Shown here in pieces: positions 1-64,000 of a DNA stretch of 64,000 nt. Below the pieces are notes generated by a model. The model saw only the letters and a program-made list of their open reading frames with translations, was not told where the DNA came from and did no database searches. The position numbers and the translations under genes are program-made. The stretch is from Glaucostegus cemiculus (taxonomy: Eukaryota), in assembly GCA_976551045.1 (NCBI GenBank), contig CDPCPM010000180.1, positions 13,144,001 to 13,208,000 on the forward strand, read 5' to 3'. How positions within the stretch are numbered: position 1 is the stretch's first letter; each line of letters begins with the position of its first letter.

Positions 1-304
1 GGATGTGCACACAGATATTTAGTTTTTTTATGACTTGCATGCTTACTGTTAATTTATCAGTTAACTGACAATTAACTGACACCAATTTGTCAGTTAATAC
101 AGATTTTCTCTGTGCTTAATTAATTATTGCTGTTGGGGGTGAATATCTGCAACAGATTGATAGGGAATTGAGGGCTTCACTTAGATACGGAATCAACCAT
201 ACTCTTATTGAATCAAAGAGCTACGCCATGGATCCCAGTGGTTTATTCCCCTTTCTATTTCTTGTGTTCCCACGTTTACCTTCAATGGCTGTGCCATTAA
301 TTTC

Positions 305-1940
305 TATAAGGCAAAAGCTAACAGCATAAATGGCATTGATGCCTCACTCCCCAATGAGCTCAATGCCTTTTATGCACGCTTTGAAAGAGAGAATAACATT
401 ATGCCTGTGTGATTCCCCATAGCCCTCTGATCTCTGTCTCAGAGGCCGACGTCAGAACACCCTTCAAGTGGGTGAATCCTCACAAGGCGTCAGGCCCCAA
501 CGGTGTATTTGGTAGGGGACAGAAAATCTTTGCTAACCAACTGGCTGGAATGTTCAAGAACATCTTCAATCTCTCACTGCTGCATTCAGAGGTTTCCACC
601 TGTTTCAAAAGGGCATCAATCATACCGGTGCCCAAGAAGAGCAGGGCAAGCTGCCTCAATGACTATTGCCAAGTAGCACTCACACCTACTGAGATGAAGT
701 GCTCTGAGAGATTGGTCATGGCTAGAATTAACTCCTGCCTGAACCAGGGCCTGGACCTGCTGCAATTTGCCAATTGCCACAACAGGTCCTCCAGCAGATG
801 GAATCTCATTGCCTCTTCACAGCAATACATCAGGCTACTGTTTATTGATTACAGCTCGGTGTTCAACACCATCATCCCCACAGTATTATTCAACAAGCTT
901 CAATATCTGAGCCTCTGTACCTTCCTCTGCAACTGGATCCTTGACTTCCTTATCGGGAGATCAGTCAGTGCGTATTGGTAGTAACACCTCCTCCTCGCTG
1001 ACAATCAACACCGGCGCACCTCAAGGATGCATGCTTAGCCCATTGTTCTACTCTCTCTACACTCATGTCTGTGTGGCTAGGCACAGTTTAAATACGATCT
1101 ATAAATTCGCCAATGACACCACTGTGTTTGGCAGATTCTCACATGGCAACAAGGAGGCGTACAAGAGTGAGATAAATCAGCTGGTTGAGTGGTTTTGTAA
1201 CAGCAATCTTCACTCAACAAAGGAATTAATCATGGACTTCAGAGTGGGGGAATAGGGAGAACACATACCAGTCCTCATTGAGGGGTCAGCAGTGGAAAGG
1301 GTGAGCAGCTTCAAGTTTCTGGGTGTCAACATCTCTGAGGATCTATCCTGGGTCCAACACACTGCTGCAGTCATGAAGAAGGCATGTCAGTGGCTCTACT
1401 TCATCAGGAGTTTGAGGAGATTTGTCGTTAGATTTGAGGAGTATGTTGTTAAAGACTCTTACAAGTTTCTACGGGTGTACAGTGGAGAGCATTCTGACTG
1501 GTTGTATCACCTGCTAGTATGGGAGGCTCCAATGTGCAGGATCGAAAGAGGCTGCAGAGGGTTGTAGAATCTGCCAGCTCCATCACAGACACAACCTTCC
1601 TCACCATTGAGGACATCTTCAAGAGGTGGTGCCTCAAGAAGACGGCATCCATCATTAAGGACCCTCACCATTCGAGAACATGCCCTCTTCTCATTACTAC
1701 CACCAGGGAGGAGGTATAAGAGCCTGAGGACCTGCAGTCAACATTTTAGAAACAGCATCTTCCCCTCCACCATCAGATTTCTGAATGGTCCATGAACACT
1801 ACCTCGTTATTCCTTTATCGCACTACTTATTTATTTTTGTTTATAACTTGTAGTAAATTTTATGCTTTGCACTGTACCACTGCTGCAAAACAACAAAATT
1901 CACCATACACTGTATGTCAGTGATAATAAACCCAACTCTG
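305..1940 (+). mobile_element. Rex1/Babar-clade LINE, 5'-truncated and frameshifted (RT through 3' UTR)
   Basis: Successive ORF fragments: [64 protein letters not shown] (FADD), FKFLG, SIIKDPHH. Ends GATAATAAACCCAACTCTG, a degenerate AATAAA+(CTGATT)n tail. Confidence 0.9.
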
Positions 1941-2564
1941 CACAAATCTAATGGAACTATGGTTAAAGAATGCGTCTGATAATGATGTATTTGGCCATCA
2001 GTTGAATGGAGTTCAAATCATATTCTATGAAAAGGCATGTAGAGAACTTCATCATTTTGCTGCACTGCTGTGAAGATGAAAATCAACTTTACGTCTGAAG
2101 ACAGAAACAGAGTCAATGTCCGACTTGCTGAGTACTTCCAGCAATTTCTGGTTTTATTTCAGATTCCTAGCATTTACAAAGTTTCACTTTTGGATGCCAA
2201 CAGAGGACACCTATCATATTTCTTATTTTAAGTTGATTAGAATACAAAATATCTATTAATTTGTAAAACATTGTCAAGAAAATGCTATTTCTGTGCTTGT
2301 GGTTCTTTATCAGATTTTTACTGGTCAGCTTAAAGGATTAGCATTAAGTTAATGTTATTAGAAAAATATACTCCCAAGCTAACAAATAGTCATAAATTTT
2401 GTAACAAGTTAACTTACTAGAATATTAATAAAGGACTTATTGGCACTTGACGGTAAATGACAATTGCTTTGGAAAATGTGACCAAATGTTTCTCCATCAG
2501 TAGGCTCTAACTTCATGGTACAGTCAATATTTCAGGAACTGCTTCTTTTCTCCCTCCCCCAACC

Positions 2565-2718
2565 TTCCAATCAGATTTCTGAATGGTCCATGAACACTAC
2601 CTCATTATTCCTCTTTTGCACTATTTTTGATGGTAACTTATAGTAACTTCTATGTCTTGCACTGCACTGCTTCTGCAAAACAACAAATGTCAATGATAAT
2701 AAACCTGATTCTGATTCT
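2565..2718 (+). mobile_element. Rex1/Babar 3' UTR fragment
   Basis: ATCAGATTTCTGAATGGTCCATGAACACTACCTC is shared with 1772-1805; ends AATAAACCTGATTCTGATTCT. Confidence 0.85.
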
Positions 2719-2904
2719 AGTATATGGCAGTGTTCTACCTGAAACTTGTTCAACTCCTTCAATAGCCAGGACTGTTGTTTTGTTATAAAAATGGCATGTA
2801 TGCCAAAATTAAAGCTGATTAACAAGGTGGATGCAGAGGTTTATCAGCACTGGCTAAAACTCATTCCCAACTGGGTGTAAACTCTAGACTGGTCATAAAC
2901 ATCA

Positions 2905-3180
2905 CTGGTTAACCACTAGGAAGAGTAGCAGAGGCCTTCACTAACAATTCAAGCACATGAATTCAAATGTCATTATGGTACCAGGTGACTTAAATTCAAT
3001 AAGTTAAATGAAAGTACTTTTCAGTAAAGGTGAGCTGAAATTATTAGGTTGTTGGAAAATACCTGTCTGGTTCATGAATGTCTGTCATTGAAGAAAACCA
3101 GGTGCCCTTCCCAGCCTGGCCTGTAATTGACTCCACGTCCACAACAGTGTGCTTGACCTTTAATTACCCTCAGAAGTGGA
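2905..3180 (+). mobile_element. Old tRNA-derived SINE (apparently same family as 40085-40408)
   Basis: Degenerate B-box-like GAATTCAAAT; body resembles the reverse complement of 40085-40408. Judged by eye. Confidence 0.45.
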
Positions 3181-5589
3181 GTTGTGAGAGCCGTGCATGT
3201 AACAAGACAGTAGTAGAAAATTCCACAGGAGACATCAAGATACAATTCCTTGTCTGCATCAGCCATGGCAAGTAGAATACAAAACTTCATTGTTTTATGC
3301 TGCACAATCCAACAAAATATATGCGGCAGTGAGCACCAGAGGGATGACAGCAAGGAGCTTCAGAGCTTAAGGCCATGAGGTGAAGCCTGAGAGCAGCAGG
3401 TGAAGGAGAAGACAGCTAGGAAGGTGACTTTGCCTCATTTCCCATATGAGCAGGGAAGGGAAGCACCGAGGGACAGGGTCACGTGTTTCTCCAAAGTAGT
3501 CTGCGATATGATGAGCCCTCAATAGACCTTCCTAATTTCTTCTGTATTTTTTCTCTCACTGAATTGATGTTATTTGCTTACCATTTTCCTAGTGATCCCC
3601 ACTCTTTGATGTTCTGGGTTTGTACCTGTGACATATTGTATTAGTGGGTCCTCAAAGCTTCCAGGCTGTAGCGAGCAACGAGGTGTGTCCAAGTTTGAAC
3701 TCTGGTTTGCACATGCAGCTTTTGTGGCTGGTGCACTTTGCCATTATTGGCCTGGAGTTCACTCTGTTGTTTTGTTGACCCAATAATTTTCAGAAATTAC
3801 TGGGCACACCAGGTCAAATGCAACAAACTTCCAAGTGTGCTGATTATCCCTTTTTTTGTCTCATCAGTTTAATGTGAGGTGACATATGTGTCAGTTTCTC
3901 CTGGTGTTGTTTTGCCCAGTGTGTCCGTCGTCTGTATTCTATCATGTTGAACAATGCCCTAGAGATGGTGTGCTTCTGAATGGATCACAGAAGATATTGG
4001 TCCAATTCCTGAATTCTGTATGCCTGAATTTATACCAGTAGGTGGCCTATGTTCCAAAATGCTAATTGATTTGCTGGACATATTAATATTGTACTCAAAA
4101 ATACATTGTGTGATTATAAGAGTATTGTTAAGGTTAAACTTTGGGTTGTAATTTTGACATGGAAATATTTTTATATATTTAAAAAAAATTGTGTCTACTG
4201 GGTCTAATGACACGAATGGACTGTGAGTAAAAATGATGATAGCATATGGATTTTAAAATATTAAAGAGGTGCTTCACAGCTCCCAAATAAATCTGAAGCC
4301 TCGTATTTTGAGCTCACTGTGGAGAGCAATTAAACTACAAGGAGTTCATGTCAGAATATCCATAACTTAATTGTGCCCCTTCTGATTAAATTGCAGTGTT
4401 TTCATTGCTGACCTTTGAACAATGAAAATGTCCACTTTTTTTTTGTGCAGTGGTTGATTTAAAGTTTCTAATTTTTTTTTAAAAAAGGCTTTCTGATAAC
4501 ACAGCTACTTTTATCTTGAGTAAGTCCAGGTTAAATTGCCCATAGCTACACTATCCATGTTATTGGCACCCTACACCCTATACATTCACTCCCTTCACCA
4601 CTAGCACACAGCCACTGTTCCCATCTCTGTTCTTCTCCAGAGAACCATGCTGACAATGCACAAGAAGATATTGATGAGGATTGGATTGGGTTCAAGTGTC
4701 ATGCCACCACAGTCAAATAGCCCTCTGACATCCACCGTCAAAGCTATGACATGAATAATGGGTGAGGTAGTGGACCATGTCCAATGGACATTGATCTATG
4801 TTCCAATGAGAAGTTGATACCTTCAAGACACCAGAGAAGAAAGGTTGTGAAAGCTAAGTGATGCGTATTATTGAAACTGGAATAGACTTGGTCAGTCCAA
4901 ATTATTAACCAATTTAAGGAAACAAATGTTATCACAATAAACATTAAATCCTGAACGAGTTCCATCATTTCTGTATTAATAACCTTCACAAAAAAAACAC
5001 CATTTTCATTATTACAGCAGACATTCTAAAAAAAAAAAAGTGGTGCTTGCATATTTAATGTTTCTTTAGATTGGAAAGCTGTCCATTTCTTCAGCAACAC
5101 GCAAAGATTTAAAGGGGATTCAGACATATTCCTGTCTCTTAGATGAAAACATTTTAACTTTAATGCAATGGTTCAAATGTGTTAAAATTCTGTGACAGAT
5201 GGGGGCTCGAAGCAAAATGAATATAAATACAGTGCTGAGGTGATGTCAGTAATGCTGAAAGACAACAGTGTACTTGGCAGAGCACATGCCAGAGGAGGAT
5301 TCAAACAGATATGGTTTCAGAGCCACAGTCTTCAATGTAGAGCTGACCTTGCAGATTTATAGAGCAATCCATTATCGCTAGTAAAACCATAAAGCTTGAA
5401 CAAAGAGAGAATTAAACCATCACCTAATGGATGCACTGTCATTTTATTTATATTTTTTTGCTTGCAAAAGAATATTTCATGGAAGTTCAAGTACATAATG
5501 CATTTACTTTCAGTATTATACAATCAAAAATCAACATACTAACAACTAGATAAAGATTGTTTTGTGTCACTCTGGATATTTGAATGGGC

Positions 5590-6140
5590 ACTTCTTCTCA
5601 TCAACCAGCTTTGCACCTTCTATGTGATTTCACTGTTGTGGATGCACAGCTCAATGTCATTGCCCATAGACCAGAACTTTTGCACACAGTGGGGTAACTT
5701 TGACCATGATTCCTCAGTATACCACCTTTGTCTCCTCAGTGGAAACATGTTCTGATAAACCACAGTGCCAACCTCTAAGATTACCATGGCTCTCCCCTAC
5801 CGTACCCCTCCTCCACACTAAAATGAATCTCCCTTGCCCTCCTCAATAGCTATGCAGATAATGGAGCCTGTGATCCACCATTCCCATTCTTCAGTCCTGA
5901 TTTTGCCTCCATTTGTAGGCAGTCCTGAACAACCTGATGACCTCGGTAACCTCCCTTACTTCCCTTACTAGCTGATTTGGCTGTTCTGACCCCTCTTCCA
6001 TCTCTCAACAACAATATCCAGAACTCTGACTATATTTCCACTCCTATCTACAATGCTCTCTCCTCCAATTCCTCCCCTCAGTCCCATCCACAATGCCCCC
6101 TCCTCCAATTTCCTTGTCTGATCACACTACTTAAGCTTGA
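5590..6140 (+). mobile_element. Probable ancient L2-like LINE remnant
   Basis: C/T-rich sense strand typical of L2; no intact protein motif could be read. Confidence 0.3.
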
Positions 6141-7828
6141 TCAATCCTATTCGAAGCCTGGCCTCGGGAAAGAAGAAATGCACAGTACATTTTCATCTCT
6201 GAAAAGGTGCAATGCCCATTTCTTCAAGGGCTCCATCACAACTGAATATTAGATTGGTGGGGCTTAGACCAAAATGATTGTTGGCACCATACAGCTGGTT
6301 TGTTCCTTATTAATGTTCCTTTAGCATGCAATACTTCCTCTATATTCACATGACAAATTGAAATGCATGCAAGGAATATAGGAATGTATTCACAGAGGGA
6401 GCATAATTTGATCTTAATTACTATCCATCCATTTGTGCCTGTTGTCATTCCGCCTAAGTTATAACTTTTCTCTCAGCTCGTGCAAAGATGTAATATATTT
6501 AGCCTGAATCAATAGTTCAATAATGAATACCTTTAAAAATCCTTATACAATGATGTATAAGAGGTCATAAGTTCTGCAGATGCCTTGGTTTGAAAGAGAA
6601 ATATCTATTCATTATTTTCTCTGTAATACTAAAACACTGATGACTATGTGCTGTCAGTGGTTAGTGATAGATTTATCCTGATGCAAAATAGTCCTAACCA
6701 AATGCATAAACCAGTTATAAAGTCAATAAACATTTCTCTACATCAAGAATGAAAGAATCATGAAAATACTATATGTCAGATGATAAGATTTGATACATTT
6801 AAAAAAAAGCTAAAGAAAATTGTAGTTCTAATGAAGGTGTCACTAACATGAATCTATCAAATAAAAAAAACGCAATACACACAGAGGGTTTGCAATGAAA
6901 TCTTCTGACTCAGCTCTTGGTAGTAATATTACCTGCTGATAAAGATGCGACCCACTTTTATAAAAGATACCATCTAGCTTCCAGCTGAATACCTTAATGG
7001 CAAGGAGTAAGGGCAGTACTAAACATCCAAATTAGAAAAACATATTTATCAGAGGAATGTAGTGGTGAAAGATTTTGTAGACAGGAAATTTTAGTGAAAT
7101 CTGATTTTAAATTTAGTGAAAATCATTGATTACAAGTGTTTTAGATGGATGAAACCAGTGTAGGATAAGAGACTTACAGTAGAGTTGTGAACCTATTGGT
7201 TTCCAAAAGGTTATGGATGGGAAGTTTCCCAGGAAAGAGAATAGTTGAGTCCAGAGGTGACAAATATACAAGTAGCGATTTCAGTAGCAGATGGACTAAG
7301 ACAACGTATCATGGAATTGGAGGTGATGTTTCCGATGGAAAGAAGTGTAAATCAGTTTGAGGTCAAACTTGATGGCAAAACTAATGAAAATCATTAGTTT
7401 AATGCATTGCCCAGTCCATCACAGGCTTGTCACTTCCTTCCATCCAGTCCATCTTCATGATAACTTGCTTCAGGAAGGCTAATAGTATCGTCAAGGATGC
7501 CTACCACCCTGGACATTTCCTTTTCTTCCTTCTACCTTATGGGAGAAGATATAGGAGCTTGAAATCATGGATGACCAGACTCAAGAACAGGTTCTTCTCC
7601 ACTGGTAATGGATTCCTGAACCAATCACGTCTTTCACATCCCCTTCCCAGTGGTACTTCCACATTATTAGACACTTAATTCTTCCTCTCCCGGTTATTCT
7701 GTTGGTGTCACCTCAGCATTTCTTTTTGCACTACTTCAGATTGCACTGCTATCTTTGCACAATTGTTGTTTTGCACTCATTGCTATATTTATTGTTATAT
7801 TTATTATTACCACGTATACTGTATGCTC

Positions 7829-8549
7829 CTACCAGCCTATGTATCCAACACATCATTCTCTGCCACTTCCACCATCTCCAACGGGACCCCACTACCAAGC
7901 ATATCTTCCCCTTACCACCTCTTTCTGCCTTTCGCAGGGACCGCTGTGTCTGCCACTCCCCCACCCCCATCCATCCTGCTCCCACTCCGGGAACTTCCCG
8001 CTGCCCCCACCATAGCTGCAACACCTGCCCCTACGCCACCTCCATCACCGCCATTCAGAGACCCAAATGGTCCTTTCAGGTGGGACAGAGATTCACTTGC
8101 ACCTCCCTTAATATCATCTATTGCATTCTCTGCTCCAAACTGACCCGCCTCCCCCCACCAAAACCATGCTGCTTCTTTTCTTCCCTTTCCTAGCCTAACT
8201 CTTTTCTCTAACCCCTTTTTCCCTGTCTTTCCTTACCTTTGACCCATCCCCTGGTGGATCTGCTGTCCCCTCCTCCCTTGCACCTGCCTATCACTATCTC
8301 TTACCTGCATCTACCTTTCATCATTTTGTGCCCACCCCGCTTCCCCTCTTTTGTCCACCTATCACCGCTCTGCTTTTCCCTCCTATGTATTGGGCTTCCC
8401 CTTTTCCTATCTTCAGTCCTGAAGAAGGGTCCTGACCTTAAACATTGACTGCCTGCTTTTCTCCACGGATGCTGCTTGGCCTGCTGAGTTCCTTCAGCAT
8501 CACAGTGTTTTTCATCTAGATTCCAGCATCTGCAGTCCTTTGTTTCTCC
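7829..8549 (+). mobile_element. Penelope-like element (PLE) 3' fragment, internally deleted
   Basis: IQHIILCHFHHLQRDPTTKHIF..PLSAFRRDR, Cys linker RCPHHSCNTCPY, and FTCTS.NIIYCILCS (start of GIY-YIG), then pyrimidine-rich UTR. Flanked by imperfect direct repeat ACTGTATGCTC (7818-7828) / ACTGTTTACTC (8550-8560). Confidence 0.85.
8414..8451 (+). ncRNA. Degenerate minimal type I hammerhead ribozyme motif in PLE terminal repeat
   Basis: CAGTC-CTGAAGA-AGGGTCCTGACCT-TAAAC-ATT-GACTG: stem I CAGTC/GACTG, CUGANGA box and stem II present; GAAAC mutated to TAAAC. Confidence 0.65.
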
Positions 8550-10249
8550 ACTGTTTACTCTGCGAGCTTCACACTAGCAAGGAATTTCAATGCACCCTGG
8601 TGTATACAACAATAAACTAATCTGAATCTAGCATGTAACTGTGGTCAGCACAAGGGAGGAAATCAATAGTGAAGGTTTAGAGATTGTGGCAGGGCTATAA
8701 AGCTTAATAGCTTTGGTCGTCACCATGCAGAATACAGGGAATCTGCATCCCACTGGTGATTAGACAAGCTGCCTGAAAGCTTGGGGAAATGGAGTTGTTG
8801 GCATGGAGAGAGGGAACTGAACATGTCAGTATATTTATTGAAGCCATATGATGCCTTTAGACTTTGTTTGCATGTTGATGGAGAAGCTCTGGTTGAGTAG
8901 GGCCAGTGAAAGAGCATGAAGGTAGAGGAATCTCAATGGTTGCCCTTTTAAAGTAAAGATAATAATTTGTTAAAGGTCAAAATCAATAGTCACCAAAAGA
9001 ATCCAGTTTTGTACAAAAATAAACCACAGATATCAATTTCCATTTGCAAATACATTTTTGTTAGAAAAAGTGTAAGACTATCACACTTAAGGCTTTTGTT
9101 GTATTGTGAGCTTTTTCTGTTACCCAAAACATTTCAATAATTTTGACTATATAGTATTTTGCTTTTCCTAAGAGAACAACTTCTGTATTCTAGTAAGTGG
9201 ATTGCTCTTCTATGAATGCATCTTCTCAAACAGATCTGTAAATGCCTTACATTATTTCAAATACCACAATAAATGTTTGTTATTCTAAAGTTATGGGCAA
9301 TGCCAAAATTGAAATGAGTTTTCACAGCAGATTCCAACCTAATAATCCAGATGTTGTATTGTTTATCTTCCCTTTGGACGTTGTTGATTTATTGCATGCA
9401 GCTGTTACTTTACAAAAGAGAGATTCCAGGATTGCATACTAATTTGACTTGACCTGCAAATCATGTCCTCAGAGTAAGTAAGTAGGAGAAAGGTACTTTG
9501 CTGGATTTTAATGCATGGGTAAGTGATTGGAGAGTTGGAGTTTTCATAAAATGAGAAGACTTTCTGCTGCATTAATATCAGTCCTGTCCCATTGTGAAGA
9601 TGGCAATGGCCAGCTGATAGGCTCTGACAATGGGTCCGGGGAAGAATTGGAGGACGTTGCATGGGAATGGGAAACAATCCTCAGATCTACTGTAGACTTG
9701 GCTTTCTCCTCCTGGATCCTCGGCCAGGAACTGGATTGCAGGCTGTAACTTGATATAGTGCCTATCTCACATGTGCAAAAGCTTTTGGCTTGTTTTGGCA
9801 ACTTCATTTTATTCTGGGTGGAGTGAATATTCTTCCTGCAGGAACAGCTTTCATTACTTGGATAGGTCACAGTAGAATTCCCAAGATGCTTCAAGCCAAA
9901 TTATATCTGGTCTTTCAGTCAGGGGATCACATTGCTTGGCTGAGGAGGAGACTAAGTATTATGTTACACAAGATATCAGAATTTCATGGAACAAGCTGGG
10001 TGAACCAGTTGATATTGAATTCTACTTGTCAAAGATTCTAATTTGTTGAAGCTGCAGTGTTTTTGTGACTACTTCCTGATACCTGCACCTCCTACCACCT
10101 TTGTGTCCTTAGTCTAAATTATTTATGAATAATGATGTAAATTTATAGCCCCAGAATAGATGCATTTGTTCCACCACACTAATTAGTGTGTATTCTTTAT
10201 CCACATGTTCCATCACTGACTCCCGCTTAACTTCAAATTCAATTGAAAA

Positions 10250-10430
10250 TTCAAAGTCAAAAGTCAAAGTCAAGTTTATTGTCATATGCACAACTACATG
10301 TATCCACAGGTGCAATGAAAAAATTACCTGCAGCAGTATCACAGGCACATAGCATCATATAAGCAGCATTCCCAAGAAAAAATATGAATTAAACAATATT
10401 TACAAAAAAGAACATGATTAGAACAAAAAA
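10250..10430 (-). mobile_element. Rex1/Babar-type 3' tail
   Basis: (AAAGTC)n then TTTATTGTCAT on +, i.e. ATGACAATAAA(CTTGA/CTTTGA)n on minus. Confidence 0.7.
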
Positions 10431-11289
10431 GTCTTCCTCCAAATCAAGAGCTCTCATTTTCATTAGTGATCTGATGTGCTTCTGTAAGTTGCTCATGGAA
10501 CATTTCCTGCACTGTTTGAAGGGGCGAACCATGGGCCAGCACAGGAAACTGTGGCAATCTTAAAATCTTGAAAAGGGTTTACAAACAGATGACCCTGATG
10601 GTATCTCTAGCCTAAGTATCAGCTTCAAGGTGTCTTTAGCTTGTTCTGTGGTAACCGTACGAGATTCAGGAACATTGTTTCACCTGAATTCAACCTTGTG
10701 TGTGTACTTCACAGATGGGTCACTCATCTTGGCTGCACAGAGTAGCTTTTTTTCTCTTAGGAGCTTACCCAACATCTGCATCATATAACCCAGATGTAAA
10801 GGACTGCAATCAATGTTCTTTTTAACAACTGTAGACTGCCATTGAGAAAGCAGGTGTTGAGTTGCAAGTTCCTTTATCACTCACTATCAGGGAATTGATA
10901 AACTGGAAATCTGGCAGATAGTAAGCCTGAGTAGTAAGATGAGGGCGTATTATCTTTAAGGATGGAATAAACTCTTTATTCTACATGTGGGTATGTTCCT
11001 GTGTATGTCTACGTGAGACAAGATGTACCTGCTTCTCAAGTAGTGCAACAGTTGCTAATTTTTCATGTGGAATTTAGTTTGCTAAAGGACTCCAAGTAGG
11101 TTGATGAGAGAACATTGTACAGCCAGCCACTGTATCAGGTAACAGTGTCTATCAATAGTCTGTAACGTGCTCCAAGTTAACTGTGTCACTATTGGAAATG
11201 AATGCAACAATGTGGAACCAGCTACATCAGAAGCTTCAGTTTGTATATCCAAGCTTAAAAAGCACTCAGTTCATATTATACTTATAATC

Positions 11290-11766
11290 TTACAAATTTC
11301 TACAGATGTTTGCTGGAGAATATCCTGACTGGTTGTATCACTGCCTGGAAAGGAGACTCAAATGCACAGAATTGCAGAAGGCTGCAGAGGGTTATAGACT
11401 CAGCCAGCTCCATCATGGGCACAACCCTCCCCACCATCAAGGACATCTTCAAGAGGTGGTGCCTCAAGAAAGAGGCATCTATCATTAAGCACTCTCCCCA
11501 TCCAGGACACACACTTTTCTTGTTACTACTATTAGGGAGGAGGTACAGGAGCCTGAAGACCCAAACTCAGTGATTCAGGAACAGCTTCCTCCCCTCCTGC
11601 ATCAGATTTCTGAACGATTCATGAACCCATGAACATAACCCCATCTATTTTTTTATACTATTTATTTATTTTTGTAAGTTATAGATTTTTATGTCCTGCA
11701 CTGCACTGCTGCCACAAAACAACAAATTTCACGTCATATGTCAGTGATAACAAATCTGATTCTGAT
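11290..11766 (+). mobile_element. Rex1/Babar 3' fragment
   Basis: LENILTGCITAWKG..RRLQRVIDSASSIMG.TLPTIKDIF..HPGH..GRRYRSLKT; tail AACAAATCTGATTCTGAT. Confidence 0.9.
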
Positions 11767-11767
11767 A

Positions 11768-11985
11768 TTGGTAACTGGTTGATTATGGTCACATGTACTG
11801 AGATGCAGTGCCATCCATATAGGTCATTTCAAAATATAAATACATCAAGGTAGTAAACAAGGAAAAGCAATAACAGAATGCTGAATATAGTGTTACCGTT
11901 ACAGAAAAAGCGCAGTGCAGGTAGACAATAAGGTGCAAGGGCCATGACAAGATAGATTATGAGGTCAAGAGTTCATCTTTATCAT
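11768..11985 (-). mobile_element. Rex1/Babar 3' UTR of the (CCAATT/TTACCA)-tailed subfamily, tail-to-tail with the preceding copy
   Basis: Similar to 60578-60712 plus 61306-61400 (TTACAGAAAAAGCGCAGTGCAGGTAGACAATAAGGTGCAAGGGCCAT). Confidence 0.75.
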
Positions 11986-13982
11986 ATGTCAAATGAATGG
12001 ATATGTTCTTTAAAACAAACAATATGGGGAATTTAAAGAATGTTACGAGAAACAATGTGATATGTAAAATAAAAATACAATGTGCCTGAATGAGAATGGG
12101 TCAGAAGAATAAAGCTCTCTGACAAATCTTCTCATATACAGAAATAGATGCTCATATACATTGGCACAAAATGGATTGAGCAACCAAAATTCCTGCAGGA
12201 CATCTTTAAGAATGCAGCATCCTGGAATGCTAAATCATTGGAAATGCCTTTCATGTGTTACTTATAGGATGCATAAATGAAAAGCTTGGAAATTTAGTCA
12301 AGGATGCAATAAAATAAAAATTGCTAATTAAGTTGAAGAGGGTTACAAGGATCATGTCAGTAGATTCCTGTTCTTTATCCAGGACCACCATCAGTTCCTG
12401 CTCATTCTGTAACTTGCACCTTGCAATTGACCCAGATTTACACCTACACTCCCTGGAGTGGATGTACCTCTGCTGGTGTTTGTGACAGTTTTCAAAACCC
12501 TTTTCAATCAATACATTTCCACTTCCTTTAGATCATTTCAATGTTGATGGCCTATGGATTACTGTCTGTTGCCTTGCATGCTCGGTTATTTTTTTGAACT
12601 TTTGTTCTGTTTTATGAGAATTGGCCTGTTTGCATTGTGTGTTTATTTGTCTGGATGTAGATTTGTTCCTATGGAGCAGAGCAGAATGTTGTCTTCCCTA
12701 GGCATTTATCTTGCACATTAAGATTCATCAATGTTCTGGTGAAATATACATTCCTCATCAAATTTTCCCTTGTAATTCAAACACACCCAAGAAGAACATG
12801 CATACTGGTGAAAAATGTGTTTGCTGCTAGGTGTTAAGAGGTTCATTTCCTTTCTAGTTAATATGCTAAACAGTGATAACCATTGCCCTGTTATAATTGA
12901 GTGAAAACCATTCACTAACTTGATGAATGGTGGTCTTTTCACTAAAACGAACAAACACATCAAGAAGAACAAGACACAAAGCACATCGGGCATGTGACAC
13001 AGTTGCTGCATATTGTAATATTCTATTTAGCATTCCTTTCGAGTTACCCTGGCCAGATTAGTATGCAGTTGACAAATGCAGCAAACTGCGGACCAGCAAA
13101 ATAGCAAATTAGTCAGGAATTGAATTACAGGAGCCTCAAGCTTCTCTTAATTATCCAGAAGCACCATTAAAGTAGTTCAACAGCATGACCTGACTAATTC
13201 AGAGATGAAAAGAAGTTGGCAACACTGATGGCAGAGTTGTTCTGTCTGCAAACCACTGGTTACTAGTTATGGTCCAGAGTTGAGACACCGACTCAACCAA
13301 TCACACACATTGGAGAGATTACAATGAACCCAAAGTGGATTTTGAGTCCAGATGTACTAGAATTCAAGATCAGTTTATGTCCAGTTTTCATGCTGATAAG
13401 AACAGTTCGGCCAAGTACTTGAAAATTGTTGGATCTTTGTTCCTTTGAAAGAGCAAGGAATCATTTAGTTGGCTTTCAATACAAAGGAATAGTCTCCGTG
13501 TAAGTTTTATTATAATATGTCAATTCAGTTCAATGGCTTTTGCATTTAGTTCTGAATACATAACTAAAACACTTCATCAAAGAAGCATAATGTATCACAA
13601 CTCACAAGGAGGATATATGGCCCATTGAGTTTGTGCTAGGTCTCTACTAGAATAATCCAGCCCAGCTCCTGCTTTATATCCCTGCAATCTCTTCTCCCTG
13701 AACTCCCTTTAGGAAGGCAAGATTGAATATGTTTCTAAAAAGCCTAAGATATTTGAAAAGTCCCTATATATATGTAAATTAACTTTTCAAAAATTTTGAT
13801 GGGATTTTGTATCCATTCTTGAAGGTTTGCAATGTGTAATGATCTTAGTTAAGACAAACTAATTAAGAAATGACCTAAAATCTATTATTGCCATGAATGC
13901 TTATTGAGAAACAAAGGTGGTCTGCAACATTCCTCAGAAGCTAATGCAATGGAAGTATTTGTAGGTGATCAACCTATAGGGA

Positions 13983-14047
13983 GTGCTGCTGCAATATAAC
14001 AAATTTCACGTCATATGTCAGTGATAATAAATTTGATTCTAATTCTG
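13983..14047 (+). mobile_element. Very short Rex1/Babar tail
   Basis: ACAAATTTCACGTCATATGTCAGTGATAA is identical to 11722-11750, followed by TAAATTTGATTCTAATTCTGA. Confidence 0.75.
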
Positions 14048-14429
14048 AAGTGAGGAGAAAATGTGAAAATCAGCTATGACAATGCAATATTTCATTGTAG
14101 TTGAAGTAACTCGGACATCATGAATTGAAGATTTCAAGAGATATCCGTTGCCACCAGATAGAAATTCCTATCATTCCACCTTGTATCTTCAGGTGCTGAT
14201 ACCTCTAGCTGTCAATGATCAAAGCAGACCTAGTTCACAGTCAACGTCAGGACAGGTGGGATTGAGAGAGAGGGCTGGTTGGGGTGTGCACGTATGTGCC
14301 TGTGCCATCTGTTACAAAAACATCTGAAGGCCCCATGGGGATGGCACTGCACATACGCGCACAAATCGTAAGTGGCCTCAAGTTTTGCATTCTAACTTTG
14401 ATATATATTAGGCTCATCTAACAACATGG

Positions 14430-14635
14430 AGAGTCAAGAGACTGCAGATCCTGGAATATGGAACAAAAAACAATCTGCTGGAGGAATTCAGAGGGTCAAG
14501 CAGCATCCACGGAGGTGAATGGAATTGTTAATGTTTTGGCTAGTAATGCAGGGTCTTGACCCGAAACGCCAACAATTCTTTTCAGCTTCACAGATACTGA
14601 TCGACCCGTTGAATTTCTCCAGCAGTTTGTTTTTT
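14430..14635. mobile_element. Inverted pair of PLE terminal-repeat fragments
   Basis: Arms of about 75 bp (AAAAACAATCTGCTGGAGGAATTCAG.. / ..TTGAATTTCTCCAGCAGTTTGTTTTT) homologous to 8460-8545; centre GGGTCTTGACCCGAAACG. Confidence 0.8.
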
Positions 14636-16386
14636 AATCTAACAACTTCTTCCTCTGGCACTGCCAACACTGATTTCCAACTCAATAAGAGCAATGAGCA
14701 GAAGATAATTGAATTTACTCTTCTTGCTGCACATAGAAATAAAAGCACTTGCAGAAATCAGCAAAATATATGTACATCTTCAGAGCCACTCTCTGTACCC
14801 TTAAGTTGGTTTTCAGAATGTGTCCTGATAGAGGGAACAATTGATAGTCCATTTTGAACCAGTGCTTTGTTTGCAAGATTTTTATCAAATGTTCATGTGG
14901 ATTGGTGATTAATTTGTAGCAGTGAGAGAGAAGATGGTCACAGTGCAAGAGCAGAATGATATTTTTGTTGAGTATGCAGGAGGCCCACTACTCCACTTAC
15001 CAAACATGCATATAAAAATAGTGCCAAGTGGCATCTTCCAAGGGAGTCAAGAACTTATAGTCTCTGATTATTCCATGGTTTACCTCACCCCTGGAGTATC
15101 GTACAAAGCTTGGTGTGCTGACAGATGTAAGCTGAAAGATGGCGCAATCTCTAGTATAACCTGTAGATCAGTTTGTCACCAAGTATCATGCAGTTGGGAT
15201 GTATCATTAGTGATTGTGCAGTAGAAATCCACTAAAGGTATCAGTGCACCAGCATTTTCAGTTAAAAGTTACGATTAAATTCTAAGTTTACCTACTGTAC
15301 TTTGGCATTTTCTGACAGACTACATGGAGCAGTTCAAGGCATGCCTGCTTAGCTTGTCTGCCTGGCAATTGGCACTGCCATGCAAAAATACTTAGGCAGA
15401 CAATTTGAAAGATTTGGCATTCTATTCTCCCTTTATTCCCAAGGCCTACAAATACTCATCATTCTAATGCTTGGTTTCCACTTTCTACCAAGCATGCTGC
15501 TCTTCCAAACACATCAACCTTCCTCCCACCTAACTCATGCATCAAAGCTTGCACCTCCCCATTGATAGAAGATCAAGCACTATGACACTGTCATTCCATT
15601 TACTCTATTCAAAGTTGTTTCGCCTTGTGGTTCTTCTCAGCAGTATTTTAATTGGTTTCCATAGATGAGGTTAAAAAAGAGACTGCTTTAGTTGTATCTA
15701 TTTATACTCCCCCGAGGAGACAATTTACCTTTGATTAAAAGCATTTACCTTGGGGCTGCTGCTATGGGAAAACCGAACAGAAAATGACATTGTAGCAGGT
15801 GGATGCTCCAATACTAACCTTGGTGACCTCAGCCTTCCCATCAGCAGTGCCAGCCTGGGCTCAATAAGCAGCTCCAATGAAATGTTGATTCCCATGAGAT
15901 TGTTCATTGCTCCTACTATCACTACCCACATGTGGGGCAACCTTGATAATCACTTGGAAAACATTTTGATGCTTGTTAAAGTAGGAAGTCAGGGCAGTAA
16001 AGTTGGATCATTTCAGTTGATCTCTTAATTTATAGCATCAGTGAATTAAGCTTTGTAAAGATTTGTATTTGAGCAGTAAACATAAAATACCACTGATATC
16101 TCAGGAATTCTACCAACTGCATTTGGATTATGATTCTCCCTGAGGATCAGTACCACTCAGTATCACAGGTTACTGTTGCCCTTTGGCTTATACATAGAAT
16201 GTATTCTTGTGCATAGATATATAGAATGGATAGAATGTGTAAGAGTGGATTTTGACATGAAACCAAATGATTAATTTAGATGCCATTATAAATTGTCATA
16301 GGGCCATAAGCAGAGAAATGGATCTTTGGCCTACCATGTCTATGCAGACTATTAATCTATACTTATCCCATGAAACTGATGTTCAT

Positions 16387-16520
16387 CAAAAAACAAACTG
16401 CTGGAGGAATTCAGCAGGTTTAGCAGCATCTGTGGAGGCAAAGGGATAATCCACATTTTGGGTTGTGACTGATGCAGGGTCTTGTGCTCCAGATTCCAGC
16501 ATCTGCAGTCTCTTATGTCT
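16387..16520. mobile_element. Inverted PLE terminal-repeat fragments
   Basis: CAAACTGCTGGAGGAATTCAGCAGG..GCAGCATCTGTGG (minus copy), then CTGATGCAGGGTCT and CCAGATTCCAGCATCTGCAGTCTCTT (plus copy). Confidence 0.7.
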
Positions 16521-18099
16521 GCAGACTGATGTTCCTGTTACTTTTAATTCATGAATTAAACTATTGCTATTAGTCCTTGACTACTCTTCCAATATTTTAA
16601 AGATTACTGAAGAGAAAAGTATTTCTGATACCTGGGTTAAATGATAAAATTATCACAGCACCTTACACAAAAGCTTTTTTTTCGTACAGTAAATTGCAAC
16701 AAAATAGATCACCACCTGCTATTAAAATGGGGGCAGGACCATGCATTTTAAGTTATGTTTTGAATATTTGTAATACTTAATTGAAATTGTTGCTTTGTCC
16801 CAATTTTGTTTTAAGTATATTTTATAAAGACTATGAAAGGCCCCTTCAGAGTCTCACATTGAGAGTGTTTATTTAACATTAATAGCAACTGCTGCTCAAA
16901 GCACGACACTAATAATCTCCCTCCTGTTGTAAATTAGTCTACGTGGAGAAGGCTGACACAATTATAATATCATTAGAAGTGCTTGTAATTAAAAAAAAAT
17001 ATAATCAAATGAGATACAATTTGATTGTAAATTACAATGGGAGGGTCACTGTGGTCACCACACCAGGCCTGAGATTTGTGTAGTCTCAAAATTATGCTGG
17101 CACACAAGCTACTACATGAATAAGCCAATAGACTCTAAAGCTTTGATAGAAGAGTTGGATGAAGGCCAACTATATAATTTCACATTAACATTTGCTTAAT
17201 TGCCGTCACATCCTCAGAGGCTAAGAAATGCTTTAACAGCTCAAATGACTCTGAGGCTGCCTAGTACAGACATTTGTGGATCTCAAAGGAGAGCGCATTT
17301 AGTTCTAAAGTGAAATGATGAGAGGATTCTGTGTACTACAAAAGGCTGACTTTGCTCTGATTTGCTGGAGTATACATTGTTGCCGCAAGCTTTCTCCTTA
17401 GGATTCTTGTGAGTTATTGGTTTTGACAATGCAGACTGGTGAAACATGCTTCATATAAACACAGGGCAAAAGAGTAAGAACCAGCCCAGAGTAATGTATT
17501 GTGGAGTATTTAATACATCAAAAATGTGGTTGAGAGTGAGAGAGATTGTCCACAATCACATGTATTACGGTTGAGATTAGCAAGCAAATAGTCCTGGGAA
17601 GTTGAAAAGAGTAATTCTTTGATGTGTCTGACGTAAAACCATTTATTCTCCAGTCAGTCTGGGATACAAGGCAAGATGTTCCTAATAAAACCTGTTGTCC
17701 CCAACATAAAAATCTTACTTCAAGCTAAGTCAACTCTAATTTATTTAGCTTTGTTACATGTCAACATCTATCTTGGACTTCAAATAATTTTAACAATACT
17801 AGAAAAACTGGGAATGTTTGAGTACTTAGTGCAGATTACAGTACATTTCATTAACACTTTCCTATGGAAAATCATTAGGGATTTCTTACTTGTGGTAAGA
17901 GGGAGAACAAATTCTGCCAAATTTCCTGTAATATTGTACAAAGAAATACATAAAATTGGTAAATTACTTTGTGTAATCTTTTTCTCCTCAGGATTGAAGG
18001 TAATTTAATTCCACTCCCATTTTCTGTGTTCCATGGTGACTGCTGAGGCCAATGTGGGAAACGTAAACTCTTCCACAAGTGATGTTAGCTCATGGCATC

Positions 18100-19830
18100 A
18101 GGTCGTGAGTAGTTTATAAGGTGGTGCACCCCCATTGCAGTTTAAATGGTGCTTCTGTTTGCTTCCCAACGCATGGAATTGAGGTCTCAATACCATCCCA
18201 AATATTCCTTCTCCACCTTGAGTGGTCATCAGCCAGGGATTCCCAAGAGTCAGTGAGAATGTTGCTTTCTTTTTCCAAGGAAACTTTGAGCACATTCTTG
18301 AATATTTTCCTCTGTAATCTCTAGTAATCTCTTTCCATGAAGAGCTCAAAATATAGTGTCTATTTTGGGAGTCTGGTATCAGGCGTGCAAATGATGTGAC
18401 CTGCCCAATGGAATTGACTAAATATAACTAGGGCCTCAGTGCTGGGGATGTTGGCCTAGGAGAGGACGCTGACATTGGTTCACGTAATCTTACAGTGAGT
18501 TTGAAGGATTTTGCGGAGACAGCATTAGTGATATTTTTCCAATGCTTTGTGGTGCTTCCTGTGGATGGTGAAGCATACAGGGGGGCAGTGAAGATCATGT
18601 CCACTGTGCCTCAGGACAGATAGAATCCATACTGTAATTTGGGGAGTAGTTCAACCACTGAGAGAAGGCAGCTGGGTCATAGCCTGACAATGACTTTCCC
18701 AGTAGCAGAAAGCAGGGACACCCCACTGCAGTTACCACTATTGGACATGTCTCCTTTCTTGAAGATGTTCTTGATTATGGCATCTGAAGTCCCCTAGAAT
18801 AGCCTTCTCTTCCCATATTTGGATGGTGAGGCCACAGAATTGAGACTTGAGTCTTAGGAATTCAGCAGGGATGCCATCTACTCTTCAGGCCTTGTCATTT
18901 TTGTGTTGAGATGTGGTCTTCTCAACATCTTGTCAATCAGGTAGTTGCATCAAGGCTGGTCCGGAATGGATGCTGTGGGATGGACCCCAAGGGTTTAGGG
19001 CAAGGACAGTGTCACAGTTGAGGAGGTCTTCACAGCCCCTCCATCCTTGCTAAGTTTACCCCTATTTCTGACTGCCTTGGATGACAGGGGCGTCTTGATA
19101 GTGCTGGAGGATATGTCATGGCTATTGACAAGTGTCCTCCTTCACTTTCTCCATTCACTACCTGTCCTTTCTGTTGTTGGTTTTCTGCCCTTCAAATGCC
19201 CCTAGACCTGTTTCTTTACCTTTTGAATAAATGTGAAGATTCTAATCCTGGAACAGTTTACTATTCATTGTCTCACTAATCTCCTGGCAATTCTCATCAA
19301 ACCAGTCCTGGTTCTTCTTGTTGGAGAAGTCAAGAGTCTCTTTGCAGCTGTCATTTACAGCAGACCTCATGGCAGCCCATAAACTGTAGATGGTCTGCGG
19401 CTCCTATTGGTTGGCAGTTAACAGGCTGTCTGTGAGTGATGTCAGAAAAGCTGCTTTTGTTTGATCCTTGACATTGACCTTCTTATAACAATGTTTCTGT
19501 TGACATTGACGATTTGGGGCCGGGTTGATGGAGATAATAGAGTGGATTAGGTGGTGGTCAGTCTATTAGTCATCATGTCTATCATGGCCAGGTGTTGTAA
19601 ACACCATTGTGGTCTCTTGCTCTTGTGATGTATTCTAACAGGTGTCAGTGCTTGGACCAGGAGTATTGCCAGAACATCCTGTGCATTGACTTGAAGCATT
19701 TAACCAAGAGAAGGACCCCACAGGAGTTGGCCTCCCCTACACCTTCCTTGCCAAACCTGTTTTGCATGAGGATTATGTCCTTTCCCACTCTTGGATCAGT
19801 GTTGCCGAGAGAGATCAGTTTGTCTTCCTT
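18100..19830 (-). mobile_element. RTE-clade LINE remnant (endonuclease end, RT start, C-terminus; large internal deletion)
   Basis: Minus-strand peptides GKEGVGEAN, DHHLI, KKNQDWFDENCQEI, DGIPAE, IFKKGD..N..GVSLLSATGKV, CLRKILQ, NVSVL.QANIPS, WAGHII..PDTRLPK. Confidence 0.8.
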
Positions 19831-22229
19831 TGGCCTATTATTGTTAATTATATCATTTTGTATTATTCACATGTATTTCTTCCTTCTGTGATACTTTTGC
19901 TGTAATATGGTGATAGATAAATCACCAGCAGATTTAGGATGCTGTGAGCCTAGGATAAGTATCAAACACTACGCCAAAGGTTCTCAGCTACCAGTGAGCA
20001 GCACCACAGGCTACTTGTGATGCAAGAAACCAAAACACTCAGTGTTCAGTTTCTTCATTTGATTTTGGTGAGTCTGCTATTAATGTTGCAAATGTGATGC
20101 TTGGTCCTTAACTGTTATTGGAGTTGACAGCAGTTTATCCTCACGCATGTAATGATGATGGTTGCTCTTGCCTTCAGGCATATCACTGTCTTCCACTGGT
20201 TCTTTATCTTCAGAACTGCTGTCGTGGAGCAACCTTGTGTTACTTATGGTGCAGGAAACCCCTAACCTGTTGACCATGAATAAAACATTGATGCCCCTCT
20301 TGTTCTTTTTCTTGAGATCACTAAGGGATGTCATTAGCATATCTCCTCATATGCTATTTACTGCTATGGGTACTTGGAGTACATCTTCTTAGGCAGTGGT
20401 GAATTTCTTCAATGATGTCTTTGCCAAGTGGTGGAAAAGTGACATGTGGGTGTGAACCACACTTTCCAGCATCTCGTCATGAACTTTCATTGTCAGAGGA
20501 TAGTATGGTACACTGGGGGCTAGTTGTAGGGGATCTTCATCTTACAGGTATTGAGTGGAAGGCACATTCTCTTGTAAAGGAGCCAACAATGTTTTGAAAC
20601 CCAGGCTCTGAACGTGTACAAATGCAAGCACACTGCAGCTCAGTTGCCGAGGTCCAGATGACCCTGGTTCAGCAGTGTAGTCACTATAGACTGACCAAGT
20701 TCCCAGTAGTTCTGAAAATTGGATCCCCTTCCACAGGAGGTTTGGTGGAGGTGAGGTGCAATGTTGGAGTGAGAAGGACTGAGTTAAGTATTGGGGCAAT
20801 GATATAACCTGTTATGGTCACACAATGAAAACCATTTTCAGAATCTAACCCGTAGTCTTAGTTCAGAGCAGATCCTTTCTCATAGTAATTGCTATTATTT
20901 TATGCACCTAATACCTTTTTAGAAGGACAATAGTGATTGTACATTTAACTGAAATATTCAAGGAAAGCTCATTGTAGTTTCAGTTCATGTAAATTCTACT
21001 GCATTATACTAAAACCTTTCTGTAATACCTGTTATGTATTGCACTTTGAGATACAATGTGAGGGAAATTGAGAAAAAGTACTGAGCTTGTGCATATTAAA
21101 AAACTCAAAGGATATAGCTTGTGGGTGAAAGAAAATAATATCATCAGCAATGCTTAATGTAATATTTTAAAAGTTGGAAATCTACTTATCACTGTTTCCC
21201 TTGCTTATGTATTCTCTCTGTTTTCTTGATGTTTCTAAATTTCCATATCCATGACTTAAGGGAAAAACAGCAATATGCCATTCAAAATATCATTCTGTCC
21301 ATTGATATCAATGGCATGACAAATTTAGGCTCCCAGGTATGAATTTATTGCTGGCCAGATGGCACTATGACAGGTCTGATCCCAAAATTTATGTAAAAAA
21401 TATAGATTAATTTCAAAAATAGTGAACTTCTTATTTCTATTCTCATGCACAATGTTATCCAGTGTCAAGAAATATTGGAAAATTGTGCAGGAGCAGAAAA
21501 ATATTGCCTGTGGTAGACACTGAAAATACCATTAACCTTAATTTGTGATAATCTCCTCATACACCAAAGAGAAATTTATGTTTGGCAATAACGTTTTACT
21601 CCCCAATGTGGACTGCCTGAGTGTTATTGCTTAAGAGGAGGTGGCAAAGTCACACAATAAGTGATTTAATGCAGTAATTGATGCCTTAAACCTTTCAAAA
21701 TAGATTTATTTTGAGTCAAAATGTTTATGTTAAAACTGATAATATACGAGAAAAATTGATGGAAATGAATCCTACAATAAGAAAAGGGTGCACACAATGT
21801 AAGTAAAAAGTAATTTGAAACTTCATCTGAAAGTGGCATGGCAAACAAGTATGAGCTACAAAACGAAAACACCAGTTTTCAACAGAATATGTACCACAGA
21901 GGATTAACTATTGCCCAGTTTGGAGAAAAAGAACAACAGGGTAATTTTGGATAAAGTGTAATATTGTTCAGTATTAGATTGGCTGCTTGTGATATATATC
22001 TTTGAAATTTAATTTCTATTTAAATCAAATGAGTGCAGTGAGGCAAAAAGATCCCTATACTCACATTATCAAAGATTATGAATTTGTATTTGTATGTCAA
22101 CCTTGGGGATTAAATCCAAGAGTGTAACTGTCTACAAAGTGGCCCCCAAGTGAAAAGTATGAGGAGGATTCAGTCCCTTAGTTCTTCTATCAACATGACT
22201 CCATATTCCTAGCTGCCAAAAGCAGTGAT

Positions 22230-22650
22230 TCTCTGTCCATCTTCCACTTTGACCTCCTGGTTCTTGACCATCTGTTCCAATGAAGCTCAATGATTAGTAC
22301 CCACCTTCTAAACAGGCATATTGCAGCCTCTCATGTTTAACTCAACAATTTCAGATAATCATCAATTCCACTTTTTTTTTGCTTCAGACTTCCAGTATTC
22401 ACAGTACTTTCCTCAGATAATTTCAGAAACCAATTCTATTTCCTCAGTCACACCTGCAGACTGACAATTTGTTTCTGTTCCTGTCCCATTATCACTCTCT
22501 TCCACTTTGCACCATCATCACTTTTGTCATTAATTTCTCCTGTGTTTGTGCCTTTAGTAGATCTCCCTATCAGTGTCTTCTCACTCCTCTTCTCTGCTTA
22601 TTCAAACTAGCTTTTTAACACTTCAAAGTCAAAGAAGGAGAGAGATTTTC
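22230..22650 (+). mobile_element. Heavily decayed PLE 3' end
   Basis: TTGCAGCCTC..CAACAATTTCAGATAA resembles the PLE GIY-YIG C-terminus (LQP..NNFR*), followed by pyrimidine-rich UTR. Confidence 0.4.
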
Positions 22651-22928
22651 AGGATAATAATGAGGATAAATGATAAAGATGATTCAAGTAAGGAGTATGA
22701 TGAAGATAAGGAGATAATGAAGGCAAAGACGTTGATCAAGGGTGAAATGACCCCAGCTGTAAAACAGCAAGCAATAGATTAATATTTCTACTCCTCGAAC
22801 AACAGCTTTGAGGCTCAAAAGCTGCAGGGGAACAGGACCCATCAAACTCAACCTCAACTACTGTGGGCTGTGATGTATTCTGTTTTTAACTCATTCAGGA
22901 TGGCACCATACTATGAGATCAGGCAGGG

Positions 22929-23923
22929 CTATGGATCTGCTCGACACTTGAACTGTGTTGTCCCACGTGACCATTGAACTGTGTGGATCCACCTAACCAT
23001 AACACTGCACGGGTCTACCCGACCTTTGAACTCTGCAGATCTCTCTTTTGGGAAGACGATGAGGGTAGGACTTTCACAATGAATGGTAGAGGCTTGGGGA
23101 ATGTGGTAGAACAGTGGGACCTCAGAGTACATGTACATGGATCCCTGAAAGTGGTGTCACAGGTAGACAGAGTGGTGAAGAAGGCTTTTGGCATGCTAGC
23201 CTTCATCAGTCAGGACACTGAATGTAGAAGTTAAGTTGTTGCAGTTGTACAAGATGGTGGTGAGGCTGCATTTAGATATTGTATTCAGTTTTGGTCACCC
23301 TGCTATAGGAAAGATGCAATTAAGCTGGAAAGGGTGCAGAGGAGATTTATGAGGATGTAGCTGGGACTCAAGGGACTGAATTATGGAGAGTGGTTCAGCA
23401 AGTTGGGATTTTTTCATTGGCCTGAGGGGTGATCTTATAGAGGTGTATAAAATCATGAGGGGCATAGATAGGGTCAATGCGGATAGTCTTTTTTCCCAGT
23501 GTTGGGGAATCAATAACTAGAGGGCATAGGTTTAACATGAGAGTGGAGAGATTTAATAGGAACCTGAGGGGCAATGTTTTCACCCAGAGAGTGGCCAGCA
23601 TATGGAATGAGCTGCCAGAGGAAGTGGTTGAGGCAGGAAAATTAACAACATTTAAGAGGTACTTGGAGGTAAGGTTTAGAGAGATATGAGCCAAACATGG
23701 GCAAATGAGAAAAGCTTAGATGGTAATCTTGGTCAGCATGGACTGAGGGGCCTGTTTCCGTGCTGTATGACTCTACCTGCCTGACAATAGAACTGTGAAG
23801 ATCCACCTGACTTTTGTATTATATGGATCTGCCTGATCATTGTACTGTGGGGATCACCTTGACCATAGATCTGTGGGGATCTCCTGATGGTTGAATTGTG
23901 TGGATCACCTGATGATTAAACTG
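22929..23923 (+). repeat. Degenerate 26-bp minisatellite (consensus about GAACTGTGTGGATCCACCTGACCATT), split by a CR1
   Basis: About 5 units at 22929-23042 and about 6 units at 23776-23923, with 25-26 bp spacing. Confidence 0.8.
23048..23775 (+). mobile_element. CR1 LINE 3' part
   Basis: DLRVHVHGSLKV..QVDRVVKKAFGMLAFI, TRGHRF, FTQRVASIWNELPEEVVEA; tail GGGCCTGTTTCCGTGCTGTATGACTCT. Confidence 0.9.
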
Positions 23924-24024
23924 GTTCATAGTGGAATGGTGAAGGCTGTTTATTTTAGACATTTTTAAACTGATCTTCACTTCCCACTGCTGCCCTGCTC
24001 AGCTCTGCCTCCTGGCTGGAAACT

Positions 24025-24288
24025 GAAGGGCCCAGGTTTAAAGTGAGAAGGGAAACTTTCTCACACAGAGGATGGTGAGTATATGGAATGAGCTGCCAGA
24101 GGAAATGGTAGAGGTGGGTGTAATTGCAACCTTTAAAAGGCACTTGGACAGGTACATGAATAGGAAAGGTTTAGAGGCATATGGGCCAAATGCAGGAAAA
24201 TGGGACCAGCTCAGTTTGGCAACTTGGTCAGCATGGACAAATTGGGCCAAAGCACCTGTTTCTGTGCTGTACAACTCTATGACTCTTT
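24025..24288 (+). mobile_element. CR1 LINE 3' end
   Basis: IWNELPEEMVE..TFKRHLDRYM; tail CTGTACAACTCTATGACTCT. Confidence 0.85.
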
Positions 24289-24504
24289 GACCTCTGCGCT
24301 AAAACACTATGGAAACTTCAGTCTCAGATCATGGCATCACTGGCAAGGTCCGATTTTGTTCCTCAATCCTAACTGCTGCTCAGAAAATGGTTCTTTTTGA
24401 GCTTCTATGGTACTGAGTCCCAAGGTGATGGTGACCATTAAGGAAAAACGAATGATGATCAATCATTTACACAGCGGTATGGGAAGAATTTTTTTTTTTT
24501 GCTC

Positions 24505-25122
24505 CCTATGTGTTTCATCTGGGTGCTCCAGTCTCCTCTTGTATTCCAAAGACACAAGTGAGAGAGGAGGATGAGAGGAGACATGATAGAGGTGTACAAA
24601 ATATTAAGAGGAATAGATAGAGTAGACAGCCAGCGCCTCTTTTCCAGGGCACCAATGCTCAATTAAAGAGGGCACAGCTTTGGGTGGGAAGTTCAAGGGA
24701 GATATCAGAGGAAGGTTTTTTACTCAGACAGTGGTTGGGGCATGGGATGTGCTGTCTGGGGCGGTGATGGAGGCAGGTACATTGGTCAAATTCAAGAGAT
24801 TACTAGAAAAGCATAGGGAGGAATTTAAAATCGAGGGATATGTAGGAGGAAGGGGTTAGATAGTCTTATGTTTAAAGGTCATCACAACATTGCGGGCCGA
24901 AGGGCCTGTTTTGTGCTGTACTGTTCTATGTTCTAAGTATATCAGTTAAAATGGCCAATATAAATTGCCTTTAATGTGTAGATGAGTGGTAGAATGTGGG
25001 GGAGTTGATGGGAATGTAGGAAGAAAAAAATGGAAGGAGTGTGATTAGTGTAAATGGGTGTTTGATGGTTGGCACGGATCTGATGGGCCAAAAGGCCTGT
25101 TTTTGTGTTGTGTCTCTCTATA
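24505..25122 (+). mobile_element. V-SINE/HE1-like SINE body with CR1-type tail, interrupted by a CR1
   Basis: GGGTGCTCCAGTCTCCTC..CCAAAGAC before the insertion; TAAATTGCC..TGTGTAGATGAGTGG..GATGGGCCAAAAGGCCTGT after it. Confidence 0.6.
24560..24935 (+). mobile_element. CR1 LINE 3' end, (GTTCTAT)n-tailed subfamily
   Basis: AGGATGAGAGGAGACATGATAGAGG..GGGCCGAAGGGCCTGT..TGTTCTATGTTCTA; closely similar to the reverse complement of 56741-57130. Confidence 0.88.
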
Positions 25123-25254
25123 TCTAGTTCAATCCAGGGGCAAGGCCAGAAGCAGATACTCTATCAAAGCTGAGAATCAATCACTTTTGAAAATTACTTT
25201 TTTGTTGCTGGATTCAGACTGACCCAGTTCTTCCAATATCAGCTGATACCAGTA

Positions 25255-25645
25255 AGGGTGATGCAGCAGTTACGACTGCTGCCTTACAGCTCCAGGGATC
25301 TGGTATCAATCCTGACCTCATGCTCTCTGTGTGGAGAGTGCATGTTCTCCTTGTGGATTTCTGCTAGATGCTTGAGTTTTCACCTCTCTTTGACTCTTTA
25401 ATAGGTCTCCCCTATCGGTGTCTTCTCTCAAAGACATTCTGGTAGTTTAACTGGCTACTGTAAATTATTACCCCATGTAGAGAAGTGGCAAAAAAAGATC
25501 AAGAGAAAGTTAGTGAGCATGTGAAGAAGGATAAGTTGCAGGATGGCAGAGAAATGAGAATGAATGGGACTGGTGGAGTTGTTCTTTTGGGAGCTGGTAT
25601 AGGCTTGATAGGCTGAACGTCTTCCTTTCATGTCATAGCAAGTAA
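25255..25645 (+). mobile_element. tRNA-derived V-SINE/HE1-like SINE, decayed
   Basis: Head GCTGCCTTACAGCTCCAGGGATCTGGTATCAATCCTGACCTC (B-box-like); core TGTGTGGAG..TGCATGTTCTCC and GGCTACTGTAAATT. Confidence 0.65.
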
Positions 25646-26099
25646 GAGCTTTGTCTCTTTTGTGTTATTCTATCCTTTTTAATTACAAACAGAAATCAAA
25701 CGCTTGGAATTTGGAAACTGTAGTGGCTGTGCTGTTCTTCCAGATATATGGTCCTGAGCATATGGGCATGTACACCAACAGTGTCATGTAAGTCCCATGT
25801 CACATTGGGAATGACAGATTTTAGCTATACTAACAAAGTCCATTGATGGCAATCTGTCAAAAGAATTCCTTGCCTGCCAAAACCAAGAAATAAATTAATG
25901 TTGTTTATAAGACTCTAACCACTCTAATTAGTTTACCTCTATCAATACACCAATGAGAGTTTAACACCTGTCATTAATAAGGATTTTCTTTTGGTGCAGG
26001 GATTTCATGTACCTTAATGTTCTCTTTCTGGCAACCTGGACATCCAAGTGATATTAATAGCAGTGCAGCACATGAAAATCTTTACTGGTGAGATTTTCT

Positions 26100-26794
26100 A
26101 TCAGAATCAGAATCAGTTTATTGTCACTTTCATGTATACATGAAGGTGAGATATCGTACTCCACAGGCCAATGTGCAAAAGACATTAAAGACAATAAAGG
26201 ACAACAGGACAAAAACATCAAAACATTGGAGCCGCATGGACTTCGGTCTGCTGGTACAACACGTCTCCCAGAACCTCAACATTACATCTCCCAGCCCCCA
26301 GCCTCGCCCCGCACCGACGACCACCTCCAGCCCCCGCAGTCCTACAACCTCCGGGCCCACAGTCCAACAACAACCTCCGGCCCCACAGTCCGATCCGATG
26401 ACCACCTCCGGCCCCGCAGTCCGACCACCTCCGGCTCCTTCACCTCCGGCCCCGCAGTCCGACGACCTCCGGCTCCTTCGCCTCCGGCTCCGCAGGCCGA
26501 ACACCTCCGGCCCGGGCAGCCCCCTGACCGCCCGCATCCCGACGCCACCACGAGGATCCAGGGCCTTCAACATGCTGTCGCCTCTGACGAGCTCCGACGA
26601 GCTGTCGGAGCCGTCAGCACAGACAACGACTCCATAAAACGAACACCAAGCACACAAACATTAAGAACAAACATCAGGAACAAAGAACACACAAAAAAAA
26701 AACAGCACAAAAACACTAAAAGACTAACAGAAAACACTAAGCACTACAGACCCGGGAGAGGCCGCTGCAACTGTGTGCGCCGCCATCTTGGATC
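26100..26794 (-). mobile_element. Non-autonomous, non-coding retroposon with Rex1/Babar 3' tail and internal GC-rich minisatellite
   Basis: Minus strand starts GATCCAAGATGGCGGCG, then a T/G-rich tract and 23-38-bp repeats; ends GTGACAATAAACTGATTCTGATTCTGAT like the Rex copy ending at 31939. Confidence 0.75.
26313..26520. repeat. GC-rich minisatellite (core CCGACCACCTCCGGCCCCGCAGT), about 7 variable units
   Basis: Repeated CCTCCGGC and CAGTCC visible directly. Confidence 0.85.
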
Positions 26795-27242
26795 ACAATA
26801 ATGTTAATAAGATTGTCATTATTCATAACACATAAAAACAGCTTTCAATAATGCTGAAAACTTAAACTCAACATTATCTAAAGAGAAAGTACATTTCTCC
26901 TAAGTATATAAGCAGAATGCAACACAGTGCCTGTAAAATAAACTTGACTATATCAAACTAGGAGCCCAATTTGCCCCAAGGTGGCTTCCCTTTCAAACAG
27001 AAGTCATATGGTGCTTCGGGGGCGAGGGGGAGGGAAGAGTGGTTGGGGGAGAAGAACCTATACAGGCTTCTGATGAGTGGTGTGTGCAGGAAACAGCTTG
27101 AACAAACTGCATTCATGGCAGAAAGATAGGCAAGCGTCTATAAAAACCTTCTAGGTATGACTGCACTTTTGTCAGTCTTACTGTGCAGCCAAATACCCCT
27201 TCCAGGCTTAAATGCAAAAGTCACATTTTCCTGGACACTGTC

Positions 27243-27786
27243 CATAGAACATTGAGCACTACAGCACAGTACAGGCCCTTTGGCTCACAATGTTGCGCTG
27301 ACATTTTATCCTGCTCTAAGATTTATCTAACCCTTCCCTCCCACATAGCCCCCTATTTTTCTATCATTTATATATCTATCTAAGAGCCTCTTAAATGTCC
27401 CTGATGTATCTGCCCCAACGACCTCTGCAGGCAGTGCGTTCCACACACCCACCACTCTCTGTGTAAAAAAACTTACCTCTGACATCCCCTTTATACCTTC
27501 CTCTAATCACCTTAAAATTATGTCCCCTCGTGTTAACCATTGTCACCCTGGGAAAAAGTCTCTGACTATCTACTCAATCTATGCCTCTTATCATCTTGTA
27601 CACCTCTATCAAGTCCCCTCTCATCCTCCTTCGCTCCAAAGAGAAAAGCCCTAGCTTGCTCAACCTATCCTCATAAAACATGCTCTCCAATCCAGGCAGC
27701 ATCCTGGTAAATCTCCTCTGTACCATCTCTAAAGCTTCCTCATCCTTCCTATAATGAGGTGACCAGAACTGGACATAATACTCCAG
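27243..27786 (-). mobile_element. CR1 LINE 3' part
   Basis: LEYYVQFWSPHYRKD.EALEMVQRRFTRMLPG..LGLFSLERRRMRGDLIEVYK. Confidence 0.9.
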
Positions 27787-28939
27787 TGAACACGATACTC
27801 TGAAGTCTGTCAAAGCAGCAATCCTGCCCTCCAGATTCTCCTCTACATACTATATCTAACTGATCTTTTATGCCTAATTTTAATAATTTGAGATTAAGCT
27901 CCAGTATTAGCACCTACTCTTTTCAAAACTAAGAATATCCACACCTACAGCTGTTGCATGTGCACCTTTGACCATCCATGCGGTGATTAAGAGTGGAGCC
28001 CCTACTTCTCCTCTCTGCAGGCTTTCCTTAGACAAGCCCAATACTTGTACATTCACATCCACTCTGCCTGAGATTAACCAGCGTCACACAATCCAAGGTC
28101 TAAACATGAGACCTTCACTTTCAGATGTCTCATTAATCCAACTAATGGTGCATTTATCCATTTAGTCATTGGAATTCTAGTGCAGAAATCATGCTGTTTT
28201 ATTACCAAAGAATGTGTTTGTAAAAACATTTCTATTTACAATTTTAATAACATTTTCATCCATTTCAAAGAGGTTTTTTTTCTATAAAACCCATTTAGGG
28301 GAATTTCTGACACAACACACTGACTAAACATTTTTAACAAGAAACATTATCCTGCAGCAAATTACTTGAGCCTCAGCATTAAAATCTGTAAAATCTTACA
28401 TGTCAGCCTTGAAACAATTTCTCAGTCAAAGTTATTTTCCAGTTGTGACATTTTCAAAAAGCATCCATGACAGTAACAAACTAGAAACATTAGTTTATTT
28501 TTCTAAGTAGGATCTCATTATACAGAAATCCATAGTACATAGTTTACTATCCTTACTTTAGCTAGAGTTGGTTTGATTTTGTAGGGTGAAATATTGTAGC
28601 TTAATTTCAACCTTCAGTCAAATGTTATATCTTAATTTAAGCCTTAAGTAAGGGCCTCTATTTTGCATTTCATCCTAGGTTGTAATAAGCAGTATTCTGT
28701 GCAGAACTTTAATGGGCCAGATTGACTGGCAAAGTCCTGCTGTCTGCAATCGACATCTATGCTTACCCTGCATGTGGCCCAGATATGGGAGACCTGTCTC
28801 ACTCCTCTGCATACCCTGAAGTCCAGTGCTGTGGCCTGAGCAGTGTAGGGCCACCTGGATAAAGTAAAACGCCTCACCACTAACCCCCTAATAGCTTTGG
28901 CAAGTGGCAAAATCCCACCTCCTGCTTGAAAAAGCTGTT

Positions 28940-29598
28940 ACATAAGAACATAAGAGCAGGAGGAGGCCATCTGGCCCGTCGAGCCTGCTCCGCCATTCAG
29001 TAAGATCATGGCTGATCTGGCCGTGGACACAGATCCACCAACCTGTCTTTTTCCCATAACCCTTAATTCCCCTACTATGCAAAAATCTATCTAACTGTTT
29101 CTTAAATACATTTCATGAGGTAGCCTCTACTGCTTCCCTGGGCAGAGAATTCCACAGATTTACTATTCTCTGGGAAAAGCAGTTTTTTCCTCATCTCTGT
29201 CTTAAATCTATTCCCCCAAATCTTGAGGCTATGTCCCCTAGTTTTTGTCTCACCTACCAGAGGAAACAACCTTCCTGCCTCTATCTTATCTACCCCTTTC
29301 ATCATTTTATATGTTTTTGTAAGATCCTCTGTCATTGTTCTGAATCCCAGTGACTATAGTTCCAGGCGACTCAATCTCTCATCATAGACTAAATCCCTCA
29401 TCTCCAGAATCAACCTGGTGAACCTCCTCTGCACAGCCTCCAAAGCCAGTATATCTTTCCTCAAGTAAGGAGACCAGAACTGCACACAGTACTCCAGCTG
29501 CAGCCTCACCAGTACCCTGTGCAGTTGCAGCATAACCTCCCTGCTCTTAAATTCAACCTCCCTAGCAATGATGGCCAACATTGCATTTGACTTCTTTG
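28940..29598 (-). mobile_element. CR1 LINE 3' part, (CTTATGTT)n tail
   Basis: LEYCVQFWSPYLRKDILALEAVQRRFTRLI, KTRGHSLKI; ACATAAGAACATAAGA on +. Confidence 0.9.
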
Positions 29599-30217
29599 GT
29601 ATTTAAGTATCTCTGAAAATCATTTAAATATTTTTAACAATGATGTAAGTGATTTAAAAACATAAAACTTGTAAATAAAATATAAAATTAACTATAAAAT
29701 CATTAAAACAAATAGTTTAAAATATTTAACAATAAAGAAATAAAAGGAAAATTATTTCACCGTGTCATTTTCTCTCCACTGAAATCAATGTTTCTGAATC
29801 TGTCAGTAAGTTCAAGACTTCTATGTTTGACTGCACATATATAGAAACCCTGGGCAGCCTTCCATTTAAATGGTTAAATGCTGTCAGTTCTGTTCAAAGC
29901 TGTCAATATTTACCAATAAAACCCAGGCCAATATGTGCATTGTACATCACAAGTAAAAGCCAATTACTCCTGCAGAATAATTCTGTAATTCCACTCTCTA
30001 AGTAAGGAATGCAGATTGGGCATAGACTAGATGACTGAAGTCTAATTTCAAGCAGCTGTTGTTTGTGACAAAGAGAATGTAATCTCAGCTCCTCTTTCAT
30101 TTTATATTATTAAATCCTAAATATCATAGATATCTGTAATATTTCTAAAAGTAATTTATGAACTACCCAAATCTATATTTTTGAAGCCGTAATGAATCAC
30201 GGCACTGATATGAAGTG

Positions 30218-30543
30218 CAATAAAACTCTGATAATCCACCGATCTCAGGACTTAGGTACCGGATCTGCAGATTTTTCTGGCTATTGGATATTATTCCAAT
30301 CAATGCCTCAAAACACTTCTGTATTACATTTTTTAGATGTTTTGTCATAGTATAATAATTTTTCCAGTGAACCAGGTGAGCTTAAAGGGGGCACAGGAAA
30401 CAAAGTCCCAGTGAGTTTAAAGGGAATGTGGGAATAGAGATCCTATGGGTGTAAAGAGAGCACTAGAATCAGAACCAGGTGAGCCAGATGCCAAACTATC
30501 TGGTTTTCTGAACAATCAGATAGCATATTGTAGAATTTTACTG
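30218..30543. mobile_element. Probable old Tc1/mariner (pogo/Tigger-like) MITE
   Basis: Imperfect TIRs CAATAAAACTCTGATAAT / ATTGTAGAATTTTACTG with TA on the right flank; internal ~33-bp repeats (GTGAGCTTAAAGGG, GTGAGTTTAAAGGG). Confidence 0.5.
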
Positions 30544-30698
30544 TAAACTTTTTAAATATTTTAAGGGGAATTAATTTAATTTAATGTTAACAATATGGTT
30601 TAAATAACATCCAAGGATAAAAACAGAAAATACTGCAGATGCTCAGAAAATTGAGAAGGAATTGAATTAACGCTGAAACTCCAACATCCAGAGTTTAG

Positions 30699-31646
30699 AT
30701 GACGAACAGGGTCTTACCAGGGGCGAGTGCTCCCTCCTCCCCCTCCCCCCTTAACTGGATACTGGATTTTCTAACTTGCAGGCCGCAGTCAGTCAAAATT
30801 GGTGAAAGCACCTCAAGCACCATCACACTGAGCACTGGCTCCCCACAGGGTTGTGTGCTCAGTCCGCTCCTGTTCACCTTGTTGACTCACGACTGTGAGG
30901 CCAGATCCAGCTCCAACCGCATTGTTAAATTTGCCGATGACACGACAGTGGTGGGTCTTGTCACGAATGACGATGAGTCGGACTACAGAGAGGAGGTGAA
31001 ACAACTAGCCGTGTGGTGCCATGACAACAACCTCTCCTTGAATGTGGATAAAACCAAGGAGATGATAGTGGATTTTAGGAGGGGTCACCGTGTGCATGCC
31101 CCGCTGACCATCAACGGGTCTGCTGTGGAACAAGTATGCAGCACCAAGTTCCTGGGGGTGCACATCACCGACGACCTGACCTGGTCCACTAACATTACGG
31201 CCCTTACGAAGAAAGCTCAGAAACGCCTCTACTTCCTGAGGAGACTGAGGAAAGCGTACCCCCATCCCTCCATCATGAAAACCTTCTATAGGGGGACCAT
31301 TGAGAGCATCCTAACTCAATGTATCACTGTTTGGTTTGGAAGCTGCTCAGCTGCTGGGCGGAAGTCCCTCCAGAAGATAGTTAGGGCTGTGGAGTGGATC
31401 ATAGGTGTCTCGCTTCCATCCCTCGCAGACATATACAAAGACCGTCGTGTGAGGAAGACCAAAAGCATAATGGCCGACCCTTCTCACCCCTCCCACCACC
31501 TCTTCACAATTTTTCCATCAGGGAGGAGGCTTAAATGTATCAGGGCAAGAACGACCAGGCTGAACAATAGCTTCTTTCCGCAAGCCATCAGAACTGCAAA
31601 CTCTCTCGTCTGTCCATCTTCCTTTGTTAACACTAAGAGATGCTAG
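30699..31646 (+). pseudogene. Truncated Rex1/Babar ORF2 (C-terminal half of RT with FADD motif); first ~17 codons are not RT-like
   Basis: 315-aa ORF in the track; lacks endonuclease and N-terminal RT domains. Confidence 0.8.
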
Positions 31647-31939
31647 GTGCACAGAAATGCACCAGCACTTTAAATGCCCAACACCAGCCCGTTCACTTTA
31701 ATAACTATTTATTTATTTACCGGCCATTTTTAATTTAATCAGCGGAATAATTTAATTTTAACTTCTGTAGCTTTTAATGTCTAATGTTTTGTAATGTTTA
31801 TTCTGCCAAGTGTGTATGTGTGTCTCTGTTGGTTGTTATGTTATTTAATGGGACGAGCACCTGAGGAGGACGGTATCTCGCTCCTATGCATACTATGTAT
31901 GTATACGGTTGTGACAATAAAACTGATTCTGATTCTGAT
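30750..31939 (+). mobile_element. Young 5'-truncated Rex1/Babar LINE
   Basis: Uninterrupted frame [66 protein letters not shown]; tail AATAAAACTGATTCTGATTCTGAT. Confidence 0.93.
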
Positions 31940-31959
31940 GTCCATCAACAGTACCACGC

Positions 31960-32183
31960 CCACTCAATCTGCTTCCACCTATCACCTACTAGCCTCTGTT
32001 TCACCCCTCCCTTCACTTCTACCTATTGGCTATCCTTCCTCTACAATCTCAGTCCTGACGCAGGGTCTCAAACCAAAATGTAGACCATCCCTTTCCCTCC
32101 ACAGATGCTGCCTGACCTGCTGAGTTGTTACAGTGGTTTATATTTCGCTCCTGATTTCAGCACCTGCAGTCTCTTGTGTCTCC
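31960..32183 (+). mobile_element. PLE terminal-repeat fragment with decayed hammerhead motif
   Basis: CCACCTATCAC..CAGTCCTGACGCAGGGTCTCAAACCAAAATGT..CACAGATGCTGCCTGACCTGCTGAGTT. Confidence 0.75.
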
Positions 32184-32879
32184 TTCCCCACTGTACCCTC
32201 GCATTTGGTTTTAAATTTACATCCTTGTCTTCCAAAGTCATGGTTTGTCCAGAATCATGGGACTAAACATATTTATCTTTTGCCAATAGTTCACTAGCCT
32301 TTCTCTGACTTACATATCTGAACATTGCAGCCATGCATCTTCTTCTATGACAACAACAACCTGAGTTCAAGTTTTATAAGTCTACGGTCTCTTTCAGTGA
32401 GGGAAGTTACTCCAAAGATATTTACATCAAGGACAAGGAGTGATCACATGATATATTATTTGATTTGATGACTGTATTTAAAGGCAGAGGTGTGTTTGAT
32501 TTGCTAATTATGCATTAAGTGGCCACATCACCCATGTTGCTACATGAATGATAACTTTTATAGTTGTTATGAAGCAGTATAAGGCCATGTTAACTCCTCA
32601 TGAAATATATTGCATTCACCAGGTCTGCAGAAGATGCAGCTATACAAAGAGAGCAAAATCCCTCTTGTAACTTTGCCAGAAGGGTTGGTTTGTGTACAAA
32701 ATTTGATTATCCATTTTATACTTGAGTTAACTGTTGTCAGTAAAGTTGCAAGCTGCAAGAATTTACAAATGAGTCATCAGACAAGACAATATCATTGTTG
32801 GATATTATCTGAGTTCTTCACATTGCGACCGAAGTGCTAACAATACCCTTCGGGTAGATTGGCTGATTCGGCATTTTTA

Positions 32880-33275
32880 CCTGTAATTCACATGGTGGTG
32901 AGATTGTTCCTAAATCAGAACGATGGGGGTTCAAACTGCACTCTGGAAACTTGAGCCTAACTTTCTAGTATGACACTGTAGCACAGTACTGAAAGAGATG
33001 TCTTAGATATGACATTAATTCAAGGCTCTGACACCCCTCTCATTTGGAAGTAAAATTCTCATGGTATGATCTTGAAAAGGAGCAGAGGAATTTTTATCCC
33101 TTGGATCCTGGTTTCGTGATCAACATTAGATCATTAACTAAAGCAGATCCATATCACCTTCTTTATGAAAGCTTGCAGTATACCAATTTTCTGTTGTGTT
33201 TCCAAGGCTACAAAGTGCCTACATTTCTAAGTAATAATTGGGCTGTTAAATGCTCCTGAATTCATGAAAAATGCA
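32880..33275 (+). mobile_element. Deu-domain SINE (SacSINE1/AmnSINE1-like), old
   Basis: B-box GGTTCAAACT, then CAGTACTGA..GATATGACATTAATTCAAGGCTC..CATGGTATGATCTTGAAAAGGAGCAGAGG, resembling my recollection of the Deu core. Confidence 0.55.
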
Positions 33276-34684
33276 CATGGCTTTCACAGAAGTATCATTC
33301 CTTTGGATATCAAGGTCAAAATACTACTATAGAATTACAAGTACTTACAGCTTGTGTTACAATATTTATTTACAAGTACATTACTATTGGGGCTATTAAA
33401 AACTGTACTCATAACAATTGACAATCAGTGAGGTGATTAAAGTTTGAAGCATGTTGTAAAACTGTTTTATTTGAGAGTCCTACCCACGGAGGACCCCTAC
33501 AACAATGTTTGCACTTTTTCTCAGGTCTGCAGGGCCATCCGACTCTAATCAGTTGACCAGAGAAGCCTGAACCACTCGAGCTGACTGTTTTCCCCATTTG
33601 CCTTTGATTTCAAGCACTAGCAGAACCGAGATTTCAAGAGACTTTCCAAGTTTAATATGACTACTATGAGAATGTATAGTAGCAAGCAACAAATGCAAGA
33701 GAATTTCCATTTAGGATAAATACATTGGATAATCCAAATCCTTCATCGTAATACTGCATTAGGAATGAAATTAGTCTCTGACAGTAGCATGAAATGGGAT
33801 TAACATTTCAGTAGCATATTTTTTACACTGTTTTTGTTTCCTGGACTTTCATTGTATTCTGCCAAGTTTCCTTGATTCCTCTTAGTTACACCAGATTTGT
33901 GCTTTTTAAGCTGCTTTTTATGTTTGGTCATGGACAACACAAGACATTTCAAAATAAGCTTCTGTTGGTTTGATTAGTATCCAAAACAGTGGAAGTGGTG
34001 ACACAATTTCTGTGCAAGTAAGTTAGAATACGGTAATCTCTGTAAGTATGGTAAATGTCTTGTATTATAAATTACAGATCAAGCTTTGTGCAAATTGACA
34101 GTTTCCATTAGACTGACTCTCATGGGAGACAAAATTTACCTCTTCATTTCCTGCCATATTGGATTAGCACAGCCAGGTCAAACAATTAACCTAGGATCAC
34201 AGTTGTTGACTCACTGCAGGTATGGAACAATATGCTTAATCTTTACTGGTCACCTGCAGAATATGAGACCTATAGATCAATTGTACAGGTCAAACTACCA
34301 TTTCAGATTTTTTTAAATAAAGAGATATGCTGAAACAAAAAGATACAGGATTCCATAGATTAGAGTCTACAAGTTTACATGGTATTCAAACTAAGAAGCA
34401 GAGAGTCCTTTTAGCTTCCCTTAGCTAAGAATAAATACTGGCAGTTCTACATGGAACTGTTTGCAGTCTCAGTGGAAGTTCAGGAACATTATGTGACTGA
34501 ATGCACAAATCCCAAACTTAATGGACACACTCCAGTGTTCTCTTTTTGGCTGCTTTCCACTACTGGACTCCATGCAGAGTCCAATGATTGCATTAGGTCT
34601 TCTTAAGATCCATCAGAATTTATACTGGATCTCTTATATGACAAGAATTAACTCTTCACCTCTCAATCTGCCTCAGAAATAGCC

Positions 34685-34868
34685 CTTGCACCTTACTTGC
34701 CTATGTGCACTGCAGTTTCTCTGTCACTGTAACAGTGTATTTTGGGTTGTTTACTTCTCTTTTGTACTACCTTGTTGTATTTATCTGTGGAATGATCTGT
34801 CTGGATGGCCTGCAAACAAAAGCTTTTCATTGTATCTCAGTACATGTGACAATAATAAACCAATTACT
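34685..34868 (+). mobile_element. Rex1/Babar 3' UTR fragment (CCAATT-tailed subfamily)
   Basis: CTGTCTGGATGG..GCAAACAAAAGCT..GTACATGTGACAATAATAAACCAATTAC matches the reverse complement of 60578-60650. Confidence 0.8.
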
Positions 34869-35879
34869 AATTCCCTAGACTTGAATCTTGTGAATATTAA
34901 TGGCAATTGTCAGCCTGTGGGGGAAAAAAAGTAAGGAAATCTTTTTTTTAATTATTATTGTCTATAATTTTTTTCCTAATCATCTGAAATTGCTTCTAAT
35001 TGCTCAGGTGTTTAAAAAGTAAAACTTTATAGTTGTTAATTTTTTACTTCATTTTAACTGTTCTTGAATGCCAATGGTAAACAAAGACATTTAGCTCTCT
35101 GACAATTTTAACAGGCAGGGAAGCTTGTGGATAAAGTTTGCAGCCTGATGTTTTTTGTAGGCATGGCTTATTTCTAGCTAACCCACGTCATGACCTTGTC
35201 TGAAATCCACCCTCTGTTCAGGGCCTTGTTGCTCAGCTCTGGGATCAGTAGGAGATGCCCTCCGCTGGTTCAGGAGAGTGGTGATTGTTGGTGATGACTG
35301 TGGGTTGAGAGTCCCTGTCAGAAAAATGTGGCCTGTTATTGAATTAGTGGTTGCAGCATTATGTTTTCTGTAGCAGGAACAGTCAGTTTTACCAAAATGC
35401 TCACATTGTACTAACAGGGACCCACTGTCCCACATGCATTATCCATTGCCCCTAATTGCCTGTAAGGGTCTGGCTTTTCTTCATCAAGATGTTCACAAAG
35501 ACAAGTAACAAGGGTCTGAGTAGCAGTGGGATGTATGTGATATGCTGGACCCAGAACATGCTCCAACCCCGAGACTCCTTGGAAAGCCAAAACAGCCCCA
35601 ACCCCAGTTTTACATGATATATTGAATGTTTCTGAATGTCTCTGATATTTGGATGCATTTAAAATCATACAATATCTTTAAAAATTGCTAAATAAACAAA
35701 AATATCCCAGAATCGATGTTGGTCAATGTTTATTTATTTTCCCTAAATGCATAAGATCATGTAAAAACAAAGACTGATTTTCTTATTACAGGGTTATGTA
35801 GGATGTAATTAAGTTTGAGCAAGTTGATTATTATGAATTAAATTGGATAACAAGTATGGTTGGATTACTCTGAAATAAA

Positions 35880-36165
35880 AAAGGTTGCGTTTATGAAGCA
35901 CCTTTTGTGTCCCTTTCAGGTTATCCTTAAGGCACTTCACAGCCAATGAAGTGCTTTTGAGGTTACACTGCAGAAAGCCTGGAATCTAATTTTTAAACAG
36001 CAAGATCCCACAAACAGCATTGAACTAATGACCAGATAATCTACTGCAATATTTTTGATTGAGGATATTGTTCAGGGAAGTGTGGAAAGTTATTCTGCTC
36101 TTCATTGAAATATTGTCCTGGGTTCAAGTTCAGAAGGCAGGCAGACCCTTCAGATTATACTTCAG
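35880..36165 (-). mobile_element. Deu-domain SINE, apparently continuing at about 36675-36720 after a CR1 insertion
   Basis: GCACTTCACAGCCAATGAAGT..AACAGCAAGATCCCACAAACAGCA..AATGACCAGATAATCT..CTGCTCTTC; similar to 50720-51060. Confidence 0.65.
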
Positions 36166-36174
36166 GAAGACAAA

Positions 36175-36665
36175 CAGAAAAGATTCAAAAGAATGTTGCC
36201 TGGATTAGAGGGCTTGAACTATAAGCAGAGACTGGATAGGCTGGGTCTGTTTTCCATGGAGCAAAGGAGGCTGAGAGGCTGAGCAAAGGCATGATAGAGA
36301 GATAGCTGAATATAAAATTATGAGAAGCATAGATAGGGTTGATAGCCAGAGTCTGTCTCCCATGTTAGGGTTGTCTAAAACAACAGGGCACAGGTTTAAA
36401 GTGAGAGGGAGGAAGTTTAAAGGGGATCTGAGGGGTAAATTTTTCACACAAAGGGTAGACAAATCTGGAATGAGCTGCCAGAGATGGTGGTGGAGGCAGG
36501 GATAGTAACAACATTTAAGAGAAAACTAGACAGGTACTGGAATGAGCAGGGTACAGAGAGATGCAGGATAAATACTGGCAAGTGGGATTAGTACATTAGG
36601 CATGATGGTCAGCAGAGACACGATGGGGAGAAGGGTCTGTTTCTTTGCTGTGCTTCTCTGTGACT
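36175..36665 (+). mobile_element. CR1 LINE 3' part
   Basis: IDRVDSQSL..TTGHRFKVRG.KFKGDLRGKFFTQRV; tail GAAGGGTCTGTTTCTTTGCTG. Confidence 0.88.
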
Positions 36666-37279
36666 CAGTGATTCTATCCGAGATCTGACAGTGTAGCACT
36701 CCTGCAGGGTCTGTTTTAGGAGTCTGGCTATTCAAAAGTGATTACCAGGCAAACAGAGAAGTTTGTGAAAATATGCATGCTACTTCAAAGTGAAATAACT
36801 ACCTCATTAAGATGCTTAACAAAAGAATTTCACTCAAATGTATGAATGGATTTGTTAATATGAATATAAATCTTCTTCTGTGATGTTTATTCCCCTGATG
36901 ATAATTCATAAGCAACTATATATAATCATCAGAAGAATAAATATCATTTCACAATGTGCAGATTCCATGTTCATGCTTTGCTAATAAAAGAAAAGTTTAA
37001 TTCTTGGGATTTGTGTTCTTGCACATCATTCAGTAAAATATCCGTAGAGGTCACCTGTCCTGAGCAGATGTAGACAAGTATTTTATTTTTTTGCAGCTTG
37101 TATGAAGGTGGTTTTCATTTGTTCATTATGTAATGTTCGGACCACTTTAGTCTCAGAGCAAGAAGTCTAAAATGAAACATTCAGAGGATTTGAACACAAA
37201 AACTCGTCTTTGATTACCAGTGCCAAACATGTGGTAGAATTAGTTAGTGATTGCATCCACCTCCTGACATTCAGACCCA

Positions 37280-37530
37280 TTATAGAGCCATAGAAGCAGG
37301 CCTTCCAGCTCACCCTGTCCATGCTGACCATCGAATACTTACCTACACCAATGTCATTTACCAGTACTTGGTCTGCAGCGTTCTGTGCCTTGGTGATTCA
37401 AGTGCTCATCTAGATACTTTAAATGATAATCATTGTCATAGAGTCATAGAGCAGTACCACAGAGACAGGCCCTTTAGCCCAACAAGTCCATGCTGACCAT
37501 GGTGTCTACCCAGCTTGTCCCAATTTCCTA
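37280..37530 (-). mobile_element. Two short CR1 3'-tail fragments
   Basis: TAGAGCCATAGAAGCAGGCC and GTCATAGAGTCATAGAG..ACAGGCCCTTTAGCCC..CCATGCTGACCA. Confidence 0.7.
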
Positions 37531-39061
37531 TGTTATGATATTGTGTTAATCAATATTAATTATTGTTAGCAGTTTTCCAGGCATTTTGCTGCTTGAATTG
37601 GGATAACTTCTAAAATGTGTTAGTGCAGCAAACTGCCTAATGCACGGCCATTTATTTTTCTCTCTATGAAGAATGCTGTGAAGTGTTTAAAACTGTTGTC
37701 ATCTGTTTCTCTGAGGATGCCACTTTATTAAGTGGCCCCAGAAAGAGGAAAGAACATTGAGCAAGTTACATTTCTGTCCCTCGAGGGTATCTTTTTGTTT
37801 TCTAATTTTGATTCTTATGTTTTAAAGAAAGCAAACTGATGTTTTATTGGTGTCATCACTTTGGGAACAAGAATCCTTTTAATCAATTGTGCACAGAACA
37901 TCCTGCTTTAAATTAACTGTGATGTTTCAAACCCAGTAACTGACACAAAACAAGGAAAATTGTGGGTTTCAGTTATTTAGTAGTAAGCAATGAGTAATAA
38001 TGTAGCAGCCATTACGTCCATATCAATTTAAATCACTAATAATAATGAATGCAGAAGGCATACCTCTAGCAAGCTTTTGTTTGCTAATGAGGCCCTCAAA
38101 GTATCCTTGGAAAAATTGTGTAGCATCCAGATCAACTCATGAAAATCCTCAGAGGCTCCCAACATCGTGCAATACCTCCCCCACCACTGCATCAACCTCT
38201 CCCATTCAGTTTGGGAAACCTCGGGCTCAGAGAAACTGGAAAGATAAACTGGACAATGATTTCTGACCTTCAGCTTCAGCTACAGACCATGGGGAACTGT
38301 GGCCTACAGGAATCAAGGGCAGAATACTAACAACAAAACTATCTAATCAATAGGGAAGAAAGTAGAACAATTGTTTTTAGTCATCTGCAGGTGAAGCGTG
38401 GGTGTAAGGAAAGGGCACTGCAGCAGAATGAGAAAGTGAAATTGATAAATTGCTAATGGGCTACAACATGAAAGTGATTAGACTGTGTCCTGGATCAGCA
38501 ACAGATAGGAGTCTCTGTGAATTAGAAAAGAAATGTTTAACGAAGTGTGACAAATTAGGATCATTGTATGTTGTAGGAGGCCTAAATTATAAAGAGACAC
38601 TCAGTGAGAACAGCACAAAAGCACATATTTCATTTCTTAGACAGTACCCTCTAATTATCTCAATTCCAGCATTTCAGAAGTATTGCTTTAGCTAAGGTGC
38701 ATTCACAATCATAGCAAAGTTACTGCTCCATGACAGATTGCTTATCACATGGAGCACATCATTGTCACATTAAGTTATAAGACCAACAATGAAAGATGAA
38801 TCGGGTGCATGAAATGTTAGCTTCCACTGAAGATACTCGCCTAAATTATTCCATTTATTATTGGTAGACAAGAAAGGAAGCATGATCAGGAATATAAATA
38901 TGTGTCTTCGACACTGTTATTCTTATTAAGAATTTTCTTATAAACTTAGAAGATACACTAAAAGAACAGTGGTGATATTACAACATAGGAGCAATGCTGA
39001 AGTAGCCCAGTGAGGAAAACTGAAATAGCTATGGGTGAAGTGGACCTTGGTCTTCACATTC

Positions 39062-39990
39062 ATACAGTCATGGAGCCATAGAGTTGCACAGCAGAGAAAT
39101 GGGCCTTCCAGCCCACCAAGTCCATGCCAATCAGTTTGCCCATCTACATTAATCCCACGTCAGCATGAGGTCCGTATCTTTCTATGCCTTGCCTATTCAA
39201 GATCCTATCCAAATGGCTCTTTAACATAGTGATTGTACCTGATTCCTCCACCACCTCTGATAGCCAGTTCCAGTTCTCTGTTTAAAAAAGCATCTTTCTC
39301 AGATTCCCTTTAAAATCCCTTCCCCTCACTCAAATCTATGTCCTTTTGTTTTTGATACCTTTGCCATGGAAAAAAATAATGCTGATTATCTACACTACCT
39401 GTGCCTCTCATAATTTGTTTATACCTCTATCAGATCACTCTTCAGCATCCTCCACTCCGGGGAAAACAAGCTCAGTCCATCTAATCTCTCCCCATAATTA
39501 AAGTCATCAAATCCAGGCAATACCGTGCTGAATCCCCTCTCCAGCACAATTAGATCCTTTCTAATAATGCGGTGATTGGAATTGCACACAGTACTCCAAG
39601 TGTGGCCTAACCAGTGTTTTATAAAGTTGCAATATAATTCCCAACTTTTATATTCTATTCCCCATGCTTTGCTATATGCTTTCTTCATTATCCTATCGAC
39701 CAGTGTTGCCACTTTCATGGAACTTGAGACGCAAGATCCCTCTGTTCATCAACATCCCTTACTGTATATGTCCTACCCCTAACTGACTTCCCAAAATGCA
39801 CTACTTTGTACTGTCATGATTTATTGAATTCCATTTGCCTGTGCTCTGCCCAGCTTTCTATCTGTTCTATATCCTGATATAGCTTTAGACAACCTTCCTC
39901 ACTATCCACGACACCACCAACTTTCGTATCAGATGTAAACCTAGTAACCGTACCTCCTAAATTTACATCATCATTAATGTATATCACAAA
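39062..39990 (-). mobile_element. CR1 LINE 3' part
   Basis: KVATLVDRIMKKAY, NYGERL..LFSPEWR.LKSDLIEV; decayed FADDTKVGGVVDSEEG region near 39900-39940. Confidence 0.85.
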
Positions 39991-40084
39991 CTATGTTTCT
40001 TGGAAATTGCAGGATAAAGGGAAGAATATGAGATTTAAGAAGATTTAAGAAGTTCTAGAGCTTTGAAATCTAGGGAAATTTTTT

Positions 40085-40408
40085 TTATGGATTCTGCTGG
40101 CAAGGACACATTTATCATTCACACATTTTCTTTGAACTAAGTGACTTGCTTGACCATCCCATAAAGTACTGCTGAATATGAAGTCTCAGCAAGAGCAACA
40201 AAGATGAGAAATCCTCTCCTAAAGAGTGTCAGTGAATCAGATGGAGTTTTACAACAATCTTATAGTTAATTGGTTACCATTATTGATAATATTATGGGAA
40301 TTTAAAGTATACCATTGCCATGGTGGGATGCAATTCTGGATTAGGTCTCTGGATCAACAATCCAGTCTTCTGTATGACAGTCTGGTAACTTTACCACTAT
40401 TGTGCCAT
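40085..40408 (-). mobile_element. Old tRNA-derived SINE
   Basis: Minus strand begins GGCACAATAGTGGTAAAGTTACCAGACT (A-box-like); body related to 2905-3180. Confidence 0.5.
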
Positions 40409-41989
40409 ATCTATTAAAAACAGAAGATACAATGATTCCTTACTTAGAAGTAAGGAGGAATAAGAGGTTGTCGGATAATGGATGGCACCTTAGGAGAAAC
40501 AAAACCAACAAGCTAGGAGGTGAGTAAATCAAATAAAATTGTAGATGCTAGAAATCTGAAATAAAAATAGGAAATATTGGAAACACTCAGCAGGTCAGGC
40601 AGTCTCTGTAGAAAGAAATGTTAACCTTTTTAGATCAGGTATAAACCATGTTTAAAATATAAATAAAAAACAAGGGAATATAATGAACTTGGGAGGTGAT
40701 AGAGGAGAAAAAGGATTGGTTGCCAGAATGTGTTTTTCCTAATGTAGGCTAAGTTTATTTGTACTAGTCGACGAAACTGAAATAAAAATGTCATGATTAA
40801 ACTTTTTTACAATAGCTCATTTTTGGACTTCTTTCAGAATAAAATATCTAACCAAATGCATAAAAATATTTGGTTCTGCACATTGGTCCTAATTCATACT
40901 GTGCATTGAATCTGTTATTATTACTGCCAGCTATATTTTGCAACATCTGCTCATTAATTTGAATTCAACATGCACAGGTAAACATTATATTTTGTGGTTG
41001 ATCTATAATTGATGAAAAATGTTAAATTATATCATTCAGACACTGTCCTGGGAGCAGCTCTAGAAATTACATAAAAAATCACACATATTTAGGACATGAC
41101 TTAGTTGTCCTGAGCTAGATCAATGAATTCAGCTTCAGAGATTCTGGCTTGTTATTTGTATAGATTAAATACTGATGTACAGCATTTCCTCCATGTGAAA
41201 TGGGCTGCTTAATTTAGCAATAATGAAACTGAAGATCTGGTTTATTGAATAATGATAGGATTAACACAGACTAGGTATTCCCCTGAACATGGATTGTATT
41301 CGTCACATATCTTTGTTCAATCATTGCTAATATAACTCTATTAGATAGAAATATCATGCTTACTGCTCTGACATATACTACTGAAGTGGTGTAAATTGTT
41401 GGACTCAAAATTGCAATATATTAGACTATAAATTAGCTTTAATAACCTGATGGCAAGTGCACTGCAATGTTACATGATCGCAATAAAATATTTGATTATT
41501 AGGTTTGACCTTGTGCACAAGACAATTGCAGCATACAATTTCTGCAATACTACATACGTTACTGTTCATTATCATTTGATTATTTCCGTCTTCATTCCTT
41601 GGACTGTTGTGACTCGATAAGATTCACTGCTGTAAGGGATCCATTACAGAAAAGCTTCATGATTTGAATAACTCCTAAGTACTTGAAAGAATTGTAAAGC
41701 CTTATTTTGTACTTCTACAATCCATGCAAAATCCTATTACTTCTGCTGCACTGGATTAATTAGTTTTAGGCTGCGTGTATCAACAAGTTTGCATGCATAT
41801 TTTGGGGCAGATGGAAGAAATGCATTTTATATGGAAAACTATTCTTTTCTTGCAGAGAAGCCTGAAAGAAGTTGTTTTGACACCATGATATAGTATGTAG
41901 TTGATATGATGATATAATTTGAATCTGTTTTTGTGCAAACTGACCTCAATTTTGACTCTGATCTGGCCAATATGTGTATCAACGTGCAA

Positions 41990-42560
41990 GTTAAGAGGTG
42001 GAGTAGGTCAGTTGGCCCTCTAGCCTGCTCTGCCATTCAATAAGTTTCTGACTAATCTGACTGTAATCTTAACTGTGCATACCTGCCTATCCATGGTAAA
42101 ATGTCACTCTTATCAAGAGTCTATATACCAGTGACTTAAAAATATTTGAAGTATCTGCGTCCCCTGCCCTTTAAGGAAGAATTCCACAGACTCATGACCC
42201 ACCAAGAGAAAAAAACTGCCTCACTTCTTCCTTAAAAGGGTGACCCCTCCCCACTTATTTTTAATTAGTGATTCCTAGTTCTAGATTCTCCTAAGAGTGA
42301 AATCATTCTCTCTGCATTCATTCTGTCAGCACCCATCAGGATCTTTTATCTTTCAATCAGTCCCTTTCATTCTACTAAACTTTAGTAGAGACAAGCCTAG
42401 CATCTCCAACCTATCTTCTTAAAGCAATCCACCCATTCCAAGTATTAGTTTAGTAAATGTCCTCTGAACTGCTTCCAAGCTTTAACATCCTTCTTTAAGT
42501 AAGAAGATCTATACAGTACTCCAGTATTCCAGTACTCCAGATGTGATCTAACCAATGCTC
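41990..42560 (-). mobile_element. Older CR1 LINE 3' part
   Basis: GGAGTAGGTCAGTTGGCCCTCTAGCCTGCTCTGCCATTCAATAAG tail; GAATTCCACAGACTC; CAGTACTCCAGATGTG (HLEY). Confidence 0.75.
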
Positions 42561-42976
42561 AATGTGGAACTAACTAGATGGGGAGGACAGTTAAGTTAAT
42601 AGTTTACCCCTCTGTCTGATCCTATTCACCTTCCCACCTTATCCAAATGTTAACCTGCTCTTACAGACACTAAAGTGGGCAAAGTCCAATTAAAAATTGT
42701 AAATACTGCCATTATTAAGAATAGGGCTGGTAAAACTAGTACCATTTAAACAATTCCTGGAAAACATCATCCCTGCAGCAATCAAAGTCATTGTGAATCA
42801 AAAACCTAGGATTCTAGATAAGGCATTTATCTAAATAGCTGGGGAAGGGGCTGAAGGACAAGATTCAGATGAAGAGCATTTAGAAAGTTAAGCAGAACAG
42901 ACAAGGCAATAGTGCTGGTTAGCAGAATAGTTAATGATCACCAGAAAGTGTCAGGAAGGGAAGTATAACAGTACAG

Positions 42977-43211
42977 TGTAGCAGCCAGCAGGGTGCGACT
43001 TAAAAGACCATGAGGACACGGAGACTTGATCGAGCACTTTTTAATAACTCACCACAAGCCACACATAACCCGAACTAACTAAAAACATGGCCGGCGGAAG
43101 TAACGTCATACTCCCGCCGGAAGTCCCGCCTTCCGGCACTATCGCCAGAACTCGCGCATTTCCCCGCAACGGCCGATGGCGTTTCAGATCTCAACATCAT
43201 GAGTCGCTACA
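42977..43211 (-). repeat. 3' LTR (235 bp)
   Basis: TGTAGC...GCTACA termini; 17 substitutions vs the other LTR by manual count; ATTAAA on minus strand near 43040. Confidence 0.97.
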
Positions 43212-43228
43212 CCCCCCCCCCCCCCCCC
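43212..43228 (-). other. Polypurine tract (G17)
   Basis: C17 run on + directly abutting the 3' LTR. Confidence 0.9.
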
Positions 43229-46200
43229 AGAAACGCCCAGCAGAGGTGCGGGGCCATCAACCCGACCGCCCAGCTTGGGAGGCCGACCCCGCCGGTGTGG
43301 CGAAGGCACCCTGACCGGGAGTGCAATGTCCAGATGCGCCGGCTTCAGGCGGTCCACTGTGAAAGTCTACTCACGACCCCCAACCTCGATGACATATGTT
43401 GAACCACTGCACCAGACCACCCGAAAAGGCCCCTCGTACGGCTTCTGCAGGGGCGACCCATGTGCTCCCCGGCGGATGAAAACGTACTCACAGCCCTGGA
43501 GGTCCTTCAGAACGAAAGAAGGTGCTGTGCCGTGCCTGGAGGCCGGGATCGGTGCCAAGGTCCCCACCTTGGCCCTCAGCTTCGCTAACACTTCCGCTGA
43601 GGTCCCTGCTGGGTCCTGAGCCCCTGGTACGAACTCGCCCGGTACCGTGAGGGGGGAACCGTAGACCAGCTCGGCTGAGGAGGTGTCCAAATCTTCCTTG
43701 GGGGCCGTACGGATGCCCAGCAGGACCTAGGGGAGCTCGTTTGTCCAGTTAGGTCCCTGCATGCGAGCCATCAGGGCGGACTTGAGATGCTGGTGGAAGC
43801 GCTCCACCAAACCATTGGCCTGCGGGTGGTATGCTGTGGTGTGATGCAGGTGGGAACCCAGGAGCTGCGCCAGTGCCGTCCACGAGCCGGACGTGAACTG
43901 CGCCCCTCGGTCGGGGGTAACGTCCGCTGGGAGGCCAAACCGGGCAATCCAGTGGGCAATGAGGGCTCTGGCACAGGACGCGGTGGACGTGTCTGCCAGC
44001 GGCACTGCCTCTGGCCACCTGGTGAACCTGTCCACCACAGTGAAAATGTACCTGGCGCCCCGGGAAACTGGCAGTGGTCTGACGATGTCCACGTGGATGC
44101 GCTGGAACCTGCCGGTGTTGGCTGAAAATGCTGGAGGGGAGCCTTCACGTGCCGCTGGACCTTGGCTGTCTGACAGTGCACGCAGGTTCTGGCCCAGTGC
44201 CCAACCTGCTTGCGTAGACCATGCCATACGAATTTTTCTGCCACCATCCTGATAGTTGCCCTGATGGACGGGTGGGACAGGCTATGTAGGGCGCCGAAAC
44301 CCGTCGTCTCCATGCTGCTGGCACCACTGGCCGGGGTCTGCCAGTAGACGTGTCACACAGGAGCTGGATCGCTGTAGGGCCAACAGGAACATCTTCCAGC
44401 CGGAGTCCCGAGAGCGCAGTGCGGTATGTCGGGATCTCTTTGTCTGCCTGCTGCGCTTGCACCAGCGCCGTGTAGTCGACGCCTGTGGCTGGGGTGGTCA
44501 CTGAATGGATGTGGGGGCAGGACAGCGTGTCGGCGACCACATTGCTCTTCCCAGCGATGTGGTGGATGTCGGTGGAAAACTCCGAAATGAAGGAGAGGTG
44601 CCATTGCTGCCGAGCCGACCACGGGTCCGACGTCTTAGCCAAGGTAAACGTGAGGGGCTTGTGGTCTGTGTAGATGGTAAAGTACCTCCCCTCAAGGAAA
44701 TAATGGAAATGGCGGACAGCCAGGTAAAGAACCAGCAGCTCCCTATCAAAAACGCTGTACCTGACCTCTGGCGGCCGCAAATGTCGGCTGAAAAAAGTGA
44801 GCGGTCTCCACTGGCCCTCAACGAGTTGTTCCAAAACCCCACCGACCACCGTATCAGAAGCGTCGACAGTGAGCGCTGTGGGGACGTCGACTCTTGGGTG
44901 CACCAAAAGTGTTGCCTTGGCCAGTGCCTCCTTAGCCTGATTGAAAGCTGCCGAGGCCTCCGCGTCCCAAACAACATCCTTGGCCTTGCCGGCCATGAGT
45001 CCGAACAAGGGTCGCATGATGCGTGCTACTGCTGGCACAAAATGGTGGTAGAAGTTCACCATTCCCACAAATTCTTGCAGGCCCTTGACCGTGTAGGGCT
45101 TGGGAAATTGGAGGACGGCCTGCACCTTGTCGGGTAGTGGGGTGGCACCAAGCTGGTTCACCCTGTGGCCCAAGAAGTTGATCTCCCGCAGCCCGAACTG
45201 GCACTTCGCCAAGTTGATCACCAACCCGTGGTCGCTCAGGCGCTGGCAGAGCTGATGGAGATGGGCTGAGTGCTCCTTGCGTGACTTGCTGGCTACCAGG
45301 ATGTCATCCAGGTACACAAAAGCAAAATCGAGGCCTCTGCTCACTGAGTCCATTAGCCATTGAAAAGTCTGGGCGGCGTTCTTTAGGCCGAAAGGCATTC
45401 GGAGGAACTCGAACAGCCCAAAGGGGGTGATGAGGGCTGTTTTGGGCATGTCGTCGGGGTGAACAGGGATCTGATGGTATCCCCGGACCAGGTCAATCCT
45501 AGAGAAAATGGTCGCCCCATGGAGGTTCGCTGTGAAGTCCTGGATGTGGGACACAGGGTACCTGTCGGCAGTCGTGGCATCATTGAGTCTCCACAGGGTC
45601 TCCAGCCCGCCACTGCTTTGGGCACCATGTGGAGCGGGGATGCCCATGGGCTGTCGGAATGGCGGATGATGCCCAACTCCTCCATCCTGCGAAACTCCTC
45701 CTTGGCGAGGCGGAGCATGTCGGGCGGGAGCCTGCGGGCACGGGCATGTAGTGGAGGTCCCTGTATGGTGATGTAGTGCTGCACGCCGTGCTTGGGGACT
45801 GCAGCGGAGAATTGAGGGGTGATAATGGAAGGAAACTCTGCCAACACCTTAGCAAACTCGTCGTTGGAGAGTGCAACAGAGTCAAGGTGGGGGGCAGGTG
45901 ACCGGGCCTTCCCGAGCTGGTAGCTTTGGAAAGTCTCAGCATGGACCAGACGCCGGCCCTTCAGATCGACCATCAAGCGGTTGGCGCGCAGGAAATCCGC
46001 CCCTAGCAGTGGCTGCGATACCGCTGCTACAGTGAAAGTCCAGGTAAACAAACTGGTCCCAAAACGTAACGGGATGGTGTGCAGGCCGTAGGTGCAGATG
46101 GTAGAGCCGTTCGCAGCGGTGAGTTCTGGGCCTTTGACCGCGTTGCGGGTATCCATGTTGGAGGGGGGAAGGACGCTGATTTCGGCCCCCATATCCACCA

Positions 46201-46297
46201 GGAAACGCCGCTCAGTGAGCCGGTCCCAAAGGAAGAGTAGGCTGTCTCCCTGGCCAGCCGTCGAAGCCACTAACGACGGCCGGCCTCGGCGTTTCCC
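43229..46297 (-). pseudogene. pol: pol (protease, RT, RNase H, integrase), disabled
   Basis: FLVDMGAEIS (DTG altered), [65 protein letters not shown]. Frameshifts near 45590, 44300 and 44120; stops at 43727-43729 and 43367-43369. Confidence 0.95.
46252..46297 (-). promoter_or_regulatory. Predicted -1 ribosomal frameshift signal
   Basis: G GGA AAC (46297-46291) in gag phase, 5-nt spacer, stem GGCCGGCCGTCG / CGACGGCTGGCC; pol continues in the -1 frame. Confidence 0.85.
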
Positions 46298-46974
46298 GGG
46301 AAAGAACACGGCAGCTGGCAGTGGCGCGCATTTGTCCCCCACCTCTTGTGGTAGAAACACCAGTTCCCTGGGCCTTTGTCTTTGTCCTCTGCGGGCCCTG
46401 ACTGTTTGGGTTTCGGAACCTTAGCCGGAGGCTACGAGGCTGACGCTACGCAGGCGGAGGTCACTCCTCGCTGCTGACTGCACCAAATGACATCTGCTGT
46501 GGCCGCGAGGGCACGCGAGTCGCTGAAATCTCCATCGGCGAGGAGGGGGCGCATATCATCCAGGAGTTGCTCGAGGAATAGCTGCCGGAACAGGAAACAT
46601 GGCTGATGGTCGTCCATGAGTGCCAGCATCTTGTCTATCAACTCGGAGGGCTTGCAGTCACCTAGGCCATCCATATGGAGGAGCCTCGTGGCTTGGTCGT
46701 TGAGGGAAAGGCCGAATGTGCGGATGAGGAGAGCCTTGATTCGGGCGTACCTGTCCTCCGTCGGTGGCTGGCGTTGGAAATCGATGATGCGACCAGCCAT
46801 GTCCTGGTCGAGGGCGCTGACCACGTAGCAATACTTCGTGGCGTCGGCTTCGATGCCCCTGACGCTGAACTGGGCCTCGGCCTGCTCAAACCAGACTCGA
46901 GGCTGCGAGGTCCAGAAAACCGGGAGCTTGAGTGCCACGGAGTTGTGGGAGGCAGTATCCGTCGGGGTCACCAA
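46270..46974 (-). pseudogene. gag: gag with C-x2-H-x9-C-x3-C (CHCC) knuckle; one premature stop
   Basis: KLPVFWTSQPRVWFEQAEAQF; TAG at 46432-46434; same frame continues to WCFYHKRWGTNARHCQLPCSFPGNAEAGRR* (stop 46270-46272). Confidence 0.9.
46960..46973 (-). other. Primer binding site, tRNA-Trp
   Basis: TGGTGACCCCGACG, 2 nt after the 5' LTR, complementary to the vertebrate tRNA-Trp 3' end (..CGTCGGGGTCA-CCA, from memory). Confidence 0.88.
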
Positions 46975-46975
46975 A

Positions 46976-47210
46976 TGTAGCAGCCAGCAGGGTGCGACTT
47001 AAAAGACCATGAGGACACGGAGACTCGATCGAGCACGTTTTAGTAACTCACCACAAGCCACACATAACCTGAACTAACTAAAAACATGGCTGACGGAAGT
47101 GACGTCATACTCCCGCCAGAAGTCCCGCCTTCCGGCACTATCGTGGGAACTCGCGCGTTTCCCCGCAACGGCAGACGGTGTTTCAGATCCCGACATCATG
47201 AGTCGCTACA
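46976..47210 (-). repeat. 5' LTR (235 bp)
   Basis: Direct repeat of 42977-43211; adjacent to the PBS. Confidence 0.97.
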
Positions 47211-47507
47211 ACAGATCCAATTAGAGTCAGAAAAGGGGAAAGTGAGGGGAAAAAAGACAAAACTGAAGATTCCTTATCTAAATCCATGTAGCCTTTGTAA
47301 TAAGATTGACGTGTTCACATGAATAGAAAAAAATGGGTGTGAACTGAATGTCTCTATTAAGGGAAATAGAGGAGGGTTAGCTCTGGTAATAAAAGATGAG
47401 ATAAAGGCAATGGAAAGAAAAAAATTCTTAGCTTGAAAATCAAGAAGTATAATCAGTTTGGGTGGAGCTGAGAGAAGTCAGGAACATAACTCATTGGTTG
47501 AAGTCAC

Positions 47508-47625
47508 ATGAGTGGTAGAGAAATGGGGGCTATGTGGGAGGGAAGGATCTTAGAGCAAGCTAAAATGTCGGCACATCATTGTGGGCCAAAGGGCCTGTAC
47601 TGTGCTGTAATGTTCTATGTTCTAA
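47508..47625 (+). mobile_element. Short CR1 3'-tail insertion inside the older CR1
   Basis: GTCGGCACATCATTGTGGGCCAAAGGGCCTGTACTGTGCTGTAATGTTCTATGTTCTA. Confidence 0.75.
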
Positions 47626-48191
47626 CCCTAACGGTAGTTGTAATATACAGCACAGTAACACATTTAATACTGAGGTCAAGAGGGATACTAGAAACAAAAT
47701 ACCAGTAACAATTCCTTAATATACTAATCTAAAAAACTATTAATTCAGGAACAGAAGACTTTAGATCTACTATGGTACAATGAGAAAGGGTTAATTAGTT
47801 AGGGAACCTTTAGAAAAGAATATCATAATACAATAGAATATTATATCAAGATAGAAAAGTGATTTAGTTCTCTCTCAAACCAGAATCTTAACTCTGAATA
47901 AAGCAAACTACAAAGGTATGAAGTATTAATTGGCTGTGGGAGATGGACCAGCAACGGGTAACATTTAAGAAAAATGTTACATTGTTTGAAATAAATATAT
48001 AACCTCTTCAGTGCTCAAAAACACAACTGAAAAAAGTGATCCAATGTAACTAACTAGAGAAGTTAAAGATAGTATCTGGTCAAAGGAAAAGACTAATAAT
48101 ATTACCAAGAAGAGCAGTAAACCTGAGGAATGGGAACATTTCAGATGTCAGTAAAGGAGGACTGAAAACTTGATAAAGAAAGGAAACATGA

Positions 48192-49370
48192 AGAACATAA
48201 GAAAGTGGGAGCTGGAATAGGCCACCCTGAGCCTCAAGCCCACCCCTTTATTCATTATGATTATGGCTGATCTGCCCCAAGCCTTGTCTTCTCTCTTGTG
48301 CCAGTTCCCCTTAGCCCACAATGTCCTAATCTTTCACAAATATATGTATTTCCTCTTTAAGTACCTCCAGTGTACCAGCTGCACAACCCTCTGGGATAGA
48401 GAAGTCCAGAGATTCTCCACCCTCTGCAAGAAGTTCTTCCCATGCACCTCAATTTTAAATGACCTCTCCCCAGCCTTGTAACTCTGTTCCATCATTTGAG
48501 GTCCTCCCACTGGTGGAAGTAGCTCAACCTCTACCCAGTCCTGCTCCCTAATCATCTTACATATTTCAGTAAGATCACTCCTCATTCTTCTGAATTCCAA
48601 ATAATATAGATCCAGTTTCTTTAGCTGCTCGTGGTAAAACAACCCCCTCTCTCCAGGAGTTAGCTTGGTGAATCTCTTTTGGACTGCCTCCAATGTAAGT
48701 AGATCCTTTCTTAAAGAAAGGAAGCCTAATTGTGTACAGTGCTCCAGCTGTAGCCTTACCAGTGCTCTGTCCGCTTATAACAATATACTGTAATTCCCTC
48801 TTTCTAAACTCCATCCCTCTTGCAATAAAGCCCAATATCTCATTTGCTTTCCTTACCACCTGCTACACCTACCTGCCAACTTTTGTGATTCCTTTGTACT
48901 AAGATCATCTGCAATCTTGCTCTAGTTAGATATGAGTCTGCCTTTAAATTCTTCTCACTGAAGTGCATGACCTCTCATTTTCCCACATTAAATTCCACTT
49001 CCCAAGTTCTTGCCCACTCAATCAACCTATCTATATCCCACTGCAGTCATGTGTTAACTTGAATGCATTAGAATTTGCCCTGTCCTGCAAGTCATTAACA
49101 TAAATCATAAATAATTGAAGTCAAGAATTTGTCCACTAATTACATCCTTTCAACCCAAGAAAACAAGTGATTATTCTGACCAATTATCGATCCATGCTAA
49201 TACACTTACATATGCTATTTTCTTGTACATCAGCCTTTTTATATGGCACCTTGTCAAATGCTTTCGTAAAATCCAAATACATAACATATACAGGTTCCCC
49301 TCTATCAACTCTGCCTGTTACATTCTCAAAATACTCCAGCAAATATGCTCAATAGGATTTATGTTTCATA
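48192..49370 (-). mobile_element. CR1 LINE RT and 3' end
   Basis: VIYLDF.KAFDKVP (about 49245-49290), KANEILGFIARG, EAVQKRFTKL, FRRMRSDL; AAGAACATAAGA tail on +. Confidence 0.88.
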
Positions 49371-49649
49371 AAAGAATTAGAACAGGTGAACAAATCAGAT
49401 CCAGTTCATCACTGTCATGACATTAATCAAAGCTACAGATGATATGTTTTATGAATTTGGCAATGACACACCAATTCTCTCTTCCCTTTGAGTAGTCTTT
49501 GTGGCCTTTAGTGAGCTTGACCAGCTCTGTTATTTTTCTGTCATTGTCCAGCTAACTAAGAGTTTGCTCTTTCAAGAATATTTTTAACCATTCATTTGTA
49601 ACTGATACTGAAATGATGGCTTCTCTATGAATGAATAGTCCCTTAAGTT

Positions 49650-49820
49650 TCTGCAGAAGATATGAAAATACTCAGGATGGCAGGCAGCATCTGTGGAGAC
49701 ACAAGGAAAGTTAATGTTACATGTCTGATGGAATTGACTCTTCCTCTCTTCACAGATGCTATCTGACCTACTGGGCATTTCCAGCATTTGTCTTAATCCA
49801 GATCTGCAGCTTTTTGCTCT
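49650..49820. mobile_element. Inverted PLE terminal-repeat fragments, old
   Basis: CAGGCAGCATCTGTGGAGA / TCTTCACAGATGCTATCTG inverted arms. Confidence 0.65.
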
Positions 49821-49869
49821 TCACCCTTGATATCTAGCCTTGGTCTTTCCTCTGTGACAAAAAACCTGT

Positions 49870-50110
49870 TGATGATAACGAGCTGCCTTTATCCACCACC
49901 CTCCTTCGCCCTTCCACTGTCTCAGGCTGAACCAGATGGCTTGCAACTATGGTGTTCAAGTTAGTTTTAAGCTGACCTCATTTCATCTCTGTGACCGCCT
50001 CCTCCCATTACCACAACATCACCTGTCTCAGCCCATCTGTTCCTGAAATCTCAACCATGTCTTTGTCACCACCAGACTAAATTATTCCAATGCTCTCCTG
50101 GCTGGCTAAT
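49870..50110 (+). mobile_element. L2-clade LINE remnant
   Basis: HVFVTTRLNYSNALLAG (L2 C-terminal motif, cf. HAFVTSRLDYCNSLL) at about 50057-50107. Confidence 0.7.
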
Positions 50111-50719
50111 TTCCAATCTGTTCTTTTCATATTTTGCTCACGATGTACTCCATCTGTGTTTCTCTGCCTTCTAAAATTTATATGACAGTCTCCATCTCTA
50201 TTTTATTTCAGCTTGCCATCAAACGTTTGCTTCCCCTGCATTTATAACAATATTGATCAGTATATACTGTTATGCATCTGGTAGTGTTAATTAGCCAGAT
50301 TGTGCACTAAGTCATGTGCTTTGATTGTAACTGAATAAACCAATATCAAATCTGAGCCTTTTGTTGCGTTTGGAGATGTTCTATTCAAAAATGGTTCAGT
50401 GTTTTCCTTGTTTACTATTACAATTTTTTTCCTCAAATTCTTTCATCATTTAATCTCTTGCAATTCTAGTGATTCTCATTTCTTCCCTGTAAATGTTATT
50501 AATTTCATGATGAGATCGGTAAGATAATAACCTGGTCATGGTCACTCACAAGTGAAAGCAGGTCACATTCTTTCCACCAATGTCTACTGTGGTGTAAGAA
50601 GGTCAATGGTCTAGAAAGTTTCCTGTTTGGGAATGTGACTTTGCACCCCCACCTGCATTGCAAAGTGTCCATATGTCTGATAGAGCAGCTGATTTTCTTA
50701 TTTCTGAAAGAAAGAACTA

Positions 50720-51060
50720 TAGTTAGATGGGATGTTTCATGAGCTTTGATATCCCAGAGTATTTTACAGCAAATGAAAATAATTTTAACTATAGTCCTTC
50801 TTGTCATGTTGATGACTTGATAAATAACTTGTGTAAAACAAAGTCCCAGAAACAGTAATACGATAATGACCAGGTTATCTATTTTGGCATCAAATAGCAC
50901 AGAAGATGGGCCAGCACAACTCCTTTGCTCTTTGAAATATTATTTTGAGTGTTTTATTTTCACTTTGTGACTAGGCAGTGCCTTGGTTTAATGTCTCACC
51001 TGAAAGACACCACCTCCAATGGAACAACACTCTGAGTACCCCACTGGAACATTAGGATTC
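50720..51060 (-). mobile_element. Deu-domain SINE
   Basis: CCTTGGTTTAATGTCTCACCTGAAAGACACCACCTCC, reverse of the Deu-core-like GGAGGTG..TCTTTC.GATGAGAC.TTAAACC.AGG. Confidence 0.65.
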
Positions 51061-52599
51061 TGCTGTGTGCCCAGCCATGAGCGATTGTGCACATTTCCTC
51101 ATCGCATGTAGTTGGATGCATCAGAGTGATTTGGCTGTGGAGAAAAAGGTGGCTCCATTAAGTGTTGTGCATCAGGTGGCATGCAAACACAATGAGACAA
51201 TAAGAAGGGCACTGCTGTCACAATGCCAAACCAAGAATAATATCACAGGTCAATTATAGGTACAAGGTCAATTATTGACAAATTCACCAACTGATAATGG
51301 AATATTCCTGAAGTAAAAATAATGCATTTACATTTCCAACTAATTTCTCTGTAATGTGACATTGATCAGAAGAACAATGGGCTCATTTTGGTTTCCTCTA
51401 GCAATGAGGTGTTTGTGCCTCATCTCAAGCCACTTATTGCTAATATATAGTCTCATGAATGCCAAATAAAACCAAAGTTTGAGGTACATGGAATGATAGT
51501 ACAATTAGCCTGACATACTTGTTAGACATCTGGCAGGACGCTTTCTGAATCTGATCAACCAAAATGAATTTTGTGAGAGGTTACTTTCAAATTTTGTCCT
51601 GACTGAACTTCAGAAACATGTTGGATTTCTGTTGAGAGAATTAATGGACATGAATTATTATATTGGACTATGACATACATGCATTCATTCACTCACTCTC
51701 TCTCTTTATCATTGTTGCATTTTCAGCAGGAGGCATGGAGTACAGAGTTAGGCACTGGGAGCCTGGCACAGATGAGTGGATGAAGGCAAATCAGAGGGGG
51801 CAAGGAGTGTGGAGAGTCACAAATGAAATTCCTCCCTTTGATTTGTTTTTATTAAGCAATTGACAAGGGAATGATCCCTATGCTACAAAATGAGTAATAG
51901 TGCAGAGACTTAATGGTGAATATGCCATATAGATTGATAGCAGCCTTGGCAATAAGAAGTCAAAGATGAGGACGTATGATGATGACTGTCTCAGATCCGT
52001 ATCTACTGAACCTTCACTAGTTGCACATGTTCCTATTAATTTTGCTTGTTGCCTATGATCGGGTAATTGCAGAATAGCACCAAACTTTCTGCAGGAGTCA
52101 AATGAGCTGGAAAACGGGCCATCGACAATTGATCTAGTTAATCTTATTAGGCACAACACTGATCATATGCTGTTACTGATTTTGGGAGTCTGAAGCATGT
52201 AGATGTATGGCGTGAGTTGCTAACAAATACGAAGCAGTAAAGGATCTTAAGCACAGTCACTTAAATAGCTTTTTATTTGGTCAAGGCTAGTGGAGTACAG
52301 ACTTGCAAGGCTTTTTTATTGATCATTACTTACATGGGGCCTTGCTGAGCAGTTACTAGACCCTGGTGTTCATTGCTGGAACCTGCCTATGGTCAAGCCT
52401 ATTTAAATAATATACTTTCACCTGGAGCAGGGGCTCTCCCTTACCTCTCTCCTCTCCATATCACATACATCATGACCCCCACCTATACAGCTCATGATTT
52501 TCTGCTCTTCACCTACACCTGTTAATTAATATTCCCTCCTACTTGATTAGGTCAAGTAAGTCTGAAAGGACTAGCAAGGTCAGGTTAATGAACATGGTG

Positions 52600-54145
52600 T
52601 AGCTGATGGGCTGAAGTATATTTATTTTAATGCAAGGGAGAAGGTAGATGAGCCTGGATTCGTACATGGAACTATGACATTGTAGTGACTACAGAAAACC
52701 AGTACTGGCAACTCAAGGTTCCAGAATTTGGATGATTCAGATGTGATAGACAGGGTTGTAAAAGAGGTGAGAAAGTTGCACTACTGATCAGGGAGAAGGT
52801 CAGAGTGGCACATCACAGAAGACATCCTGGACTGCTTATCCAATGAGGCAATATGGGCAGAGCTCAGCAATAACAAAGGCACAATCACCTCGGTAGGGTT
52901 ATACTACAGGGCTTCCAACACCCAGCAGGAGGTAGAGAAACAAATATGTAGGCAGATAATGGAAAGATGTAAAGCAACAGGGTTGTTGTAGTGGAGGAAA
53001 CCAGAGCACCTGGAGCAGACCCACACAGATATGGGGAGAATGTACAAACTCCTTACAGACAGTAGCAAGATTTGAACCCGGGTCGCTGGCGCTGTAAAGC
53101 ATTATGCTAACCGCTATGCTACCATGCCTGCAATGATCATATCTCCGTAAGTTTTCAAATAGTCCTGGATAAGTATATGACTGGACCTTGGGGGAGTGGG
53201 AGGGGAAAGGCTAATTACAACAGCATTAGGCAGGAGCTGGGGAGAGTAGATTGGGAGCAGCTGTTAATGGGTAAGTCCACATCTGACATGTAGAAGTTGG
53301 TTAGAGGCCAGCTGGTCAGAATTCAGGATGGACATGTTTCCATGAGAAAGGAAGACAAGGATGGCAAGGTTCAGGAGCCTTAGATGATGAGAGATGTTGC
53401 AAATTTAGTCAAAAAGAAAAGGGAATCATATGCAAAGTTTAGGAAGTCAGAGAGAGGCAAGAGAGGAAATTGCTGGGGTCTTGACAGAGATCCTTGTATC
53501 CTATATAGCCATAGACAAAGTCCCAGAGGAATGGAAAATAGCCAATGTTATTCCTCTGTTTAAGAAGAGCATTAGGGACAAACTAGAAAATGTTGCAGAT
53601 GTATAAAACTTTGGTTAGGCCACATTGTGTGCAGTTCTGTTCTTCCCATTACGGGAAGGATGTGGAGGCTTTGGAGAGGATGCAGAAGAGGTTTACAAGA
53701 ATGTTGTCTAGATTAGAATGTATTATAAAGAGAGGTTGAACAAATTTGGATTGTTTCCTCTGGAGGCTCAGGAACCTGCTAAAAATGTATCATATTATTA
53801 GGGTAGATAGTCAGAGTCTTTTTCCCAGGGTGGAAATGTCAAACACTAAAGGACATAGCTTTAAGGTGGGAGGGGGAAAGTTAAAGGGAGATTTGAGAGG
53901 CAACCTTTTTTTACACACAGAGTGTGGGAAGTGCCTGGAATGTGCTGCCAGAGGAAGTGGTGGAAGCAGGTGCAATTACAATTTAAGAAGCATTTCATTT
54001 AAGAGGTCTTTGAACAGACACATGAACATGCAAGGAATGGAAGAGTATTGACTGTGTGCAGGCAGATGTGCTATTTAAATTGCATCATGGTCAGCACAGT
54101 CATCATGGCCGAAAGGCCTGTTCCTGTCCTGTACTGTTCTATGTT
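52600..54145 (+). mobile_element. CR1 LINE ORF2 with large internal deletions
   Basis: LKYIYFNAR, YDIV, SNEAIWAEL, VPEEWKIANVIPLFKK, ALERMQKRFTRML, TKGHSFKV; tail GGCCGAAAGGCCTGT..TGTTCTATGTT. Confidence 0.85.
52992..53128 (-). mobile_element. tRNA-derived V-SINE/HE1-like SINE 5' part, nested in CR1
   Basis: Minus strand GGCATGGTAGCATAGCGGTTAGC (A box), GACCCGGGTTCAAATC (B box), TGTAAGGAGTTTGTACATTCTCCCC, GGTGCTCTGGTTTCCTCC. Confidence 0.85.
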
Positions 54146-56740
54146 GATCCTTGGCTCAGCACTATCCCTCTTTCTTTTATACAGCACTGGCAGCTAAATC
54201 CACACAACTGACCACTGTCCTGACACCCCTCAAATCTCCAGTCTTAAACCCCACACTGACCCCCCAGTCCAATCCTTCACCCAGACTCAGCATCTCTAAA
54301 TGCTTCTGTTTCTTTTGCATGCTCTGTAACAACTAAGATGGTGTTTTAGCCTTTCAGAATTTAAAGCTTGTTCAGTAACATGGAACATGTTTGGGCCTGG
54401 AGTCCTACTAGATCTTGCAGAGGCAGGCCCTTTGCTAAATGCTTATTTGACCACTTCCTGCCCCATTAGGATAGCTAAATGGACAAAGTTCAATCTCCAG
54501 GCTGTAAGTTTTTCAAAGGATATCCATGTAATTCCAGAACATTTTCCTTAATCTGTTAACATTCTTCAAACAATGCCAATTTATTTGGGAAATGGTAAAC
54601 ACCCTCATTACTATTTTAAATTATTGATAGTTTACCAGAACGACCAAGTGGAGGTACTGTTGACACATTTCACCAGTGAAGTGAGGACCTTCTTTACTAT
54701 TCACAAAACTATACTAGGTTCTTAGAAACCAGAAAAGCAAACAGGCAGCTACTTATTGGATTCCACCAGTGGCTTTGATTGACTCTCTGGAACACCTGGA
54801 AATATATTACTAGGTTTTAAACCATCACCTACTGTTTCTTCCCATGTCTGAGATGTGTTCCCTTCAGGGCTGAGTGTCAAAACTCTGCCAGTGCTACAAG
54901 TCCTGACAACTGTTCCGAACAGTGAAAAGGAATGATCAAAGCTAAGTAAGATTCAGTTGCAAAGCCCTTCAGGCTCTTCAGATGAATGAAAGGAATGGCA
55001 GATTAGCCTGTCCCAACAACCAGAAAGGAGGACAGGAATGGATGAGAGACCAAAATACATTTTGGATGTAAAAATGTATATGCTGCAGGGCTAAAGGGCA
55101 GAAAATGGAGTGGGACTGACGGGATTGCTCTGTTAGAAATCAACATGGACCTAATGGGATGAATGTGCTGTAACAAGCAAGTCAAAGAGTCCTGTGGCCA
55201 TACAGCACCAAAGCAGGCCCTTCAGTCTACCCTGTCCATACTGACCATCAAGTATCCATCTGTACTAATACCTACTAATCCCATTTGCTAGCACTTAGAA
55301 CATGGAAAACCTACAGCACAATTCAGGACCTTTGGCCCACAAAGCTGTGTCGGACATGTCCCTACCTTAGAAATTACTAGGCTTACCCATAGCCCTGTAA
55401 TCTTCTATTCAAGCATTCATCTAGATACATTTTATATGTTGCAAGAGTACGTGCCTCCACCAACCCTCTCAAGCTGTGCATTTCAAACACTAACCATGCT
55501 CTGAGTGAGAAAAAAAATCCTTCCTTATATCTCTCCTAAACCCCTTACTCCTGACCTTAAACCCATGCCCGCTGGTCACAGCCAGTTCTAATAAAGGGGA
55601 AGTTTACCACTGTCTACCTACATATGCCCCTCACAATTTTGCACACCTCTAACAGATCCCTTCTCAACCTTCTCTGCTCCAAGGAAAACAAACACAATTA
55701 TCCTGTCTCTCCTTATAATTGAGACACTTCATCCCAGGCAACATCATGGTGACTCTCCTCTGCACCCTCTCCAGAGCAATCACACCCTTTCTGTATTGTG
55801 TCAACCAAAACTGTACACGATATTCCAGATTGGCCTCAGCAATGTTTTATAAAGCTGTACCATGACCTTCCTGCCCTTATATTTTATTAAGGCTAATGAA
55901 GCCCAGAATCCCATATACCTTCTCGATCACTCTATCCACCTGTGCTGCCACCTTCAGGGACCTTTAGCCTTGTACACCAAAGTTTCTCTTTTCCTCAATA
56001 CTCCCTGTGGCCTATCATTCATTAAGTATATCCTACCCTTATTTGACCGCCAGAAAATACATCATTTCACACTTATCAGGATTAAATTCCATCTGCCATT
56101 CCTCTGCCCAATTTACCTGCTGATTAATATCTTTCTGCAGCATGCGATTATCCTCCTCACTATTCACAATCCCACAATTTTTTGTATTATCTGTAAACCT
56201 ATTAATCATACTTCCTACATTAACATCACCATTTCCCTCACCAAAATCTCCAGCTACAATGATTTTCTCCTCAGTGAATACAGAAGTATTCCTATGAAAC
56301 CTCTTCAACTTCTCTTGCCTTTGTGCTTCCTTTACTCCCCAATGGGCCTCACACTTTCATGGCTATCCTTTTGCTCTTAATATTCTTATAAAAATTTAGG
56401 GATTTTCTTTCCTCTTATCAGCCAGTAATATTTCATGGTGCCTCTTTGCCCTCCTAATTTCATTCTTAATCACCTCCTACAGATCATATCATCCTGAAGG
56501 TCCTGCCCTATTTTCAGTACTCTTCTACTTTTTTTCTTAGTCAAACCCTCAGTGCCCCTTCACCTCCAGGGTTCTCTGGACTTGTCATTCTTGCCTTTCA
56601 GCCTTATGGAAATGTGTTAGCTCTCATTATTTCATATTTAAAGACATCCACTTGTTGGATGTAGCTTTACTCCAAGTAGTTGTAGTACTCCCAAATATCC
56701 TCAATCTATCTTCACCTGGTGGCAGGTGGTCTCACAGTCC

Positions 56741-57503
56741 ATAGAACATAGAACAATACAGCACAATACAGGCCCTTCGGCCCACCATGTTGTGCCGACC
56801 TTCAAACCACTCCTAAGACTATCTATCCCCTTCATCCCACATATTCCTCTATCTTAAATTCCTCCATATGCTTATCCAACAAACACTTGAACTTGCCCAA
56901 CATATCAGCCTCCACCACCACCCCAGGCAGCGCATTCCATGCACCAACTACTCTCTGGGTGAAAAACCTCCCTCTGATATCTCCCTTGAACTTCCCACCC
57001 ATTACCGTAAAGCCATGCCTTCTTGTATTGAGCATTGGTGCCCTGGGAAAGAAGCACTAGCTGTCTACTCTATCTATTCCTCTTAATATTTTGTATACCT
57101 CTATCATGTCTCCCCTCATCCTCCTCCTCTCCAAAGAGTGAAGCCCTAGCTCCTTTAGTCTCCCCTCATAATCCGTACTCCCTAATCCAGGCAGCATCCT
57201 GGTAAATCTCCTCTGCACCCTTTCCAACTCCTCCACATCCTTCCTATAATGAGGCGATCAGAACTAGACGCAGTACTCTAAGTGTGGTCTAACCAGAGTT
57301 TTGTAAAGCTGCATCATTACTTTGCAGCTCTTAAACTCAATCCCACAATTTATGAAAGCTAATATCCCATAAGCTTTCTTAACTACCCTATCCACCTGAG
57401 AGGCAACTTTCAGTGATCTGTGGATATGAACCCTCAGATCCCTCTGCTCCTCCACACTGCTCAGAATCCTATCATTTACCTTGTATTCTGCCTTGGAGTT
57501 GAT
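56741..57503 (-). mobile_element. Younger CR1 3' part with 7-bp TSD
   Basis: EQRDLRVHIHRSLKVASQVDRVVKKAYGILAFI..RPHLEYCV, FFTQRVVGAWNALP; ACAGTCC at 56734-56740 and 57504-57510. Confidence 0.92.
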
Positions 57504-57603
57504 ACAGTCCTGATGCACGGTTTCGATCCAAAATGCCACCTATTCCTTTCACCCCCACAGATGTTGCTCAGCTGCTGAGTTCCTCCAGCAGACTGTTTGT
57601 TGC
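57504..57603 (+). mobile_element. PLE terminal-repeat fragment with decayed hammerhead motif
   Basis: CAGTCCTGATGCACGGTTTCGATCCAAAATGC..CACAGATGTTGCTC..CTGCTGAGTTCCTCCAGCAG. Confidence 0.75.
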
Positions 57604-60577
57604 AATGTGTCTAACGATGCTGAAATTCAGAACTTCCCCCAATTCCTTCCTTGTTTCTTTCCATGATTACCTTGAAACTTACAGAGTTATGGTCACTACC
57701 TCCAAAATTTTCAGCCACTGACAACTTGCCTGACTTCATAACCAAGGATTACATCCATCATTCTCTCATCCCTGGTAGGACTACTTCCATGCAGCACAAA
57801 AAGCTCTCCTGAATGCACTTTAAATATTCCGTCCCCATCTAATCTTTTCACATTTGGGTGATCCCAATTAATATTGGGGAAGTTGAAATCCCCATCTCAT
57901 AACACTGCTATTACAGCTCTCTGTGATTTACCTACATACCTGTTCCTCTATTTTCCACTTACTGTTGGGAGGCCTGTAAAGTTACCCCAATAAAGTGAAC
58001 ACCCCGTGTTTATTACTAATCTCTACCCATGTGGCCTCATTTGAAGAGACTTCCAAAGTATTTTCCCTCATTAGAGCAATGATGGACTTCTTAATCATTA
58101 TTGCAATGCCGCCACGTCTTTTACATGCCCCCATCATGCCTGAAGATTGTCTACCCTGCAACACTGAGATGCCAGTCCTGACCTTCCTTCAATCATGTCT
58201 CTGTGATAGCTACAATAATTATGATCCCATGTGTTAATCAGCACTCTATGCTAATCTGCCTTACATTCTTGCATTAAAATAGATGTAATTTAACTTATGC
58301 ACCCTCCCACGTGCATTAACGTGCCCATATCTGCTCTGTCAGCTGGACTAATCTAGTTTTTCTTCTACATTTGTTTGCACCTATTCCCCAGATATACATC
58401 CCCTCTATGTCTCAATCCCCAGCCAAATTAGTTTAAAACCTCCCCAACAGCACATTCAGACCTCCCTGCAAGAATATTGGACCTGGCCTGATTCAGGTGT
58501 AACCTGTCCTGCTTGTACTGGTCCCAGGATCTTTAGATTAAATGCAAAGTAAAGGGAGCAAGGGAGAAAGTTGTGTGGCTGAGAAAGGTGGACTGCTGTC
58601 AGAAACCTACCATTATTTATAAGGCAGGCACGTGTCCCAGGAGAGTGCTTGTGTGTACAGTGTAGTGAATTCATTGCATTAACCACTAAATTAGGAAAAG
58701 AAATACTGGCTCAGAATTGTCTCAGAGCAATGTCTCCAGTAGGTCAGTGCTTTCCTACAACTGATATTCCAGTGGTAATTCGGTACTTGAAGCCAGCCCT
58801 ACTCACAAAAATGTCTTGGCAGCTGATTCTGCCATGTCCCCATCATAAATATCATCAAACCAAATATTGAAAAAATAAAAAACTTAAATATGAATTAAAT
58901 ATTTCTATTTTTTTAAATTACTTCAGAAAACACTTCAAACTTGTTTCAAACTAAGAAAATGCACTCTTTCTCTCCACTAAAATGAATGGAATCAATGAAC
59001 CTGCCACAAGTTCAGTGGGCAGATTTCCCAACATAACCTTTCACATTTGCCTGCTAATCACATTGCTGATGGTTACTTGGTGGAATGCAAGTAGTTCCAT
59101 GGGGAAGTCCTGAACTTCTTTACTTCTATTTGGGGAAATAATAGACAGTTCTATGCAGTACTGTCAGTATTTCTCCAGAAAATACAACACATTATTTCAA
59201 AACAGGTTGAAATTCAAACATAATTAGAGGAAACAATATTGCTTTAATGTTTTTTTTTCTGATTTCTAATATTTGCTGATACTATTCAATTTTTTTTTGC
59301 TGTCTTTATTTGGGAATGTTGATGCCAGTTGGGAAATTTTAATTGATGAAATGAATTGGTCCCCAAATTCACTTATGGAAATTAACATTGCCAATAATAT
59401 AGATAAATATTTGAAGTGGTTCTCATGATAATGTCAATCTATTACATTGAAAGCATCAAGCTTTGTCTGTTCATTCATTTAGATAATTTTCTTCTCTTTT
59501 GAGCTTTATATTGTGTTTTGCCAAACATGCCTAAGATGAGCTGGAAATGCCAGAGTGCTTGAGATGATTAACATAGTGGTCATGTTGATGGGACTGAGAA
59601 CACATTGCATGATGTGGTGAGAATGTTGGGAATCAGTTCACATCAAACAGCCTCAGAACATGATGACAGTCTAAAGATGTGTGACTAAGAGCAAGCTCCA
59701 CAGGTGACTGATGGAAGAGAAATTATAGGCTGAACTGGGCATGTGAGTTACTGGAATGGATGGGGTTGACTGTGATATTTTAAAAAAAGCTTTTTAGAAA
59801 AGTGTTGCTTGTTGCAGTAAGACCCAGTTTCACATTGTCAGACTGATGTGCCTAGCACGCAATAAGTAGGTGTTAGCAGAATAATTATATTGACACTCTG
59901 CATTATGTGAATTATCAGCTCTTTCCTAAAGTTTAATAAATTCCCTTTTATTTCTATCTTAGCTGCAAGCAACATTTTGCTTAGGATTACAATGGAAGTA
60001 GGTGTTATGGGATCAGAAGATTATTTGTATAGTCAGACTTCCTTGGATAAAAAGCAACATTACAAAATCATTACAAATATTACTCACTACACTTTAAAAG
60101 TTTTGTCTTGTGATCTTTTCACACCATTTCTCAAATTCTGCTCCTTAGCTTGTTATTTCACAGTATAGCTCTCTGCATTTTATTTGCAGATCATTTGTGA
60201 CTTTGCTGAAGGTCATATAGGTGATGTAACAAATCCCATGTATATTTTGCAGCAGACTGGTTAACCTAGAGGGTCTATTCATATCTGTTATTGTTTGTAT
60301 GCTGGTAGAAACTTTATTTTCATCCCTGGACATTTGTGTTGCTGTAAAACAAAAAAGGGCAGAGAAGTGGGAATGTCTTTGAAGATTTCATCCTGAGCAA
60401 TTTCATTAATTAATTTGTTTTTAAATTGGTGGACTTTATTCAGGGCCAGAACTAATGATCACTTGGAAAGGCAGGGACTGATCAGACGTGGCCACGATGG
60501 CTTTGCCAAAGGCATATCCTGTCTGACCAATCTGACTGAATTTTTTTAAGGTGGTAACAAAATGTATTTAAGAGAGC

Positions 60578-62110
60578 AATTGGTAATTGGTTTATTATTT
60601 CCACGTTTCAAGATAAAGTAAACAGCTTTTGTTTGCATGCCATCCAGACAGTTCATTTCATACATAAGTACCTGGAGGCAGCACAAAAGAAAAGAAAAAC
60701 AGAATACAGAATCTAGTCATAGAGTCATTCAGCATAGAAACAGGCTCTTTGGCCCAACTCATCCATGCCGACTGTGTTGCCTAACAAGCTAGTCCCATCT
60801 GCCTGCATTTGGCCCATAGCCCTCTAAACCTCCCTTATCCATGTCCTTACCTGGATGGCTTTTAAATGTTCCTAATGTGCCCACCTCAGCCACTATTTCT
60901 GGCAGCTCATTCCAAATACACACCACCCTTTGCTGGAAGAAGCTACCCCTTTTAAATCTCTCACCTCTGATCTTAAACCTATGCCCTCTTATTTTTAGTA
61001 CCTCCTCCCTGGGAATAAAGGCTATGTGCTCTCACCCTACCTATGTCCCCTCATGATCTTATAAACCTCTACCAGGTTACTCCTCAATCTCTGACATTCC
61101 AGGGAATAAATTCCTAGTCTACACAACCCCTTCTTGTAACTCAGGCCCCCAAGTCCAGGCAATGTCCTGGTAAGTCTTTTCTGCACTCTTTCTAGTATAA
61201 CAACATCTTTCCTATAACAGGGTGGCCAAAACTGTATACAATACTCTAAGTGCAGCCTCACCAATGTCTTATACAACTGCAACATAACTTCCCAACTCCT
61301 GTACAAAAGTGTTATTGTTACAGAGAAAGTGCAGTCTAGGTAGATAAATAAAGTGCAAAGGCCATAACAAGGTAGATTTAAAGATCATAAGTTCATCTTC
61401 AGCATATACGATGTCCATTCAAGAGTCTTATAAGGGTGGGATAGAAGCAGTCCTTGAGCCTGGTCGTGTGTGTTTTTAAGCTTTGGTATCTTCTGCCCGA
61501 TGGGGGGGAGAAAAGAAAGAATGGCTGGGGTTCTTGATTATGTCAGCAGCTTTCCTGAAGCAAGAGGAAGTGTAGACAAAGTCAATGGAGGGGAGGCTAG
61601 ATTCCATGATGGACTGGGCTGTGTTCACAACTCTCTGCAGTTTCTTGCAGTCTTGGGCAGAGCAGTTGCCATACCAAGCCGTGATGCATCCGGATAGGAT
61701 ACTTTCTAAGGTGCATCTATAAAAAATTGGTGAGAGTCATCAGGCCAACTTTCCTTAGCCATCTGAGAAAGTAGAAGCAATGATGTGCTTTCGTGGCTTT
61801 AGCATCCATGTAGCTGGAACAGGACAGATTGTTGGTGATGTTTACACCTAGGAACTTAAAGCAGCCAACCAGCTCCACCTCAGCACCATTGATACAGGAC
61901 AGGGGCATGTGCTCTGCTCCACTTGCTGCAGTCAATGACCAGCTCGTTTGTTTTGCTGATATTGAGGGAAAGGTTGTTGTCTTGACACCATGCCAATAGG
62001 CTCTCTATCTCCTTTCTGTACTTTGTCATCCTTATTTGAGATCCAGCCCATTACAGTGCTGTCATGCTCAAAGTTTTAAATGGAGTTAGAACAAAATTTG
62101 GCCACAAAGT
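60578..62110 (-). mobile_element. Rex1/Babar LINE, 5'-truncated, interrupted by a CR1
   Basis: Tail AATTGGTAATTGGTTTATT on +; INGAEVELV.CFKFLGVNITNNLS..YFLRWLRKVG; VAKFCSNSI near 62085-62108. Confidence 0.85.
60713..61303 (-). mobile_element. CR1 LINE 3' part nested in the Rex 3' UTR
   Basis: YRSWEVMLQLYKTLVRLHLEYCIQFW..LERVQKRLTR; AGTCATAGAGTCAT tail on +. Confidence 0.9.
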
Positions 62111-62337
62111 ACAGTAGATATGGTTCACATGGACTTCGCTAAGGCTTTTGACAAAGTTCTCCATGGGAGACTGGTCCAAAAGGTATGGGCCAATGGGATG
62201 CAGGGCAAATTGGTAAATTGGATCCAAAGTTGGCCTGGCAATAGGAGACGCTGTGGGTGACAGGAAAAGGTTGTCTTTGTGATTGGATGCCTGTAACCAG
62301 TGTTGTTCCACATGGATTGGTGCTGGGACCTTCTCTG

Positions 62338-63064
62338 TTCAGAATCAGATTTATTATCATTGATATATGATGTGAAATTTGTTGTTTTGCAGCAGCAGTA
62401 CAGTGCAAGACATACAAACCTATAAATTACAAAAAATAAATAGTGCAAAGGAATAATGAGGTAGTTTTCATGGATCATTCAGAAATCTGATGGCAGAGGG
62501 GAAGAAGCTGTTCCTAAATCATTGAGTTTTGGTCTTCAGGCTCCCTGCTGGTAGTAATGCCAAGAGGGCATATCCCGGATGGTGAGGGTCCTTAATGATA
62601 GATACCGCCTTCTTGAGGCACCTCCTCTTAAAGATATCTTCAATGGCGGGGAGGTTGTGTCCGTGATAGAGCTGAATGAGTCTATAACCCTCTGCAGCCC
62701 TCTTGCGATCCAGTGCATTATAGACTCCATACCAGGGAGTAACGCAACCAGTCAGGATGTCCTCCAGCGAACATCTGTAGAAAATAACAAGATTCTTTGA
62801 TGACATACCAAATCTCTTCAAACTCCTAATGGAGTAGAGCTGCCAGCGCACCTTCTTCATGATTGCATCAATGTGTTGGGCCCAGAACAGATCCTCTGAG
62901 ATGATAACACCCAGGAATTTGAAGCTGCTCACCCTTTCCACCACTGACCCCTCAATGAGGACTGGTGTGTGTTCTCCTGACCTCCCCTTCTTCAAGTCCA
63001 CAATCAGTTCCTTGGTCTTGCTGAAGCTGAGTGCGAGGCTGTTGTTGTGACACCACTCAACCAG
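62338..63064 (-). mobile_element. Rex1/Babar LINE 3' part nested in CR1
   Basis: LVEWCHNNSL..KTKELIVD..VERVSSFKFLG..IIKDPHHPG; tail AATAAATCTGATTCTGA; same subfamily as 305-1940. Confidence 0.92.
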
Positions 63065-63684
63065 TGTATGAGTGATTTGGCTATGTATGTAGGAGGCATG
63101 ATCATTAAGTTTGCAGATGACACAGTGTGGTGGAGTTGTTGGTAGGGCAGAGGCATGGTTAAGAAGCCATGTGGAATACTGGCCTTCATTAGTTGGGACA
63201 TTAAATACAGGAACAGGGAGTTTATGCTCCAATTTTAAACATTGGTCAGACCTCAGCTGAAGTACTGTGTGCAGATTTGGTCAGCACAGTATAGGAAAGA
63301 TGTGATAGCACCAGAGAGGGTGCAGTGAAGATTCACCAGGACGTTGCCTGGGATGGAGCATTTCATTTGTGAGGAGGAGGAAAGAGTGGAGGAGGTTAAG
63401 AGGGGACATGATTGGGGTACATATAATTATGGGGGGTATAGGTAGGGTAAACGAAATGAAACTATTCTTTCTAACCAAAGGTAGATAAAACTAGAGGACT
63501 TGGATTGAGAGTAAAAGTTTTCGGGTGGATCTGAATGGGACCTGTTCCATCCAGAGAGTGGAGAGTACCTAGAATACACTGCCTGAGAGAGTGGTGGAAG
63601 CAGAATCACTGACAGCATTTATGAAGTATCTAGATGAGCATTAGGCATCGATGGCTGTGGACCAACTGCTGGAAGATCGGATTT

Positions 63685-64000
63685 TGTGGTCCATATTCAT
63701 AGATCCCTCAAGGTTGCTGCGCAGGATGACAGGGTTCTTAAGAAGGTGTATGATGTGTTGGCCTTCATTAGTCAAGGTATTGAGTTCAAGAGCCGCAAGG
63801 GTAATGCTGCAGTTCTTTAAAACTCTGGTTAGACCACACTTGGAGTATTGTGTTCAATTCTGGTCACCTCATTATAGGAAGGATGTGGAAGCTTTAGAGA
63901 GGGTGCAGAGGAGATTTACCAGGATTCTGCCTGAATTGGAGAGCATGTCTTATAAGGATAGATTGAGCGAGCTAGGGCTTTTTCTCTTTGGAGCAAAGGA
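63685..64000 (+). mobile_element. CR1 LINE fragment running off the window end
   Basis: VHIHRSLKVAAQ, KTLVRPHLEYCVQFWSPHYRKDVEALERVQRRFTR. Confidence 0.9.

What the first reader, a model, noticed from the sequence alone, without database searches (positions are those of the whole stretch)
42977..47210. Complete, very compact CsRn1/Kabuki/Boudicca-type Gypsy element in a vertebrate-like genome
Seen: 4,234 bp, 235-bp LTRs, 4-bp ACAG TSD, tRNA-Trp PBS, a CHCC knuckle (46306-46359) instead of CCHC, and GC/CpG content far above the flanks. Known: CHCC gag plus Trp primer characterise the CsRn1 clade, first described from trematodes (CsRn1, Boudicca) and silkworm (Kabuki). Inference: a poorly described fish member of that clade, possibly acquired horizontally. 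Horizontal transfer is not demonstrated here.
Basis: partly seen in the sequence, partly recalled or inferred. Interest (0 to 1): 0.7.

Follow-up and report, generated by a model that had tools for sequence, protein, structure and literature searches.

The report
Worn copy of young ray retrotransposon
This is a broken, older copy of a jumping gene with the hallmarks of the known CsRn1 group, present in over a thousand copies in a ray genome along with young intact copies that are likely still moving; relatives in other rays indicate it is likely a long-time resident, and an ancient arrival from a crustacean-like host is possible but unproven.

Summary
The anatomy is real: 4,234 bp, 235-bp LTRs, ACAG duplication, tRNA-Trp primer site, CX2HX9CX3C knuckle, high GC/CpG. 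But this copy is dead (gag start deleted, three frameshifts, two stops; LTRs differ at 17 of 235 sites), and its size is ordinary: pufferfish CsRN1 elements are 4.3-4.6 kb. The host is a batoid (RAG1 tree). The family has at least 1,107 LTR-primer junctions in the genome and a very young subfamily (12 of 29 sampled with identical LTRs; 29 of 29 with stop-free gag and pol in a -1 overlap at GGGAAAC). Aberrant copies carrying 16-35 nt of host tRNA-Trp complement support the primer. A sister family in this genome matches sawfish, stingray and devil-ray proteins, and both group with a skate element (99/97; 57 after recoding). So recent horizontal transfer is unsupported, and the GC/CpG contrast is no sign of it. 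An ancient entry into stem batoids stays open: pol is as close to a crab element (73.4%) as to the skate one (73.1%), and no shark was named among the hits, though over 90% of hits are unnamed. A tree with CsRn1/Kabuki references could not be built. Verdict: new member of a known kind.

The parts
46976..47210 (-). 5' LTR, 235 bp, TGT...ACA
46960..46973 (-). Primer-binding site, 14 nt, complementary to the 3' end of host tRNA-Trp(CCA); 2-nt spacer from the LTR
46270..46959 (-). gag (capsid-like DUF7041 domain plus knuckle); broken: 25-bp deletion at its 5' end removes the start, stop at 46432-46434
   Evidence: Pfam PF23055 E 1.9e-20; capsid-like fold, weak matches only
46306..46359 (-). CX2HX9CX3C (CHCC) knuckle, behind the premature stop in this copy
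46291..46297 (-). GGGAAAC heptamer in the gag/pol overlap, predicted -1 frameshift site
   Evidence: kept in 29 of 29 young and 22 of 29 old copies
46252..46285 (-). 12-bp RNA hairpin 5 nt behind the heptamer, predicted frameshift stimulator
   Evidence: fold z -2.33, 4 of 200 dinucleotide shuffles as good
43240..46290 (-). pol: protease (motif 46201-46187, altered here), RT (YLDD 45314-45303), RNase H (DAS 44867-44856), integrase (HHCC 44286-44167, core 44095-43793, GPF 43438-43424); broken by frameshifts near 45588, 44300, 44115 and a stop at 43727-43729; outer limits approximate
   Evidence: Pfam RVT_1, RT_RNaseH, Integrase_H2C2, rve over cut-off; protease below cut-off at E 0.007
43212..43228 (-). 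Polypurine tract (17 G)
42977..43211 (-). 3' LTR, 235 bp
42973..42976 (+). Target-site duplication ACAG, left copy
47211..47214 (+). Target-site duplication ACAG, right copy

Best explanation
This is a dead, older copy of a high-copy Gypsy LTR retrotransposon family with all tested CsRn1 hallmarks in a batoid (ray) genome, a family that is likely still transposing and has likely lived in batoids since early in their history. Mechanism of intact members: the 5' LTR is inferred to drive a ~4-kb RNA. A 230-aa Gag (capsid-like domain plus CHCC knuckle) is read directly, and Gag-Pol is predicted to arise by -1 ribosomal frameshifting at GGGAAAC helped by a hairpin. Reverse transcription is primed by host tRNA-Trp (supported by sequence: 14-nt match, plus aberrant copies holding longer tRNA copies) and, by inference, by the G tract for the second strand. 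Integrase makes a 4-bp duplication at sites with a weak palindromic preference (shown). There is no env, so replication would be intracellular in the germ line. The window copy belongs to an older burst and has decayed since, fastest at CpG.
For: Anatomy. Copy number: 1,107 exact LTR-end + primer-site 24-mers, reversed control 0; this pattern is in 15 of 30 old, 29 of 30 young and 0 of 14 sister-family loci. Older burst: 29 copies, mean pairwise K2P 0.054, star-like tree, LTR-LTR K2P 0.040-0.107, CpG sites 16% against 3.7% elsewhere. Young subfamily 90% identical to the window: pairwise 0.006, LTR-LTR 0-0.013, 12 of 29 identical, 29 of 29 with stop-free gag and pol offset by -1 over 73 nt; old-versus-young dN/dS 0.21 against 0.56 among old copies. 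Primer: 5 of 12 pattern loci are tRNA-Trp(CCA) genes; 4 others are LTR elements with 16-35 nt of tRNA complement that resume inside the element. 4-bp duplication exact in 51 of 58 copies, 5-bp in 0. Residence: gag hits from Pristis, Hypanus and Mobula; the Pristis gag finds a sister family here at up to 84% over its full length, with LTR pairs 80-99% alike; pol tree joins both families with a Rhinoraja element at 99/97; AU test rejects joining the window family to the crab-like group, p 7e-8.
Against: No tree with named CsRn1, Kabuki or Boudicca sequences. Ongoing activity rests on identical LTRs and open frames only: no RNA or polymorphism data. The young loci were picked as best matches to an intact pol, so their share of the family is unknown. 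The batoid branch rests on one skate protein and falls to 57 after six-state recoding; ray and skate proteins share a G/A/R/P-rich make-up (0.35, 0.37 against 0.31 in the crab cluster) that could pull them together. The frameshift is predicted, and the hairpin z-score is moderate. Ages are uncalibrated.
Confidence: 0.85

Rival explanations
1. On origin: the batoid lineage was founded by one ancient horizontal transfer from an invertebrate, crustacean-like host into stem batoids, and has been inherited and diversified since. This is compatible with the best explanation and concerns only where the lineage came from.
For: Over about 815 RT-RH-IN columns the young ray pol is 73.4% identical to a cluster holding Petrolisthes cinctipes proteins, 73.1% to the skate and 67.6% to the tunicate Phallusia; tree paths 0.58 to the crab cluster and 0.63 to the skate. 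In pol and gag trees the batoid group sits beside decapod and Trichuris elements. No shark, chimaera or teleost name among 120 + 120 best hits or 30 clusters opened, although shark proteins are in the collection. Parallels in print: elasmobranch Zenon LINEs group with crustacean ones (PMC13343379 passages); shrimp-fish transfers (PMC5055719 abstract).
Against: Only 8 of 120 pol hits and 7 of 120 gag hits carry an organism name, so absence from sharks is weak. The node joining batoids, crab-like rows and Trichuris is open (89/88). Strong purifying selection (dN/dS 0.21) and ancient parallel lineages can give the same picture. No DNA of the crab or skate elements was at hand, so no dS test.
Confidence: 0.4
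2. On origin: purely vertical descent from an old bilaterian pool of CsRn1 lineages, with slow protein change and patchy loss.
For: The clade is reported from trematodes, cestodes, insects, molluscs and teleosts. Many lineages at 60-74% identity coexist, and two live side by side in this genome.
Against: It needs a ray-crab split of well over 500 My (recalled figure) to leave no more divergence than the ray-skate split, and a tunicate element to be farther than a crab element.
Confidence: 0.35
3. On origin: several independent transfers from related invertebrate donors into different batoid lineages; the batoid branch is a composition artefact.
For: Skate placement is weak after recoding (57); the window family's gag core is closer to crab proteins (69-73%) than to Pristis or Hypanus (61%).
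Against: The two families in this genome group at 100 in both the mixture-model and recoded trees, and the sister family is shared with Pristis, Hypanus and Mobula; the AU test rejects window family + crab-like group.
Confidence: 0.2

Closest known systems
CsRn1 clade of Ty3/Gypsy (CsRn1 of Clonorchis, PwRn1 of Paragonimus, AgCR-1 to -14 of Anopheles; PMC2582038 passages and section 6; Kabuki named as a member in PMC6238403 passages; Boudicca's membership is recalled, not read)
   Same: tRNA-Trp primer site, CX2HX9CX3C knuckle, 4-bp duplication, PR-RT-RH-IN order with GPY/F motif, no env or chromodomain; -1 gag/pol overlap as in nine AgCR elements.
   Different: Canonical TGT...ACA ends (that paper reports TGT...AAA or ATA); shorter than PwRn1 (5,400 bp, 381-bp LTR), whose gag and pol are one frame; a measurable palindromic target preference around the duplication, where that paper saw no preferred target bases; vertebrate host.
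Teleost CsRN1 families (CsRN1-1 and CsRN1-2 of pufferfishes, PMC11117352 passages; medaka 1, stickleback 2, Tetraodon 1 family, PMC4746887 passages)
   Same: Vertebrate host, length 4.3-4.6 kb, LTRs 174-302 bp, pol of about 1,060 aa.
   Different: Far more copies here (at least 1,107 junctions against 39 full-length sequences reported there); gag was not detected in that survey; sequence relationship to the ray family untested.
Unannotated batoid gene models: Rhinoraja XP_078264112.1 (pol), Pristis XP_051875026.1, Hypanus XP_059810283.1, Mobula XP_062889690.1 (gag, Pfam DUF7041)
   Same: Same CHCC gag or pol type; they group with this genome's families.
   Different: Listed only as uncharacterized proteins; 53-55% (gag) and 70-73% (pol) identical to the window's family; the Pristis/Hypanus/Mobula type matches the sister family with ~290-bp LTRs.
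Decapod elements (Petrolisthes cinctipes, P. manimaculis, Portunus trituberculatus gene models)
   Same: Nearest named non-vertebrate relatives: pol 72-73%, gag core 69-73%.
   Different: Separate branch (95/93); lower G/A/R/P content; DNA not seen.

Membership tests
CsRn1 clade (Ty3/Gypsy) | Primer-binding site for tRNA-Trp | tested here: met
   14-nt match to host tRNA-Trp(CCA) genes called by ARAGORN; aberrant copies hold 16-35 nt of tRNA complement
CsRn1 clade (Ty3/Gypsy) | Gag knuckle CX2HX9CX3C instead of CCHC | tested here: met
   46359-46306; 29 of 29 young and 28 of 29 old copies; 116 of 120 gag relatives, 0 with CCHC
CsRn1 clade (Ty3/Gypsy) | 4-bp target-site duplication | tested here: met
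   ACAG in the window; exact in 51 of 58 copies, 5-bp in 0 of 58
CsRn1 clade (Ty3/Gypsy) | PR-RT-RH-IN order, GPY/F motif, no env or chromodomain | tested here: met
   Pfam order, motif places; the integrase tail runs up to the purine tract and leaves no room for env
CsRn1 clade (Ty3/Gypsy) | gag/pol arrangement among those reported (fused, same frame, or -1 overlap) | tested here: met
   -1 overlap of 73 nt with GGGAAAC in 29 of 29 young copies; frameshifting itself not assayed
CsRn1 clade (Ty3/Gypsy) | RT/RH/IN groups with CsRn1, Kabuki, PwRn1 in a tree | not testable with these tools
   No named reference sequence came up, and GyDB, Repbase and Dfam are not held; trees hold only relatives found by search
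Gmr clade / Copia order | Integrase upstream of RT | tested here: not met
   Integrase lies behind RNase H
Chromoviruses (Sushi/V-clade), errantiviruses, endogenous retroviruses | CCHC knuckle, chromodomain or env gene | tested here: not met
   CHCC knuckle; no Pfam hit at E 0.1 on the integrase tail; no space for env. These defining features are recalled.
Recent horizontal transposon transfer | Element divergence between distant hosts lower than host-gene divergence | tested here: inconclusive
   Protein level only: no relative above 73%, host RAG1 85-88% among batoids; dS needs donor DNA that was not available

The most novel reading that the evidence does not exclude
A CsRn1-type retrotransposon jumped once from a decapod-like invertebrate into the ancestor of rays and skates, missed the sharks, split into at least two families, and is still transposing in a slow-evolving vertebrate germ line, where its gag also turns up fused to host genes in predicted isoforms (RNF185-gag in two stingrays).
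Probability: 0.3. Interest if true: 0.55.

Novelty: new member of a known kind. Interest (0 to 1): 0.3.

Why it matters
The copy itself is ordinary. The family extends the CsRn1 type to cartilaginous fishes, where no description was found in the searches run, and shows a likely live LTR retrotransposon with over a thousand copies in a lineage known for very low point-mutation rates (PMC10587355 passages), so insertions could be a real share of new variation there. Its dated insertions would serve as homoplasy-poor markers for ray phylogeny. If the crustacean link holds, it adds an LTR case to the few invertebrate-to-elasmobranch transfers. It also suggests that Pfam DUF7041 is the capsid domain of CsRn1-type Gag.

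Tried and rejected
1. Reference tree with CsRn1, Kabuki, Boudicca: no named reference among the 120 listed of 5,130 pol hits or the 120 listed of 314 gag hits; not built.
2. High GC/CpG as a transfer signal: rejected, because young copies are richer still (0.62 / 0.86) and the family has several age classes.
3. Absolute dating: non-CpG LTR divergence is 7 of 185 sites. The only rate read (7e-10 per generation, epaulette shark) gives about 27 million generations, which looks too old for the deeper sister-family copies, so only relative ages are given.
4. Targeting of a particular repeat: one locus found with the right flank also held a family copy, and flanks shared repeats in 36 of 58 loci, 32 near pairs against 10 outer pairs in the same 28 loci, but at varied distances and orientations; no fixed target shown.
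5. Sequencing runs: no RNA holder listed. Two DNA contig runs of one sample cover the element deeply and one contig joins the left flank to the LTR; this may be the assembly's own sample and is not independent.
6. Fold search of the Gag model (pLDDT 85): no match at E 0.001; 7 of the first 7 rows are retroelement-type capsids (PNMA2, dArc1, BLV, Arc, MLV), best E 0.31, weak support only. The VIA searches did not run.
8. Earlier scan notes: nothing by sequence or words.
9. Rows dropped before counts: L018 (three LTR hits), L040 (self-match caught a flank repeat; left out of LTR and frame counts), L038 (left out of the duplication count), 5 of 14 sister-family stretches too broken for the RT tree; the 31-row tree is a hand-picked subset of the nearest 120 hits.
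Full report
Observation. Two 235-bp direct repeats bound 4,234 bp at 42977-47210. They differ at 17 sites (14 transitions, K2P 0.077), end in TGT...ACA and are flanked by ACAG. The element reads on the - strand: 5' LTR, a 14-nt primer site at 46973-46960, gag, pol, a run of 17 G and the 3' LTR. Pfam finds DUF7041, RT, RNase H, integrase zinc finger and core over their cut-offs in Gypsy order, and a protease below cut-off. 46359-46306 reads CX2HX9CX3C. GC is 0.595 and CpG o/e 0.74, against 0.40 and 0.18 for the rest of the window.

The copy is dead. Against 28 sister copies it lacks 25 bp behind the primer site, 10 bp near 45588 and single bases near 44300 and 44115. The first ATG of the gag frame behind the LTR is at 46800, inside the capsid domain. 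Stops lie at 46432-46434, ahead of the knuckle, and at 43727-43729, and the protease active-site motif is altered.

Host. The 2.85-Gb genome's RAG1 is 85-88% identical to three batoids and 81-83% to three sharks and groups with the batoids at 100/99 in a 9-row tree. An earlier scan note also called it a ray (e1-9324827; a lead, not support).

Family in the genome. The internal region gave 3,250 candidates, of which 39 were scored; 35 matches, the window's own included, are near full length at 93-95%. An exact 24-mer across the LTR end and primer site occurs 1,107 times, control 0. It is present in only 15 of 30 old loci, so the count is a floor. The 29 old copies analysed form a star (mean K2P 0.054; 1,175 singleton variants), with LTR pairs at K2P 0.040-0.107 and 16% change at CpG against 3.7% elsewhere. 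Of these 29, 11 keep a stop-free gag frame, 7 a stop-free pol, 2 both. A search with a skate pol (42 scored of 25,981 candidates) brought up a young subfamily 90% identical to the window. The 30 loci fetched have mean pairwise K2P 0.006; 12 of 29 have identical LTRs; GC is 0.62 and CpG o/e 0.86. All 29 have stop-free gag and pol. These loci were chosen by likeness to an intact pol, so they overstate the intact share. dN/dS is 0.21 between old and young, 0.22 among young and 0.56 among old copies (42, 15 and 21 pairs from 7 old and 6 young copies), as expected for a selected master lineage that leaves decaying copies.

Mechanism. Supported by sequence: tRNA-Trp priming. The primer site matches CCA plus 11 nt of host tRNA-Trp(CCA) genes, called in 5 of 12 loci fetched with a primer-derived pattern. 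Four more of the 12 are LTR elements that carry 16-35 nt of tRNA complement and then resume inside the element; the other three are neither. Shown: a 4-bp duplication in 51 of 58 copies with a weak palindromic site preference. Predicted: Gag-Pol by -1 frameshifting, since pol lies in the -1 frame over a 73-nt overlap holding GGGAAAC in 29 of 29 young copies, with a 12-bp hairpin 5 nt downstream (z -2.33). Predicted: Gag is a two-lobed helical capsid (pLDDT 85) whose best structural matches are retroelement capsids, none at E 0.001; the Atlas also listed Ty3-capsid clusters at 0.91 for a Pristis homologue. Inferred: LTR-driven transcription, intracellular particles, current activity.

Relatives. 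For RT-RH the best named hits are a skate (Rhinoraja, 71%), a cluster with Petrolisthes cinctipes proteins (72%), Trichuris muris and Phallusia (62%) and Sparganum (47-52%). For gag they are Pristis, Hypanus and Mobula (53-55%), Trichuris suis (59%), Petrolisthes (57%) and Portunus (73% over 63% of the length); 116 of 120 gag hits carry the CHCC motif, none CCHC. The Pristis gag finds a second family in this genome at up to 84% over full length, with ~290-bp LTRs 80-99% alike. In a 31-row RT-RH-IN tree (LG+C20) the two families join at 100/99 and, with the skate, at 99/97, beside a crab-like group (95/93) and Trichuris in an open node (89/88). Forcing the window family with the crab-like group is rejected (p-AU 7e-8; the group was named after seeing the tree). 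Against this, six-state recoding leaves the skate's link at 57, ray and skate proteins share a composition bias, and the gag core is closer to crabs (69-73%) than to other rays (61%) although the gag tree groups the rays at 0.89.

Horizontal transfer. A recent transfer is unsupported: no relative exceeds 73%, only 2 runs of one organism hold the DNA, and the genome holds several age classes and an older sister family. The GC/CpG contrast is greatest in the youngest copies and so marks the element's own make-up. An ancient transfer is open. Ray-crab pol identity (73.4%) equals ray-skate (73.1%) and exceeds ray-tunicate (67.6%), and no shark, chimaera or teleost was named among 240 listed hits and 30 clusters. 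But only 15 of the 240 hits carry an organism name, no donor DNA was available for dS, and ancient parallel lineages under strong selection could give the same pattern. I put one ancient transfer at 0.40, vertical descent at 0.35, several transfers at 0.20 and a recent one at 0.05.

What is known. The clade's marks (Trp primer, CX2HX9CX3C, 4-bp duplication, -1 overlap in nine AgCR elements) are from PMC2582038 (passages and section 6). A 2013 paper lists CsRN1 as metazoan excluding vertebrates (PMC3601003 passages), but teleost members are reported: medaka, stickleback and Tetraodon (PMC4746887 passages) and pufferfish elements of 4,337 and 4,552 bp with 174- and 302-bp LTRs (PMC11117352 passages and section 15). 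The clade also appears in a table of a frog survey (PMC4131045 passages), in molluscs (PMC6238403 passages) and in tapeworms (PMC12471100 passages). Batoid genome papers give only class totals (Gypsy/DIRS1 2.5-3.7%; bioRxiv 10.64898/2026.10.27.761883 passages; 10.1101/2025.06.08.657570 passages; their supplements were not seen and may hold repeat lists). Seven searches (listings and abstract starts) showed no paper on CsRn1-type elements in cartilaginous fishes. The original CsRn1, Kabuki and Boudicca papers, GyDB, Repbase and Dfam were not available, so the family may already be catalogued.

Verdict. A real but ordinary, broken copy of a CsRn1-type family. New here, as far as the searches reach, are the host group, the size and youth of the family, the primer fossils and the open crustacean link. 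New member of a known kind; interest 0.3.

Noticed in passing
P0310 and P0426 (Hypanus sabinus and Hemitrygon akajei RNF185 isoform X1); P0425 (Mobula slc35g1 isoform X2): Predicted host isoforms join the RING domain of RNF185 in frame to a whole CHCC gag of the sister family, 96.5% identical over 343 aa in two stingray genera. This suggests a shared insertion with a splice into the LTR/leader; a RING-capsid fusion could act on the element's particles, but these are gene-model predictions only.
   Followed up: partly
L100 (= L038), L102, L103, L097: Copies in which 16-35 nt of tRNA-Trp complement follow the LTR and the sequence then resumes at an internal place (70 nt on, 3.3 kb on, or in inverted orientation). 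Likely aberrant plus-strand transfers: the primer site pairs over only 14 nt, so a longer tRNA copy would have to re-anneal elsewhere.
   Followed up: partly
51 insertion sites among L001-L061: Weak palindromic target preference AAWNATG-NNNN-CATNWTT: pooled over both sides, A at -7 in 71 of 102, A at -6 in 65, A at -3 in 65, G at -1 in 47 (p 1e-16 to 4e-9).
   Followed up: yes
L062-L087: A second CsRn1-type family in the genome: ~290-bp LTRs, 4.2-4.4 kb, 64-68% DNA identity to the window element, LTR pairs 80-99% alike in 12 of 14 stretches, gag up to 84% identical to a Pristis protein.
   Followed up: partly
window 47211-47560 and 42700-42976: The element sits in an old multi-copy repeat (706 candidates, best other matches 75-96% over short pieces); its translation recalls the endonuclease start of a CR1-like LINE (motif recalled, not tested).
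   Followed up: partly
window 30699-31646 (+), 397-981 (+), 62519-63280 (-), 48334-48774 (-), 7609-8193 (+): Other repeat-like open frames: LINE reverse-transcriptase tails of Rex1/CR1 look and a Penelope-like piece, by recalled motifs; the first is CpG-rich and looks young.
   Followed up: no
window 26076-26801: A CpG-rich stretch (o/e 0.54) with short internal repeats and open frames on both strands.
   Followed up: no
G000:C110 and C64: The tRNA-Trp 3' pattern has 105 exact matches, about 34 of them spread along contig C110; 4 of 4 fetched from C64 are tRNA-Trp genes.
   Followed up: no
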